Made by a program: the position numbers and the translations under genes
IMG/VR virus record: IMGVR_UViG_3300016486_001578
Reading direction: 5' to 3' (one strand)
Origin: a virus
Lineage: Duplodnaviria > Caudoviricetes
DNA length: 64,000 nucleotides
Notes under the pieces: generated by a model
Database searches by the model: none
The model's input: only the letters and a program-made list of their open reading frames with translations
What the model was told of the DNA's origin: nothing
In this document: one piece after another, positions 1 through 64,000 of the stretch
Numbering within the stretch: the first letter of the stretch is position 1
Layout: each line of letters opens with the position of its first letter

Positions 1-2
1 CA

Positions 3-1226
3 TTAGTTAAAGCAACATTAACAACAAACGCTGGTGTTCAAACACAAGGTGGTTTGGTTAATACTTACTTCACAAACGTTTATGGTACTGCCGTGAACAC
101 TATTACTGAGCCTGCTGGTTCTAAAGCTGGAGTTGTTGAATTCTTAGGATTCTCTCGTATTGATGGATTACCAATGTTTAGAGCTTACAGACAGTTCAAC
201 ACAGCACACACTGGAGTTACAACTGCTACTGACCTTTGGACGTTTGATACAACAAGAAATACATTCAACCCAACTCAATCAATGATTGAGCAAATTACAA
301 CAGTTGGTACTGCTTCTGTTACTTCTGGTATAGATGGACTTACTATTGAATTAGTATCTGCTCTTGAAGATCACATCCCAGGTTTCTCTGCAAACTGGAA
401 CGATGGTGGTAAATACCCAATGGATAGAGATATGGATGATTCAAGATACCCAGGTATCATTGGTCCAAAAATCTCTTCTAAAACTGTTGCAGTTGGTACT
501 ATCGAAGTAACTTCTGCTCTTAGAAGAACAGAAATTGAAGATATCAAAGCTAATACAGGTATGGATATCGTTCAAAAAATGGAATCAATTCTTGTTAATG
601 AACTTTCACAAACAATCTCTAAGCAAATTGTTGCTAAGATTTTTGAAATGGGTGAATTAAATAGAGAGTCTGCTCCATTATTCGGTGGTACTTCTACTAT
701 CACAGGTCAAACTATTTTCGATTTAGATACTGATTATGTATCTGCTGTCGGTGGTGAGACAACACACGCGGTTCAAAGAAAGCTTATCACTAAGATAATG
801 CATGCTTCTAACTTTATCGCAACAGAGGGTCGTGTAGGTCCTGCTCAATTCTTAGTTACAAATGGTGGTCTTGCTGCTGCTTTAGCTGATATTAGTGGAT
901 ATACATTAAACCCAACTAAATCTAAAATGAATGGCGCTGGTCAATTATACCCAGTAGGTTCAATTGGAGATATCTCTATATATGTTGATCCATATATGAA
1001 GTATAACGACAATAGAGTTGTTCTTGGTAGAAAAAACAATCCTGATCAACCAGGTATCATTTTCGTACCATACTTGATGGCTCAATCAATCTCTATCATC
1101 TCAGAAGCGACTTTCGCTCCTAGAATGCTATTACGTTCAAGATATGCCGTAACAGAAGTTGGATGGTTCCCACAAAAGCAATTCATGACTATTAAGGTTG
1201 CGGATGCTAAGTCATTATTAAACTAA
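3..1226 (+). CDS. Major capsid protein, T4 gp23-like (5' part outside window)
   Basis: The frame is open from position 3. gp23-like motifs: ELSQTISKQIV, IYVDPY, PGIIFVPY, TFAPRMLLRSRYAV. A strong terminator follows. Confidence 0.9.
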   Translation, partial: LVKATLTTNAGVQTQGGLVNTYFTNVYGTAVNTITEPAGSKAGVVEFLGFSRIDGLPMFRAYRQFNTAHTGVTTATDLWTFDTTRNTFNPTQSMIEQITTVGTASVTSGIDGLTIELVSALEDHIPGFSANWNDGGKYPMDRDMDDSRYPGIIGPKISSKTVAVGTIEVTSALRRTEIEDIKANTGMDIVQKMESILVNELSQTISKQIVAKIFEMGELNRESAPLFGGTSTITGQTIFDLDTDYVSAVGGETTHAVQRKLITKIMHASNFIATEGRVGPAQFLVTNGGLAAALADISGYTLNPTKSKMNGAGQLYPVGSIGDISIYVDPYMKYNDNRVVLGRKNNPDQPGIIFVPYLMAQSISIISEATFAPRMLLRSRYAVTEVGWFPQKQFMTIKVADAKSLLN

Positions 1227-1243
1227 TACTTTAATTATAAAAT

Positions 1244-1279
1244 AAAAAATACCTTCTCCAAAAGAGAAGGTATTTTTTT
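1244..1279 (+). terminator. Intrinsic terminator after the capsid gene
   Basis: AAAAAATACCTTCTC-CAAAA-GAGAAGGTATTTTTTT hairpin with a T tract. Confidence 0.85.
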
Positions 1280-1328
1280 GCCTATTAATTAAAACATTTT
1301 ATTTATTTTATATATATAAGATATATAT

Positions 1329-1397
1329 GCAGGAGTAGCATAAGTTAATGTGCTAGACTTCCAGTCTAGAGATTCTGTTCAAATCAGACTCCTTGCT
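1329..1397 (+). tRNA. tRNA-Gly(TCC), somewhat degenerate
   Basis: Anticodon arm CTAGA-CTTCCAG-TCTAG and T-loop TTCAAAT. Acceptor stem GCAGGAG/TCCTTGC has one mismatch. Terminator hairpin at 1400-1427. Confidence 0.75.
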
Positions 1398-1473
1398 CTA
1401 AAACCCTCTAATCAAGAGGGTTTTTTTATACTCTATAAACAAGGAGCAACTCTTTCTTTTAATATATAACCCT

Positions 1474-3098
1474 ATGAAAAAAGATATAATAGACAAAATA
1501 TTAGATAATAAAAGGAATCGACTCAGGGAGTCATACTTTATTAAAAATCATACTGATATATATCTCGATATAAAAAATACACAGAAAACCTAGAAATACC
1601 ATTCAAACAAAAAGTTTGGCATTGGGTAAATAATAAAGAATCATATATAGTATGTAGGTGTGGTAAGAAAACAACCTTTAATAAAAACTGGCTAGATGGA
1701 TATAGAAAGCATTGTAGTCAGATATGCGTTGGACTAGATAATGATATTAAAAAAAAGAGAGAAATTACTAATTTAAAAAAATATGGTGTTACTAATGTGG
1801 CAAAAAATATAGATATAAAGAAAAAACAAGAGTCTACTAATCTAAAGAGATATGGATATAAATCCAGTTTTCAAAATAAGGATGTTAGAAAAAAATGGAC
1901 TAATAATATGATGATAAAACACGGTATCAGTCACTATTTTAAGACCGATGAGTTTAAAGAGAAGTCTATTAATACAAACCAGAGTAAATATGGGGTTGAC
2001 TATTATGTACAATCTACTAATTATAAAAATGACTTAGATAATATGTTATTTGGTGATTTATTAAGAGATAATAATATAACCAAACACATATCCAAATATG
2101 AAAGCTTGGGTTATAAATTCATATCACTAGAAAATAGAAATTTAAAGCTAGAAAATAAAGAAGGATGTAAACACAAATTTGATATATCATATGATGTTTT
2201 TATGAGTAGATCTAAAAATGACTATGAGGTATGTACAATATGTAATAATATAAAGAGTGGTCAATCCAATAAAGAAAAGAAGATAATTGAATGGTTACAC
2301 ACCATCGTTTATAATGTAATAGAGAGAGATAGAGAGTTTGGTGTGGAGGTTGATATATACCTACCAGAATATAATTTAGCAATAGAGTTTAATGGGCTAT
2401 ATTGGCACTCAGAGGAATATAAGGATAAAAAATATCATTTAAATAAAACAAACATTCTTAAAAAGGCAAACATTAGCCTTATTCATATCTGGGAAGATGA
2501 TTGGGACTATAAACAAGATATAGTAAAGTCTATAATATTGAATAAACTATACCTCATAAATAATAAGGTATATGCTAGAAATTGTAAGGTTTCATTGGTT
2601 AATAAGGTAGATTCTAATGATTTTCTTGATTCTAATCATATACAAGGAAAAACAAGATCTCTATATAATATTGGATTATATCATAGAGAAAAATTGGTTA
2701 GTATTATGTGTTTTAATTATAAAAATGGATCTAGTAAAAATGATATTGAATTAGTTAGATTCTGTAGTAAAATAGATACGGTTGTTATTGGTGGTTCTAG
2801 TAAATTGTTTAATTTTTTCATAAAGAAGTATAAATTTAATAAAATTATATCATTCTCTGATATTAGCCTATTTGATGGTGGTCTATACGAAAAGTTAGGG
2901 TTCACAAATACCGAAAATACACCACCCAACTTTTGGTGGATAGTCGATAAAAAAAGAATTAATAGGTTTAGATATAATAAATCTAGGTTAGTAAAAGATG
3001 GATATGACAAAAATAAAACAGAATACCAAATAATGTCAGATATTGGTAACAGTAGAATATGGGGATGTGGTTTGAAAAAGTGGATTTGGTACGAATAA
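1474..3098 (+). CDS. Free-standing putative homing endonuclease with Zn-finger, KYGV repeats and a C-terminal PD-(D/E)XK-like domain; frameshift in the A-run near 1572-1577
   Basis: ATG at 1474 follows a TTAATATATA motif. The frame of ORF 1797-3098 extends back to about 1575 (CRCG..HCSQIC). Motifs EVDIYLPEYNLAIEFNGLYWHS and IHIWEDDW. Paralog of 52991-54964. Confidence 0.7.
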
Positions 3099-3247
3099 AA
3101 TTATTATTAAATTTTTAGGAGATTAGAAGATAATAGATGAACCACCAAATAAAACAAGGCCTAATAATGTGTCAATTTCACAAATTAGAAACAATAAGAT
3201 AGTTGATACTTAAAATAAATTCATATTCATTTTTAATATATACTATT

Positions 3248-3637
3248 ATGATTAAGAGTTATGAATATTTCCTTGAAGGTAAAAATAAAAAGTTTCCTGA
3301 CACAAAAGTATCTGAGTTTAATGGCTTTGATATATATGTTGGTAGAGATGCAAAATCCAATGATCATTTAACATTCAATATGGCTGGTGATGATGATATA
3401 TGGTTACACACTAAGGGTGTACCAGGTAGCCATGTTGTTATTATGGTCAAAAATGAGTTACCTAGTAAAGAAACAATAAAATATGCCGCTGAATTAGCCA
3501 AAAAGAATAGTAAATCTAAGAATTTAAATTTAGCTGATGTGGTTTATTGCAAAAGAAAGTTCGTTAAAAAAGAGAAAAGTATGAATGATGGTCAAGTAAA
3601 AGTTGATTATAAAAACTCCGAAATAATCAAAGTATAA
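3248..3637 (+). CDS. Stand-alone NFACT-R (DUF814) RNA-binding domain protein
   Basis: IYVGRDAKSND, DIWLHTKGVPGSHVVI and AAELA..S are typical of the RqcH/FbpA NFACT-R domain. The start at 3248 follows a TTAATATATA motif. Confidence 0.85.
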   Translation: MIKSYEYFLEGKNKKFPDTKVSEFNGFDIYVGRDAKSNDHLTFNMAGDDDIWLHTKGVPGSHVVIMVKNELPSKETIKYAAELAKKNSKSKNLNLADVVYCKRKFVKKEKSMNDGQVKVDYKNSEIIKV

Positions 3638-3652
3638 ATAAAAATATAAACT

Positions 3653-5014
3653 ATGGCAGCAGTAGATAGATCCGATGGAATAAAAATAGAATTTTCTGAT
3701 AAATTAATTGATATATTAAAAGAATTGGAAGCTAATAACTATTATATAGCTTTTGAGTTATTATATATGAGTGATAAGGATGCAAAATATTTAAATGGCT
3801 TAAAAATAACAGATATTGATGTTGGTAAAGATTTTACATTTAAAGTGAAAATAGATGGAAAGTCTTATTATATGAAAGTAGGTAGATTTCTTAGATATTT
3901 TTATCAAGGAATATTCAAAAATGATGAAATAGCTAAATTTTCCAAAGCTTATAATAAACTAAAAGATGGTGATAGTATAAAATCTGATGCAAAAAGGATA
4001 AATGTTTCTAAATTTGAATATAAACCAAAGGACCCAAGGGAAACGTTTTTATCATTAACAACAAAAACATACCCATACGGAAATGAAGATGAACTTCTTT
4101 ATTTTTTACCAGACTTAGAAAAAGACAAACATGGTAATTATTATAAGATAATTGGAGAAAATAAAGAACCTAGTGTTATGTTTTCATCACACTTAGATAC
4201 CGCAGATAGAAAACAAGAACCAACAGAGTTATATTCAAAAGAAGAAGATGGTGACGAGATAATATTTACGAATGGTATGACTATATTAGGAGCAGATGAT
4301 AAAGCTGGTGTAACTATTATGTTGTATATGATGGAACATAATGTACCTGGATTATATTATTTCTTTATAGGTGAAGAAAGAGGTGGTATTGGTTCCAATA
4401 AGTTATCTTTTGATTTCTATAACACAGAGTATTTAAAAAATGTAGATATGTGTGTTTCTTTTGATAGAAGAAAAACAGAATCTGTTATAACACAACAAAT
4501 GGGTAGAGTTTGTTGCTCAGACCAATTTGGTGTTGCTTTGTGTAAAGAGTATAATAAGAGTGGTTTAAACTTATCACTAGATCCAGGTGGAATATATACC
4601 GATTCTGCCTCATTTATTGATGAAATACCCGAATGTACTAACGTATCTGTTGGGTATGATAATGAACATACTGGTAGAGAATTACAAAATATGACATTTT
4701 TAATAAAGATGTGTGAGGCTTCTGTTGATGTCGATTGGCAAAATTTACCAATTGCTAGAAAAGTTGGTCTAAATAACGAACTTATAGCCAAACATAAAGC
4801 ACTAATAGATGATATAAAGAGTGGTTCTTTTAACCAAGAAGTTAAAATGGTCGGAATGGATGATGATATATATGTTAGAATAGATATGGATGGCAGCGAG
4901 GTTGATACCGCATTTGATACATTAACAATTATGCAGTTCTTATTAGATAAATATAAAGTAGATGATGCTGATGTTTTAATAGAAGATTCCTACATAAAAA
5001 TACAATTAACATAA
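3653..5014 (+). CDS. M28/M20-type zinc peptidase
   Basis: SSHLDT, GADDKAG, GEERGGIGS, SFDRR, YTDSASF, NEHT. Paralog of 36876-37967. Confidence 0.8.
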   Translation: MAAVDRSDGIKIEFSDKLIDILKELEANNYYIAFELLYMSDKDAKYLNGLKITDIDVGKDFTFKVKIDGKSYYMKVGRFLRYFYQGIFKNDEIAKFSKAYNKLKDGDSIKSDAKRINVSKFEYKPKDPRETFLSLTTKTYPYGNEDELLYFLPDLEKDKHGNYYKIIGENKEPSVMFSSHLDTADRKQEPTELYSKEEDGDEIIFTNGMTILGADDKAGVTIMLYMMEHNVPGLYYFFIGEERGGIGSNKLSFDFYNTEYLKNVDMCVSFDRRKTESVITQQMGRVCCSDQFGVALCKEYNKSGLNLSLDPGGIYTDSASFIDEIPECTNVSVGYDNEHTGRELQNMTFLIKMCEASVDVDWQNLPIARKVGLNNELIAKHKALIDDIKSGSFNQEVKMVGMDDDIYVRIDMDGSEVDTAFDTLTIMQFLLDKYKVDDADVLIEDSYIKIQLT

Positions 5015-5015
5015 A

Positions 5016-5477
5016 ATGGAAATTAGAAAATATAAAAAATTTTTAAAAGAAGATGTTGGTGGAGATGATGCTTACCAAGACGAATTTAATAGATTAAGCG
5101 ATGGTTATGATGATTATGATGATGATTATGATGGAAATAGATTTCCTGATGATGATTATTATAATAAAGAAAATGAAGGTCCCGAAGTTGAAGGAAATAT
5201 GGAGGAGCTAATTGATTTATTTAAACAAATGTTTTATCGTTCAAAAATAGAAGAACTTGAAATTGAAGGAGACCTTAATAAAATAAAAATGTACTTTGAA
5301 CTTAACCAAAAGGAGAAATTAAAGGATATATTGAGTATCTTTGAAACTCTAAATAAAATAAGAAAGGATATATTACCACAATATGATTGTGATATGGATT
5401 TATGGAAATATAAGGACGGTACTCCATTACTTAGTATAATATTCACCTACGCAGAGGATGATATAACACCATTTTAA
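5016..5477 (+). CDS. Acidic hypothetical protein with capsid-targeting-like N-terminus
   Basis: ORF starting MEIRKYKKFLKE with an Asp-rich segment. Confidence 0.6.
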   Translation: MEIRKYKKFLKEDVGGDDAYQDEFNRLSDGYDDYDDDYDGNRFPDDDYYNKENEGPEVEGNMEELIDLFKQMFYRSKIEELEIEGDLNKIKMYFELNQKEKLKDILSIFETLNKIRKDILPQYDCDMDLWKYKDGTPLLSIIFTYAEDDITPF

Positions 5478-5505
5478 TAATATTTAAAAATAAATATTAA
5501 ACTTT

Positions 5506-5536
5506 TTTGATTTTACAAATATTATATATACATTTG
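5506..5536 (+). promoter_or_regulatory. Bacteroidota-type housekeeping promoter upstream of tmRNA
   Basis: TTTG (5506-5509), 19 nt, TACATTTG (5529-5536) matches the -33/-7 TTTG..TAnnTTTG consensus. Confidence 0.7.
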
Positions 5537-5561
5537 TAGTATAATACAAAACAACAACTAT

Positions 5562-5936
5562 GGGGGTGTAATTAGGATAGATTTACAGAATTAGTGGTTA
5601 TTATGCAGGTATCGGTTGGTTACATACTCCGATTAATAAATTAAGTGGCAATTTTTTTAAACGGAAACGTTAATGAAGTAGGAACAAGTGAAGATTTAGT
5701 AGCTATTCTACAAAACAATAAACTCTCTGTAGCAGAGTTAGCGACTGTCTAGTACAATCTCTGAATTAGTTACAATGTATCACACATCAAATGTGAAACT
5801 GTTTTTTTTCTACTTTTAAGAGTTTGTCAAAAAAAGTAAATATTTTGTGTTTTTAGAAAAATTCACTAAGCCTGTAAATGATTAATTATCATTGACTGTG
5901 GAAGACACGATGGGCAGTGCATCGTCACCTCCACCA
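5562..5936 (+). ncRNA. ssrA: tmRNA
   Basis: 5' GGGGGTG pairs with 3' CACCTCC-A-CCA, with a G3:U alanine identity pair. T-arm ACGATG-GGCAGTG-CATCGT. Internal tag frame 5663-5752 follows TAAAC. Terminator at 5937-5966. Confidence 0.88.
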
Positions 5937-5986
5937 AAAAAATCCTCACATAAAGTGGGGATTTTTACTTTAAAATAATAAATGTT

Positions 5987-6481
5987 ATGATTGATAAATT
6001 TGAGGGTCGTTGGAGATTTTTATCCAACTTTTACCCATGTGAGATAGAACACCAAGGTATATTATACCCATCAGTAGAGCATTATTATATATCTATGAAA
6101 TTTACTAGCGATCAATTTATCGATGGTAAAAATTATACTTGTGGTGATTTAAGGGAGAAAATATCCAAAATACCATCTCCTGGCAGAGTAAAGAGGCTTG
6201 GAAAAAGTATAAAATTAAGAAAAGACTGGGAAGAAGTTAGATTTGATATAATGACTTGGGGAGTTAGAGAAAAGTTTAAAACACCAAGTTTATCAGAACT
6301 TATGTTAACAACCGAAGAAGAAGAATTAATAGAAGGCAACTACTGGCACGATTGTATTTGGGGTAGATGTATTTGTGATAAATGTATGGGAAAAGGAAAA
6401 AATAACCTTGGTAAAATACTAATGAAAGTTCGTGATGAAATCAAAGGCATAAAAAGAACAGGATTAGAAATCCTATTTTAA
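5987..6481 (+). CDS. NADAR (YbiA/DUF1768) family protein
   Basis: FLSNFY, YPSVEHYY, DWEEVRFDIM..KF, LIEGNYWHD..WG, GKNNLGKILMKVR. Confidence 0.9.
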   Translation: MIDKFEGRWRFLSNFYPCEIEHQGILYPSVEHYYISMKFTSDQFIDGKNYTCGDLREKISKIPSPGRVKRLGKSIKLRKDWEEVRFDIMTWGVREKFKTPSLSELMLTTEEEELIEGNYWHDCIWGRCICDKCMGKGKNNLGKILMKVRDEIKGIKRTGLEILF

Positions 6482-6720
6482 TACATTCCTATCTTAGTTA
6501 GTATTTTAAGCACCCATTTTTTTACTGGTTTTCCTTCAGCTGTTCCTGGAGCAGAACCAACCATAAGTAGAACAAATAGAATTACTAAAATACCTAGCGT
6601 GCTAAATATTATTGGTAATCCTACTGCTTCGTTAGGTTCCCCTGTCCATCCTTGTGTTATCCACAATCCAGGTATGAATAACATACAAACTGGAAGCATA
6701 ATTTTTAATAAATTTCCCAT
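6478..6720 (-). CDS. Small two-TM membrane protein
   Basis: Two hydrophobic segments. Confidence 0.6.
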   Translation of the reverse strand: MGNLLKIMLPVCMLFIPGLWITQGWTGEPNEAVGLPIIFSTLGILVILFVLLMVGSAPGTAEGKPVKKWVLKILTKIGMY

Positions 6721-6944
6721 ATTTTTTTTAATTTTTTAATCTTCTCTTAGTCCAAACTTCTTTCATTTAAACTATTTTTATTTATATATTAAATATTTAT
6801 ATATTCGTGACTAAAAAAATGGTGTCTTGTTTCTAATATGAGTTCCTTTTAAGTAAAATGAATAATTAAAAAACAGTACTAGAAGATATACTCAAATAAA
6901 TTCCTTATATTTATATAATTATTAATTAAAACAAAAAACAAATT

Positions 6945-7472
6945 ATGAAGAAAATTTTATTATTTATCACCATTTTATTCACTAGTTTATCATATTCACA
7001 ATCCGAACCTATCAGTTATGATAGTATTATAGAATTTGATAGTATTCAAAAGGATTTATTATTTTCAAAGGCACAGGAATATATTGCTATTAAATTTAAT
7101 TCCGCACAAGATGTTATTCAAATGGTTGATAAAGAAGAAGGCACTTTAGTTATTAAGGGTCTTTTTGTTTTTGATAATCATCCTATGAAATATAGTAATT
7201 TAGATGGTGTTGTTAATTTTACAATTAAAATATATACAAAAGATAATAAATATAAAGTGAATATACTTGATTTTATTCATGAAGCTAGAAAATTCCCTCA
7301 ATTTTCATCACACAAAATATACACAGATACTCCAGAATACAAAGGGGCCTCCTCCAAAGTTAACACTGTCGCATATAATCTTTTATTAGAAGAGTGTGTA
7401 GATTTCAAAGATAGATTCTTATCCGAATTGGAAGATTATGTTAATAACGGAAGTGAATCAACTGATTGGTAA
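6945..7472 (+). CDS. Secreted DUF4468-like protein (Bacteroidota type)
   Basis: Signal peptide MKKILLFITILFTSLSYSQ; FNSAQDVIQMVDKEEGTLVIKG; IYTKDNKYKV. Confidence 0.65.
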   Translation: MKKILLFITILFTSLSYSQSEPISYDSIIEFDSIQKDLLFSKAQEYIAIKFNSAQDVIQMVDKEEGTLVIKGLFVFDNHPMKYSNLDGVVNFTIKIYTKDNKYKVNILDFIHEARKFPQFSSHKIYTDTPEYKGASSKVNTVAYNLLLEECVDFKDRFLSELEDYVNNGSESTDW

Positions 7473-7570
7473 AAAACTATAAAAAAAAGAGGATAAATTA
7501 TATCCTCTTTTTTTTTATGTCAATTTTTTCACCACTTCGGAGGAAACTTCTATATTTTTATATATAGATT

Positions 7571-8395
7571 ATGAGAAAATTAAAGAATTTAACAACAGAA
7601 GAGGAACTAGAAGTTTTCAATGAGAGAAAATCCGGTCACAAAAGAAAAGATATATTATTAAAATGGGGTATATCCGAAAGACATTATAAAAATATTATAT
7701 TAGGTAACGGAGGAAAATTGAAACCGGTTAAATATAATTTCAATGAAGATTATTTTGAAAAAATAGACACAGAGGATAAAGCATATTTCTTAGGATTCAT
7801 AGTAGCAGATGGTTGTATTGATGGTAATTCTAATGCTATTAGCATCATACAGAAAGAAACCGATGTGTTATATGATTTTAAAAAATATATAGAATTTGAG
7901 GGAGTTATTTATACAAGATCGGATAAAACCGCATCTTCTATAAAAATTTCATCACATAAAACCAAGATGGATTTAGAAAATTTAGGAATACATTCTAACA
8001 AAACAATGGATGTCAAATATCCTAAAATACCAAACCATTTAGAAAACCATTTCATAAGAGGTGTGTTTGATGGTGATGGGTGTATTTCACTAAGAACAGA
8101 CAATCGCGATGGTAGCCAAAGGGGACAGGTTAATATATGCTCTGGTAGTAAAGACTTTATAAATGAATACTACGATAAATTAGTAAAATATGCTAATCTA
8201 TCAGGTAAAAATAAAGTAAGATGTCCTAAGGGCAGTAATTACTATGTTGTGGATTGGGGTGGATTATTAGATGTTGAGAAAATATACGAATTTTTATATA
8301 AGGATGCTAATGTGTATTTAGAAAGGAAAAAGAAAACTTTTGATAAAGTTGTTTCTATAACTAAAGATAGAAAAAAATATCGAAAAATAGTATAA
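7571..8395 (+). CDS. Free-standing LAGLIDADG homing endonuclease
   Basis: Two motifs AYFLGFIVADGCI and FIRGVFDGDGCI; C-terminal YLERK. Confidence 0.9.
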   Translation: MRKLKNLTTEEELEVFNERKSGHKRKDILLKWGISERHYKNIILGNGGKLKPVKYNFNEDYFEKIDTEDKAYFLGFIVADGCIDGNSNAISIIQKETDVLYDFKKYIEFEGVIYTRSDKTASSIKISSHKTKMDLENLGIHSNKTMDVKYPKIPNHLENHFIRGVFDGDGCISLRTDNRDGSQRGQVNICSGSKDFINEYYDKLVKYANLSGKNKVRCPKGSNYYVVDWGGLLDVEKIYEFLYKDANVYLERKKKTFDKVVSITKDRKKYRKIV

Positions 8396-8428
8396 TCTTA
8401 TACATAAAACATTGAAAATCAAACACAT

Positions 8429-9394
8429 ATGTCAATTATTTCATATTTTGGAGGCAAGAGCTCCAAAAAATTCAGAGACTTTATTAATGTTAGAATACCA
8501 AAAGACGGTATAACTACATACGTAGAACCATTCAGTGGGGCTATGGGGACCTATATGGACGACCCAACACTAGTCTTTGATGAAGTTGTTTATAATGATA
8601 GAAATAGACACCAGGTCAACTTATATAAGTGTTGCCAAAATCCAAAAGAGTTTTTAAAATATCTACAAAGAATAAAAGAAACTCTACTTCATACAGAAGA
8701 AACAGACCCAATTAAAAAATGGGAATTTTATAAAGCAATTTATAAAAAATACCAAAGTAATGATTTCCTAGATAATATGGACTTTGAGATAGGTGATTTT
8801 AAAAAAGCTACTATTTATGCTTTTTTAATAACATCATCATTTAGTGCTGTTTATCCAAGAGGTGGTGGATTTTCTGGATATGATAGAAAGAAAGATAGAT
8901 TGAAATTAGAGATTCTAATAAATAAATTAGAAAAAAATAAGTATACAGAAAAATTAAATTCTATTTCAGAATTTCTAAATGAGGATTTTGGTGATATAAT
9001 AGATAGATATGATTCTGATGATACATTTTTATATTTAGACCCACCATATGCTAGATTCGATGAATCTAAAGGCGAGGATGATGCTAGGAGACTCTTTTGG
9101 TATGGATCTGATGATGAGGGTGTTTTCGGACCAGCTTCTCATAGGAGACTATTAGATCAACTAAAAAAGACAAAATCCAGATGGTCTTTATCTTATTACT
9201 ATTTCCCATTACTAGAAGAACTTTTACCAAGAGATGAATATTTTTGGGTAGAAAAGGAAGTTTTTAGAAGCTCTGCACAAGGTGGTAATAATCATGGTGC
9301 TAAAAAGGACTCTGATAAAGTTAGTGCTAAGGGTGTTGAGATGTTAATAATGAATTATAATCCAGAAACTGGAGAAAAGATTAAATGGAAATAA
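8429..9394 (+). CDS. DNA adenine methyltransferase (Dam/D12 class)
   Basis: YFGGK, YVEPFSG, VYND, YLDPPY. Confidence 0.85.
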   Translation: MSIISYFGGKSSKKFRDFINVRIPKDGITTYVEPFSGAMGTYMDDPTLVFDEVVYNDRNRHQVNLYKCCQNPKEFLKYLQRIKETLLHTEETDPIKKWEFYKAIYKKYQSNDFLDNMDFEIGDFKKATIYAFLITSSFSAVYPRGGGFSGYDRKKDRLKLEILINKLEKNKYTEKLNSISEFLNEDFGDIIDRYDSDDTFLYLDPPYARFDESKGEDDARRLFWYGSDDEGVFGPASHRRLLDQLKKTKSRWSLSYYYFPLLEELLPRDEYFWVEKEVFRSSAQGGNNHGAKKDSDKVSAKGVEMLIMNYNPETGEKIKWK

Positions 9395-9705
9395 AATACT
9401 TATATTTTGAGATACACGAAGAAAGGGCAATAGATTTCGAAAATAGATTATCAGTAATTAACTCAAAGATGGAGAATGAAAATGTTTTATTACTAGAACC
9501 ACATACTAATTCAAAGGGGGTTTGGTCTTTTAGGACAATAACAGATAGGTATAAAGGGAAAGGGAAGAAAACTGGATCATTATTAATAGATCAATATTGG
9601 ATAGATTTTAGTAAATTTGAAGATTATAGAAATCTAGATAAATACATAAAAGAAGCCACTAAGAATATAAATAGGAAAATAAATATAAAATCATTAGGTA
9701 TATGA
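9385..9705 (+). CDS. Hypothetical protein
   Basis: ORF in operon with overlapping start/stop codons. Confidence 0.6.
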   Translation: MEIKYLYFEIHEERAIDFENRLSVINSKMENENVLLLEPHTNSKGVWSFRTITDRYKGKGKKTGSLLIDQYWIDFSKFEDYRNLDKYIKEATKNINRKINIKSLGI

Positions 9706-9956
9706 AAAATCCATACACAAAAAAAGAGATAGATGAAATGGATAATCCGTTTTGGAAACAATATTATACAGATTTTGGTGATCCAGAAATATGTGGTGAA
9801 TGGTCTAAGGGACAAAGAGGTAAATTCTATAAACAATATTATTTTATAAGCAAAGACGGAACACCAAATATAGAAAATTGGGATGATATAGAAGAAAAAA
9901 CAGAAGAACAAATCTCATTATTTCAATACTCTAAGAAAAAATTAGGTAGAGCCTAA
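9702..9956 (+). CDS. Hypothetical protein
   Basis: ORF with ATGA overlap. Confidence 0.6.
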   Translation: MKNPYTKKEIDEMDNPFWKQYYTDFGDPEICGEWSKGQRGKFYKQYYFISKDGTPNIENWDDIEEKTEEQISLFQYSKKKLGRA

Positions 9957-10147
9957 AAAATACCAAGATATGAAACATGATATAATAAGAAAATTATACG
10001 AAATGGATACTGATATTTTTGAACCAAAGCCATTCATTAAATATAACGATAATTTTGATAATATAAAAAAAAATAGAATTTTCTGTTAATTTATCCGATT
10101 CACTAAATATTAATTCACCTAATGCTTTAAATATTGATACAGAATCA

Positions 10148-10717
10148 ATGATAATATCTCAATTAAAAAACGAAGTAAATAAAAAAATATATTCTGATAT
10201 CATAAAGTCTATATCCAAAACAACCAATATACATTATTTGGACCTTACTGGACTTGGAAAAAATGAATTTAATTTCCCGGACTTAATTTTAGAAAAATTA
10301 AATCAAATTGGTGCTTTTGGTAAGAATTATAATGCTATAACCAATTCAAGGATTTCTTCTTATTTAACACCCTATATTGAATATGAGGCCGCACATCCTG
10401 GAGCCGGACCCATAGCTCAAGTTAATGCCTTATTATCAAATCTTGGTAAATTAAAAGATATAAATCTTTTGGTTGATCCCTATATGAAATTTTCTGATGA
10501 TAGGATTATCTTATTTGGTGATGTTAATTTTAGATTATTTGACGTTAAACACCAAATATCAGATAGTATTAGAAAATCATTAGAAAGTAAATTAGAGTAT
10601 AATTTTAATATAATTGAGTGTGTTGTCCTTTATATAGTACATAGTACTGATTGCGATTCATACAAAAAGTATAAATCTATATCAAGAAATATCAAGATAG
10701 ATTCTATAATAGACTAG
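10148..10717 (+). CDS. Divergent paralog of the major capsid protein C-terminal region (may start at about 9970 across a poly-A frameshift)
   Basis: GKLKDINLLVDPYMKFSDDRIILF aligns with capsid GSIGDISIYVDPYMKYNDNRVVLG. Confidence 0.6.
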   Translation: MIISQLKNEVNKKIYSDIIKSISKTTNIHYLDLTGLGKNEFNFPDLILEKLNQIGAFGKNYNAITNSRISSYLTPYIEYEAAHPGAGPIAQVNALLSNLGKLKDINLLVDPYMKFSDDRIILFGDVNFRLFDVKHQISDSIRKSLESKLEYNFNIIECVVLYIVHSTDCDSYKKYKSISRNIKIDSIID

Positions 10718-10941
10718 TATAAACAAGGTCTACTAGAAATCGAATCTCCATAAATAATCATAACTAATTTTCCATTATTATATATCTCATGACTAAAATT
10801 ATCAGTATATGAGCTGTCGCCTTGTGTGACCATTTTATTGTCTAAAAAATAACTAATATATATGTTTTCTCCACTACAAATAGGCTCATATTTCTCACAT
10901 CCTATGAAAATAATAAATAAAAAAACTAGAATATTTCTCAT
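10714..10941 (-). CDS. Small putative lipoprotein
   Basis: MRNILVFLFIIFIG-C lipobox-like signal. Confidence 0.5.
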   Translation of the reverse strand: MRNILVFLFIIFIGCEKYEPICSGENIYISYFLDNKMVTQGDSSYTDNFSHEIYNNGKLVMIIYGDSISSRPCLY

Positions 10942-11012
10942 AATTTATATATAAAATTATACTACAAAAATATACATATTTTATGTTATTTTTTATAAAT
11001 AATATATAATAA

Positions 11013-11432
11013 ATGAAACATTTAAAACACAGAAAAATATTCGAATCTAATATAGATGATATAAATTATATTTTTATGGAAATAAGAGATGATGGTTATA
11101 ATGTTGATATAAATAAAACAAGAAAAGACAACACTCAGCGAATAACAATAAACAGAACTTATAAAAATTATGGACGTGATAGTGATGGAATATTTAACTT
11201 TGAGAAACCTTTCATGATATCAGAAATAATAGATGTAGTTGAAAGGATAATAAGGATCAATAACCAAGTAAGTTTATATGATATAAAACTATATAATAAA
11301 TATGCGAATAATAAATTCAACAGATTATCAAAAGATAAAAAAATGACATGGAAAAATTTTTTATCAATAATTAATAGAGAGTTTGATTTAAAAACACAAA
11401 TAAAAGAAATTGTTTTGTTGGTTGAATTATAA
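11013..11432 (+). CDS. Hypothetical protein with capsid-targeting-like N-terminus
   Basis: MKHLKHRKIFES. Confidence 0.6.
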   Translation: MKHLKHRKIFESNIDDINYIFMEIRDDGYNVDINKTRKDNTQRITINRTYKNYGRDSDGIFNFEKPFMISEIIDVVERIIRINNQVSLYDIKLYNKYANNKFNRLSKDKKMTWKNFLSIINREFDLKTQIKEIVLLVEL

Positions 11433-11515
11433 AATTTATTTCCTTTTTTGATTCTATATTAAAAATTATACTAAGAATTATAAAATTAATATATAAACAA
11501 AACCTAAAATATTAG

Positions 11516-14500
11516 ATGTCTAATCACAAAAGCCTTGCATTCTTCAATAAAGAAGGAGATTACTTAAATTTTAATTATAATGATTCATCTGATAGATTTG
11601 AGGGAGATATATTATTTCATGAAAACTCAAATGATACTTATAAAACATATGGTATTTATATGTTGGAAAAAGTACCATCTTTTGAATTCGAATTCCCAGG
11701 TGTATTGACTACTAAAAAGTTTCAATTATTTAATGAGTATGGTATAAATTTTTATGGCGCTAAATATTCTAACCAAAAAATAGATTATATAGAACCCACA
11801 AATAATTATGGTACCTTCTATTCTAAGTGGATATATGGAGTAGAATTTGATACTAAGTTTCCAATAGGAACATTAATAACATTTGATTCTCTATTTTTGG
11901 AGTTTTCTAATTTAGACAAACCTTATGTTGTTGTTTCATCCAAAAAAGGAGCAATAATGGTTATTGGTCAAATAGATAATGACACTTTTGAAAGTACATT
12001 TAAGCCTATTTATGAAGATTTATCTTCTTATGATAATAAATCAATATCTGGTTTAAATTCTTTAGGTGTTTATGATTATGTTGATACTCAAAATTATGAT
12101 GACAATTTATCTAGTTGGAACGAACCATCTTTTTATAGTAATTATTTTACTGGTAAAAAATTAAATGTAGTTAATTCTGATAAAAATGATGGTATAATAA
12201 CAGTTGAAAATGTTGATATTGTTGATGTTAACCACTTTGAATATATCCTTAGTGATTCTGATTTACCAATAAATAATGATTTAATAATTGAAGTTATAAC
12301 CAAAACTGATTTACCTAAAATATACGAGGGTCAAATAAACATAAGTAATGATTCCGCAATAGAGATAAATTCTTTTGATTATCCTTCAATATTAAAACCA
12401 GGTACTGAGTTTAAAATAGTTGGCTCAACTTTAAATGATATTTTTTTAACGGTTGATTCTATTCCAAATTGGAGTGGTATATCTAATTTAACTTATTTTG
12501 CTACACAATCACAAGTAATATATGATAATAAGATATATGAGTGTATATCATCTTATACTCAAAGTTTTGGATCAATGACATCATCATTTATAACACCAGA
12601 CACAGACACAAATCATTGGTCTTATCCTAGTTTTATAAAAGTATCACAACCAACAAACCTAGAATCTATATTCAATGGTAAGATATACCTAACAACCGAT
12701 AGATATTATTTTACATATGGCTATACACACTCATCAGCAGTTACATTAGCATCTGCCGCAGAAAAATACAAAGAAGATATTGGTATATTTAATATAGATA
12801 TACACTATAATAATGATACAAATATTTTAAATTCAGATTTAATATACCCATCTAAATATGCTGAGGTTAATTATTATTATGATGAGTTAGATTCGGCTAA
12901 TATAATAGGAGAATCGATTAATAAAATAGAGAATCTAATTAGTGTTGAGGAAAATTTAAATTATGAATTAAATTATGATATATCCGAAAACTTTAATTAT
13001 AATATAGTATTTACAGATCTAGATGAATATGGATTTAAGATGAGAATAAATGGTATGATATACGAAGAAGAGATATCATGGGTATATACCGGAATATTAG
13101 TTGATATGGATAGAACCATAGATAGAACACTCAGAAACTGGTTAAGTAGAAATTATATAAGGTTATATACACTCGGTATAATATCAGAACTTAAGTATAT
13201 AGGAAATTATACATCAGTTTATTATAATTCAATAAATATAACTACTCAATATCCAAATGTCCCTATAAATGTAGAAGAAATTTTAGTAGGAACAACCGCT
13301 GATTTTTATATAGAACACTCAAATATTTTATTCACAGAAATAGGCCCATATCTTAATATAAATATAAATGATATAGATTATGGCGTTACTTCTAGTTATT
13401 TATCCGGAACAAACAACACCGACATTTCTAACACATTATCAAAATGGGTTTCACAACACTCGGATAGATTATCTGATTTTGAAATAATTATTAATAATAC
13501 AAATAGTCTATTAAAATTAGATTTTAAAGACCTAGACAGAAGATTAGATTATATAATAACAACAAACTTGTTAAATAAACCAGGATTGGATGGATATTCT
13601 ATTGATAAAAAATTATCCGGAAATAATGGCCTATTAATAGCATCAAATGAGGTTTTATTACCTGGTCTTGGTAGCTCACCCACAAATATAAATACCGGAT
13701 CAACCATATCAACTGATTTTATTGATCAAGGATTTTCGACTGGTATGGTATTCTCTATAAATAATACTATGTGGCCTTGGGTCAATCAAGAGTTTAATAT
13801 ACTAAATATGGATAATGGTTCCTTAGGATTGAGTTATCAGGGTCCTTTTTGGGGATTAATGGATGGAATATGTAATTCATCAGCTTTCACTACAATAGCT
13901 TTTAGTAATGGATTTAGTGCTACTGGGTGTAGTTCACCTATTAGTCCAACTGGCTCCGGTGGACCATTTAATGATTATGAATTTAATACGGCCTTTAGTA
14001 TATCCTATAACCCAAACGAATACATATTAAATGACTATGATATAAGTACATTTGATGGTACTGATAATTTGGTTGATATAAAATATATTCAATTATCAGA
14101 TAGCTTATATGCCTTAGGTGATGGTTTAGTGGTTGTTGATGCATTCACTACTGATGTAATAGAAACTGTTGATTTACCTGGCCTTAGCCAAAGTATTAAA
14201 ATGGAATTTAATGAATTTAATAATTACTTATATTGTTTAACAAATACAAATATTTATGTGGTTGATCCATTAACAAACAATTTGATTGTAACAATACCTG
14301 TCTCTGGTGGTACAGGTTTCGATTTGTGTATAAACCAATTTAATGGTGATGTTTATTTTACATCAGCCGGTGATACTATTAATATAATAGCATATAATTT
14401 TTTAATACCATCTGCGTCATACACTGATGTAATAGATTCTTCTTCTGTAAATTGGCCATCATCTAATCCAAGTTTTTACAAAATGGTATTTGATCCAATA

Positions 14501-17500
14501 AACAATGATATAATAGTCACTTCTGATGGAGATGAGTTAATTAGAATAAATCCTGATAGAAATATACAAGTTGCCTATTCTATAACAGACTTATATGTTT
14601 TATTTATATCTTATGAGCCGGTTAATGGTGATGTGATTATATATAATGGTGTTGATATAATTAGGATAGATGAGGGTGGTAATACAACAAATATTTCTCT
14701 TCCTGGTGTTCCATTTGATATAATATTTAATAATCTAACCAATAGTTTAAATATATCAGATACATCAAATAGTTTTTCAATAATTAATTTAGATACAAAT
14801 GATATAACATCAATTGATATAAGTGATTATGGTTATTTGGCTATAAACCAATATGATGGTGATGTTTATTTATCATCACAAAACTTAGGATCAATATTAG
14901 TAATTGATTCAACAAGTGGTAATGTTAAACATAATGAATCTATATCACCACAAGGAACAAAAATAATACATAACCCACAAAGAGATTCTATTTGGGGAAT
15001 ACAACCTACTGGCAATTCATTATTTGAGTTACTTGTTATAATAAATGGAGTCATAACACCAATTGATACACCATCTGATATAGTTGGAGAGAACTTATAT
15101 GGTACATTAGATTCAAATTATATACCAAGAGAGGGTATTTGGTTAAAAACCATGGATTATATTAGAACACCAAGAGAAAATTTAGAAGGTGATGTACAAG
15201 TTCAATATTATTGGAAATGGTTAATGGATGATGTCCCTGAATTTTTTATGTACGATTTTAGTGGCGATCAATTAGTTATAGGCACTCCATATTCATATAC
15301 CGGGGAAAAACCATTACCAGAGATTGTTTTAAATAGAAAACCCAATCGTGATATAAATAGAACTAACCAATCACAATATCAACAAACTATATTTGATGTG
15401 ATTGAATATGATTTACCGTATGTTGATGATAGTGAATTCAATTCTACATCAGTATCACCATTTGAATTATTTTTAGGATTCAAATCAGAATACGAGGGAG
15501 CACTAGAATCTACTCTTCAGCTTTATAAAAAAGAATCTATTCTTTTTAGTATCGACTCGGATGATTCAACAACAATAGAAATGAAGATGTTTGAGGATGA
15601 AAGAATTGGTAAGATAACAATAAACGAATCATCTACCGAGTATTTTACAAATAGAGGATTAAAATCTGGCCAAATAATAGTTATTTATTTGACCGACATA
15701 ACAAACGATGAAGACCAATATGTATCTGATAATACAGCTTCTATGTTTAGAATAAAAAATGTTTATACTAATCAAATAATAATAGAGTTCTTAACAGATA
15801 CGGATTTCATAATAGATGAATCAACAAAAGTGGATGATTATCCAAAAACCGGTGATACTACATATTTAAGATTAACTATAAAAGTTTCTGATAGAGAAAT
15901 AGGTAGGTTTAATGTATATGGACAAACAGAAGACGAAGATGAGAGATTTAAAATAGAGCTAGGAAATATAGGCAAATTAGTAGACCCAGATGAGGTATTT
16001 ATATTCAAAGAGTATGACATATTAGAAGGTGGTATTGATTGGAAAATATTAAATAGAAAAAGGAAAGAGATGCTTATGATGAAACATCTTATATACCCAT
16101 ATATAGGTGCATATAAATCAATAATAAATGCTATAAACTATTTTGGATATAATGATTTACAATTAAATGAGTATTATAAAAATATAAACCCATCATCTAA
16201 AGAATTTTCTAGACTAACAAAAGTAGAAATACCTGATATCTTCGATAATTCTGTTGAGGGTTGGGTCGAAAATGATTTTATAAAGAATACTTATCCAAAT
16301 AAAAATTATGAAGAAACTAATTTATTCAACCTAACTTATTTTATAACAGACAAAGATGGTAATAATGTTTTGAACTATAGTTTAGATGAGATTATAATAA
16401 AATTACAAGGATTAAAATATTGGTTAAAAAGAAATATTATACCATTAACACATAAAATATTAGACATAACTGGAGTAGCATATGTTAAAAGTGGTAACTA
16501 TATACAACATAGATTACATGATGTTAGAATATTCAATATAAGAGAGAATATGACACCAATAAGTTTTAAAATGAATGAGGTTTATCTAATGCCTATAAAC
16601 TCCGGATCTACTGTTTATAATTGTGCTTTGGATTTCTATACTATAATACCAGGTGTTGGCAAAGATGATTATCTAGTGGATAAACCACTAGCATTTAATG
16701 GTGTGGATATATCTTTACCAGAATACTTTGATATAAAAATAAGAACATACAAAACTTATAAAGAATGGGAGCCATTTAAAATATATTCAAGTGGTGATAA
16801 AGTAAAGTATTATGATAAGTTATACGAATCTATCTCTGATGGAAATAGAACGAATAATCCTAGAAAATATGATAGTATAAAATCATGGTCACCAAATGTT
16901 GAATATACCGTTTCTACAATTTCAGAATATGATAGAGACTATTATGTATTTAGTGGGCTTGGTTCTACTTCATCAACTTCTAGCCCAAATTTAGATACAC
17001 AAAATTGGCTAAAAGTAACTGAGTGGAAAAATATAGATTTTAAGCCAGTTCAAACAATTAAGGAATTCAGGACAAGTGATAACTTAAATACATATAATTT
17101 TACTATTGACTCTAATATAGATCCATTTGTTACAATAGAAGTAACTTCTGATAATGGGTATGGTGAAATATATTCAGATAGAAAGAATTATGAAATAAGA
17201 GGATTAAGTGATTTAGGCAATTCTTCTGTTTATCAAGTAGGTGATTTACCTAAGTTATCAACAGATTTGGTTGATGTTCCGGTATTTGTTCCAACTACCA
17301 CTACAAGCACGACAAGCACTACAAGTACGACACTTCTGCCTATTTCTACTACTACAACATCTACTACAACAATAGATCCTTGTTTATTCACAGCTTCTGC
17401 TGTTTATGATTCAACTGATCTTGATTCAAATGATTATTATTTAGTAACTATGTTGCCTACTACAAACACTGGTCCTTTTAATATTTATTATGACTTAGTA

Positions 17501-17653
17501 AACATATTAGAATATAATGTTAATAAATCATTATTTATATCAGGCTATCTTGTTAAGACACCACCTGGATCCACAACACTATCTCTAGTTTCCACTGATT
17601 CTAGTGGGTGTGAAGGAACAAATATAGTAATACCATTATATAAATTTGGATAA
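11516..17653 (+). CDS. Large virion structural protein (baseplate/tail-associated), with a beta-propeller-like region, CBM5/12-like modules and a Thr/Ser-rich linker
   Basis: 2045 aa. YVVDPLTN-type repeats; WEPFKIYSSGDKVKYYDKLYES; baseplate-like IGAYKSIINAINYFGY; PTTTTSTTSTTSTT. Confidence 0.6.
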   Translation: MSNHKSLAFFNKEGDYLNFNYNDSSDRFEGDILFHENSNDTYKTYGIYMLEKVPSFEFEFPGVLTTKKFQLFNEYGINFYGAKYSNQKIDYIEPTNNYGTFYSKWIYGVEFDTKFPIGTLITFDSLFLEFSNLDKPYVVVSSKKGAIMVIGQIDNDTFESTFKPIYEDLSSYDNKSISGLNSLGVYDYVDTQNYDDNLSSWNEPSFYSNYFTGKKLNVVNSDKNDGIITVENVDIVDVNHFEYILSDSDLPINNDLIIEVITKTDLPKIYEGQINISNDSAIEINSFDYPSILKPGTEFKIVGSTLNDIFLTVDSIPNWSGISNLTYFATQSQVIYDNKIYECISSYTQSFGSMTSSFITPDTDTNHWSYPSFIKVSQPTNLESIFNGKIYLTTDRYYFTYGYTHSSAVTLASAAEKYKEDIGIFNIDIHYNNDTNILNSDLIYPSKYAEVNYYYDELDSANIIGESINKIENLISVEENLNYELNYDISENFNYNIVFTDLDEYGFKMRINGMIYEEEISWVYTGILVDMDRTIDRTLRNWLSRNYIRLYTLGIISELKYIGNYTSVYYNSINITTQYPNVPINVEEILVGTTADFYIEHSNILFTEIGPYLNININDIDYGVTSSYLSGTNNTDISNTLSKWVSQHSDRLSDFEIIINNTNSLLKLDFKDLDRRLDYIITTNLLNKPGLDGYSIDKKLSGNNGLLIASNEVLLPGLGSSPTNINTGSTISTDFIDQGFSTGMVFSINNTMWPWVNQEFNILNMDNGSLGLSYQGPFWGLMDGICNSSAFTTIAFSNGFSATGCSSPISPTGSGGPFNDYEFNTAFSISYNPNEYILNDYDISTFDGTDNLVDIKYIQLSDSLYALGDGLVVVDAFTTDVIETVDLPGLSQSIKMEFNEFNNYLYCLTNTNIYVVDPLTNNLIVTIPVSGGTGFDLCINQFNGDVYFTSAGDTINIIAYNFLIPSASYTDVIDSSSVNWPSSNPSFYKMVFDPINNDIIVTSDGDELIRINPDRNIQVAYSITDLYVLFISYEPVNGDVIIYNGVDIIRIDEGGNTTNISLPGVPFDIIFNNLTNSLNISDTSNSFSIINLDTNDITSIDISDYGYLAINQYDGDVYLSSQNLGSILVIDSTSGNVKHNESISPQGTKIIHNPQRDSIWGIQPTGNSLFELLVIINGVITPIDTPSDIVGENLYGTLDSNYIPREGIWLKTMDYIRTPRENLEGDVQVQYYWKWLMDDVPEFFMYDFSGDQLVIGTPYSYTGEKPLPEIVLNRKPNRDINRTNQSQYQQTIFDVIEYDLPYVDDSEFNSTSVSPFELFLGFKSEYEGALESTLQLYKKESILFSIDSDDSTTIEMKMFEDERIGKITINESSTEYFTNRGLKSGQIIVIYLTDITNDEDQYVSDNTASMFRIKNVYTNQIIIEFLTDTDFIIDESTKVDDYPKTGDTTYLRLTIKVSDREIGRFNVYGQTEDEDERFKIELGNIGKLVDPDEVFIFKEYDILEGGIDWKILNRKRKEMLMMKHLIYPYIGAYKSIINAINYFGYNDLQLNEYYKNINPSSKEFSRLTKVEIPDIFDNSVEGWVENDFIKNTYPNKNYEETNLFNLTYFITDKDGNNVLNYSLDEIIIKLQGLKYWLKRNIIPLTHKILDITGVAYVKSGNYIQHRLHDVRIFNIRENMTPISFKMNEVYLMPINSGSTVYNCALDFYTIIPGVGKDDYLVDKPLAFNGVDISLPEYFDIKIRTYKTYKEWEPFKIYSSGDKVKYYDKLYESISDGNRTNNPRKYDSIKSWSPNVEYTVSTISEYDRDYYVFSGLGSTSSTSSPNLDTQNWLKVTEWKNIDFKPVQTIKEFRTSDNLNTYNFTIDSNIDPFVTIEVTSDNGYGEIYSDRKNYEIRGLSDLGNSSVYQVGDLPKLSTDLVDVPVFVPTTTTSTTSTTSTTLLPISTTTTSTTTIDPCLFTASAVYDSTDLDSNDYYLVTMLPTTNTGPFNIYYDLVNILEYNVNKSLFISGYLVKTPPGSTTLSLVSTDSSGCEGTNIVIPLYKFG

Positions 17654-18614
17654 AATAATATTCATAAGTGCTCAACCGGATATTACTTACTTCCATTGGC
17701 AAGTTGAAGTATTCATAAACAACGCAATAAGTGTTGGTCTAAATCCTAATTGGATTGAAATTTTATTTTCATATGATAATGAAATTTCCGATTATGGAAA
17801 AGGACTAATTGATAAATACCCATATGTTAATTTCTTTTTTTATAAAAGATCAATAGATTTCAATAACTATATACCATCAATAAGACCAGATATAATATCA
17901 CAACATTTCAAAATATTTAAACATTTAGAAAAAAAGACAATATTTTATCATGATAGTGATATAATATTCAGAGAGCTACCAAATTTTAAATCCTTAACAA
18001 ATGATGATACCTGGTATTTTAGTAATACTAATTCCTATATTAGTTCAGATTATATAAAGAGTAAGTCTATTAATCTTTTTTCTAAAATGTGTGAGATTGC
18101 TAATATCGATCAGAATTTAGTAGAATACAATAATGAAAATTCAGGCGGAGCTCAATATCTAATAAAGGGTGTTGATTATAAATATTGGCAAGATGTTACT
18201 AAAGTATCTATTGATTTGTATAATTATATGGATAGTGTAGAAAAGAAAGAAAGATCAGAAATGGGCGAAGAAGAACTAAAATTATATAACCCAATACAAA
18301 AGTGGTGTGCTGATATGTGGGCAGTTTTTTGGTGTGGTTTGAAAATAAACAAAAGTATAGAAATATCAAAGGAATTAGACTTTAGTTGGGCGTCCTCTAA
18401 CATCGAGGATTGGTATAATAATAAAATTTACCATAATGCCGGAATAACTGATAATAAAGATTATTCTGTTTTTTGTAAAAGTGATTATATAAATGTATTT
18501 CCCTGGGATGTAGATTTTTCAAAAATAGATAAAAAAAGTAATACAATAAATTATATTAATAATATTTTATTAACAAAGGAAATAAAGGGTTATAATGAAC
18601 TACACATTAGCTAA
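17646..18614 (+). CDS. GT-A glycosyltransferase resembling plant protein O-glycosyltransferases (GT95/GT96-like); 3' end hit by IS605
   Basis: YFHWQ, YIPSIRP, YHDSDIIFR (DxD), GGAQY, WCADMWA. Confidence 0.6.
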   Translation: MDKIIFISAQPDITYFHWQVEVFINNAISVGLNPNWIEILFSYDNEISDYGKGLIDKYPYVNFFFYKRSIDFNNYIPSIRPDIISQHFKIFKHLEKKTIFYHDSDIIFRELPNFKSLTNDDTWYFSNTNSYISSDYIKSKSINLFSKMCEIANIDQNLVEYNNENSGGAQYLIKGVDYKYWQDVTKVSIDLYNYMDSVEKKERSEMGEEELKLYNPIQKWCADMWAVFWCGLKINKSIEISKELDFSWASSNIEDWYNNKIYHNAGITDNKDYSVFCKSDYINVFPWDVDFSKIDKKSNTINYINNILLTKEIKGYNELHIS

Positions 18615-18617
18615 AGA

Positions 18618-19793
18618 CTAATGTGTTTCGGGTTTCATAGAGTGTGCTTTATCACTAAAGTCTGATTTACTCTCCACCTTTGTAATGGTAAGTCCCTTAC
18701 CATATATTTTTAAACCTTCTTTTAAAATATTTTTACTTGCGTTTATATCTCTATCATGCGTTTCACCACATTTACAAGTCCATTTTCTATCAGAAAGTTT
18801 TAATCCTTGATTTATCCAACCACAACAATTACAAGTCTTAGTTGATGGATAGAACCTACCTACTTTTATAAGTTCTTTTCCATACCAATCACACTTATAT
18901 TGAAGTAAATTAACAAAATTACCCCAACTAGCATCAGCGATGTGTTTAGATAATTTATGATTTTTAATCATACCTTTAACATTCAAATCTTCAATACTTA
19001 TTAAATCATAATCTTCAACAAGTTCTTTACTAACTTTATGTAAAGTATCTAATCTACAACTTGATATTTTCTCATGAATTTTAGAAACTTTGAGTTTTTG
19101 TTTTTCAAACCCATTACTACCCTTTTCTTTACGAGAAAGATGTTGTTGTGCTTTCTTTAATTCTCTTGAATATTTTTTAGTATATCTATTATTTTTGTAT
19201 TTAATTTCATCAGAAGTAATTACAAAATCTTTTAATCCTAAATCTATACCACATTGTTTATTTGTTTTAGGTAATTGTTCTATTGCTTGTTCAGTAAAAA
19301 TTGATACATAATATTTATTTGTTGGAGTTTTAGTAATATTCATTTTACCAATTTTACCATTGACTTTTCTTTTATCTAATTTAACTTTGATGCCCCCTTT
19401 AAATTTAGGTATAATTATTTTATTTTCTTCTAATCTACCAAATTGTGGTATAGTAAAAGTATTTTTATGTTTTCTTGATTTGAAATTAGGAAACTGAGCA
19501 TTACCTCTAAAGAAATTAACATAAGCAGTATCTAAATTTCTTAAAGCAAATTGAATTGTTTGACTATTCACTTCTTTCAACCAATTATAATCTTCTGTTT
19601 TCTTTAATTCAGTTAAAGATTTTGCTTGAACATAATAATTATCTGATTTCTTATCTTTTTGGTATTGCTCTTTTCTTTCATTTAGAAAGTGATTATATAC
19701 AAATCTTGAACACCCAAAATGCTTAGATAACAAGATTTCTTGCTCTTTGTTTGGATATATTCTAAATTTATATGTTTTATTAACGACTTTCAT
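18618..19793 (-). CDS. tnpB: TnpB RNA-guided endonuclease
   Basis: YKFRIYPN..FGCSRFVYN, GIDLG, IEDLNV, PSTKTCNCCG, HDRDINASKNI; RuvC D/E/D intact. Confidence 0.95.
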   Translation of the reverse strand: MKVVNKTYKFRIYPNKEQEILLSKHFGCSRFVYNHFLNERKEQYQKDKKSDNYYVQAKSLTELKKTEDYNWLKEVNSQTIQFALRNLDTAYVNFFRGNAQFPNFKSRKHKNTFTIPQFGRLEENKIIIPKFKGGIKVKLDKRKVNGKIGKMNITKTPTNKYYVSIFTEQAIEQLPKTNKQCGIDLGLKDFVITSDEIKYKNNRYTKKYSRELKKAQQHLSRKEKGSNGFEKQKLKVSKIHEKISSCRLDTLHKVSKELVEDYDLISIEDLNVKGMIKNHKLSKHIADASWGNFVNLLQYKCDWYGKELIKVGRFYPSTKTCNCCGWINQGLKLSDRKWTCKCGETHDRDINASKNILKEGLKIYGKGLTITKVESKSDFSDKAHSMKPETH

Positions 19794-19897
19794 ATAATGT
19801 ATATATTAAACTTTAAAAGTCATTTTTTACGAAATCGTAAATTATTTTGTAAAAGTTTCCGTCTGGAGTAAAAAACTTTCACAAAAATAATTTACTT

Positions 19898-20311
19898 ATG
19901 TCTAAAAATTCTAATTACAATTCAACAAATCGTTCAAAACACTACTTAAAAGTTCATTTAATCTTTGTATGTAAATACAGAAAGAAATTACTGGTTACTC
20001 AGTTAAAAGATGATATGAAACAATTATTACTAAATATTGCTTCTAAAAGTGATTTTGAAATAGAAGTCTTTGAGAGTGATATAGATCATATACATTTCTT
20101 AATTCGTTATATACCAAGATTGTCCATAACATCAATTGTTAGAAAGTTGAAACAGGAATCTACCTACCATATATGGCGTTCTCAGCATAGAAATTATTTA
20201 TTTGGTCATTTCTGGAAAGAAAGAACATTTTGGTCAGATGGTTATTTTGTTTGTTCAATTGGAGAAGCCAATCCAAATACCATTAAACAATACATTTTAA
20301 GTCAAGGTTAA
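19898..20311 (+). CDS. tnpA: IS200/IS605 Y1 (HUH) transposase
   Basis: HLIFVCKYR, DHIHFL, FWSDGYF, IKQYILSQ. Confidence 0.95.
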   Translation: MSKNSNYNSTNRSKHYLKVHLIFVCKYRKKLLVTQLKDDMKQLLLNIASKSDFEIEVFESDIDHIHFLIRYIPRLSITSIVRKLKQESTYHIWRSQHRNYLFGHFWKERTFWSDGYFVCSIGEANPNTIKQYILSQG

Positions 20312-20428
20312 ATGTTTTTGTTCGCCTACATCACACAAGCTAAAGACTTGTGTGTTTTACGCTCAGATATAAATAAAGCCTATCAGAGATGATAGGCTTT
20401 ATTTATTATAATATTAGTTAGGTTTTAA

Positions 20429-21085
20429 TTATTCAACTATCTCACTAGCTATAACTTCTTCTTCTGATGATTCAGCATCAACACCATTCTCGAATGTCAT
20501 TACCCAATTTTGTATTTCAGTAGATAAGTTTTTACCAGCAGTATCATAATAATTAAATACTTTACTTATGTCTCCAATTTTCAAAAGAACTTCTGAGAAC
20601 AAATAAGCAGATTTTGACAATCCTTTAACTTTATGTTTTGAGATTAAGTGATAAATGTATGTAATTTCCGTAGCGTTAACTTGAAATGATAAATACTCCT
20701 CATCGTTTTTAAAATTTTTGTTTTGCATCTCATTTAATAAATTTGTTAATTCAATAGCAAAGAATACTGTATTAACATCATATTCCATTTTTCTCTTAAT
20801 AAGATCCATAAGAAATTGATATTGAGGTCTATTTAAGAAGAAATTATATTTTGCATCTGTTAAAATACCAATATATTCTTTCCAAAGTAATTGTGCATTT
20901 TTATATAAATCATCTTTTATACTCTCTTCTTGGTCTTTGCCATTATTACTAGACATATAAGTTTCTACTTCTGATATTTTCCCATCTAATGGTGCTTCCC
21001 ATTCTGTGTCAAAAATAACGTATTCTTTTTCCCCGTCTAGGAATTTAATCGGTGGTTTAACCACATTTGTTTCTATTTTACTCAT
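20429..21085 (-). CDS. Hypothetical protein
   Basis: ORF only. Confidence 0.6.
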   Translation of the reverse strand: MSKIETNVVKPPIKFLDGEKEYVIFDTEWEAPLDGKISEVETYMSSNNGKDQEESIKDDLYKNAQLLWKEYIGILTDAKYNFFLNRPQYQFLMDLIKRKMEYDVNTVFFAIELTNLLNEMQNKNFKNDEEYLSFQVNATEITYIYHLISKHKVKGLSKSAYLFSEVLLKIGDISKVFNYYDTAGKNLSTEIQNWVMTFENGVDAESSEEEVIASEIVE

Positions 21086-21108
21086 TTTTATTTTTATTTT
21101 TATTTTTT

Positions 21109-21537
21109 TTAAACTAAGAATTCATCGGTTGTTCCGTCTGCTTTTTGTTGTTGGTATAACTCTTCCACTTTGTTTGCTCTAGCTACTTTTTCCATTCCAT
21201 ATTTATTAACCAATGATGAAAATGTGTTTAAGTCTGTTCTGATTAATTTTATTTTACCAGTATCTAAATTGTGATTTATTTTATCAATTTCTTGCTCAAA
21301 TAAAATCGTTACTGATTCTTCATCATAAGCATCTAATAGATCCTCATTTATTAATACTTTTAGCTCCTTTCCTAGAACAAAAGAAATATCATCAGGAATT
21401 TTTGATATCTTTATTACATTCTTTAATTTAGAATCCCCTATAAATTGAAATTTAATTGGAAGGGGAAATGATTTCCTATTAAAAATGTCCATGAAATCTT
21501 TTATCGAGTCATCCGATAAGTCTGTAAATCTATCCAT
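21109..21537 (-). CDS. Hypothetical protein (possibly a degenerate phage metallopeptidase fold)
   Basis: LINEDLLDAYDEESVTILFEQEIDKI resembles the HExxH helix without the His residues. Confidence 0.4.
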   Translation of the reverse strand: MDRFTDLSDDSIKDFMDIFNRKSFPLPIKFQFIGDSKLKNVIKISKIPDDISFVLGKELKVLINEDLLDAYDEESVTILFEQEIDKINHNLDTGKIKLIRTDLNTFSSLVNKYGMEKVARANKVEELYQQQKADGTTDEFLV

Positions 21538-21584
21538 ATTTTTTATCTTGTTTTTATTAATTATAAAGTTAAATTAATAAAAGT

Positions 21585-22094
21585 TTAGAAAAATATAGAC
21601 TTAATAGCCAATATTGAAGAAGGAATTAATACAATAGATGCACCTATCAACCCATATATCACATTATAGTAAGTATCACTCCTAAATTGTGAGAATCCAA
21701 ATACAACTAAATAAGAAAACTTATTACCCTTTTGTAAATTTTGAACATTTTGTATACGCTCAATTTTATAAAATTGAAACAATTCACTTAATCCATTTGA
21801 GTTTAGAAATTCCGATAACTCACTTGTGTATTGTCTTATATAAGATTCGGATATTTTATCTACATCTGATTTTTTTATAGAATAAGATTCGCCTATTAAC
21901 TCTTCGGGTATATTTATAACTGTATACATCCTATATGCCCTATCCAACCTTATATTGAATTTAAGGCCTAGTTCTGTGCTTATCTCTTTTAGTCTTTTTT
22001 TAAAAACCCTAAAAAGTTTTATTTTCTTAAATATTGATATGTCTCTCATCTTATTTATAGATATAATGATCCTATTTGTTTTGTTTGTTCCCAT
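21585..22094 (-). CDS. Hypothetical protein with a C-terminal TM helix
   Basis: Hydrophobic C-terminus. Confidence 0.6.
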   Translation of the reverse strand: MGTNKTNRIIISINKMRDISIFKKIKLFRVFKKRLKEISTELGLKFNIRLDRAYRMYTVINIPEELIGESYSIKKSDVDKISESYIRQYTSELSEFLNSNGLSELFQFYKIERIQNVQNLQKGNKFSYLVVFGFSQFRSDTYYNVIYGLIGASIVLIPSSILAIKSIFF

Positions 22095-22130
22095 AATTAA
22101 AACATAAAAGCAATTGCTTTAATATTGTCT

Positions 22131-25100
22131 CTATTCATACCAAGATTTACCAGACTTAGCTTCTTCGCTGCCTATTGCATCGGATACTGATCCATCTAAT
22201 GATTGTGATGATTTATCTATGTTCTTTAATAATTCTATTACTTGTTCTAGTTGTCCCTTTATAACAGAATTATCCACTGATGTTCCGGTTGCTTTTTTGT
22301 TTATATTTGGTAAGTTATTAACTGTTCGCCTAAACCTATTATTTCCTTCGCCAGAACTAACATCATTCTTCTGATTATATAAACGCCTGGCAATCGAAGA
22401 TTCATTAGTATCAACAAACCCACTTAGTGATCTAACATCAGAAACATTTAATGTTTCCATAGCTACACCTAATTTAGTTAACGAGTTTGCTAATTTATCA
22501 TATCCTTTGGCCAGTATTGTCATTCGTTTAGCTATTTGTGTTATTGGATCTTTTCCAAATACATCACCTGATATTAGAGAATCATCAGATTCGACTAATT
22601 GTTTAATTACCCAATTAAAATCTAATATATTTTTACCAATATCTTTCATGTAATTTTTGTTTATATCAGTTGAGAAATATTCTTTATTTAAAGAAAACAT
22701 TTTAGCAACCGAAATAAGACTTTGAGATACTTTAGAAACTATATCCACATCACTTATTATTTGATCAACAGATTTGAATATACTGGAGTCTACGCTTAAT
22801 GATTTGAATATTTTAAAGAAAGAATTTATAGTTGAACTTAATCCATTTCCCCAATTTTCTGATGGATAACTATCTTCATCAAATGTCACTTTATTTATAG
22901 CAAAAAGCTTAGCAACATCAACTATACCTTCTGATATTGTCAATATAGCGCTTTTCATATCATCAACAGAAACACCGGATGAAAACCATCCAGAATTCTC
23001 AGCCAATACTTTATAAACCGGTGAAAAAGCACCAATTGCTAGACCAACTCCTTTTGACCAAGCTTCTGATGGATAACTACCTTCATCAAATGTCACTTTA
23101 TTTATAGCAAAAAACTTAGCAACATCAACTATACCTTCTGATATTGTCAATATAGCGCTTTTCATATCATCAACAGAAACACCGGATGAAAACCATCCAG
23201 AATTCTCAGCCAATACTTTATAAACCGGTGAAAAAGCACCAATTGCTAGACCAACTCCTTTTGACCAAGCTTCTGATGGATAACTACCTTCATCAAATGC
23301 CACTTTATTTATAGCAAAAAACTTAGCAACATCAACTATACCTTCTGATATTGTCAATATAGCGCTTTTCATATCATCAACAGAAACACCGGATGAAAAC
23401 CATCCAGAATTCTCAGCCAATACTTTATAAACCGGTGAAAAAGCACCAATTGCTAGACCAACTCCTTTTGCCCAAGCTTCTGATGGTCCTTGTTTATAAT
23501 CACCCTCTTGTAGCTTATGTGATATCTCAACTATTGTTGCGGCCACACCAACCATTGCCGCCAATCCAGCCCCAAATATTAATGCTTGTGGTCCAAATAC
23601 CATTAACCCTAAAGCGAGAGCACCCATACCAAAAGTCGCATACATAATAGCTGATGATTTTGCCCATTCTAACATTCCTGGATTACTATAATCACCCTTT
23701 TTAAGTACCTTAGAGACCGCTACTATTGTTGCAGCCACAACAACTATTGCCGCCAATCCAGCCGCAAATACTAATGCTTGTGGTCCAAATACCTCTAACC
23801 CTAAAGCCAGAGCACCCACACCAAATGCGGTAATAGAAACCCCGACTCCTAATATCCAACTAAGATCTGGATAATTTGAATAATCACCAAATTTTAATAT
23901 CTGAGATGATGCGGTTATAATAGCGGATATGGCTACAATTGCCAATCCACCCTTTAATAAGTTCCCTGGACTTAATTCTCCTAATATCATAATAGCTGGT
24001 GACATAACTAATGCAATTATTGATAATATACCACCTAATATGGCCGATTGTATCATTTGCTTAACTGATAATTCTTTCATTTCATTTAATATGTGAGATG
24101 ATGCCATTATGGCAATTGACATAGTAGTAAATAATAGAGGCAACGTAACAAGAGCGCTTAGGTCCATCTCACTAACTGCTTTAACTATTGGTGATATAGC
24201 ATATGCCAATATTACAAAGGTAAATGATATAGCTATTGAGGTCAAGAATTGATCAAATCCAATAGGCATTACACCAGATAGGAAACCAGAAGATTTCATT
24301 ATAGCAAATGACATCGCAGTGAATAAAATAGGTATCGTAAGCGATGCTACTAATGCTTCTGCTGGGTTTATATCCTTAAAGGCTCCTATTATATTACCCA
24401 TACCATATGACAAAACCACAAAGGCGGCTCCTATCATCAAGGATGTGAAAAATTGACCTAGGCTTATTGGTTTAACTAATTGTAGCGCATACGAAGCCCC
24501 AGCTATACCCAACGCAATTGCTGGTAGTATTAATGGAAGAAATATAGCCGCAGTTATTATCTCTTTTTCATTCAATCCCTCAAAGGCGGATATCATCTTA
24601 CCCATTGATATACCAATCAAAGCAAACATACCACCTATTAAAACTCCGGTGATTAACTGAGCTGGTGATATTGGCTTTATAAAAGAAAGAACTAATGAAG
24701 AAATTGCTATAGCAATAGACATAATAACCAAAGATCCCGCAGTTATTGCTGTTTGCTCCATTGTTAGTTTTAATTTTCCTATCTTTTCAAAAGCAATGGA
24801 TACTAACGTCATTGCTAATGATAGTGAAATCACTGATAAAAAATCCACTTTACCTACTAATTTAAAAGCCATACCGATGGCCAAAACTGCTCCGGCTATT
24901 AATAAAATTGTTCCTATTCCTTTTTTCAAGGAACCACTAGCTCCAACATCTTCTATTGGTTTTGTTTTTTCGCCTTCCTTTTCCCTTGATAATGATATTA
25001 TTGTTTCTTGGTTCTTTAATATTTGGCTAGTATCTGATTTTATTGATTTTAACTCAACAGATATGTTACTTAAATTCTTACCAAAATCACCACTTTTTAG

Positions 25101-25208
25101 TGCATTTGTTACATCACTATTCGATTCTTTATCAGACTCAATAGCATCAACTAAAGATTCTAATGCAAAACTAACATTACCTAGTGCGTCTAATAACTTC
25201 TTATCCAT
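22131..25208 (-). CDS. Tape-measure-like protein
   Basis: 1025 aa, with Ala/Gly/Ile-rich hydrophobic helical repeats and periodic aromatic residues. Confidence 0.6.
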   Translation of the reverse strand: MDKKLLDALGNVSFALESLVDAIESDKESNSDVTNALKSGDFGKNLSNISVELKSIKSDTSQILKNQETIISLSREKEGEKTKPIEDVGASGSLKKGIGTILLIAGAVLAIGMAFKLVGKVDFLSVISLSLAMTLVSIAFEKIGKLKLTMEQTAITAGSLVIMSIAIAISSLVLSFIKPISPAQLITGVLIGGMFALIGISMGKMISAFEGLNEKEIITAAIFLPLILPAIALGIAGASYALQLVKPISLGQFFTSLMIGAAFVVLSYGMGNIIGAFKDINPAEALVASLTIPILFTAMSFAIMKSSGFLSGVMPIGFDQFLTSIAISFTFVILAYAISPIVKAVSEMDLSALVTLPLLFTTMSIAIMASSHILNEMKELSVKQMIQSAILGGILSIIALVMSPAIMILGELSPGNLLKGGLAIVAISAIITASSQILKFGDYSNYPDLSWILGVGVSITAFGVGALALGLEVFGPQALVFAAGLAAIVVVAATIVAVSKVLKKGDYSNPGMLEWAKSSAIMYATFGMGALALGLMVFGPQALIFGAGLAAMVGVAATIVEISHKLQEGDYKQGPSEAWAKGVGLAIGAFSPVYKVLAENSGWFSSGVSVDDMKSAILTISEGIVDVAKFFAINKVAFDEGSYPSEAWSKGVGLAIGAFSPVYKVLAENSGWFSSGVSVDDMKSAILTISEGIVDVAKFFAINKVTFDEGSYPSEAWSKGVGLAIGAFSPVYKVLAENSGWFSSGVSVDDMKSAILTISEGIVDVAKLFAINKVTFDEDSYPSENWGNGLSSTINSFFKIFKSLSVDSSIFKSVDQIISDVDIVSKVSQSLISVAKMFSLNKEYFSTDINKNYMKDIGKNILDFNWVIKQLVESDDSLISGDVFGKDPITQIAKRMTILAKGYDKLANSLTKLGVAMETLNVSDVRSLSGFVDTNESSIARRLYNQKNDVSSGEGNNRFRRTVNNLPNINKKATGTSVDNSVIKGQLEQVIELLKNIDKSSQSLDGSVSDAIGSEEAKSGKSWYE
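22858..23486. repeat. Three near-identical 207-bp (69-aa) tandem repeats in the tape-measure-like gene
   Basis: TGATGG anchor recurs at 22860, 23067, 23274 and 23481. Confidence 0.9.
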
Positions 25209-25284
25209 AGAAAACTTTTATTTCATAGGTATATATAAAAAATGAGAATTCTTATTAAATATATACATTAAATTAAAGTATATC

Positions 25285-25677
25285 ATGGGCATAGGAGATT
25301 ATTTTTTAGATAAATCAAAGAAAAGCATTAAAATGATTAGCGAAATTTCAAATAGAGTAAATTTTTTAAATAGAAATATTGATAAAGATTTTATGATGAT
25401 GTCTAAAAATTTCACTTATAGAAAGGTATCTGGGTTATTGAGCAAAAATAGAATAGTTATTTGTAATTTAACCGACAGAGAAGGAAAAATAGGTGATAGA
25501 ATAATCAGCATTAATAATAACTTTGAGTTAGATTTTTGTGAATTAACAACCAATAGGGGACAAAAATGCATATTACAAGATAGGTTTTTATATAACTTAA
25601 TCTATAATAATAGGAAAAATAGATATTCATTAGAGGAGCACGATGAATATTTTGAAAAAATAGAAAACTTAAGATGA
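25285..25677 (+). CDS. Hypothetical protein
   Basis: ORF only. Confidence 0.55.
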   Translation: MGIGDYFLDKSKKSIKMISEISNRVNFLNRNIDKDFMMMSKNFTYRKVSGLLSKNRIVICNLTDREGKIGDRIISINNNFELDFCELTTNRGQKCILQDRFLYNLIYNNRKNRYSLEEHDEYFEKIENLR

Positions 25678-25940
25678 TATTAAATTTTATAGAATTTATA
25701 AACGAAATATCTGGAACAGAATTAGTAGGCCCAGTAGGCCCTGGTTATGGAGAAACCGGATTACAAAATAAAACTTTAAATTATCATGATACTAATGTTA
25801 TCTACTCTGATCTAGATGGTAATTTTTACACAATTGATGAGTATGATGCCTTATATAACCAATACCTAAAATCAGGAGGCGAGGTATTACAAGGCGGTTT
25901 TAGTAAATCTAATATTGATATAATCTTATCACAATCATAA
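25674..25940 (+). CDS. Hypothetical protein with capsid-targeting-like N-terminus
   Basis: MILNFIEFINE. Confidence 0.6.
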   Translation: MILNFIEFINEISGTELVGPVGPGYGETGLQNKTLNYHDTNVIYSDLDGNFYTIDEYDALYNQYLKSGGEVLQGGFSKSNIDIILSQS

Positions 25941-26014
25941 AAAAGAGTCTAAGTTTTTTAATAGATACTAATATTGGATATATATCCAAAAATTGATAAA
26001 AACATAAATCAAAA

Positions 26015-27349
26015 ATGAGTAAATTAATAACACTAACCGGAATAAACGAAGAAGAGATTCTTAGTGATATTCTAACAAAAGAAATAATTGTATATGAAGA
26101 TATACAAGGTAGTAAAATATGGGTTAATTGGAATGGAAAAGAGTTTAAAATAAAGTCTAAATCACTATCTAATGAGCCTATAAATATAATAGACCTTGCT
26201 ATGCAGAACTATTATAACCCAGCTATTAATTATCTAAGTTCCTTAGATGATAGAGTTAAATCACTTTTAAATAAAAAATGGTGGTTCTGTTTTGAATATT
26301 TCCCAGACGAACAACCGGCTAATATAGAATATGATAGAATTCCAAAGAATAAACTAGTTCTAACTTTCATAAACAAAAAAGGTAAGTATAAATTTGACAT
26401 AGAAGAAATGAGCGAATATGCTAGATTACTTGATGTTGATATGATACCAGTTATTTTCCAAGGAAAATTAACCGAAACAATGAAAGAAGCTATTAAATAT
26501 TTCATAAACACATCAGAAAAAGACCTCCAATTAATATTTGGGGAAAAGTCATTTGCTTATTTCTTTTATAAGATATTAAATCCTGGTGTTGATAGTTCTT
26601 TCCTAATGAATACTGATGATTTTCAATCAAATGTTGAGAAATTGATAATAAGAACTGATGATGATGATATATCATTTGAGTTATTAAATCCATTATATAC
26701 TAGAATAAGCGAAACAAATAATACTGATTTTGTTGAAATATACACTTTGTTACTTGTTAATTTCTTAAACTTCTCACAATCAGTTAATATCGAAACTATA
26801 AAAATAAAAGGAGAAACCAAAGAAGAAGCTTATATATACCTATTCACCAAATTATTTAATATGTATATAGCCGAAGTTAGGGAGGATATAACAAATTTTG
26901 ATTTCACCGTTCCGGAATTTTTCGATAGAGAGAAGTTTAAAATAAACAAAGAATTAATACCAAATAAATTAACAAGAGAATTAATAGAAGATAATAATAA
27001 ATTTGAGTATATATTCAAAATTATATTAGGATCATTCAATAAGAAGAGAAAAAAGAAAATTGGTGTCTTTACTGATAATACAGTTAAGATATTTAATAAT
27101 TTTGTTGAATCTGTTGATGTTGTTCTAGGTAATTATATAGGAAAAATGCATGAAATAGAGCTAAACAAACAAGGATTGGTTGATTTTGGGGAGTTCTTAG
27201 ATATAGAATATGATGTTGATGGGAATAATGAAGTTTATCCGGATATTTATTCTGAGTTTACTAATAATAAAAGTAATAATAAAAAGAAAAAAGGCAAAGG
27301 TAAATTCCCTATGTTCTCTGATGATATAATAAAAAATAAAAAATATTAA
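26015..27349 (+). CDS. RNA-ligase-fold protein lacking the motif I lysine
   Basis: IVYEDIQGSKIWV (compare EKxDGSN), CFEYF, IPVIFQG, VEKLIIR. Confidence 0.5.
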   Translation: MSKLITLTGINEEEILSDILTKEIIVYEDIQGSKIWVNWNGKEFKIKSKSLSNEPINIIDLAMQNYYNPAINYLSSLDDRVKSLLNKKWWFCFEYFPDEQPANIEYDRIPKNKLVLTFINKKGKYKFDIEEMSEYARLLDVDMIPVIFQGKLTETMKEAIKYFINTSEKDLQLIFGEKSFAYFFYKILNPGVDSSFLMNTDDFQSNVEKLIIRTDDDDISFELLNPLYTRISETNNTDFVEIYTLLLVNFLNFSQSVNIETIKIKGETKEEAYIYLFTKLFNMYIAEVREDITNFDFTVPEFFDREKFKINKELIPNKLTRELIEDNNKFEYIFKIILGSFNKKRKKKIGVFTDNTVKIFNNFVESVDVVLGNYIGKMHEIELNKQGLVDFGEFLDIEYDVDGNNEVYPDIYSEFTNNKSNNKKKKGKGKFPMFSDDIIKNKKY

Positions 27350-27377
27350 CTTATAAATTTCTTTTAATATATACCAT

Positions 27378-28433
27378 ATGAATTACTTAAAAACATTCAA
27401 GGGTTATTTAAAAAAACATAAACTATTCGAATCTAATATAGAGTCTTATATAGATATGGGAGTTATTGAGAATGTCAAAGATTTATCTTTAGATTATTTA
27501 GATGATGGTCTTGAATTGGAATTCATAATTGATTATCATATTAACGGAGACCCATCAAAATCAATAAATCTTTTAACCGGAAAATATTCACATAATTCAG
27601 ATATTCTAGAATGGTTGCACAAATCTATTGAACAATCACTAATAGAAGAAGTAAGTAACATAAATAAGAATTATTTATATTATTGTTTTTATCTAAATAG
27701 AAATGGCGAATATGATTGTGTTGATTCTATTGAAGATTTAAATAAATCGATAAGTGATTTTTACCCAGATTTAAATATATTCTATGATAGGTTTGAGAAT
27801 TCTAAAGATGTTCAAGCACTTAGAAATCATTTAATATCAGAAGAAGGTATGAGCGAAAATGATTTTTATAGTATAAAAAGAAAAGGGTATAAATATTATG
27901 GAATATGTTATGTCTATGATCACACTAGCATAACAGGTGAGGAAATGGAGTTTATTTCTTGTACTGAAGAAGAAGCATTTAAAATAGCGGAAGAAAATAT
28001 AAGTAATTTAATTGATGATGATCTTAGTGGTTCAGAAATATTTAAACCTAAATTATATTTTGATTTTGATGCAGTAAATAAAGATAATATAGTTGAATAT
28101 ATTATCGATGAACCATATTATAGAGAGTGTTGGAAAGATTATGATATAAAATCAGATGAAGATGGTGATATGGATGAAGAAGATTTTGATAATTTTATTA
28201 AAATGATGAAAGATGATATAAATTATGATATAAGAGATTATATAGAGACAAATTTTGGCGAAGAATCCCTTAAAAGAATTATAAAAGATAACTTAAAAGA
28301 TGATTATGTGAAAATAATGACTGATAGTATAGTTTTATCAGATGGATTAGGTCATGTAATATCTTCATATGATGGTCAAGAGAATATAGAATATTATAAA
28401 GGCGTTGAATATTCTATATTTAGATTAAATTAA
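27378..28433 (+). CDS. Acidic hypothetical protein with capsid-targeting-like N-terminus
   Basis: MNYLKTFKGYLKKHKLFES. Confidence 0.6.
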   Translation: MNYLKTFKGYLKKHKLFESNIESYIDMGVIENVKDLSLDYLDDGLELEFIIDYHINGDPSKSINLLTGKYSHNSDILEWLHKSIEQSLIEEVSNINKNYLYYCFYLNRNGEYDCVDSIEDLNKSISDFYPDLNIFYDRFENSKDVQALRNHLISEEGMSENDFYSIKRKGYKYYGICYVYDHTSITGEEMEFISCTEEEAFKIAEENISNLIDDDLSGSEIFKPKLYFDFDAVNKDNIVEYIIDEPYYRECWKDYDIKSDEDGDMDEEDFDNFIKMMKDDINYDIRDYIETNFGEESLKRIIKDNLKDDYVKIMTDSIVLSDGLGHVISSYDGQENIEYYKGVEYSIFRLN

Positions 28434-28442
28434 ACACAAGAT

Positions 28443-28886
28443 ATGAAACATATAAAATTATTTAAAGAATCTAATGATTATTCTGGTATATCAGAATATT
28501 CTAAAATGGTGTTTGCTGATTTTTTGGATGGTGATTTTGAATTAGAAGGAAGTGACGAGGCTGGATGTCTTTATATTTATATTAATATACCAACTTTATA
28601 TGATAAATCAAAGATAGAGGACATAACACCAACAGGAACAGTTACCATCGAAAAGGAAGAAGTTGGTAATCTTTCTGATTTTATAAAAAAGTCAGAAACA
28701 ATATTAAATATTTATAAAGATTTAGAAGTTTGTCAAAAAAGACTAAACGATGAATACAAAGGAATAGTTATTGAAATTGCCAGTTTTCAACCAGAAATTC
28801 ATAAAGGTAATATTCTTTGTTATTTGGAAGTTTGTATTGGTTGGGGAGGATATTTTGAGCCTAGAGCGAATACCCTAGGCCATTAA
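28443..28886 (+). CDS. Hypothetical protein with capsid-targeting-like N-terminus
   Basis: MKHIKLFKES. Confidence 0.6.
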   Translation: MKHIKLFKESNDYSGISEYSKMVFADFLDGDFELEGSDEAGCLYIYINIPTLYDKSKIEDITPTGTVTIEKEEVGNLSDFIKKSETILNIYKDLEVCQKRLNDEYKGIVIEIASFQPEIHKGNILCYLEVCIGWGGYFEPRANTLGH

Positions 28887-28965
28887 GATATATATTTTAT
28901 GTGGTTAAATTAATTGTTATTAACATAAAAATAAGGATAACTTACCACATAACCAAATTTTCTGA

Positions 28966-31059
28966 TTATTTAATTTTTAAACTATAGGTTTTATTATTAT
29001 TAACATCTATAATACACTCAAAATATAAACCTTGTGTTGGTTTTATGTTTAATTTCTCACCAACTACCGTGTAGTATTCAGTGCCTTTTATTGAATTTGA
29101 ACCAATAGAAGATGATACTATGGTTGTTAATTCAAATTGACCATCATTATCAATTTGTTTTAGTCTATAATAATAAGTGATTCCATTATCTACGAAATAA
29201 TCATCATATCTATATTCTTGTATCTGAATAGAATTGTTATTACCATCTACCCATCCAATATATTCAAAATCAACACCATCAATACTACGTTGAACTTCAA
29301 ATCTATTATTGTTTATTTCTGTTACGGTTACCCAATCTAATTGTATAAATTTATTATTTACTGATTTCGCTTCAAATGATAATAATTCAACTGGTAGAAT
29401 GGTCGAACAATTTATATTAGATGTACTACTAATTAAATCAGAATAGCTAACTGTTCCATCCTTAATAGCATTTATTAGATCACCATTATTATCATTATTT
29501 TTTATACCTGGTGTTTGTGTTGATGAAGAAGCATCTGATGTTGTATAAGCATTTGGATCATACATAGCACTACAAGTAAAAGAATAAACCTTTCCTGTTC
29601 CACTTAGACTATCTGTAAATACTCCATTAGTTACTATACTATCATTATCACCATAGGATAGTCCATGGAATAATACAAAATCAGGAGAAACCACTATTGC
29701 GGCATCACCACCATTTCTATATGATATTCTACTCTCCCAGGTACCTCCATAATCACCTGGCGCATATATATTACCACTATATGTTGATACTATATCATTT
29801 GGAGTACCTCCGATTGATGATTCCAATGTAGAATCATTTGCTGGTATAACATAAACACCATCTGGATTCAATAAATCCAATGGGTCATCCAATGGTATTA
29901 ATGATGCATCATAATCGGCATTATTATATATCAATATTATAGAACCCGGTGGTACTGAATTAAATGAGGATGTTAATCTAATATGACCTGGTGCTATTCC
30001 AGAACCGGAACCGGCTTTAAAATCTCCATTATTATCATCAATAATCCACCCAGTTAAATCAACATTATTTGTTGGATCACTAGGATCGCCCAAAACAATC
30101 AATTCTATATATTCCTCCCTTCCAGATCCACTAACACCATTAGAAAATTCATTTACCAAAAGAGCACCATTCGTATTAGATGGTATATTAACTATGATAT
30201 TACCAGTCGAATCATTAGTTAATGTTCCACTTGATGTATAAAATGATAGAGTGTCTCCAACAGAATTTGGAGTTATAGTAAAAGTAGCACACCCACTAGT
30301 TGGTGATGCCGATGTTGGAGTTATAGTAGCTGATGTTCCCAAAATTTGTGATAAATAAATACTATCCATATGTGTTGTTTGTGTTGATGTCCCGTTTGTA
30401 GCACAGACCTCTAAAGTGAATGGTGTTCCATTATCTGCGTTTGTTGGAATTGAAGTAAATTCTAATTGATCAGATATTATTATACTAGAATTCACATTAC
30501 CTTCTAATTGTATTCCTGGGTCAGTTAAATTTATACTAGTAAATCCTTCTATATCAAATGTTCCAGTCTCACCACTAGCATTAAAAGCATATAATCTAAA
30601 AGTAACTGTTCCTGTTAGAGCGGTAAATCCAACCGGGAATGTGAATGTATTGGTTTCACTAGAACTACTAACAGTTCCATCTGTAAAAATATCAGTTGAA
30701 TAAGAATCCAAACTCGCTCTTATAACCATTTTAGTAGGCCCTGATGGACTCCTATCATATCGGATTATTAAAGTTGATAAATCTAAAGTTTTACCAGAGG
30801 ACACACTAATCGACCATTCTAAATAATCATTCATATCAATTAATGTATTTGTTGTCCAGCCTTTTGAATTATAATCATCACCCGAATTATAAATTATTCC
30901 AGTGCTCCTACATATAGTCGATGATGTAATATCTGTTGTTATCCAACTTGGTGTATTTACACACCCCGGATTATTTTCTCTATCATATTCAACAAGAAGA
31001 GCACCATCTACATTGGATAATATAAAAAGTGATATAATAAATAATAGTGTTTTTTTCAT
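28966..31059 (-). CDS. Secreted Bacteroidota T9SS-cargo-like protein with a lamin-tail domain
   Basis: Signal peptide MKKTLLFIISLFILSNVDG. LTD motif LLVNEF..EYIELIV..DLTGWIIDDN. LPVELLSFEA..W.T.TEINN..FEVQRS.DG..YYRLKQID.DG module, then a short CTD-like tail. Confidence 0.7.
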   Translation of the reverse strand: MKKTLLFIISLFILSNVDGALLVEYDRENNPGCVNTPSWITTDITSSTICRSTGIIYNSGDDYNSKGWTTNTLIDMNDYLEWSISVSSGKTLDLSTLIIRYDRSPSGPTKMVIRASLDSYSTDIFTDGTVSSSSETNTFTFPVGFTALTGTVTFRLYAFNASGETGTFDIEGFTSINLTDPGIQLEGNVNSSIIISDQLEFTSIPTNADNGTPFTLEVCATNGTSTQTTHMDSIYLSQILGTSATITPTSASPTSGCATFTITPNSVGDTLSFYTSSGTLTNDSTGNIIVNIPSNTNGALLVNEFSNGVSGSGREEYIELIVLGDPSDPTNNVDLTGWIIDDNNGDFKAGSGSGIAPGHIRLTSSFNSVPPGSIILIYNNADYDASLIPLDDPLDLLNPDGVYVIPANDSTLESSIGGTPNDIVSTYSGNIYAPGDYGGTWESRISYRNGGDAAIVVSPDFVLFHGLSYGDNDSIVTNGVFTDSLSGTGKVYSFTCSAMYDPNAYTTSDASSSTQTPGIKNNDNNGDLINAIKDGTVSYSDLISSTSNINCSTILPVELLSFEAKSVNNKFIQLDWVTVTEINNNRFEVQRSIDGVDFEYIGWVDGNNNSIQIQEYRYDDYFVDNGITYYYRLKQIDNDGQFELTTIVSSSIGSNSIKGTEYYTVVGEKLNIKPTQGLYFECIIDVNNNKTYSLKIK

Positions 31060-31360
31060 GTTTGATTTCTTTTTAGTTTTTGGTGATGGCTTATATATAA
31101 ACATATTTTATGTACATAAACCCGATTATATGTTTTAATTATTTAAAAGTTTTTTGTTGTCTATTTCTCTAGAATTTTGTCTATTTTTTCTTCTCTTGTT
31201 TTGACTTTAACGGACGGCCGCCAAAAAAATGACCACACATTTCATTAAAATGTTTAGAGCCTATTTTTATATCATATTCTTTCTTAAGACTATCTATATC
31301 AATTATTTCTTTCATAGATGTAAATATAAGGAATGAATATATAATATACAACTATTTATT

Positions 31361-31855
31361 ATGAAAACATTAATTACATTATTATTACTTATATCAACAT
31401 CTTTATATTCAAAAGAGTCTGATTTATGTAAATATGTATTTGAATATGAAGATTATTGTAATAATTATCAAGTTGATTACCCAGATAGTATACAATTTTT
31501 AAATATATCATATTATAACCTAGATTCATTATTTGGAATTAGTGAAGATAGTTTTGTAATAAAAGGAATAACAGTTATTTCTAAATTAGATGGTGTTTTT
31601 TATTCAAATGTTTATATAAATAATAATCTAACCGATACTAATGAAATTAGATTAGTAGTTTATCACGAAATGTCTCATGCGGTTTTTTTAGAAGAACATA
31701 GCCCTAGTTTAGTTCCATTGGAGTGGTTTTTAATACCCAATAATGATCAAATACGATTAATGGGTGTTGTTTATGATAAAAAATATGTAGATGATTGTTA
31801 TGTGGAAGAAGTTATACATGAATATTTTAGATATAAATCCAATTTATATAAATAA
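31361..31855 (+). CDS. Secreted zincin-like metalloprotease
   Basis: Signal peptide; VVYHEMSHAVF (HExxH); Met-turn-like RLMG. Confidence 0.55.
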   Translation: MKTLITLLLLISTSLYSKESDLCKYVFEYEDYCNNYQVDYPDSIQFLNISYYNLDSLFGISEDSFVIKGITVISKLDGVFYSNVYINNNLTDTNEIRLVVYHEMSHAVFLEEHSPSLVPLEWFLIPNNDQIRLMGVVYDKKYVDDCYVEEVIHEYFRYKSNLYK

Positions 31856-31916
31856 TGGAAAAATTACTATAATATACGGAAACAATATATAATATACAAC
31901 TATAATATCTAATAAT

Positions 31917-33149
31917 ATGATATTAAGAAAAGCCACAATCGAAGATAAAATTTTTATGTCCAAAGAATTAATTAGGAAAGTATCAGATAAAAAATATTCC
32001 TTACAATTCTTACCCGAAGTTTTCGAAAAACTAGTAGATAAAAAACACATAACTTATAATAATAAGAAATTAAAAGTCGATTACATTATCGATATAATTA
32101 ATTCACTAATATTGAAGTATTATTTCAAAAAAGAAAATGCCTTTTTATTAAACGCCACTATTCTAAGAGATAGATATGGATATTTGTATAATTATTATAT
32201 AAATTATCTAAAAGATACAGGCACTATAATTTTAAAAGCAAATTATAGAAAAGGTATAAATTCAAGGATATATGCCTTAAATAACAATATTTTAAAAGAT
32301 AAAATTACTAAATATAAAAACTACGATAAAATACTTTTACGGAAATATAAAAGTAGAACCTTTAAAACAATAGAAAATTCTGGTGAAATAGAGGGAATTG
32401 ATTCAAAGATTAAAGAAAGACTTATAGTTAGCCTATTTAATATAGATATCGATTTCGATAGGTCACTATTCTTTCTAAACACATTAAAGGATAAAGACAT
32501 TGACATATATAACAGAAATTTATATTCTGTTGATAGCATACGAAATAAACATATATTTTATCATTTTGATAAATATGGGCGAATGCACACAAACTATACT
32601 ATATTAAGATCCTTCATAAGAAAAAATTGTCTATTAATAGATGGTGAGAAAACATTCGAGATTGATGTATCAAACTCACAACCCTTATTTCTAAGTAAAT
32701 TAATATTAGAAACTCAAACAAATTGGGTAAAGGCGGATGAGTTTTCTATATTTAGGGATTTAACAAAGAATGGTAAATATTATCAGTATTTAGTTGATGT
32801 CCTTGGACTAAAGGATAAAAAAGAAGCCAAGAAGCTAACATATAAAGTTCTCTTTGGTAAGAACTATAAAAACAGCAAACCAGATAGCCTATTTAAAAAG
32901 GCTTTTCCTGGTATACATAATTTCATATGTCTATATAAAAAAGAACATGGTGGGTATAAGATTCTATCACACCATTTACAAAAAATGGAATCTAATCTAA
33001 TCTATAACAAAATAATCGGAAGGATATTATCAAGATATCCAGAAATGGATATAATAACTATACATGATAGTATAATCGTTAAAGAGAAATATAAAGATGA
33101 TGTATCTTCTATATTTAATTCGGAGTTATTATCAGAATTTGATTTTTAA
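31917..33149 (+). CDS. Family A-related polymerase domain protein (TV-Pol-like), no exonuclease domains
   Basis: GRMHT, EIDVSNSQP (motif A), AKKLTYKVLFG (motif B), LQKMES, TIHDSII (motif C). Confidence 0.65.
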   Translation: MILRKATIEDKIFMSKELIRKVSDKKYSLQFLPEVFEKLVDKKHITYNNKKLKVDYIIDIINSLILKYYFKKENAFLLNATILRDRYGYLYNYYINYLKDTGTIILKANYRKGINSRIYALNNNILKDKITKYKNYDKILLRKYKSRTFKTIENSGEIEGIDSKIKERLIVSLFNIDIDFDRSLFFLNTLKDKDIDIYNRNLYSVDSIRNKHIFYHFDKYGRMHTNYTILRSFIRKNCLLIDGEKTFEIDVSNSQPLFLSKLILETQTNWVKADEFSIFRDLTKNGKYYQYLVDVLGLKDKKEAKKLTYKVLFGKNYKNSKPDSLFKKAFPGIHNFICLYKKEHGGYKILSHHLQKMESNLIYNKIIGRILSRYPEMDIITIHDSIIVKEKYKDDVSSIFNSELLSEFDF

Positions 33150-33160
33150 TATATATTTAC

Positions 33161-34495
33161 ATGAACTTAATTGATAAATCATCTTCTTATATGTTAATAT
33201 CATCAGATAAGATAGATGATATAACTTCTGTACTTTGGTCTAGGAATTTTAGCATCATAGATATTAAATCACACAAAAATGGATTAAAAGAAGATTGTAT
33301 TATAGCATATCCAAATAAAATAGATAATAATTCTATAAGAGAGGATAGTATATTTCTTATGGATAGATTTTTCGAAAAGGATATAATAGTTAAATATTCT
33401 GGTGAGGATCACTTTACGAAAATATCAACAGATGGTTCTGAAGATTTATTAGAAATGATATTATATGATACTGATTATGAGAATAGAACTTCATATTTAT
33501 ATGAGGGCCTATCCTTTTCTTTTAAAGAAAAAATTAGATACTCTAAACCCAAATCAAAAGATGATTTAAAGATTGGGATGATAGTTGAATATCAGAACAA
33601 AGGAAAATGGGTTGGTTACGAAATAAAAAACCCACAAGAAGACTACGATAAGTTATTTAAGTTATTGATAAAATATGACAAAGTTAGGATCAATGAAAAT
33701 GAATACACTAAATTAGCTACTCATTTTATGGATGATATGGATAAGGAGTTTAAATTCTTTAGCCCAAATGATGATATAAGGTTAATTTATTGTAATATAA
33801 CCTTTCCTGATGGTGTTAAGATGAGATTTAGTTGTCGTGAAAATCTTCACTCTGATACCGAAACATTCACTTTATCTAAAATATCAGGCAATGAGAGAAA
33901 TGATTATAACACCTATCTTACTCAACAAAAGTATTTAAACTTATATGGAGATAAAATACAATTTGATAATTTTAATACCTATAGAAGAATAAGACTATAT
34001 ATGAATAGACAAGATTTATTCGGAACTAATTTTGATGGCTATATATATGATTCTAATAAACTAGGAAATATACCGGTTGTAATTGAATTTGATAAATCAA
34101 ACCAAACTGGTTTGATTCCTAGAGCTTTTTTAAAAAGAGGAATTTTCAAACAAGCGAATGATTCATTTATAGCTTATATTTTAGACCAGGCTTCTTTATT
34201 TTTTAAAAATGATGAATATCTAACTAAATTTAGAGATATAAAAGAATCACTGGTTCATGATTTTTTAGAAGCTTTAGAAAACGAACAACAAGATAGATTT
34301 CTAATATGTGATGTTAGATTAAATGAACCAAATAAAAACATAGATAGACAACTTAGATTAATAAGCTATTTGTATCTTTATTGTATATTTTATAAAACAA
34401 ATGATGATGTATTGGAAATTATTACAAACCCAGGATCATCATTTGATAGGGAGTCTCTAATAGTTCTTTTATATGGTTTAGATTACCTTAAATAA
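33161..34495 (+). CDS. Hypothetical protein
   Basis: ORF only. Confidence 0.6.
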   Translation: MNLIDKSSSYMLISSDKIDDITSVLWSRNFSIIDIKSHKNGLKEDCIIAYPNKIDNNSIREDSIFLMDRFFEKDIIVKYSGEDHFTKISTDGSEDLLEMILYDTDYENRTSYLYEGLSFSFKEKIRYSKPKSKDDLKIGMIVEYQNKGKWVGYEIKNPQEDYDKLFKLLIKYDKVRINENEYTKLATHFMDDMDKEFKFFSPNDDIRLIYCNITFPDGVKMRFSCRENLHSDTETFTLSKISGNERNDYNTYLTQQKYLNLYGDKIQFDNFNTYRRIRLYMNRQDLFGTNFDGYIYDSNKLGNIPVVIEFDKSNQTGLIPRAFLKRGIFKQANDSFIAYILDQASLFFKNDEYLTKFRDIKESLVHDFLEALENEQQDRFLICDVRLNEPNKNIDRQLRLISYLYLYCIFYKTNDDVLEIITNPGSSFDRESLIVLLYGLDYLK

Positions 34496-34499
34496 AATT

Positions 34500-34976
34500 T
34501 TAATTGGTTTTATACAATCCAATTTCTAGAGAATCTGGTTTATATTCTCCATTATAATATACTAACTCAATATCATCTATACTATTTAAATCTATTTCCT
34601 GAGACCTAGTTTTATATGATCGATGAGATACGCTCTTCATCACTAATTTATGATTATCACTTCCTTCAATAAAATCAAATATTCTTTTTATATATCCTAT
34701 TAATATAGGATTCAATTTAAAGCTTTTACTATACTCATTATTAGGTAATATTTCGGAAGTTTTAATTTCATCATCTATTGATATATAGATTATCATAATT
34801 AAACCATCTTGATCCCATCGACTTCCTGATGAATCCTGATATACATATAAATATTCTGTATTGGTCTCTAATACCATAGGAGATATGTTAATATCATTAA
34901 CATCTAATAGTATATCTTTTATCTCTTCTATAACAGAATTATTCTTATTTTCATTGAATAGTTTTAAGTATCTCAT
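34500..34976 (-). CDS. Hypothetical protein with capsid-targeting-like N-terminus
   Basis: MRYLKLFNEN. Confidence 0.6.
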   Translation of the reverse strand: MRYLKLFNENKNNSVIEEIKDILLDVNDINISPMVLETNTEYLYVYQDSSGSRWDQDGLIMIIYISIDDEIKTSEILPNNEYSKSFKLNPILIGYIKRIFDFIEGSDNHKLVMKSVSHRSYKTRSQEIDLNSIDDIELVYYNGEYKPDSLEIGLYKTN

Positions 34977-34992
34977 GTTATTAAATTAATTA

Positions 34993-35610
34993 TTAGATTA
35001 ATTTTAAATAAAATTGATTATAATTTTTTTCACAATCCTTTGATTTGTTTAGATAAAATCTTTTATTTTTAGAATCTACTATTAAGTTTATTCCTGGTTG
35101 ACTAAATTCATCAACTAAGCATATTATTACCTTATTAATATCAATTAATCTATCATATATAATATTTATATTAATTGATAGTTTATCGAGCTCTCTTTTA
35201 AGATAGATATTATCTACCGGGTTAGTAGACGGGCCAAATATTATTGTGGTTGTTTCATATATTGATGCAATTCTCATATATAATATATTTTTTATTAACT
35301 TATCGATATACTCTCTATCATTACTAACTTTAATTACTTTTTTACACTCGAAATTAGTTATTATTTCCATCACACTTTCATAAATAGTATTTTCGTTTAT
35401 GAACCTATTACCACTAACTGTGTGTGAGGTAATTTCTCTCTTAACTTCCGATATAATTGGTTCTGGTTCATCTAATATTTTACAAATATTAGTATGTCTA
35501 TCGATTTGCTTATTTGATTTGTTCTCTATAACATATATCTGTATTATGGGCATATCAACTTCGCGCTCTTCGTAATTACATATAGATTTTACTTTATCTA
35601 TGATCTGCAT
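34993..35610 (-). CDS. Possible second degenerate capsid-protein paralog
   Basis: IIYDRLIDINKVIICLVDEFSQPGINLI aligns with capsid IYVDPYMKYNDNRVVLGRKNNPDQPGIIFV. Confidence 0.4.
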   Translation of the reverse strand: MQIIDKVKSICNYEEREVDMPIIQIYVIENKSNKQIDRHTNICKILDEPEPIISEVKREITSHTVSGNRFINENTIYESVMEIITNFECKKVIKVSNDREYIDKLIKNILYMRIASIYETTTIIFGPSTNPVDNIYLKRELDKLSININIIYDRLIDINKVIICLVDEFSQPGINLIVDSKNKRFYLNKSKDCEKNYNQFYLKLI

Positions 35611-36358
35611 ATTTATTTAGCCTACCTATTTTATTTATCGATCTTTTTATCGATTTCATTAAATCATCCTTACTCATCTTAGATGTTTTATTTAATATAT
35701 CCAAGCTTCTTTGATAGAACCTTTCGTCTGGGGCTGATTTCCTGTGCCATAAATGAAAACATTTTGATTTTAATTCTGCCCATTTTAAAAAATTCTTAAC
35801 TTTCATAGTTTGGAAATCATCTTCTCCGCCCCATCCTATAAAATCTTCAGACCAACCACCTATTTTTAATATTGCGTCTCTTCTAAATATAGATATACCA
35901 CCAGATATGTTAATTTTTTGATTATCATTTTCTCCTCTTCCGGGTCTATTTATATTAATCATAGATTGTAGTGCAAAATCAGACTCTTGTGGTGTTAAAT
36001 CCACAACTGAGTTGTAGGGGCTAACCATTTCATACTCATTCATAGACCTTAAAGCATCTATAAAGTGGTTTGGATCCATTATTAGATCAGAATCACCAAA
36101 TACTATAATATCAGATTTAGCATACTTTAATCCAACATTAAAGGCCCAAGACCTATTATATGGTAGGTCACTTTTTATGAAAATATGCTGACAATTTAGA
36201 TTTATATTTGATATTTTAGAATGTGAATCTTGTTCGACTAAAATAATTTGTGAATTAGAGAAAGCATTTACCCAATCTATTGTTTTTTTAAGATTTTTTA
36301 TTCTATCTAACTTGTGTCTGTACCCAATAATAAATGTGAATGAGTGTTTATGGTTCAT
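35594..36358 (-). CDS. Glycosyltransferase (GT2/GT7C galactosyltransferase-like)
   Basis: IILVEQ, YNRSWAFNVG, FGDSDL, GGWSEDFIGWGGEDDF. Confidence 0.85.
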   Translation of the reverse strand: MNHKHSFTFIIGYRHKLDRIKNLKKTIDWVNAFSNSQIILVEQDSHSKISNINLNCQHIFIKSDLPYNRSWAFNVGLKYAKSDIIVFGDSDLIMDPNHFIDALRSMNEYEMVSPYNSVVDLTPQESDFALQSMININRPGRGENDNQKINISGGISIFRRDAILKIGGWSEDFIGWGGEDDFQTMKVKNFLKWAELKSKCFHLWHRKSAPDERFYQRSLDILNKTSKMSKDDLMKSIKRSINKIGRLNKYADHR

Positions 36359-36447
36359 GTTTTTAATTAATTTTTATAATTATTATATGATTTTTAATAT
36401 TTATGTTTAACTTTACAAACATTGATATTTATTTAAATATAATATAG

Positions 36448-36831
36448 ATGAGTAATAAACTAAAAATAGTTGGTAGATTAAAAAAAATAACAATTTCTAA
36501 TTTAAAATTAGAAATCAATGCTAAAATAGACACTGGCGCTTGGAGTAACTCATTACATGTTGATTATGTTTATATTAAAGATGGTATACTTTATATAAAA
36601 ATAGAAAATGATGAATTTGAATTTAAAAAATTCAAAGAAGTTATAATAAGAAGTTCCTTCGGAGAAGATCAAAAAAGATTTATAATAAAGATGAAAGTTA
36701 TTATAGATGATTTAAAATACAAAACATCATTTTCTTTAACAAATAGAGATAAAATGAAATATCCTTGTCTATTGGGAAGAAAATTCTTATCTAGATATAA
36801 CTTTTTAGTTGATGTTAATCAAAAAAATTAA
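36448..36831 (+). CDS. Retropepsin-like aspartic protease (RimK-associated type)
   Basis: AKIDTGAWSNSLH, RSSFG, FSLTNRDKMKYPCLLGRKFL. Confidence 0.85.
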   Translation: MSNKLKIVGRLKKITISNLKLEINAKIDTGAWSNSLHVDYVYIKDGILYIKIENDEFEFKKFKEVIIRSSFGEDQKRFIIKMKVIIDDLKYKTSFSLTNRDKMKYPCLLGRKFLSRYNFLVDVNQKN

Positions 36832-36875
36832 TAAAATATTCTTTATTTAGAATTATTCTTATTATCTTTACATTC

Positions 36876-37967
36876 ATGAGAATAGCTAGAAAATTTAAAC
36901 AACTTACAAGATACACTTACCCTTACGGAACAGAACAAGGTTTATTGCCTTATTTACCAGAGGGTTATAAAGAAGACGGATTAGGAAATTATTACTTAGA
37001 GATTGGTGATAAACCATCTACTATGTTTGCTTGTCACTTAGACACTGCTTGTTCAAAGAAAGAAAGAGTAATTCATGTTCAGAAAAGTGCAAATATAATT
37101 GGAACAGATGGTACCACTATATTGGGCGCTGATGATAAAGCTGGTATGGTAGTAATCCTTTATATGATAGAAAACAAAGTCCCTGGTCTTTATTACTTTT
37201 TTGAAGGTGAGGAAGTCGGGTGTATTGGCTCGGGTAAAGTAGCCGATGCTTGGGATAGTATGTTTTTCTCTGATTATATAAAGAAAGTAGTTTCTTTTGA
37301 TAGAAGAGGTACAGATTCTATCATAACCGACCAATTCTATGGTCGTTGTTGCTCAGATGAATTCGGTAATGATTTGGCTGAAAAATTAAATTCAACTGGA
37401 TTAGGCTTTAATTTCGATTTAGACCCAACCGGTATATTTACTGATTCTGCTAAATTCATGGAATTAGTCCCAGAATGTACAAACATTTCTGTTGGTTATT
37501 ATGATGAGCATACAAAATATGAAACACAAGACATTGAATTTTTACAAAGATTGTGTAAAGGTGTTTGTATGATAGATTGGGAATCACTACCAATCAAAAG
37601 AGATCATACAGAAGATCCATATCAAGGATATTTCTCTTCTTATGGGTCCCGTAATGTTTCAGTTGAGGATTTTGTTGGTGAAGATTTATCTTGGTCAGAG
37701 TATAATTACTCTTATTTTGATAGAAAGGGAGCTTCTGTTAAATTATACATTTCCTCTAAATATATCGAATATGAAATAAATATTATAGATGCTTGGATTA
37801 GTGGGTCTGATATGTATCCTGGTGAGAAAAATATAATTTGGAATGGAAATTCACTATACATACAAGGTGATTATGTTGGTGATAGAATAGACTTGTGTGA
37901 TTTTATTTCTGAATTAAGTACCGTTCCTGAAAAGCACCTTAGTTCTTTTCATAGTGTTTATAGTTAA
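36876..37967 (+). CDS. M28/M20-type zinc peptidase (paralog of 3653-5014)
   Basis: ACHLDT, GADDKAG, GEEVGCIGS, SFDRRG, FTDSAKF, DEHT. Confidence 0.8.
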   Translation: MRIARKFKQLTRYTYPYGTEQGLLPYLPEGYKEDGLGNYYLEIGDKPSTMFACHLDTACSKKERVIHVQKSANIIGTDGTTILGADDKAGMVVILYMIENKVPGLYYFFEGEEVGCIGSGKVADAWDSMFFSDYIKKVVSFDRRGTDSIITDQFYGRCCSDEFGNDLAEKLNSTGLGFNFDLDPTGIFTDSAKFMELVPECTNISVGYYDEHTKYETQDIEFLQRLCKGVCMIDWESLPIKRDHTEDPYQGYFSSYGSRNVSVEDFVGEDLSWSEYNYSYFDRKGASVKLYISSKYIEYEINIIDAWISGSDMYPGEKNIIWNGNSLYIQGDYVGDRIDLCDFISELSTVPEKHLSSFHSVYS

Positions 37968-38156
37968 AACTTAGGATGCTTATAATCTTCTTTTTTGGAA
38001 ATTATAAGCATCTGATTAGTTGATATATTCTTATCATCCCAATTCATCTTCTTACAGAATTTTTTTATAAATTTTTCCCTTAATATTTTAATATTATTAT
38101 CCATAGATTATATATCTTTTTTTGATAATCTCGTATTTATTTTGTATCTTCGTTAA

Positions 38157-38633
38157 ATGTTTAAGATAAAAGGTAAAATACAATTCGATCCAATAGATGT
38201 AACTAAGAAGCACAAAAGTCAATCTTCTTGGAAAAAAACAGTTATTGTTAAATTTGGATGTGATTTATCTAATTATTATGCTTGGTTCTTAAAAAGGCGA
38301 TTTGGTGTTGAGTTGAATCCGCCATTAAGAGGGGCTCACTTCACAATTATAAATGATAGAATTGATGATTTAGTTTATAACGAAGCAAAAAAAATATTTA
38401 ATAACACTGATATAGAAATAATTTATGACCCAACAATAGTAAAAACTGATGCTAAAGGTCACTGGTGGATCAAAGCACACTCTCAAGATGCTCAAAACAT
38501 GAGAAATGTATTAGGACTAGATAAGCCTTATCATGGATTTCATATTACACTAGGATTAGCCACGCACTTATGGTTAGATCACTCTTTATACATTAGAGAA
38601 CAATGTAGAAGATTTAAGTTATTGGAAATATAA
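38157..38633 (+). CDS. 2H phosphoesterase superfamily protein
   Basis: Two HxT motifs (GAHFTII, GFHITLG) about 68 residues apart; 158 aa. Confidence 0.65.
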   Translation: MFKIKGKIQFDPIDVTKKHKSQSSWKKTVIVKFGCDLSNYYAWFLKRRFGVELNPPLRGAHFTIINDRIDDLVYNEAKKIFNNTDIEIIYDPTIVKTDAKGHWWIKAHSQDAQNMRNVLGLDKPYHGFHITLGLATHLWLDHSLYIREQCRRFKLLEI

Positions 38634-38935
38634 TATTATATATATCATGGTGTTGCAGATCTGCTAAAAAACACTAGTGTTTACTATAATGATTTCACTA
38701 CAATAATATATATGTTGTAACAAAAATAAAGCAACATTATGAAGAAGTCATTACTTACGACAATTTTTTTATCCTTTTTTATGATATTATTCTCACAAGA
38801 GAGTGGTAAAAATGATAGAATACAAAATTTATTACTTTCTCAGGAACATATTCATATATCTAATCAGTATGAATTGTTGAGAACGCCATATATGATAGGT
38901 AGATTCTTGTTTTAACTTTCTAACAATTGATATAA

Positions 38936-39166
38936 AATGACATTTAAAGTTTAATATATACTTTTAATGAAAACAATATTTAAGTCATGTAACACAACAC
39001 ACGATAGAGATTTTAATGCGGCTAAAAATATATTAAAACAAGGTTTAAAAATATTATCTGGTTCATGGATTGAATCGGATGTAAAACAAAAACAGGTGGA
39101 GGCGTTATCGTTAGATGAGTCTATGAAACCTGAAACACATTAGTCTTTAGCTAATGTGTAGTTCAT
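38936..39166 (+). mobile_element. Internally deleted tnpB remnant retaining the promoter, omegaRNA region and right end
   Basis: The upstream sequence matches the tnpB 5' region. ORF 38967-39143 reads MKTIFKS-CNTTHDRDFNAAKNIL...SMKPETH. The right-end hairpin and TTCAT are identical to the IS605. Confidence 0.85.
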
Positions 39167-39217
39167 AGAACACAACAAAGAGATTAAACTTTGTTGTAAT
39201 TTTTCATAAAACAGTTT

Positions 39218-39946
39218 ATGAATACATTAGATAAACAATACATAAATTTACTGAAAGATATACTTGATAATGGTGTTAGTAAAGGTGATAGAACCGGAAC
39301 TGGCACCATTTCAGTTTTTGGTAGACAGATAAGACATAAAATGTCCGAGGGATTCCCTCTATTAACAACTAAAAAAATGCCATTTAAAACAATAACAACA
39401 GAACTTCTGTGGTTTTTGAGAGGTGATACTAATATTAAATACTTAGTTGATAATAATTGTAATATTTGGAATGGTGATGCTTATAAGAATTATTTTAATA
39501 AAACTAAAGATTTGACCTTAGAGACATTACATGTTCCTTTTCAACAAACACATTTATTTGGCACAATAGGTGGATCTGTTAGTAAGGGTAAATTTAGACC
39601 ATATACTATAGAAGAATTTGTAAATAAAATTAAAACAGATGATGAATTTGCTAATAAATGGGGTGATTTAGGTCCTGTTTATGGTAAACAATGGAGAAAC
39701 TGGGAAGGAGTTGACCAAATAGAGAATTTGATAAATGATCTAAAATCAAATCCTGATTCTAGGAGATTAATGGTTAATGCTTGGAACGTAGCCAATATAG
39801 ACCAAATGGTTTTACCGCCTTGTCATTATGGGTTTCAAGTTTATACTAGAGAATTAAGCTTTGATGAAAGATTTGAATTGGCTGTTGATAAAGGAAATAA
39901 CCCACTAGATATGGATAAAACAATAACAAAATCTAATGATATATAA
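39218..39946 (+). pseudogene. thyA: 3'-truncated thymidylate synthase
   Basis: [32 protein letters not shown] and LPPCH are present; QRS.D.FLG and the C-terminus are missing. Confidence 0.85.
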
Positions 39947-40312
39947 CCTTTTTACTTTCATCAGTAAGTAGACATCGGTTAAAGCCTTATACTCATCGAC
40001 TACTTTACTAATAGTACTCTCAAATTTAAATATACTTTCAAATTTAAATATATCATTTTCAATTGTTTTATCCATATTACCACCAATTGAAAACGATGTC
40101 TTTTTAACCTTACTACTGAACCATCCAGTTGAGAATATAAATAGATAAAAGTTTAGCTTTTTACTAAAAATATAATCCATATCTTTACCATAATAATCAA
40201 ATTCTAACTCAGAGTTAAGATGTTTTTTATATTGTATTATTAACCACTTAACATACTTACCTGGTTTAGAAAAATCTTTCTTTCTAACACTTGTAGGGTC
40301 GATATTAACCAA
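39905..40312 (-). CDS. Hypothetical protein, probably truncated or frameshifted
   Basis: ORF converging on and overlapping the truncated thyA. Confidence 0.4.
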
Positions 40313-40485
40313 TTTATAAAATACACCCTTATCTAAATCAGAATAATATTTTAATCTTATAGCTTCACTACCTATTGTTTTTCTTCATTAAACTTTCTTA
40401 AATATCTCATAATCTATATATAAAGACATTTTTCTATAAAAGGAATTAAGTATATACTTATATATACCATAAAAATAAACAAATT

Positions 40486-40650
40486 ATGTCAGGAATTAAA
40501 GATAAGACATTCGTATTAAGGGTATCACAAAGACTATTGGAGGAATTTAGAGAATTTTGTGATGAAAACTCTATTAATATGAGTAAGAGGTTAAGAAAAT
40601 ATATGGAAAATGATATAGAGGCTTGGAAGAAAAGAAAAAGTGAAAATTAA
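40486..40650 (+). CDS. Small ribbon-helix-helix DNA-binding protein (not in ORF track)
   Basis: MSGIKDKTFVLRVSQRLLEEFREFCDENSINMSKRLRKYMENDIEAWKKRKSEN. Confidence 0.7.
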   Translation: MSGIKDKTFVLRVSQRLLEEFREFCDENSINMSKRLRKYMENDIEAWKKRKSEN

Positions 40651-40685
40651 TTTAATATATACACTATATAAAAAATACACATATA

Positions 40686-41777
40686 ATGAAGCACGTAAGG
40701 TCATATAGTAATTATAAGAAACATAAAAATACACAAGAAAAATTCAATGAGAATATCTTAATTCTTAAAGATATTGAACTAAGCTCAAGTGATGAGAATT
40801 TTTTCATGGATATTTTTGAGAAAGTCTTAAATAATTATAAGATAGATGAGAGCATAAAGTTAGAAATAAGAGAATATATATCAAATGAGAGCCTTAATGA
40901 AAACTTCTTTGATAAGCTAAAAGAAAGGTTTCCAAAAGCAGCAGAAGTATCAAAACTACTATCAGATAAAGCAGAGTCTACACTTGGTAACATTCTAAAT
41001 AAGGTTAAAGACTTAGTATCTTTTGTTAATAAAATAGCAATAGGTATCAAAGAATTATTTATAATGTTTATAGAAAGTGGTAAGAAATTCTTTATGGAGC
41101 AACTTAAAATGGGCAAACTTAAAGAAAAGCTAGAAGAACTTAAACAAAGTAAAAAAGAAGGACTTGTAAAAGAACTTAAACTTATAAAAGAGATATTAAC
41201 CTTTTATAGAAAAGGCTTCGTTGAAAAAGTAACCAATACTATACAGACCAACCTTTCATCGTTCTTTGGTAGTGAACAAGAAGCAGTTGTTGAATCACTA
41301 CTACTTGAAAAAGGAAATGTACTTTCCACATTAGTTCATAAGATAGAAGCAGTTCCACCATTCTCAATATTGCATAAAATTGCATCAGGAGCTGAAAAGG
41401 GTGCTAATGTATTAATACAAGGGGCAAGTGAATTTACTAAAAAAATGGGAGGACCAGAGTTTCAGCTACCAGTGGTTGCATTGTTAGTAGGATTATCAAT
41501 TGAGTATATGGTTAAGAGTTCATCAGGACATTGGTTGCTTGATTTAGTTGGACCAACACCTCTTGGTATGGCAATAAAGGGTGTTAAAATTACGGCAACA
41601 CTTATTGCTCTACTAAGTGCTATTGACGGTATTTTCGGAACAGAACTTATTGGTAGTGCTCATCATGGTGAAGAAGTTAAAATGAAAGATAAAGTGGATG
41701 TTAATCCTGATCAAGAAGAAGTTGATGATAAAGAAAAACCGGTTGTAAATGTTCAAGCAGAAGGTAAAGAAGAATAA
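40686..41777 (+). CDS. Hypothetical virion/internal protein with a hydrophobic C-terminal half
   Basis: MKHVRSYSNY N-terminus; several (L/I)xE sites; terminator at about 41780-41806. Confidence 0.55.
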   Translation: MKHVRSYSNYKKHKNTQEKFNENILILKDIELSSSDENFFMDIFEKVLNNYKIDESIKLEIREYISNESLNENFFDKLKERFPKAAEVSKLLSDKAESTLGNILNKVKDLVSFVNKIAIGIKELFIMFIESGKKFFMEQLKMGKLKEKLEELKQSKKEGLVKELKLIKEILTFYRKGFVEKVTNTIQTNLSSFFGSEQEAVVESLLLEKGNVLSTLVHKIEAVPPFSILHKIASGAEKGANVLIQGASEFTKKMGGPEFQLPVVALLVGLSIEYMVKSSSGHWLLDLVGPTPLGMAIKGVKITATLIALLSAIDGIFGTELIGSAHHGEEVKMKDKVDVNPDQEEVDDKEKPVVNVQAEGKEE

Positions 41778-41791
41778 TAAAAAAAGACACT

Positions 41792-42286
41792 TTAAGTGTC
41801 TTTTTTACTTTCTTTAATTCTTATTATTATTTTAAAGCTACTAATGTTAGACTTATTATCAATTTGATCAATATCAACTCTCTCATTATCTATTTTAAAT
41901 ATCAAGGAAACATCATCATAAAAGTCAGGTATTATAGTCTTAAATAATCTCACATACTCACTAATATCAGAGAATCTAAAATTTACTCTTTTTGTTATAC
42001 CAACCCTATATAAAAACTTAAAATCACCATAAGTAATTACACCGTTATTATTTATATACTCATCACTCTCTCTAAAATATAATGAAATAGTATATAAACC
42101 ATCTTCTGATTCATATATATTTTCAATATCTATTAATTTAGATATTTGATTATTATCAGCATAATTAGGTATCTCTGGTTTAGTATTCACTATAAGATTT
42201 ACTAAATCAACCACCTCAGTTTTATTCAAAATATTCACAACTTTACCATTAAACATTTCCATATAATTATATATATAAAAATACAA
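41792..42286 (-). CDS. Hypothetical protein
   Basis: ORF only. Confidence 0.5.
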   Translation of the reverse strand: MYFYIYNYMEMFNGKVVNILNKTEVVDLVNLIVNTKPEIPNYADNNQISKLIDIENIYESEDGLYTISLYFRESDEYINNNGVITYGDFKFLYRVGITKRVNFRFSDISEYVRLFKTIIPDFYDDVSLIFKIDNERVDIDQIDNKSNISSFKIIIRIKESKKDT

Positions 42287-42295
42287 TTATATGTT

Positions 42296-43046
42296 ATGAA
42301 AAGAATTAGACCAATTAATAAATTTATATTAATATTTATATTAATAACATCACTAATTCTATGTATATCATTTTCGTTTACTAGGTCATATAGAAGTATT
42401 GAGAAAATAAGTAGCGACATATCAATCTATAATGATACTATATTGAAGATTAAAGATGATTTTAATAAATATTTACTATATGATAGTAATATAGAATATG
42501 ATAAGAAGAAACACTTGGAGAATACCAAAAAATAACTAGATATATTAAATTATCAAACTAATATCAGAGAAAGAAGAATTAATAAATACATTTAATATTA
42601 AAAATAATAACATTAAAATAACTAATAAAAGTATTAATTATACTGATACTAAAGGATTCATTTTTAAAAGAAGTATTAATAAGAAAATTTATTACAAAAA
42701 AATAGAAGATGTTGATTTAATAAATTTCAAAAAAATAGAATTATATAATAATAAAGAGATTAAAAACTCCATTGAAGAAAATGATAGAATTAATAGAGAA
42801 ATCTCTTATAAAATAGAGAATATAGTTAAAGAGGTAGAAGAAAACCAAAAGATAAGTATTAAAAATAACCTTTCAGAAAGAAAAAATATATTTTATATAC
42901 TATCTATATTATCATTAACTTTCATAACTTTATCAATATATTTAACAATTGGACTTATTAATGATATATCTCTTATGATAAAGAGAAATGAAGTGAATAA
43001 AGTTACATTATCATTTTTAGTTGAATTTATTAAAAGTAAAAATTAA
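42296..43046 (+). pseudogene. Disrupted two-TM membrane protein (TM, long coiled periplasmic-like region, TM)
   Basis: In-frame TAA at 42533 and a further break near 42600; the downstream frame ends with a second TM segment. Confidence 0.4.
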
Positions 43047-43047
43047 T

Positions 43048-43341
43048 ATGGAATATAAAATATTAAATCAATCACTTTATATTTGTGATAGAATGGGTAA
43101 CCTTGGTAGAAGAATATCAGAGAATGTTGTATATGGTACATTCGATGATAAAACCTCTACATTTTTAGTTACTAAAATGGATGGTAAAGTGGAACTAAGA
43201 GATACTAATGGTAATCTTAGAAGAGTTGTATCAAGTGATACAATAGAAGCTAGATATTCAGGTATTGAAATTATTATTAGAAAGAAAGATGGTAGAACTT
43301 GTATAATAGATCAAATGGGAAATGTTAAGAGGTATATATGA
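43048..43341 (+). CDS. Hypothetical protein with three DxxGN beta repeats
   Basis: DRMGNLGR, DTNGNLRR, DQMGNVKR. Confidence 0.6.
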   Translation: MEYKILNQSLYICDRMGNLGRRISENVVYGTFDDKTSTFLVTKMDGKVELRDTNGNLRRVVSSDTIEARYSGIEIIIRKKDGRTCIIDQMGNVKRYI

Positions 43342-43510
43342 TATTAAAATATAAAAAATTCACAGAATCAGATAAATCAACTATAAAAGAAGACTTAATC
43401 GATAAATTGATATACTATTCTGAATATATGATAGATTATATGAGAGAATATAACAACTCTGGTGTTGGTCGGTATAAAATTATATTTACCATTTAAGAGA
43501 TAAAAATAAG

Positions 43511-44023
43511 ATGAGTATGAGAATTAGAAAGTTTAATGAAAATAATGATATGAATAGATCATTAAAAGATTATATAAGAGGTAAAATAGAATATACTAAG
43601 ATAATTAATCTTATGTATAAAAATATGGATATCTTTGATATATTAGGAGATTATATCTATAATGATATATTTTGTGGTAAGATACCAAAGAGTCTAGACT
43701 ACATAACCAAAAAGGATAAATTAGCAATTTTACTTATAAGTGAATCAGATTTAATTGTAGATAGATTAAAGGAGCTTTATGGTGAGCCAATCTATCATAA
43801 TGAATTTGGTGAAGGATTTGAGGGTAATTATAATCAAGAAACTGATGAGTATATCGAACCCGAAAATAAGAGTGGATTCGCATCATATTTTATAAATATT
43901 GAAGGTGTTGAATTACATGTTGGTTATGATCATAGGGGACTTTCCTTAGAGGTAGAAAAAAATATTGAAATAGAAAAAATATACAAGTCTCTGAAAATAT
44001 ATTTACTATATTTGTATTTATGA
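43511..44023 (+). CDS. Hypothetical protein with capsid-targeting-like N-terminus
   Basis: MRIRKFNEN. Confidence 0.55.
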   Translation: MSMRIRKFNENNDMNRSLKDYIRGKIEYTKIINLMYKNMDIFDILGDYIYNDIFCGKIPKSLDYITKKDKLAILLISESDLIVDRLKELYGEPIYHNEFGEGFEGNYNQETDEYIEPENKSGFASYFINIEGVELHVGYDHRGLSLEVEKNIEIEKIYKSLKIYLLYLYL

Positions 44024-44766
44024 AAATATATATACTCGCAGATAAAAATAATATACCATATACCGTAAATGCTTATTTAGCATATAATGGCTTTGAACAA
44101 TTGGGATATGAAGTTATCTTAATAAAGACAATCGATGATATTAAAGATAATAATCCAGAAAATATTGTATTTGCTGGTATAGGTAATGTTAAAAACTATA
44201 TTAATAATGTTTTAAAATTAGATATTGATATTGAGAATTTTGACTACCCAAGTGAACTAAGTGAATATTTAGGTCGTAATTTACATAAAGATAAGTTTAA
44301 TAAGTTTATTAGTGAATTTACTGGTGATAAACCTTTATTTATAAAACCAGTAAATGAACAAAAGCTATTCACAGGAGTTTTAATCAATGAGTATAAAGAC
44401 ATACCACCATTAAAAGAAGATATTGATATATGGGTATCAGAGCCTATTAAATTTATAACAGAATATAGATGCTTTATCTATCATAATAAAATAATAGGAT
44501 GTAAGAATTATAAAGGAAATCCCTTTAGAAGTATTGATGAAAATGTAGTCTTAGGAGCAGTTAAAGATTTTACCAAATCACCTATTTCATATTCAATCGA
44601 CTTTGGTCTAACTGATGATGGTAGAACTCTATTAGTAGAAGCTAATGACTCACATTCCTTAGGTGCTTATGGCTTGAACCCACACCTATATGCTAGAATA
44701 ATAGCAGCAAGATGGGCAGAGTTAACAAATACAAATGACTACTCCTATTATGAATTTAATATATAA
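44020..44766 (+). CDS. ATP-grasp protein (R2K/DUF4343-like)
   Basis: DYPSEL..YLGR, FIKPV..KLFTG, EYRCFI, IDFG...LVEAND. Confidence 0.8.
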   Translation: MKIYILADKNNIPYTVNAYLAYNGFEQLGYEVILIKTIDDIKDNNPENIVFAGIGNVKNYINNVLKLDIDIENFDYPSELSEYLGRNLHKDKFNKFISEFTGDKPLFIKPVNEQKLFTGVLINEYKDIPPLKEDIDIWVSEPIKFITEYRCFIYHNKIIGCKNYKGNPFRSIDENVVLGAVKDFTKSPISYSIDFGLTDDGRTLLVEANDSHSLGAYGLNPHLYARIIAARWAELTNTNDYSYYEFNI

Positions 44767-44769
44767 ATA

Positions 44770-45015
44770 ATGTTTAAAATTAGAATTATAGCACAAAAAG
44801 TTTTATGCTTACTAGGTATACTAACTTCTATATTATTTATACCATATGAGTATATTATTAATAATATAGAAATTTCACCAGGTGGAACTATCGGGATGTT
44901 AGTTATATCTTTTTGTATTTTTATATTATGTATGGATGGTTTGATTGAGACAAATAATAAAGAAACAAAATATAACATATTCACAATTAATAATGATTGG
45001 AAATATAAAAGATAA
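44770..45015 (+). CDS. Small two-TM membrane protein
   Basis: Two hydrophobic segments. Confidence 0.5.
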   Translation: MFKIRIIAQKVLCLLGILTSILFIPYEYIINNIEISPGGTIGMLVISFCIFILCMDGLIETNNKETKYNIFTINNDWKYKR

Positions 45016-45018
45016 AAT

Positions 45019-45285
45019 ATGATTAAGAAGTTTGAAAATTTTGGAGAATCTAAGCTAAGTAAAGTGTGGTATTTAGAATTATATGATTTACAATATTCTC
45101 TAGTAGAGAATGATCCACTATTTATAGAGATAGAAGAATGGGTAAGTGATAATGATCATAATAATGGTTATGCATACTCTTGGAAAGTAGGAGAAGATGA
45201 TACTGCATATCCACTACTAGATAAGTATTTCATAAATAATGGGCTTATAAAAGATGATATAGTCATAGTGCATTGTCTTTGGTAA
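45019..45285 (+). CDS. Hypothetical protein with capsid-targeting-like N-terminus
   Basis: MIKKFENFGES. Confidence 0.6.
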   Translation: MIKKFENFGESKLSKVWYLELYDLQYSLVENDPLFIEIEEWVSDNDHNNGYAYSWKVGEDDTAYPLLDKYFINNGLIKDDIVIVHCLW

Positions 45286-45510
45286 GATAAAGAATTTAAT
45301 TATTAGTATAAACGAATTTAAAACAAAAACTATGGGATATTTTATTATAACACTAATCTTTTTATTTATATGTGTGTTATTTTACAAACTTACGAATGTG
45401 AATTGGTATCATCAATTTTTAACACAAGATTTTAAAGATAAAGATTGGTTCACGAAACTTGTTAAATGGTTGGTGAATTGATTTTTTATTAAAATAAAAT
45501 AGAAAATAAA

Positions 45511-45542
45511 TTTGCAGGTATAAAAACTTTGTTATATATTTG
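45511..45542 (+). promoter_or_regulatory. Bacteroidota-type promoter upstream of the tRNA operon leader
   Basis: TTTG (45511-14), 20 nt, TATATTTG (45535-42). Confidence 0.7.
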
Positions 45543-45596
45543 TAGTATAATTAAAGAAAAACAAAAAGGAACAATAATAAATTAATATATAAAATT

Positions 45597-45753
45597 ATGA
45601 ACACAACAACTTTAAATACAAACTTATCACTGAGATCTCTTTTATTAAGAGAAGGGTCGGGATTTGTCTTATTTGAACGTTGTGATAGTAAATAATTACT
45701 ATAATAATATATCTAATACAAACCCGATACTCATAAAAGTATCGGGTTTTTTT
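45597..45753 (+). promoter_or_regulatory. Leader-peptide attenuator of the tRNA cluster (leader ORF 45597-45695)
   Basis: Leader MNTTTLNTNLSLRSLLLREGSGFVLFERCDSK. Antiterminator TCGGGATTTGT (45657-67) pairs with ACAAACCCGA (45718-27). Terminator AAACCCGATACT/AGTATCGGGTTT plus T tract ends 2 nt before the first tRNA. Confidence 0.75.
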
Positions 45754-45755
45754 AT

Positions 45756-45839
45756 GCACTTGTGGTGGAATTGGTAGACACCCTGGTCTTAGAAGCCAGT
45801 GCTCGGAAGAGCGTGAGAGTTCGATTCTCTCCAAGTGTA
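45756..45839 (+). tRNA. tRNA-Leu(TAG), long variable arm
   Basis: CTGGT-CTTAGAA-GCCAG; canonical D and T loops. Confidence 0.95.
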
Positions 45840-45846
45840 CTATAAT

Positions 45847-45933
45847 GCGGCTATGATGAAATTGGTAGCACATGCTAGACTTAAAATCTAGTGGATAGTA
45901 ATGTCCGTGCGGGTTCGACTCCCGCTAGCCGTA
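45847..45933 (+). tRNA. tRNA-Leu(TAA), long variable arm
   Basis: CTAGA-CTTAAAA-TCTAG; GTTCGACTC T-arm. Confidence 0.95.
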
Positions 45934-45940
45934 CAAAAAT

Positions 45941-46013
45941 GGCCCTATGGTGTAACTGAATAACACACACGCCTTCTAAGCGTATATTCCAAGTTTGAAT
46001 CTTGGTAGGGTCA
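45941..46013 (+). tRNA. tRNA-Arg(TCT)
   Basis: ACGC-CTTCTAA-GCGT; acceptor GGCCCTA/TAGGGTC. Confidence 0.85.
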
Positions 46014-46026
46014 CAAAAAATTAAAT

Positions 46027-46101
46027 GCTCTGGTAGCCCAATTGGAAGAGGCAATAGTTTTAGAAACTATACAGGTGTGGGTTCAAATCCCACTCGGAGT
46101 A
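46027..46101 (+). tRNA. tRNA with TAG (Leu) anticodon but a short variable loop
   Basis: ATAGT-TTTAGAA-ACTAT; variable region of only about 5-6 nt; discriminator A. Confidence 0.8.
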
Positions 46102-46105
46102 CAAT

Positions 46106-46186
46106 GTCTCAGTAGTCCCAGTTGTCTTCTAAACAACTACGGGTAATTGGATGCTGAAAATATAGGTTCGAATCCTATCTGAGACA
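46106..46186 (+). ncRNA. Non-canonical tRNA-like RNA (TCT anticodon hairpin, no D-arm at the normal position)
   Basis: Perfect acceptor GTCTCAG/CTGAGAC-A and T-arm ATAGG-TTCGAAT-CCTAT. AGTTGT-CTTCTAA-ACAACT lies only 7 nt after the acceptor stem. Confidence 0.65.
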
Positions 46187-46191
46187 CAAAT

Positions 46192-46242
46192 ATCTTGGTG
46201 GTGAAACCGTGTACGCTGCGGGTTCGACTCCCGTCCAAGATA
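46192..46242 (+). ncRNA. Mini tRNA-like RNA (acceptor stem plus T-arm, no anticodon arm)
   Basis: ATCTTGG/CCAAGAT-A; GCGGG-TTCGACT-CCCGT; 51 nt. Confidence 0.6.
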
Positions 46243-46257
46243 CAAAATGAAAGTAAA

Positions 46258-46431
46258 ATGATAATAGAGATAGATAATAAGACATATTTGGTAGAACCTT
46301 GTAAGCATTGTAAAAGAGATGATATCATTTATATAGAGAGTGATTTACCATGGAGTGATAGTAAATTTATATGTGATTTCTGTTGCTCTACCTATTCAAT
46401 ATTTGATACTAATATAGCAAATAAGATATAA
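46258..46431 (+). CDS. Small Zn-ribbon-like protein inside the tRNA cluster
   Basis: MIIEIDNK...CKHC...CDFCC. Confidence 0.5.
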   Translation: MIIEIDNKTYLVEPCKHCKRDDIIYIESDLPWSDSKFICDFCCSTYSIFDTNIANKI

Positions 46432-46450
46432 ATTTGAATAAGAAAAATAA

Positions 46451-46524
46451 GGCTTTGTATCATAATCGCATAATGAAATAGTTTCCTAAACTATCCTATG
46501 TGGGTTGGAATCCCTCCGAAGTCA
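46451..46524 (+). tRNA. tRNA-Arg(CCT), degenerate T-loop
   Basis: ATAGT-TTCCTAA-ACTAT; acceptor GGCTTTG/CGAAGTC; T-loop TTGGAAT. Confidence 0.7.
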
Positions 46525-46542
46525 CAAATAAAAAAATAAAAT

Positions 46543-46647
46543 ATGAAAACTAAAAATACATTACTACTACTACTCAAAGAATGATTCTTCTTTAGTATAG
46601 TAATACCTTATACTCAAGTCTTATCATTAATTTGATAAGACTTTTTT
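46543..46647 (+). promoter_or_regulatory. Leucine leader-peptide attenuator of leuS (leader ORF 46543-46584)
   Basis: ATG AAA ACT AAA AAT ACA TTA CTA CTA CTA CTC AAA GAA TGA = MKTKNTLLLLLKE. Terminator AAGTCTTATCA-TTAATT-TGATAAGACTT-TTTT (46616-47) ends 26 nt before the leuS ATG. Confidence 0.85.
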
Positions 46648-46673
46648 GTTAAAAAAAATTAAAAATATAAATC

Positions 46674-48299
46674 ATGAATATAAAAGAAATAGAAAAAAAG
46701 TGGCAAAATAAATGGATAGAAGATAATTCATTTAAATTTGATGTAAACTCTAATAAAGAGAAGAAGATTATCATACCTATGTTTCCTTACCCCTCTGGTA
46801 ATATACATATGGGTCATATGAGAAATTATACAATATCGGATGTGATTGCTAGATATTGGCGAAATAAAGGATTTAACGTTTGTCATCCAATGGGTTGGGA
46901 CTCATATGGTTCACCAGCAGAAAGTGCTGCTATAAATAATAATGTACATCCAAAAGAATGGACTGATATCAATATTAAGAATATGAAAGAGCAAATGATT
47001 AGAATGGGTATGTCATTTGATTGGAGTAGAGAAATATCAACATGCGAGGTAGACTATTGGAAAAATGAACAGAAGTTCTTTATTGATATGTGGAAAAAAG
47101 GATATATTGATAAGAAGATTGGTTATGTAAACTGGGATCCAATAGATGAGAGTGTGGTTTCAAATGAACAAGTTATAGATGGTAAAGGGTGGAGAACAGG
47201 TGCTATAATAGAACAAAAAGAAATGATACAATATTACTTTAAAACAACTATGTTTAAAGATGATATGATGAATGTATCCTCTTGTGAAGAATGGCCTGAT
47301 AATATTACTAAGCAACAAGTAAACTTCATGAGTAAGGGTATAAGAAATGGTGATGATATAAACCCATTCTCAGATTGGTGTGTATCAAGACAGAAATATT
47401 GGGGAACACCAATACCTATGATCAATTGTGACAAATGTGGAACTATTCCAAATGAGAATATCCCAGTAGTAGCACCAATTGATGTTGACTTTAATGGAAA
47501 GGGTAATCCTATAAGAAATCATGCAACATGGGCGAATATAAAATGCCCAAATTGTGGTGGTGATGCTGAGAAAGAAACAGATACAATGGATACATTTGTT
47601 CAATCATCTTGGTACTTTATAAGATATATCTCAGATTTTTTTAATGGTGAGTTCGATCATGATGTTATTAAAAAAATGTTCCCAATTGATTACTATATTG
47701 GTGGCTCAGAACATGCTAATAGTCATATGATTTATTCTAGATTTTTTTGGAGAGTTTTTAAAGAAATGAATTATATACCTAAAAATACCTCAATAGAACC
47801 ATTTAAAAAAGTAATAACACAAGGTATGGTGAAAAATGGTGGGAAAAAGATGAGTAAATCAGCAGGTAATGGTATATCACCAATTGATGTAGTTGATAAA
47901 TATGGTTGTGATGTTGTAAGAATGTATATGATGTTCAGTGGACCAGTTGAACAAGATATTGATTGGAATGAAGATGGTATAAAAGGTGTGTCTAGATTTA
48001 TAACTAAAATTATAAATGCTATAACTAAAATAAAAGATAAAGATTTCATATATATTAAAAATGTAAAAAATGAACAAATATCTAAAACTAAAATAGAAGA
48101 ATTGAATAAAAGAATTGAAAATGTATATGAAGATAATATGAAATTTAATACAATAATAGCATTTTCAATGGAAACATATAATGCAATATCAAAAACAACT
48201 GATATAAATATATGGAAAGAGGGAATAGATACCATAATGCGTGGTATAGGTCCAATAATTCCACATATTTATAGTGAAAATTATGAAAATTATGAATAG
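46674..48299 (+). CDS. leuS: Minimal leucyl-tRNA synthetase (no CP1 editing domain, no C-terminal domain)
   Basis: MFPYPSGNIHMGH, GWDSYG.PAE, DWCVSRQKYWGTPIP, ETDTMDTFVQSSWY, YIGGSEHA, KMSKS; 541 aa. Confidence 0.92.
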   Translation: MNIKEIEKKWQNKWIEDNSFKFDVNSNKEKKIIIPMFPYPSGNIHMGHMRNYTISDVIARYWRNKGFNVCHPMGWDSYGSPAESAAINNNVHPKEWTDINIKNMKEQMIRMGMSFDWSREISTCEVDYWKNEQKFFIDMWKKGYIDKKIGYVNWDPIDESVVSNEQVIDGKGWRTGAIIEQKEMIQYYFKTTMFKDDMMNVSSCEEWPDNITKQQVNFMSKGIRNGDDINPFSDWCVSRQKYWGTPIPMINCDKCGTIPNENIPVVAPIDVDFNGKGNPIRNHATWANIKCPNCGGDAEKETDTMDTFVQSSWYFIRYISDFFNGEFDHDVIKKMFPIDYYIGGSEHANSHMIYSRFFWRVFKEMNYIPKNTSIEPFKKVITQGMVKNGGKKMSKSAGNGISPIDVVDKYGCDVVRMYMMFSGPVEQDIDWNEDGIKGVSRFITKIINAITKIKDKDFIYIKNVKNEQISKTKIEELNKRIENVYEDNMKFNTIIAFSMETYNAISKTTDINIWKEGIDTIMRGIGPIIPHIYSENYENYE

Positions 48300-48309
48300 A
48301 AAACTAAAA

Positions 48310-49359
48310 ATGAATAAAGTAGATAAAAAATATTTAAAACTTCTTAAAAAAATTTTAAAAAAAGGAATAGTTAAAAAAGATAGAACCAGAACTGGGACAA
48401 TATCCTTATTTGGTCATTCGATGCGTTTTAACATGAGTGATGGCTTTCCACTATTAACGTCTAAAAAAATGTTTACAAAAGCAATAATAATTGAATTAAT
48501 ATGGTTTATAAATGGAGATACTAATATTAAATATTTAGTTGACAATGGATGTAATATCTGGAATGGAGACGCTTATAAAAATTATTGTAATAAGTATTGG
48601 ACATTAGATGAATTATGTAAAATTGAATATGGTAGCTCATATTATGATCATGAGTTAAATGAATATAATTTTGAAGTTTGGACAATTGAAAAATTTATTG
48701 AGAAAATAAAAACAGATGATGTCTTCTGTAAAAAATGGGGTGAGTTGGGACCAGTATATGGGAGACAATGGCGTGATTTTAATGGCGTTGATCAATTTAA
48801 AGATTTGTTAGAAACTCTTAAAAAAAATCCGGACTCTAGAAGAATGATGGTTAGTGCATGGGATCCATCAAAACTTAATGAAATGGTTCTACCACCTTGC
48901 CACTTTAACTTCCAATGTTATACAACAGAAATGACTTACAATGAAAGAATTAAAAGGTGGTTAAAATCTATCAATAAAGATGAATCATATTCAAAAGAAA
49001 TGACAATGGAAAAATTAGATTTACAAGGATTTCCAAAAAGAAAATTGGATATAAAATGGAGTCAACGCAGTTGCGATTTTTTCCTAGGAATTCCGTTCAA
49101 TATAGCATCCTATGGTCTCCTACTACATTTATTAGCAAAAGAAGTTAATATGATTCCTAATGATTTAATATTTTCCGGTGGAGATTGTCACATCTACCTA
49201 AATCATATAGATGTTGTTAAAGAACAATTAAAAAGTGAAACATTTAAATTATGTAATTTGGAGTTATTGAATAACTCAATATTTAATTTAAAATATGAGG
49301 ATTTTAAGATTCTAAATTATAAATCTTCCCCTGTATTAAAAGGAAAATTATCAAATTAA
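48310..49359 (+). CDS. thyA: Thymidylate synthase
   Basis: DRT.TGT, LGPVYG, DSRRM, LPPCH, QRSCDFFLGIPFNIASY, GDCHIYLNH. Confidence 0.95.
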   Translation: MNKVDKKYLKLLKKILKKGIVKKDRTRTGTISLFGHSMRFNMSDGFPLLTSKKMFTKAIIIELIWFINGDTNIKYLVDNGCNIWNGDAYKNYCNKYWTLDELCKIEYGSSYYDHELNEYNFEVWTIEKFIEKIKTDDVFCKKWGELGPVYGRQWRDFNGVDQFKDLLETLKKNPDSRRMMVSAWDPSKLNEMVLPPCHFNFQCYTTEMTYNERIKRWLKSINKDESYSKEMTMEKLDLQGFPKRKLDIKWSQRSCDFFLGIPFNIASYGLLLHLLAKEVNMIPNDLIFSGGDCHIYLNHIDVVKEQLKSETFKLCNLELLNNSIFNLKYEDFKILNYKSSPVLKGKLSN

Positions 49360-50160
49360 AATATAATTAATAAACCTAGGATTATCTGACAAACATCTCC
49401 ATCTAATTGTCACCACAGGTAATCCTATATCTTTTGATGCATCATGATAGGATTCATAAATTATTCCATCAACTGATAATTTAATTCTATTTATGGGCTT
49501 TTTACCAATTCTTTTTTGTCTAATTTTATCCTTGCTTTCCTCACTATGTTTTTTCCCATAAAAGTGATTTTTATCACCTATTCTTTCAGATGCACTTTTT
49601 GATAATTTATCACTTATAATATTTGCTCTTTCTAAACCATATAATTCAATATTAGTCTTTCCCTTATTAATTGGCTCTATTCCAATTCTTCTCAAAGATG
49701 CAATTTCTCTCATCTCATCATTCCACCTTTTACCATAATTTGGATTTGACTCACCAGATTTACCCCATTTTTCTACCCTTTCTTCCTTTGACATATTAGA
49801 TATTTTATTATTTAAAGTCTCTGTAATTCGTTTAATTATATCTTCTCTATTTGGATTATTAGTCAAATTATCACCACCTGATGCGTTTTTACCTATATTG
49901 AAACCATTATTATTAAATGGTTGAAACTCATCAATAAAATATTAATCTCTTATAAGTAGTTGATCTATTTCACATAATTCTAAAATTTCAAACTTAAAAT
50001 TGTTTATACCATATTTATCAAATGCTCTTTGTAAATGTATATTTATGTGTTTATTCCCATTTAGGTCATTTATATGCCTCCTCCATCTTTTTCTAATATT
50101 ATTTGATGAGCCTATGTAAAGTTTATCATTACAAGTTATTTTATATATTCCTATTTCCAT
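49351..50160 (-). CDS. GIY-YIG/NUMOD3 homing endonuclease (frameshift near 49940)
   Basis: GIYKIT..YIGSS..R..H; FYGKKHSEE. The two ORF-track pieces together align with 50407-51228. Confidence 0.85.
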
Positions 50161-50184
50161 AACTTATATATTAATAGTTGGGTC

Positions 50185-50415
50185 TTATTAGCAAGGGAAG
50201 CTAACATGATACCAGATGAATTAATAGGAAATTTAGGAGATTGTCATATATATTTAAATCAAATAGATCCTATTCAAGAACAACTTAATAATAAATCATA
50301 TAAATTACCAGAATTAAAATTATCAAATAATTCAATCTTTGATATAAAAATAGAAGAAATTTCTATTATAGGTTATAAATCATCTAAAAGAGTTAATTAT
50401 AAATTATCAAATTAA
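50185..50415 (+). pseudogene. thyA: Orphan thyA C-terminal fragment
   Basis: LLAREANMIPDELIGNLGDCHIYLNQ...YKS...KLSN parallels the end of 48310-49359. Confidence 0.85.
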
Positions 50416-51228
50416 AATATAATTATCAAATTTTTTATTTTTTGATAAACATCGCCACCTAATTGTAACAACTGGTATTTCTTTATCTTTTGAAGCATCA
50501 CCATAGGAATCATATATTTTTCCATCTATTGAGAGTTTAACTCTATTTGACGGCTTTATACCCATTCTTTTTTTACTAATTTTATTTTTAGTTTCATCAC
50601 TATGTTTTTTACCATAGAATCCATTTTTTTCACCTATTCTTTGTGAAGCTAAAAAAGATAGCTTCTCACTTATTCTTTTTGATATTTCTTCGCCATATAA
50701 TTCAGTGTTTGTTTTTCCAAACCTATTTCTTAGTCCATTTTTCAAATTAGATTTTTGATAATTTGAAAAATCTAATTTCATTTTATCAGACCATCTATTG
50801 CCATAATTTGGATTTAATTTACCTATTTTGCCCCATTTTTCTTTTTTTCCTTTTGTTGTCATATTTGATATGTTATAATTAACAGACTCTTTAATTCTAT
50901 TTATTATATCTATTCTTTTTGGATTATTTGTTAGGTTATCTCCACCAGAAGCACCAGTGCTTATATTTAATACATTTTCATTAAATGGTAAAATACTTTT
51001 CAAATATTTTTGCTCTGTTATTAATAATTCTTTTACTTTACATAATTCTATAACCTCAAATTTAAAATTATCTAATCCATATTTATTAAAAACTCTTTGT
51101 AATTTTATATTTATGTGTTTATTTTTATTTAAATCATCTATATGTCTTTTCCACCTTTTTTCTATATTTTTTGATGATCCTATGTAGAATTTTTCACCAC
51201 AACTAATTTTATATATTCCTGAACTCAT
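50407..51228 (-). CDS. GIY-YIG/NUMOD3 homing endonuclease
   Basis: GIYKIS..FYIGSS..RWKRH; FYGKKHSDETK. Confidence 0.9.
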   Translation of the reverse strand: MSSGIYKISCGEKFYIGSSKNIEKRWKRHIDDLNKNKHINIKLQRVFNKYGLDNFKFEVIELCKVKELLITEQKYLKSILPFNENVLNISTGASGGDNLTNNPKRIDIINRIKESVNYNISNMTTKGKKEKWGKIGKLNPNYGNRWSDKMKLDFSNYQKSNLKNGLRNRFGKTNTELYGEEISKRISEKLSFLASQRIGEKNGFYGKKHSDETKNKISKKRMGIKPSNRVKLSIDGKIYDSYGDASKDKEIPVVTIRWRCLSKNKKFDNYILI

Positions 51229-51311
51229 ATATTATTTATTAAATAGTTAGATGTCCCCTTTAGTAAACTAATGAAATTTATTTTTATATAAAAATAAATA
51301 ATTAAAAACAA

Positions 51312-51803
51312 ATGAACAACGAAACTAATTACCGAGAAAAAATATTAGAGAGCATAAGAGAGATTAAAAACGATGATATTAAAAAAATGAATTTTGATCA
51401 AAAATCTGGACCAATAACTAATATAATTGAAGAACAAAAAGTATATTTCTGGATAAGATTATATTTAAATGAAGAAAATGCCATTAATATTGGTGAAAAA
51501 ATAATAATTAAGTGGAAACAAAGTGGTGAAGAGTTAGAAACACAATTCATGGCTTATGGCAAAGAAGGACTTAATAGAGACAGGGCCGAAGATTTAGTAA
51601 ATTATGTTCTAGAAGATGATAAAAAAGTATTAACACTAATGGTTGATACCAAAGAAGTAGATATGAGTGATGATATTCCTTTTATAAGAACCCTATTCAA
51701 AACTAGCCGCCATTATGAATATAGATTAGTAAAAAGAATAGACTTAGTTTTTATAAATAAAGAAACCGGTGAAGAATTGGATTATTATGATTGTGATTTT
51801 TAA
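51312..51803 (+). CDS. Hypothetical protein
   Basis: ORF only. Confidence 0.6.
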   Translation: MNNETNYREKILESIREIKNDDIKKMNFDQKSGPITNIIEEQKVYFWIRLYLNEENAINIGEKIIIKWKQSGEELETQFMAYGKEGLNRDRAEDLVNYVLEDDKKVLTLMVDTKEVDMSDDIPFIRTLFKTSRHYEYRLVKRIDLVFINKETGEELDYYDCDF

Positions 51804-51848
51804 CTAAATTGTGTTAACTTTACTAAATATATAAAAATAAAAAATAAA

Positions 51849-52445
51849 ATGACAAGAACTATACACCCAACGATTATACAAAAGGTAGTAGAAAAAGAAG
51901 ACCATTGGTTAGTTTCCATTAAAGAGGGGGATATAAAATTACTAAAATCAACACACATAAAAGCACCAATCGTTAGATATGTTTACTCATTTGAGTGCAA
52001 GGGTGATGTAATCACAAAAATAATGATGCTAACTGCTGATATTTGTGTTTTCTCTGGTGATTATGTTTTGTTAATAACAAGAAAATCAAACCCATTTAGA
52101 GGAATGAAAGCCTTACCGGGCGGAATAATAGATCCAGGAGAGACCCCTATCATAGCCGCTAAAAGAGAATTGAAAGAAGAAACTAATTTAGATTGTGATA
52201 TCAAAGATCTAATAGGAATTGGTATTTTTGATGATCCAAATAGAGACCCAAGAAACAGACATGTTATATCTTATGTATTCTCATTTATTGCTCCAGATTC
52301 ACAAGAATTTAGAGATATAGCAGAGGGATTAGATGATGCTGAAGAGGCTCATTGGGAAAAAATAGAAGAGGCTAGGGAATTTGAATTAGCATTCGACCAT
52401 AGTAATATCCTTAAAGAAGCAATATCTAAAAATTATTTTAAATAG
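51849..52445 (+). CDS. Nudix hydrolase (ADP-ribose pyrophosphatase/NrtR-like)
   Basis: ALPGG..GET..AAKRELKEET, RDPR, DDA, LAFDH. Confidence 0.88.
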   Translation: MTRTIHPTIIQKVVEKEDHWLVSIKEGDIKLLKSTHIKAPIVRYVYSFECKGDVITKIMMLTADICVFSGDYVLLITRKSNPFRGMKALPGGIIDPGETPIIAAKRELKEETNLDCDIKDLIGIGIFDDPNRDPRNRHVISYVFSFIAPDSQEFRDIAEGLDDAEEAHWEKIEEAREFELAFDHSNILKEAISKNYFK

Positions 52446-52612
52446 TCTTATAACCCGATACCCAGGCTATTTCTCTTTTTCCTATATCTGATAAAAAAGA
52501 ATTAAACCTATCTAGTATAATTGCTGGCTCTCCATCCACATATCTGATAATATCACTAACCCATTTTCTATTGTATAATCTTCTATACGATGTTTTTTAC
52601 ACATTCTATGTA
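52439..52612 (-). pseudogene. Remnant of the LRR-like gene family with all repeats deleted
   Basis: IHRMCKKHRIEDYTIENG (N-cap) joined out of frame to DIIRYVDGEPAIILDRFNSFLSDIGK..VSGYKTI (C-cap). Confidence 0.7.
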
Positions 52613-52653
52613 TATTAAAAACAGTAGAAATACTTTGTATATTTTTAGTATAT

Positions 52654-52983
52654 TTGTATATGTTTAATAAGATAAAAGGAAAAGGAAATCATATGGGTTA
52701 TTCAAGATATAAGGGACAAACTAAATCTGAATTTAATAAGAATTATAAAAGAGTTAATGATATAATTGATAAATCACTTGGTGATGTTGACAAAGAAACT
52801 TCTTTGGCCCGTAGACAAGCCAATCTAATTAAAGACGAACACAAAGCTATAAACAGAGCAATGGCCGCAAAAGAAATTGGGAACATTCCTATATTTGAGG
52901 TTTTCTTTAAAAGAGCACACGAACTCGGTAGTGTATCCACACAAGATTATAGAAGTTATAGATTACAAAAATTAGGAATCTAA
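52654..52983 (+). CDS. Hypothetical protein
   Basis: ORF only. Confidence 0.55.
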   Translation: MYMFNKIKGKGNHMGYSRYKGQTKSEFNKNYKRVNDIIDKSLGDVDKETSLARRQANLIKDEHKAINRAMAAKEIGNIPIFEVFFKRAHELGSVSTQDYRSYRLQKLGI

Positions 52984-52990
52984 TAGCTAA

Positions 52991-54964
52991 CTAAGTATAT
53001 AAGAATAGTTCATACTTTATTTTACCACAATCCCATATTCTATATAAACCAATGGATCTCATATAAGTGCTCTCAGTTATTTTCGACCCTTTTATCCCTA
53101 GTTTACTTTTTTTAAACCTAGATTTATGGACCCTTTTGTTTTCTGTGATGTATTTATAATCAGGATTAGACATACTCACTAATTTAAATTTTAAATTCAG
53201 ATAAAGATTACCAAGTGACCAATCTCTATCTGCATAACTAATTACCCTAGTTGGGTTGTAATTTTTGATAAAGAAATTTAATAATTTACTAGCCCCACCA
53301 ACAACAGACATATTTAATTTATTGCAAAATCTTGATAAATTCCAACCACTTTCTTCCATCTTCTTCCGACCTTCATTTTTATCAAAGGTCATAATAGATA
53401 TTAGTTCTTTTTTGTAGAATAAACCAATTGATACTTTGTTATTTGAAGAACCTCCTTGTATGTGATTATCATTTAAAAATTCATTAATGGTTTTATAATC
53501 CTTTATTTCTTTAACAACACAATTTCTGGCATATATCCTTTCGTTGGTTAATCCCAACCAATTTATAATTTGACTTTCTAGTATATTTCTTTTGAATGTC
53601 CAATCATCTTCCCAGATATGAATAATCCTTATTCCTTTTTCTTCAAAGTGTCTACTCTTATTTAAATGATAGTTTTTATCTTTAAATTCTTCTGAGTGCC
53701 AATATAACCCATTTAATTCAAATCCTATTTTTAATTCCGGTAAATAAATATCAATTTCTAAACCATCACGATATGATTGAATTATTTTACCATCATATAT
53801 TGAATCTATAAAATTAAATAGTTCTTTTTCTTTTATTGAAACTGAATCACCAATTGGATTACAAACGGTACATAGAGGGATATTTGATTTTTTTCTCTTT
53901 GTGTAATTATCAATATCTATATCAAACTCATGTGGAAGGTCATAATCACAAGAAAATAAAGAAATTCCATTATTTTTGTACTCTATATAATACATGTCAT
54001 TGGTTATTCTATATTTTAGCCTATATTCTATATTTTTACTTATATGCTCCTCATTATATTTTTCAATATTTGTCTTTTTGATTTTATCTGATATCTCTTT
54101 TATTGAATTCAAGTTGAGCGTTCCGTATTTTTTTATTATTGAACTTCTTATCTTATTCTTTACCCTATCTGATTTTGATGGATTATCAACTCCATATCTG
54201 TCTATATTTGTTGATTTTATTTTATTTTTTATATCAATATTCTGTATTGGAAATTCTACTCCCAATTTTTTAAAATTAGTTTTTTTTAGTTTAGTTATAA
54301 AATCTTTGTTCTGTAAAGCATACTCAACTCCATATCTTTCTAACATAGTTTCTTTTGTCTTTTTCTTAAACTCGTCCAATTTTAGTGGATTATCAACCCC
54401 ATATTTTTCTAAGAAGTAGGATCTTAATTTGCTCTTTATTTCCTCTGAATGCATAGCATACTCAACTCCATATCTTTCTAACATAGTTTCTTTTGCCTTT
54501 TTCCTTATACTATCAACCCTTGATGGATTATCAACCCCATATTTATTGATGTTAGTTTTCTTTGTCTTTTTGATGATAGATATATTTTGTGTTGCCCAAT
54601 CATGTCCAAATTTTTTGTTATTTGTGGCTTTTACTCTATCCTTTATACCTTTTGACTTTGATGGATTATCAACCCCATACCTTTTTAAGTTAGTTTCTCT
54701 TCTCTTTGATTTAATAGACTTGCTATTATACATACACTTTCTAGAACAAAAATTTCTAAACCCATTTATCATATCAATGAACTTAACCTTATTTCCACAA
54801 TAACAAATAGGTAGCACCTTCATATCATTTTCATATAGATAGAATTTTTCTTTAAATGTTGTATAGTCTATTTTTTTATCACTTATTGATAGCCACAAAT
54901 CATAATTTTTTTTCTTAATACCATTTTCTGATAATCTATATAACTCTGTGTTCTTTGTTTCCAT
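52991..54964 (-). CDS. Free-standing putative homing endonuclease with about nine KYGV-type repeats (paralog of 1474-3098)
   Basis: CYCG..FCSRKC; repeated T.(L/I).(K/R)YGV(D/E); EIDIYLPELKIGFELNGLYWHS; IHIWEDDW. Confidence 0.75.
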   Translation of the reverse strand: METKNTELYRLSENGIKKKNYDLWLSISDKKIDYTTFKEKFYLYENDMKVLPICYCGNKVKFIDMINGFRNFCSRKCMYNSKSIKSKRRETNLKRYGVDNPSKSKGIKDRVKATNNKKFGHDWATQNISIIKKTKKTNINKYGVDNPSRVDSIRKKAKETMLERYGVEYAMHSEEIKSKLRSYFLEKYGVDNPLKLDEFKKKTKETMLERYGVEYALQNKDFITKLKKTNFKKLGVEFPIQNIDIKNKIKSTNIDRYGVDNPSKSDRVKNKIRSSIIKKYGTLNLNSIKEISDKIKKTNIEKYNEEHISKNIEYRLKYRITNDMYYIEYKNNGISLFSCDYDLPHEFDIDIDNYTKRKKSNIPLCTVCNPIGDSVSIKEKELFNFIDSIYDGKIIQSYRDGLEIDIYLPELKIGFELNGLYWHSEEFKDKNYHLNKSRHFEEKGIRIIHIWEDDWTFKRNILESQIINWLGLTNERIYARNCVVKEIKDYKTINEFLNDNHIQGGSSNNKVSIGLFYKKELISIMTFDKNEGRKKMEESGWNLSRFCNKLNMSVVGGASKLLNFFIKNYNPTRVISYADRDWSLGNLYLNLKFKLVSMSNPDYKYITENKRVHKSRFKKSKLGIKGSKITESTYMRSIGLYRIWDCGKIKYELFLYT

Positions 54965-55039
54965 ATCTAGTAATTATTTAATTTATATATTAAACTATCT
55001 ATGTTATGTTTTGTATAAATATCAAATAAAATATAAAAT

Positions 55040-56743
55040 TTGTTAGTAGACACTCAATATAAAAATGGTAAGTTAATAGTCAGTTACGTGGATAAAACTG
55101 GTGGAATAAAATTAAAATATTATAATTGGGACAATCCAATGAAATATATAACTTGTGATGATGATGATAATGGTAAACATCCTAATTATAAATCATGGGA
55201 TGGTAAATCAGTAAAACAAGTAGAAGTAAATTACCCTGATAGATACGCAGTTTATGAGTTTCTGGATTCTCTCCCAGAGGAAGAAAGATTGGAGATATTT
55301 GAATTTAATACTCCTAAAATATATTTCATAGATATTGAAACAGAAATTGTTGATGGGTTTCCCGAGGCTGAAGACATCTTAGATAAAGAGGGTAATGTCA
55401 AAAAAGAAGGAGCCTGTACTAGTGTGTTATCTATATCAGTTGTTTATGATGATAAAATCATATTACTTGGTCTTAGGGATATGCCACAAGACATGCAAGA
55501 CAGAATAAAGAACAATACAAACAAATACTTCAAGAAGATAAATAATGACATAGATTATAAATTTAAATACGTTAAGTATGATGATGAATTTGATATGCTT
55601 TATAACTTTTTCTATAAGATGGTTCCTAAAATGCCTTTATTGACTGGGTGGAACTTCCTTAATTATGATTGGTTGTATTTAGTGAATAGAGCAAAGAAAT
55701 TAAAAAAATACACAAATGGTAAAGAATATGTTATAAACCCAGCAGTTTCATCTCTCACAAAGAGGTTGAATAAAAAATGGGGTTCTAATTGTGAGCTACC
55801 AGCTCATAGAATGATTTTTGATTATATGCAATTATATGAAATAGCCGATTCTTCTATTAAAGTTAAAGAAAGTTCTTCATTGGATTTTGTTTCTGGTAAA
55901 TTAGTTGGGGTTGATAAGATTAAATTCATAAATTCTATATTCAAATTAAACCAAGATTGCTCTATGAAAGGATATGATTTTAAACAAGATGAAATTTGCC
56001 GAAAAGATGGTGATGGTTATTATATGTATGTTGGTACTGATAGAATCGAATTTAGTCTATCGGAGTTTTCATCTTATAAAGACTTATTTAGAGAAGTAAA
56101 TGTTTCTAACTTACAAACATTATACAATGAGGATTTTGAGATTTATATGTACTACAATGCGGTGGATTCGGTTCTTGTTCAAAAAATACACGAATCTCGT
56201 AATTATATATCAATAATATTTGCGATATCTTCCTTAGCACAAATTAAGATAGTTGATGTAGTTTCATCAATGAATAATGCTTTGGGATCATTGGCTATTA
56301 CAGAGGGAGTTTTAAGAAATAGATTTAGAAATCAAGATAATATTGTCTTATTTAAAGAAGAAAAACATGATGCTGAATCTACCATTGCTGGTGGGTGGGT
56401 AAAAGACCCTGTTATGGGTATGAATCAGTGGGTTGTTTGTTATGATTTTGCGAGCTTGTATCCTCGCACCCAGGCGCAGTTCTTTATATCACCAGAGAAC
56501 TTTATAGGGGTTCAATCATCTTCTGATAAGACACTATGTACCAATGGTGAGTCAATACATCCAACAAATCATGTTGTTTGTGTCAATGGTGTGGTTTTTA
56601 ATAAGAGGATGTCCCCAACACTATTGATGTTAGAGGATGTCTATTCTGATAGAAAGAAAAATAAGAAGATAATGATGGATAAGAAAGAGGAACTAAATGA
56701 CGTACTTTTGGAGATAGCTAAGTTGGAATCCGATTTGGTATAA
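55040..56743 (+). CDS. Family B DNA polymerase, N-terminal subunit (exonuclease plus motif A) of a split enzyme
   Basis: FIDIETE, TGWN...YDW, YNAVD, GGWVKDP, YDFASLYP; ends before motif B (KxxxNSxYG) and motif C (DTDS). Confidence 0.85.
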   Translation: MLVDTQYKNGKLIVSYVDKTGGIKLKYYNWDNPMKYITCDDDDNGKHPNYKSWDGKSVKQVEVNYPDRYAVYEFLDSLPEEERLEIFEFNTPKIYFIDIETEIVDGFPEAEDILDKEGNVKKEGACTSVLSISVVYDDKIILLGLRDMPQDMQDRIKNNTNKYFKKINNDIDYKFKYVKYDDEFDMLYNFFYKMVPKMPLLTGWNFLNYDWLYLVNRAKKLKKYTNGKEYVINPAVSSLTKRLNKKWGSNCELPAHRMIFDYMQLYEIADSSIKVKESSSLDFVSGKLVGVDKIKFINSIFKLNQDCSMKGYDFKQDEICRKDGDGYYMYVGTDRIEFSLSEFSSYKDLFREVNVSNLQTLYNEDFEIYMYYNAVDSVLVQKIHESRNYISIIFAISSLAQIKIVDVVSSMNNALGSLAITEGVLRNRFRNQDNIVLFKEEKHDAESTIAGGWVKDPVMGMNQWVVCYDFASLYPRTQAQFFISPENFIGVQSSSDKTLCTNGESIHPTNHVVCVNGVVFNKRMSPTLLMLEDVYSDRKKNKKIMMDKKEELNDVLLEIAKLESDLV

Positions 56744-56905
56744 GGAAGCAAAGTATTTTAATATGTAGAAATCATTCCTTTCTTTGGTTCCGTTTCCAAA
56801 ATAAGAATAAGGAATTTCGAATATTTCAATTTCATCCATTATCATGCCTATTGTATCCTTTATATCATCGGACTTACTTTCAAATAATTTATTATATTGC
56901 TTCAT
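56693..56905 (-). CDS. Small protein with capsid-targeting-like N-terminus
   Basis: MKQYNKLFES. Confidence 0.5.
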   Translation of the reverse strand: MKQYNKLFESKSDDIKDTIGMIMDEIEIFEIPYSYFGNGTKERNDFYILKYFASLYQIGFQLSYLQKYVI

Positions 56906-57537
56906 ATTACTTTTATTGTTTCGAAGTTTAAATTAGGTATCTCTCCATTAACTACTTTTTTTGCGCTTTTTATTATCTTTTTATTATCCTCATAAAATAT
57001 AGCTTTCTTGAAATTATCTTTTCTTACTATCTCTACTATTTTTTTGCCCTTCCATTGTCCAGCATTTTTTTGATACTTAGGTCTCATGTGAATCCCATAC
57101 TTAGGTTTCTCTAGTCCTAGATTATTCATCACTTCTAGTAATTTATCTCTTAAATCATCTGGTCTAGCCGTAACGATACATTTATTTTCGGTGGAGTTAT
57201 AAAATTCTGACAACTCTTTAACAGATTTTGGTGTGCTATCATCAGTATAGATAAACAAATCAGGACAAGTTATATAAACACGAGCCTTCTTTCTTACCCA
57301 GTTTCCTAATACCTTTATTTCTGAATTTGGATCTGGTATAAATATCCTACCATTATCTATTTTTAAATCTTTTATACCTTTATTGATATTAATTAATGAT
57401 TTATCTAATAAATTTTTTGCGGATAAATTTTCGTTGATATACTTAGATATAACTTCTTCAAATTTTGGCGTTTTAACTAATGTATCGTCAAAATCAAAGA
57501 TGTGTATAGTATTAAAGTCTAGATATTTTTTTACCAT
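56902..57537 (-). CDS. HAD-superfamily phosphatase (RNA-repair HAD-like)
   Basis: IFDFDDTLVKTP, VTAR, K, FYEDN. Confidence 0.75.
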   Translation of the reverse strand: MVKKYLDFNTIHIFDFDDTLVKTPKFEEVISKYINENLSAKNLLDKSLININKGIKDLKIDNGRIFIPDPNSEIKVLGNWVRKKARVYITCPDLFIYTDDSTPKSVKELSEFYNSTENKCIVTARPDDLRDKLLEVMNNLGLEKPKYGIHMRPKYQKNAGQWKGKKIVEIVRKDNFKKAIFYEDNKKIIKSAKKVVNGEIPNLNFETIKVI

Positions 57538-57559
57538 ATTTTATATATTAATATATAGG

Positions 57560-58324
57560 ATGATGAAATACCTAAAAATATTTGAAAACTTTAATTCTGA
57601 TGAGAAAATTCATGAAATTTGTAAAAAATATAATATCAAAAATTATACTATAAATCCGGATGGATCAATAGATGTTGATGGTGATGTTTATTTATATAGA
57701 AAAGGATTAACTAAAATTCCACTGAAGTTTAGAAAAGTTAGTGGATATTTTGATTGCCATGATAACCAATTAACTTCACTAGAGTTTGCTCCAACTTCAG
57801 TCGGTGGATATTTTAATTGTTCTAGTAATAAATTAACTTCATTAGAAGGTGCTCCAACTTCAGTCGGTGGCGGTTTTTATTGCCATTATAATCAAATAAC
57901 TTCACTAGAGTTTGCTCCAACTTCAGTCGGTGGTAATTTTTATTGTAATAATAATAAATTAACTTCATTAGAAGGTGCTCCAACTTCAGTCGGTGGATAT
58001 TTTTATTGCCATGATAACCGATTAACTTCATTAGAAGGTGCTCCAACTTCAGTCGGTGGAGATTTTAATTGCAATTATAATCAAATAACTTCATTAGAGG
58101 GTGCTCCTCTTTCAGTCGGTGGTAATTTTTATTGTAAAAATAATCCAGTCTATGAAGTCTGGAAATTATTTAAAGATTTGGATAAAATAGAAATTCTAAG
58201 TGATTCTGACATCTTTAGGGAGGTTGATGGAAAGCCCGGTATTATTTTAGATAGGCTAAATTCATTCTTAGAAGACATAGGAAAAGGATCGGTTAATAAA
58301 GTTGAAGGATATATTAATATATAG
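57560..58324 (+). CDS. LRR-like 22-aa repeat protein 1
   Basis: MKYLKIFENF N-terminus; six LTSLE(G/F)APTSVGGxFxCxxN-type units. Confidence 0.85.
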   Translation: MMKYLKIFENFNSDEKIHEICKKYNIKNYTINPDGSIDVDGDVYLYRKGLTKIPLKFRKVSGYFDCHDNQLTSLEFAPTSVGGYFNCSSNKLTSLEGAPTSVGGGFYCHYNQITSLEFAPTSVGGNFYCNNNKLTSLEGAPTSVGGYFYCHDNRLTSLEGAPTSVGGDFNCNYNQITSLEGAPLSVGGNFYCKNNPVYEVWKLFKDLDKIEILSDSDIFREVDGKPGIILDRLNSFLEDIGKGSVNKVEGYINI

Positions 58325-59870
58325 TTTAATGAAGCACCTAAAAATATTTGAAAACTTTAATTCTGATGAGAAAATTCATGAAATTTGTAGAAAATATAAT
58401 ATCGAAAATTATACTATAAATCCGGATGGATCAATAGATGTTGATGGTGATGTTTATTTATATAGAAAAGGATTAACTAAAATTCCACTGAAGTTTAGAA
58501 AAGTTAGTGGTCATTTTTATTGCCATAATAACAAATTAACTTCATTAGAGGGCTCTCCAACTTCAGTCGGTGGTGATTTTAGTTGTGATGATAATAAATT
58601 AACTTCATTAGAAGGTGCTCCAAAGTCGATCGGTGGAGATTTTAATTGCAATTATAACCAATTAACTTCATTAGAAGGTGCTCCAACTTCAGTTGGTGGT
58701 AAATTTAATTGCGGTGGTAACCAATTAACTTCATTAGAAGGTTCTCCAACTTCAGTCGGTGGATATTTTTATTGCCATGATAACCGATTAACTTCATTAG
58801 AGTTTGCTCCAACTTCAGTCGGTGGTAATTTTGATTGTCATAATAACAAATTAACTTCACTAGAGTTTGCTCCAACTTCAGTCGGTGGAGGTTTTTATTG
58901 TCATAATAGCAAATTAACTTCATTAGAAGGTGCTCCAACTTCAGTCGGTGGTGATTTTTATTGCCATTATAACCGATTAACTTCATTAGAGGGCTCTCCA
59001 ACTTCAGTCGGTGGTGATTTTTATTGTGATAATAATCAATTAACTTCATTAGAAGGTGCTCCAACTTCAGTTGGTGGTAAATTTAATTGCCATGATAATC
59101 AAATAACTTCATTAGAAGGTTCTCCTCTTTCAGTCGGTGGCCATTTTTATTGTTATAATAATCCAGTCTATGAGGTATACAATCTATTCAATGATAAAGA
59201 CAAAATAGAACTTCTAAACGACTATGACATCTTTAGAAAGGTTAATGGAAACCCAGCTATTATTTTAGATAGGCTAAATTCATTCCTAGAAGACATAGGA
59301 AAAGAATCGGTTACTGAAGTTAAAGGATATATTAATATATAGTTTAATGAAACACCTAAAAATATTTGAAAACTTTAATTCTGATGAGAAAATTCATGAA
59401 ATTTGTAAAAAATATAATATCGAAAATTATACTATAAATCCGGATGGATCAATAGATGTTGATGGTGATGTTTATTTAGATGAAGAATCATTAACTAAAA
59501 TTCCACTGAAGTTTAGAAAAGTTAGTGGTCATTTTTATTGCAATTATAACCGATTAACTTCATTAGAAGGTTCTCCAACTTCAGTCGGTGGAGGTTTTTA
59601 TTGCCATGATAACCAATTAACTTCATTAGAAGGTGCTCCAACTTCAGTTGGTGGAGGTTTTTATTGCCATAATAATCAAATAACTTCATTAGAAGGTGCT
59701 CCAACTTCAGTCGGTGGTGATTTTTATTGCCATAATAACCAATTAACTTCATTAGAAGGTGCTCCTCTTTCAGTCGGTGGCCATTTTCATTGCCATTATA
59801 ATCAAATAACTTCATTAGAGGGTGCTCCTCTTTCAGTCGGTGGTAATTTTTATTGTAAAAATAATCCAGT
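57730..59870 (+). repeat. 66-bp coding repeat arrays (TTAACTTCATTAGAAGGTGCTCCAACTTCAGTCGGTGG...) in three tandem paralogs
   Basis: Direct inspection shows about 21 units. Confidence 0.9.
58329..59342 (+). CDS. LRR-like 22-aa repeat protein 2
   Basis: MKHLKIFENF; ten units. Confidence 0.85.
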   Translation: MKHLKIFENFNSDEKIHEICRKYNIENYTINPDGSIDVDGDVYLYRKGLTKIPLKFRKVSGHFYCHNNKLTSLEGSPTSVGGDFSCDDNKLTSLEGAPKSIGGDFNCNYNQLTSLEGAPTSVGGKFNCGGNQLTSLEGSPTSVGGYFYCHDNRLTSLEFAPTSVGGNFDCHNNKLTSLEFAPTSVGGGFYCHNSKLTSLEGAPTSVGGDFYCHYNRLTSLEGSPTSVGGDFYCDNNQLTSLEGAPTSVGGKFNCHDNQITSLEGSPLSVGGHFYCYNNPVYEVYNLFNDKDKIELLNDYDIFRKVNGNPAIILDRLNSFLEDIGKESVTEVKGYINI

Positions 59871-60045
59871 CTATGAAGTCTGGAAATTATTTAAAGATTT
59901 GGATAAAATAGAAATTCTAAGTGATTCTGACATCTTTAGGGAGGTTGATGGAAAGCCCGGTATTATTTTAGATAGGCTAAATTCATTCCTAGAAGACATA
60001 GGAAAAGAATCGGTTAATAAAGTTGAAGGATATATTAATATTTAG
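59347..60045 (+). CDS. LRR-like 22-aa repeat protein 3
   Basis: MKHLKIFENF; five units. Confidence 0.85.
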   Translation: MKHLKIFENFNSDEKIHEICKKYNIENYTINPDGSIDVDGDVYLDEESLTKIPLKFRKVSGHFYCNYNRLTSLEGSPTSVGGGFYCHDNQLTSLEGAPTSVGGGFYCHNNQITSLEGAPTSVGGDFYCHNNQLTSLEGAPLSVGGHFHCHYNQITSLEGAPLSVGGNFYCKNNPVYEVWKLFKDLDKIEILSDSDIFREVDGKPGIILDRLNSFLEDIGKESVNKVEGYINI

Positions 60046-60103
60046 ATTATTAATTAAACTATATTCCTTATATTCTGTATAACTCATAAATAATAATACC
60101 TAT

Positions 60104-60937
60104 ATGTCATTTAAGAAAGATTTGTTAAAATTTAAACCGAGGAAAACTCAAAGAGATACAATGGAGTTTATAGATCAAAGGTATAAAGAAAATCCATTGA
60201 GTAAGTTTTTCTTACTAAATTTGCCCGTTGGTAGTGGCAAATCACACTTGGCTATAATGATTACTGATTGGTATAGAAAGAATGTGAATAGAACAGCCAA
60301 AATAGATGTTATCACAAACAGCAAATTATTACAAGATCAATACTCCGACACATATGATTCTATTTCTGATTTGAAAGGAAAGGATAACTATGATTGTAAG
60401 AACTATTCTTGTTCTTGCGCACAAGGTTCTGAATTCAATAGACTCAATAAAACCAAATGTGATGATTGTCCTTATACGTATGCCAGGGAGGGATTTATGA
60501 GTGGTGGTATATCACTTACTAATTTTTATTTGTATATTTTATATTCGATGTATAATCAAAAATTAATGGAGAGTAGGGGAGCCAAAGTACTTATTGTTGA
60601 TGAATGTCTACACCCATCAACTTTGATAACAATGAGTGATGGCACCAAAAAGAGAATAGATTGTGTATCTATTGGTGATAGCCTATTGACTATTAATGAA
60701 TCTACAAAAAAAATAGAAGAAAAAAAAGTCAAAAAATTACACAAAAATTTAAATAAAGGGACACAAATGTATGAGGTTGTTATGGAAAATGGTGATCTTT
60801 TAAAGATAACAGGCAATCATAAAGTAAAATTAATAAATGGCGATTGGAAAAAGGTAGAGGATCTAAATAGAAGTGATGAAATTTTATATATAAAAGAAAC
60901 CGAATCCCATGACTTTGACAACAACGGAGATAGATGA
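60104..60937 (+). CDS. DinG/XPD-like helicase N-terminal half fused to an intein N-fragment (60605-60937)
   Basis: Q motif PRKTQ; LPVGSGKS; Cys cluster; LIVDE|CLHPSTLITMSDG...ITGNHKV...WKKVEDL. Confidence 0.85.
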   Translation: MSFKKDLLKFKPRKTQRDTMEFIDQRYKENPLSKFFLLNLPVGSGKSHLAIMITDWYRKNVNRTAKIDVITNSKLLQDQYSDTYDSISDLKGKDNYDCKNYSCSCAQGSEFNRLNKTKCDDCPYTYAREGFMSGGISLTNFYLYILYSMYNQKLMESRGAKVLIVDECLHPSTLITMSDGTKKRIDCVSIGDSLLTINESTKKIEEKKVKKLHKNLNKGTQMYEVVMENGDLLKITGNHKVKLINGDWKKVEDLNRSDEILYIKETESHDFDNNGDR

Positions 60938-61786
60938 TATATATGATTTTATAGTATCTAATAAAAGTAAATTTATTTATAAAAAATTTAATAAATTAAA
61001 AGCCTTGAATAATTTGGTGGCCGATTTTGGTATATCATTTAAATCAATAGATCATTGCTTTGATTATCTAACTAACCACTGGGATAAAAAGTGTAAATAT
61101 CATAAATGTAACATAGATAGAAAAATAATTGGTTTCGTAGATAGAAAAGAGTTCAATGATTGTGTTATAAAATATGGTATTTATAAACATTGTGGGATGG
61201 GTTGTAGTAGAAAAAATATGTCAGAATCACAGATGGGTTTGGGTAATACATCACATAGGATGTCCAAGGAGACTAGATTAATATCTCATAAAAAACAATC
61301 TATTAAGATGAAAGAAAATATAAGGACGGGTAAATTTATTCCAAGTATAACTAATAGTTGGTCTAATTCAAGATGTAGTATATCCTTTATTAGAAAAGGT
61401 ATAAAAATAAATATAAAAACAAGATCGAGTTTGGAAGCATATTTCCAATTAATTAATACTGATTTTTTATACGAGAAATTAGTAATACAATATAAACTCA
61501 ATGGTATAAAATATAATTATATTATTGATTTTGTCGACCATATAAATAAAAATATTTATGAAATAAAACCAGATTCTGAAATAAGTACAAAAAAAATAAA
61601 GCAAAATTTAGATGGGCCAGAAAATGGGCCAAAACCAATGGTTATAATTTTACTATAATAGGTAATAAATGGTTTTATGATAATTATAGACAAGATATAG
61701 TTATTGATCAACCATGTGAAGATAAGTTAATTAAAAATTTAAAACAATTTAATGAAAATAAGAAGTATAAAAAAGATAGATTATAA
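60909..61786 (+). CDS. TnsA-like PD-(D/E)XK endonuclease between the intein halves (poly-A frameshift near 61590)
   Basis: RSSLEAYF, YEKLVIQY, YIIDF, IYEIKP; the shifted frame continues KAKFRWARKWAKTNGYNFTII. Confidence 0.7.
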
Positions 61787-63016
61787 TGAAGATGTTTATA
61801 ATCTACATGTAGAGGATAATCATAATTATTTTGCAAATAACCATTGTGTTAGTAATTGTCACACCTTTGATGATGTTATGTCTAGTTTTATATCAATAAA
61901 TATTTCAAAGAACTTAATAAAGAAGTTTAAATTTTCTAATGAATATGATATTCTGAAGGGTTTGTCCGCAATAAATAATATAACAGATGCTTCTAATTTT
62001 TTGAAATATTTAAATAGTGAGATATTACAAACTATGGATGATATGGAAAATGGATTACATAGTGTTAAGAGAATGTGGCAGAAACCAAAAGAGATTTAAA
62101 AATATCAAATTTAATAAAATCTAAAAACTCTGATGTAAAAGATTATGCAATTAATAACTGATCTTAAGCAATTTCACTTAAAAATAGAAGTCTTCTTAAA
62201 AGAATTTAAAGATAATCCAAATAATTGGGTTGTTGAGAAATCATATAATAATAAAACAAGACAGAGTGAATTTTCAATTGAACCAATTTGGGCTTATGAT
62301 TATTTAGATAAATATGTATTTAGTAACTATGATATGGTATTTTTGATGTCTGGTACTATCCTTGATAAAAATCTTTTTTGTCAATTAAATGGATTGGATG
62401 CTTCTAAGTCTGTATACTATTCTATACCATCACCATTTAATGTAAAACATAGGCCAATTTTTTATATGCCATTAGGTAAGATGTCCTATAAGAAAAAGGA
62501 AGATACATTTAAAACATATATTCCTTATATAAAAAATTATTATCAAAATATAAAGGTAAAAAGGGAATAATACACACAAACTCATTTGAGTTATCTAATT
62601 GGATAGAAAAGAGTATAAAAGACCCAAGGTTAGTATTTCATGATTCGTCTAATAAAGATGAAATTTTAAAAATGCACAAAGAATCAGACGAAGATACCGT
62701 TATAGTTTCTCCCTCTATGAATACTGGTGTGTCTTTTGATGATGATACTGCTAGGTTCCAAATTATTGCTAAGGTTCCTTATCCATCATTAGCTTCACAA
62801 AAGAATAAATTGAGACAAAAGAATAATCCAGAGTGGTATTCTTGGAAAACATCCTCTGTACTACAACAATCTTGTGGAAGAATAGTTAGGTCCGGTTTAG
62901 ATTATGGTGATACTATAATTATAGATGAATCTTTTGGTGATGTTATCAGATATAGCTCACATTTTTTACCTGAATGGTTCCAAGAATCTATTAAGTCTGT
63001 AAAGGTTAAGAAATAA
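61752..63016 (+). CDS. Intein C-fragment (61752-61856) plus helicase C-terminal half (frameshifts near 62070, 62140 and 62535)
   Basis: MKIRSIKKIDYNEDVYNLHVEDNHNYFANNHCVSN|CHTFDD; LMSGTI, SPF, GIIHT, SPSMNTGVSF, KVPYP, QSCGRIVRS..DYG. Confidence 0.8.
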
Positions 63017-63481
63017 TTATTTTTTAACCTCAAAGGTTAAATCAATTGAAGACATCCAACTAATCGATTCTTTGGATAGTGTCTTTATATAACTACTCAT
63101 AACATCAACATTTTTTAACCAGACCCCATTATTTTTGTGTATATAAATATTAGATAGTAAACATTTATTTCTATTTTCAAAATGATTAATTGCGAATTCT
63201 AATTCTTCATAAAAATCATCACCAAAGTTAAATTCTGTGTTTTTGGTCGGCTCCCTTCTAATTTCTAGACTTATTTTTATACCATTATATGGTTTTCTAG
63301 GGTCAGTTTGTGTTTTCTGTAGATACTTTGGATCTTTTATTATATTTTTATCACCCATGGATAAAGCATTTATCAAGTTTATGTTATGAAACATCAAACC
63401 AAAATCTTGTATAGTTAAAAATATATCTTTAACATCATCAAAGTTCATATTAAAATTTTCAAATAATTTAATATATTTCAT
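63017..63481 (-). CDS. Hypothetical protein with capsid-targeting-like N-terminus
   Basis: MKYIKLFENF. Confidence 0.6.
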   Translation of the reverse strand: MKYIKLFENFNMNFDDVKDIFLTIQDFGLMFHNINLINALSMGDKNIIKDPKYLQKTQTDPRKPYNGIKISLEIRREPTKNTEFNFGDDFYEELEFAINHFENRNKCLLSNIYIHKNNGVWLKNVDVMSSYIKTLSKESISWMSSIDLTFEVKK

Positions 63482-63681
63482 TATTCAACTAAATCATCGC
63501 CCCAGATTTTCTTTTTCATTTCTGTGTCGTTTCCCTCTTCATCTGTTGAATCATCTTCGATCTCCTCATCTGAATTTTCGATATCCTCTATGTGATTAAA
63601 ATCATCTATACCTTCCTCATTTTCATCATCTTCGGAAAAATTTCCTAAGTCAAATTTTTCAAATCTTTTAAGGTATCGCAT
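63481..63681 (-). CDS. Small highly acidic protein with capsid-targeting-like N-terminus
   Basis: MRYLKRFEKF followed by a D/E-rich body. Confidence 0.6.
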   Translation of the reverse strand: MRYLKRFEKFDLGNFSEDDENEEGIDDFNHIEDIENSDEEIEDDSTDEEGNDTEMKKKIWGDDLVE

Positions 63682-63755
63682 GGTCTTTTTGGGCTTTTTT
63701 ATTATATATTAAATAAAAAAAGATTTTTTCAAGTTTTGTGATAAATATATAGTAT

Positions 63756-64000
63756 ATGGATAATAAAATTTACAAAACAGAAGATTATTTTAGATATAAT
63801 AAAATATCTCAAGAATTTATAGAATCATTAGACTCTTATATAATAAAAGAATCCAAAGAAAATGTTAGTAAGTCTGTAATAGAAAAAGTTATTAGTGATT
63901 TAAAACTTAATCTAAATTTGGTTGGTGTCTTTGGTAGTGGCATTGGTGCTTTTTATCCAATTGTTGATGCTTTAATAAAAGGTATTAATATAGATGCGAA
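63756..64000 (+). CDS. Hypothetical protein (runs out of window)
   Basis: Open frame MDNKIYKTEDYF... to the window end. Confidence 0.55.
   Translation, partial: MDNKIYKTEDYFRYNKISQEFIESLDSYIIKESKENVSKSVIEKVISDLKLNLNLVGVFGSGIGAFYPIVDALIKGINIDA

Follow-up and report, generated by a model that had tools for sequence, protein, structure and literature searches.

A minimal leucyl-tRNA synthetase family of huge phages, lacking editing, leucine-specific and C-terminal domains and linked to tRNA-Leu genes and a predicted leucine-codon attenuator

Introduction

From work on the leucyl-tRNA synthetases (LeuRS) of Escherichia coli, Thermus thermophilus and Mycobacterium tuberculosis, the C-terminal domain of this enzyme is regarded as needed for charging. 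A huge (about 549 kb), AT-rich phage, of which a stretch of 64,000 nucleotides (hereafter the window) was analyzed, carries a LeuRS gene that stops before this domain and that, according to an earlier note made from the DNA letters, has also lost the CP1 editing domain. Can such a protein be a working synthetase, or is it a paralogue with another task, or an artefact? We put the probability at about 0.65 that it is a real, selected, minimal and editing-free LeuRS of a huge phage that would be induced when Leu-tRNA(Leu) runs short. Aminoacyl-tRNA synthetase and tRNA genes are known in phage genomes above 200 kb (Al-Shayeb et al. 2020, PMC7162821), where passages of the main text hold no mention of LeuRS domain losses, tRNA-Leu linkage or an attenuator, and no description of a phage mini-LeuRS or of a phage synthetase attenuator was found in the literature searched.

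Results

The synthetic core is that of a bacterial LeuRS

The gene and its first signature motif are located as follows:

46674-48299, + strand: minimal leucyl-tRNA synthetase gene, 541 aa
46806-46817, + strand: HIGH motif in the form HMGH, residues 45-48 of the translation

The protein matched the NCBIfam model leuS_bact (TIGR00396) in three stretches with a score of 588.6 bits, above the curated equivalog cut-off of 548.4, and comprises the catalytic Rossmann core, a ZN1-like module, a 4-Cys insertion and the helical anticodon-binding domain. Among 36 family members, H45, G47 and H48 are invariant and M46 is nearly so (at least 90%); the MFPYPSG, HxGH, GxDSxG, QSSWY, GGxEHxxxH, QGxV and KMSKS motifs, as well as the synthetic-site motifs GWDSxG and DWCxSRQ, are likewise invariant or nearly so (at least 90%). 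The translation and the profile score bear out the first claim made for this gene, a LeuRS of 541 residues with intact HMGH and KMSKS. Judged by its motifs, the phage enzyme keeps the parts for Leu-AMP synthesis and for holding the acceptor end of the tRNA, namely the Rossmann core, the leucine pocket and the anticodon-binding domain.

The AlphaFold model of the 541 residues is confident and compact (pLDDT 88.8, pTM 0.89). Foldseek matched it to bacterial LeuRS with TMq 0.90-0.91, and VIA-align superposed 532 residues on solved LeuRS structures (Z 42, rmsd 2.3 Å). By structural alignment, model residues 1-541 correspond to residues 5-777 of the 860 of E. coli LeuRS, 5-795 of the 877 of Neisseria gonorrhoeae LeuRS and 9-556 of the 637 of Mycoplasma mobile LeuRS, with Z 37-42 and rmsd 2.0-3.0 Å over the three. 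The comparison with E. coli LeuRS, which the earlier note had proposed, thus gives a matching core fold from which CP1 and the C-terminal domain are gone.

Three domains are missing

The places where domains are absent are marked by three features:

47331-47372, + strand: 14-residue linker (residues 220-233) replacing the ~200-residue CP1, from alignment; a beta-hairpin in the model
47832-47861, + strand: KNGGK where the leucine-specific domain (LSD) would stand, followed by KMSKS (residues 392-396), from alignment
48252-48299, + strand: PIIPH helix, which closes the anticodon-binding domain, followed by the TAG stop, at about E. coli residue 777

The linker, SKGIRNGDDINPFS, is exactly 14 residues long and lies between ...QQVNFM and DWCVSRQ. 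In the alignment with N. gonorrhoeae LeuRS (877 aa), residues 11-228 pair with query residues 6-222 and residues 430-606 with 232-406; residues 229-429 are left unpaired, hence CP1 has no counterpart in the phage protein, and the 541 residues gave no Pfam match to the CP1 editing domain (PF13603). At the second site, the local string is TQGMV-KNGGK-KMSKS, where LSD-bearing enzymes have about 45 residues; the family consensus of the replacement is K-K-D-G-K, with KNGG(K) in the gene of the window. The protein ends in PIIPHIYSENYENYE, with the stop about ten residues past PIIPH, and since the end of the model corresponds to E. coli residue 777 of 860, some 80 C-terminal residues (the tether and the C-terminal domain) are absent. 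The domain inventory first drawn up for this gene, with CP1 cut to about 14 residues and no C-terminal domain after PxxPH, therefore stands for both of these losses, and it had overlooked the third one (the LSD), the predicted attenuator and the spread of this anatomy through a family.

As CP1 is absent, the enzyme would have no post-transfer editing, and a lack of fidelity may be expected. CP1 is also the binding site of benzoxaboroles, and its absence predicts that the phage LeuRS is insensitive to these drugs.

The likeness drawn earlier to the LeuRS of M. mobile proved apt: the two proteins align in one stretch (query 2-537 against residues 10-552 of the chain in PDB 3ziu, E 4e-91; Z 37.5). 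In M. mobile LeuRS the nonapeptide KEEIDGKIT stands in for CP1 and the tetrapeptide GKDG for the LSD; this enzyme has an activity of about 2 per second and mischarges Ile (PMC3643597). However, its chain runs on for about 80 residues (557-637), forming the tether and the C-terminal tRNA-binding domain, that have no counterpart in the phage family. It also serves M. mobile as the only cellular LeuRS, whereas the phage LeuRS is an accessory gene.

Could the missing pieces be supplied in trans? Positions of TIGR00396 beyond about 766 were unmatched at E ≤ 10 in the relatives of the window and in the whole of a complete 735 kb relative. A tblastn search with four bacterial C-terminal domains (E ≤ 1) gave chance-level matches only, and neither the 64 kb window nor the 735 kb relative yielded a CP1 or C-terminal piece encoded in trans. 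Nor is any feature that would compensate for the lost C-terminal domain visible in the phage LeuRS sequences. By analogy with the split LeuRS of Aquifex or with tRNA-binding cofactors, the enzyme might charge only with a partner for tRNA binding, either a host factor or a phage protein that has escaped recognition. Such a partner would explain how a protein without the domain can show signs of function; huge phages hold many unannotated proteins, and small ORFs of unknown function flank the LeuRS gene in several relatives. Against it, besides the empty searches for CP1-like or C-terminal-domain sequence, stands the finding that no neighbour is conserved across loci; the neighbours differ, and none has a tRNA-binding Pfam domain. 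We regard a trans partner as quite improbable.

The minimal form belongs to a family under purifying selection

The same LeuRS end was found in ~45 metagenomic clusters (57-78% identity, 537-547 aa) and in two complete phage genomes (635-735 kb), one of which is the 735 kb genome LR756501 (Al-Shayeb et al. 2020). Across the family, the stop codon is TAA, TGA or TAG. In the tree, the phage clade is monophyletic, and forms of 645 aa, in which CP1 is shrunken, take a nested position with weak support (0.74-0.87). Shorter relatives of 508 and 422 aa also occur, the 422-aa lineage being 35% identical. The forms of 508-519 aa (loci L001, L003 and L005) lack the N-terminal helix, and a tblastn search with N-termini for an upstream exon that would encode it returned only noise. 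The dN/dS values of the family are 0.03-0.2, with dS saturated. By these comparisons, the minimal form belongs to a whole phage family and is not a one-off.

The family also bears on whether the short C-terminus is real. A thyA frame is open from position 48274 and covers the last eight LeuRS codons in the +1 frame, so that the geometry pointed out in the earlier note holds and a 1-nt indel could fuse the two genes. This overlap, lying in A-rich sequence, is what speaks for a misassembly or a frameshift near thyA having removed the domains, or for a decaying pseudogene. Yet an independent assembly (L015) carries an identical 541-aa gene with the same LeuRS/thyA junction, relatives with unrelated downstream genes end their LeuRS at the same place, and reading TAG as sense adds only six residues before a TAA, all of which argues against an indel artefact at the junction. 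Recoding of TAG as the cause of the short C-terminus was rejected, as it barely alters the coding capacity of the window. Both deletions and the common end are moreover shared by the ~45 clusters, the two complete genomes and genes with three different stop codons, which contradicts an assembly deletion, and the low dN/dS and the confident, compact model do not suit a pseudogene. The domain losses are not an assembly artefact, and we give an artefact or a pseudogene next to no credence.

Phage tRNA-Leu genes adjoin the LeuRS gene

Three tRNA-Leu genes lie just upstream of the gene in the window:

45756-45840, + strand: tRNA-Leu(UAG), 85 nt, long variable arm, A73
45847-45934, + strand: tRNA-Leu(UAA), 88 nt, long variable arm, A73
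46027-46102, + strand: tRNA-Leu(UAG), 76 nt, 6-nt variable loop (type I-like), Rfam tRNA score 52.9 bits

The 76-nt tRNA retains a D arm of the Leu type, with a stem of 3 bp and the loop CAAUUGGAAGA, and also A73, which is present in all 25 tRNA-Leu examined. The anticodons of the array fit the codon use of the phage, in which TTA and CTA make up 57% and 17% of the Leu codons and AGA 72% of the Arg codons, and the tRNA-Leu and tRNA-Arg genes of the module serve the dominant TTA, CTA, AGA and AGG codons.

The LeuRS gene adjoins tRNA-Leu arrays in five lineages (the window, L001, L003, L005 and L014), and the arrays in these five include type I-like tRNA-Leu with a short variable arm. Beside the array of L001, an unclassified 85-nt tRNA (2555-2639) was scored by Rfam. 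In the complete 735 kb genome, all five tRNA-Leu called by ARAGORN (of 59 tRNAs in total) lie directly upstream of the LeuRS gene. No tRNA-Leu was found within 6 kb of the gene at L004/L006, L009, L011, L012 and L013, and no tRNA of any kind was found on one 185 kb contig. The presence of type I-like tRNA-Leu in the adjacent arrays is circumstantial evidence that makes an altered tRNA specificity of the phage LeuRS a candidate.

A leader with consecutive Leu codons and a terminator precede the LeuRS gene

Between the array and the LeuRS gene, and again before the array, the window holds elements of a putative attenuator:

46543-46584, + strand: leader ORF MKTKNTLLLLLKE, in which five Leu codons (TTA CTA CTA CTA CTC) follow one another
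46616-46643, + strand: intrinsic terminator, 11-bp stem and T-run, 30 nt before the LeuRS start
45597-45749, + strand: upstream leader ORF with the core LSLRSLLLR, before the tRNA array; terminator at 45720-45749

The module therefore reads leader and terminator, tRNA-Leu/tRNA-Arg genes, five-Leu leader and terminator, LeuRS. The leader region folds with z = -4.6. In 10 of 15 distinct loci, including the 35%-identical 422-aa lineage, a strong terminator accompanies a leader whose Leu codons stand three to five in a row, and the leader is absent in the other five; LLL is found in 3.35% of 3855 background short ORFs. The terminators of the relatives are strong and stand at the same place, 26-33 nt separating the leader stop from the terminator.

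The 5' arm of the terminator has a pairing partner close to the leader stop, and this pairing covaries between loci. The antiterminator is clear and covarying in L002, L004, L012, L013, L064 and L065; that of the window is weak, overlapping the terminator stem by only ~3 nt. In ribosome-masked minimum-free-energy folding, the terminator persisted in every locus, and the antiterminator was seen only when the nascent transcript was folded before the 3' arm is made. We know of no Leu-leader attenuator for the LeuRS of M. mobile. Attenuators with a leader peptide before aminoacyl-tRNA synthetase genes have a precedent in pheST of gamma-proteobacteria, and one is predicted for leuS in Streptomyces (PMC1262725).

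Discussion

The strong conservation of the gene, its own adjoining tRNA-Leu genes and the Leu-codon attenuator suggest that the phage LeuRS is probably a working and regulated enzyme, whose aminoacylation, substrate tRNAs and attenuator response we infer from sequence. In this model, charged tRNA-Leu would become scarce during infection and ribosomes would stall at the Leu run of the leader; the terminator would then be bypassed and LeuRS made, which would charge tRNA-Leu of the phage, and perhaps also of the host, in the absence of post-transfer editing.

The missing C-terminal domain is a difficulty for this model. Its deletion from the E. coli and T. thermophilus enzymes abolishes aminoacylation (cited in PMC3561953), and those engineered deletions cover the same region as the phage loss, from the end of the anticodon-binding domain on. 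The laboratory forms lose both aminoacylation and editing, whereas the phage form is natural and under purifying selection, which argues for some working function. That function might be leucine activation with no charging: a paralogue that makes Leu-AMP and may bind tRNA-Leu, acting as a sensor, a regulator or a leucine donor to another acceptor, as proposed for LeuRS-I of Sulfolobus. This archaeal paralogue forms Leu-AMP and binds tRNA, yet leaves the tRNA uncharged (PMC9437257, citing Weitzel et al. 2020), and as described there it is, like the phage protein, an accessory copy, whose editing domain is disrupted and whose C-terminus is aberrant and divergent. A synthetic site conserved in a protein from which all accessory tRNA-handling domains are gone would suit the same role. 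LeuRS-I differs in being of archaeal type and full length, and neither a tRNA array nor a leader attenuator is linked to it; in the phages, a Leu-codon attenuator together with complete phage tRNA-Leu sets best fits a supplier of Leu-tRNA. Selection has furthermore kept the KMSKS loop and the anticodon-binding domain in place, and no gene for an acceptor protein or carrier is conserved near the LeuRS. We thus hold a non-charging paralogue to be unlikely.

A further reading keeps the charging function and narrows its partners: the minimal LeuRS and the type I-like tRNA-Leu, with their own Leu-sensing attenuator, may form a private pair whose tRNAs the host LeuRS serves poorly. The host enzyme would depend on having its C-terminal domain and on a tRNA body of type II, and the phage enzyme, freed of the CP1, LSD and C-terminal domains, would handle the type I-like tRNAs well. 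Streptomyces offers a likeness, with type I and type II tRNA-Leu in one compartment (S. coelicolor, PMC6614811) and the predicted Leu-codon leader attenuator before leuS mentioned above. However, S. coelicolor LeuRS is long and complete, and it is its LSD that lets it charge type I tRNA (PMC6614811), whereas the phage LeuRS lacks the LSD as well as CP1 and the C-terminal domain. We advance the private pair tentatively and think it somewhat doubtful; if it exists, it would insulate a leucine-decoding channel both from control by the host and from its attacks on tRNA or LeuRS, and would provide a very small orthogonal LeuRS/tRNA pair of natural origin.

For the preferred reading of a working, regulated synthetase, a natural and selected family without C-terminal, editing and leucine-specific domains asks what the minimal apparatus for tRNA-Leu recognition is, and the question is directly testable, as the LeuRS gene, its candidate tRNAs (type I-like and type II) and the regulatory leader all lie within 3 kb. 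If active, the 541-aa enzyme, with its relatives of 508 and 422 aa, would to our knowledge be the smallest natural LeuRS; it would also be a LeuRS with neither a post-transfer editing site nor a benzoxaborole-binding site, and a candidate for a compact orthogonal pair in genetic-code engineering. What is new here is the linkage of a minimal phage LeuRS to a tRNA-Leu array and to a predicted Leu-codon leader attenuator. Control of translation genes by tRNA charging in huge phages was not described in the papers searched, and the conserved Leu-codon attenuator, as predicted, would show that tRNA charging is sensed in huge phages and sets the expression of the phages' own translation genes.

A leucyl-tRNA synthetase without editing, leucine-specific and C-terminal domains

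The mini-LeuRS protein exceeds the curated NCBIfam cut-off for bacterial LeuRS (TIGR00396, 588.6 versus 548.4 bits), matching in three separate stretches, and Pfam recognises nothing beyond the catalytic families of class I and, below threshold, part of the anticodon-binding domain.

46674-48299, plus strand: mini-LeuRS ORF, 541 residues in translation

Its top sequence matches among solved structures were bacterial LeuRS. The Neisseria gonorrhoeae enzyme (877 aa) aligned in pieces (query 6-222 with 11-228, 232-406 with 430-606, and 382-533 with 625-788), and the Mycoplasma mobile enzyme (637 aa) in a single stretch (query 2-537 with 10-552). The earlier note had described a LeuRS with intact HIGH and KMSKS motifs but without the CP1 editing domain and the C-terminal domain, and this was borne out: exactly 14 residues (220-233) occupy the CP1 insertion point, HMGH lies at 45-48 and KMSKS at 392-396, and the chain ends ~10 residues past PIIPH. 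That list overlooked one loss, however. The protein reads TQGMV, KNGGK, KMSKS in that order, and the position of KNGGK between the other two motifs means that the protein has no leucine-specific domain (LSD) either. The nearest bacterial LeuRS (~42-45% identity; Campylobacterota and Allofrancisella were named) likewise have no LSD, so its loss is not phage-specific; it is also absent from B. subtilis and M. mobile LeuRS (PMC3643597).

A confident AlphaFold model built with 36 relatives as input (mean pLDDT 88.8, pTM 0.89) showed a short beta-hairpin in place of CP1 and a helical bundle in the C-terminal region. Foldseek TM-scores normalised by the model were 0.90-0.91 to the LeuRS of N. gonorrhoeae and of E. 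coli and 0.87 to M. mobile LeuRS (76-82% of that chain covered). VIA-align placed model residues 1-541 on 5-777 of 860 in E. coli, 5-795 of 877 in N. gonorrhoeae, 4-795 of 878 in T. thermophilus and 9-556 of 637 in M. mobile (best chains: Z 37-42, rmsd 2.0-3.0 Å). The C-terminal loss therefore corresponds to the tether and C-terminal domain, ~80 residues, and the helical domain is retained.

Conservation across a phage family

A search of 5.8 billion proteins recovered ~45 clusters (537-547 aa, 57-78% identity, 99% query coverage), all of which stop ~10-18 residues past PIxPH, whereas bacterial relatives run on for ~75-85 residues. At 50% clustering, the family forms one representative, scoring 798 bits versus 528 for the next match. 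The same end point is found in two complete huge-phage genomes: LR756501 (735 kb), whose 508-aa protein is 64% identical, and LR745206 (635 kb), whose 422-aa protein is 35% identical. A 560,843-bp contig carries a member of the query's 90%-identity cluster. An independent ENA assembly (L015) contains the exact protein with the same thyA junction, and pairwise dN/dS values in the family are 0.03-0.2, with saturated synonymous sites. The suspicion that the missing domains reflect an assembly deletion is thus answered by the identical L015 copy, the family-wide end point and the low dN/dS, and an artefact is effectively excluded. Stop codons are TAA at six loci, TGA at two and TAG at three; reading TAG as sense in the window was discarded, as it adds just six residues.

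Further reduction occurs within the family:

L002 (locus in LR745206), 3995-5263: LeuRS-like protein of 422 aa, smaller still than mini-LeuRS

This protein keeps HIGH and KMSKS but is without CP1, LSD and C-terminal domain, and also without the N-terminal helix and the 4-Cys insertion. A subclade of 508-519 aa forms (L001, in LR756501, L003 and L005) starts at ...VPMxPYPSG without the conserved ~30-residue N-terminal helix; its gene start is abutted by either a GIY-YIG endonuclease gene or an array of tRNA-Leu genes, with no leader. Three clusters of 645-647 aa, nested in the phage clade with weak support, have a shrunken CP1 with TTxxxT and GTGxVMGVPxxDxRD editing motifs, yet they too end without the C-terminal domain. 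CP1-less LeuRS recovered outside the family (635-706 aa) retain a C-terminal region. At locus L065, from a related phage, a 222-aa HisRS-like ORF (3341-4009) directly follows mini-LeuRS; of the 308 positions in the PF13393 profile, it matches only the first 120, and it may be another cut-down synthetase.

From the contig size (548,945 bp), the G+C content (25-31%) and the relatives, we infer that the phage is a Mahaphage/Lak-like megaphage (PMC7162821); huge-phage synthetases in general are known from the same paper. Among known enzymes, M. mobile LeuRS comes nearest; the phage family additionally dispenses with the C-terminal domain and has a putative leader attenuator and linkage to tRNA-Leu. 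The literature searched contained no description of this architecture or its regulation.

Neighbouring tRNA and protein genes

The gene directly follows an array whose order is:

tRNA-Leu(UAG), 85 nt
tRNA-Leu(UAA), 88 nt
tRNA-Arg(UCU)
tRNA-Leu(UAG), short, 76 nt, 6-nt variable loop
46092-46243: two degenerate tRNA-like elements
tRNA-Arg(CCU)

Also within the array:

46258-46431: 57-aa ORF, CxxC...CxxC (zinc-ribbon-like)

The 76-nt tRNA-Leu scores above the Rfam tRNA threshold (52.9 bits) and keeps A73 and a Leu-type D arm (a 3-bp stem and an 11-nt loop containing AAUUGG). Of the two degenerate elements, one is a 94-nt 'tRNA-Arg(tct)' call that falls below that threshold; it has a perfect 7-bp acceptor stem and T arm, and lacks a normal D arm. 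The other (~46184-46243) is an acceptor-stem and T-arm remnant with a T arm similar to the one in tRNA-Leu(UAA). The 57-aa ORF had no Pfam match and is also a gene call in L015 (249-422). Phage codon use fits the array (TTA 57% and CTA 17% of Leu; AGA 72% and AGG 18% of Arg).

Arrays of tRNA-Leu also adjoin mini-LeuRS at L001, L003, L005 and L014; all 25 of their tRNA-Leu have A73, and 11 are short (73-76 nt). In the 735 kb genome, all five tRNA-Leu called by ARAGORN (59 tRNAs in total) lie just upstream of mini-LeuRS. This linkage has exceptions: at several loci, no tRNA-Leu lies within 6 kb, and one 185 kb contig is devoid of tRNA genes. We also noted an unclassified 85-nt tRNA by Rfam score beside the L001 array (2555-2639), a GOLLD RNA (Rfam RF02032, 163 bits) directly 5' of tRNA-Asn within the tRNA region of L003 (11098-11561), and, in LR756501, two adjacent tRNA(CUA) amber-suppressor genes (690585-690738) and three tRNA calls whose anticodons have 2 or 4 bases (204243-229090).

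Downstream of mini-LeuRS, the window contains:

48310-49359: thyA, complete
49942-50160 and 49351-49866, minus strand: GIY-YIG homing endonuclease, split in two
50206-50415: second thyA, 3' end only (Pfam positions 198-264 of 266)
50407-51228, minus strand: intact GIY-YIG/NUMOD3/I-TevI-type endonuclease

The segment 48310-51228 looks like what an endonuclease-driven duplication at the 3' end of thyA would leave behind. At 44020-44766, upstream of the LeuRS module by ~2 kb, the window encodes an R2K-clade ATP-grasp protein (PF18299, E 2e-37), and one of the same family lies near mini-LeuRS at L014 (11049-11924).

A leucine-codon leader and a probable attenuator

Two leader-terminator units were found:

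45597-45749: first leader ORF (32 aa, core LSLRSLLLR) and 12-bp terminator, ending 6 nt before the first tRNA-Leu
46543-46584: leader ORF MKTKNTLLLLLKE, 13 codons, Leu encoded as TTA CTA CTA CTA CTC, between the last tRNA and mini-LeuRS
46616-46643: terminator, 11-bp stem and T-run, between that ORF and the mini-LeuRS start

The Leu and Arg codons of the first leader match the tRNA cargo of the array. Only two plus-strand terminators were found in 3.2 kb, at 46616-46643 and ahead of the array. The region of the second leader folds far more stably than shuffles (z -4.6), and the 5' arm of its first hairpin consists of the Leu codons.

A leader with a run of three to five Leu codons, and a strong terminator 26-33 nt past the leader stop, were present ahead of the gene at 10 of 15 distinct loci (window/L015, L002, L004, L011, L012, L013, L014, L064, L065 and L067), against a background of LLL in 3.35% of 3855 short ORFs from the same loci. 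The remaining leader residues and terminator sequences differ widely, and the leaders are probably homologous, conserved across saturated divergence rather than invented ten times independently. Nascent transcripts were also folded with a masked Leu run and up to, but excluding, the 3' arm of the terminator; in most loci, the terminator 5' arm then paired with a segment close to the leader stop. The partners covary (GUACUGAG/CUCGGUAC, CGCUGAGAG/CCUCGGCG, AAUGAU..GG/CC..AUCAUU, GUCUGG/CCAGAC); this candidate antiterminator is weak in the window, and at L002 the antiterminator and terminator are clear, behind a Leu-run leader. Leader-peptide attenuation of synthetases has precedents in pheST of gamma-proteobacteria and in predicted leuS attenuators of Streptomyces (PMC1262725).

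Function of the reduced enzyme

M. mobile LeuRS, without CP1 and LSD, is nevertheless active and mischarges (PMC3643597). By what is established for CP1, mini-LeuRS would be incapable of post-transfer editing and would offer no benzoxaborole site. Deleting the C-terminal domain abolished charging by E. coli and T. thermophilus LeuRS and weakened tRNA binding by the M. tuberculosis enzyme (PMC3561953). Charging by mini-LeuRS might then depend on an unrecognised partner, which we consider improbable. The neighbouring genes vary from locus to locus and, across the loci examined, encode no tRNA-binding domain, and no compensating insertion was seen in the family. A LeuRS profile (E <= 10) against the whole 735 kb relative had no match outside the mini gene, which covers profile positions 15-222, 412-569 and 604-749, and detected no CP1 or C-terminal domain, and tblastn with these segments of four bacterial LeuRS gave chance-level matches only in the window and that genome.

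Type I tRNA-Leu, with a short variable arm, is rare in bacteria, and the Streptomyces one is not charged by E. coli LeuRS; its elbow stability matters less than in type II, and the C-terminal domain makes no specific contribution (PMC6614811). Because of these findings, a tie between the loss of this domain and the short phage tRNA-Leu is plausible but unproven.

Mini-LeuRS could instead be a paralogue that adenylates without charging, like Sulfolobus LeuRS-I (PMC9437257); this is unlikely, if slightly less so than a partner. The conserved synthetic site, strong purifying selection, a putative sensor of Leu-codon translation and the adjacent set of phage tRNA-Leu agree best with an enzyme that produces Leu-tRNA(Leu) and is predicted to be made when that product is scarce. 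Scarcity of Leu-tRNA(Leu) would raise mini-LeuRS synthesis, which would in turn supply more Leu-tRNA(Leu).
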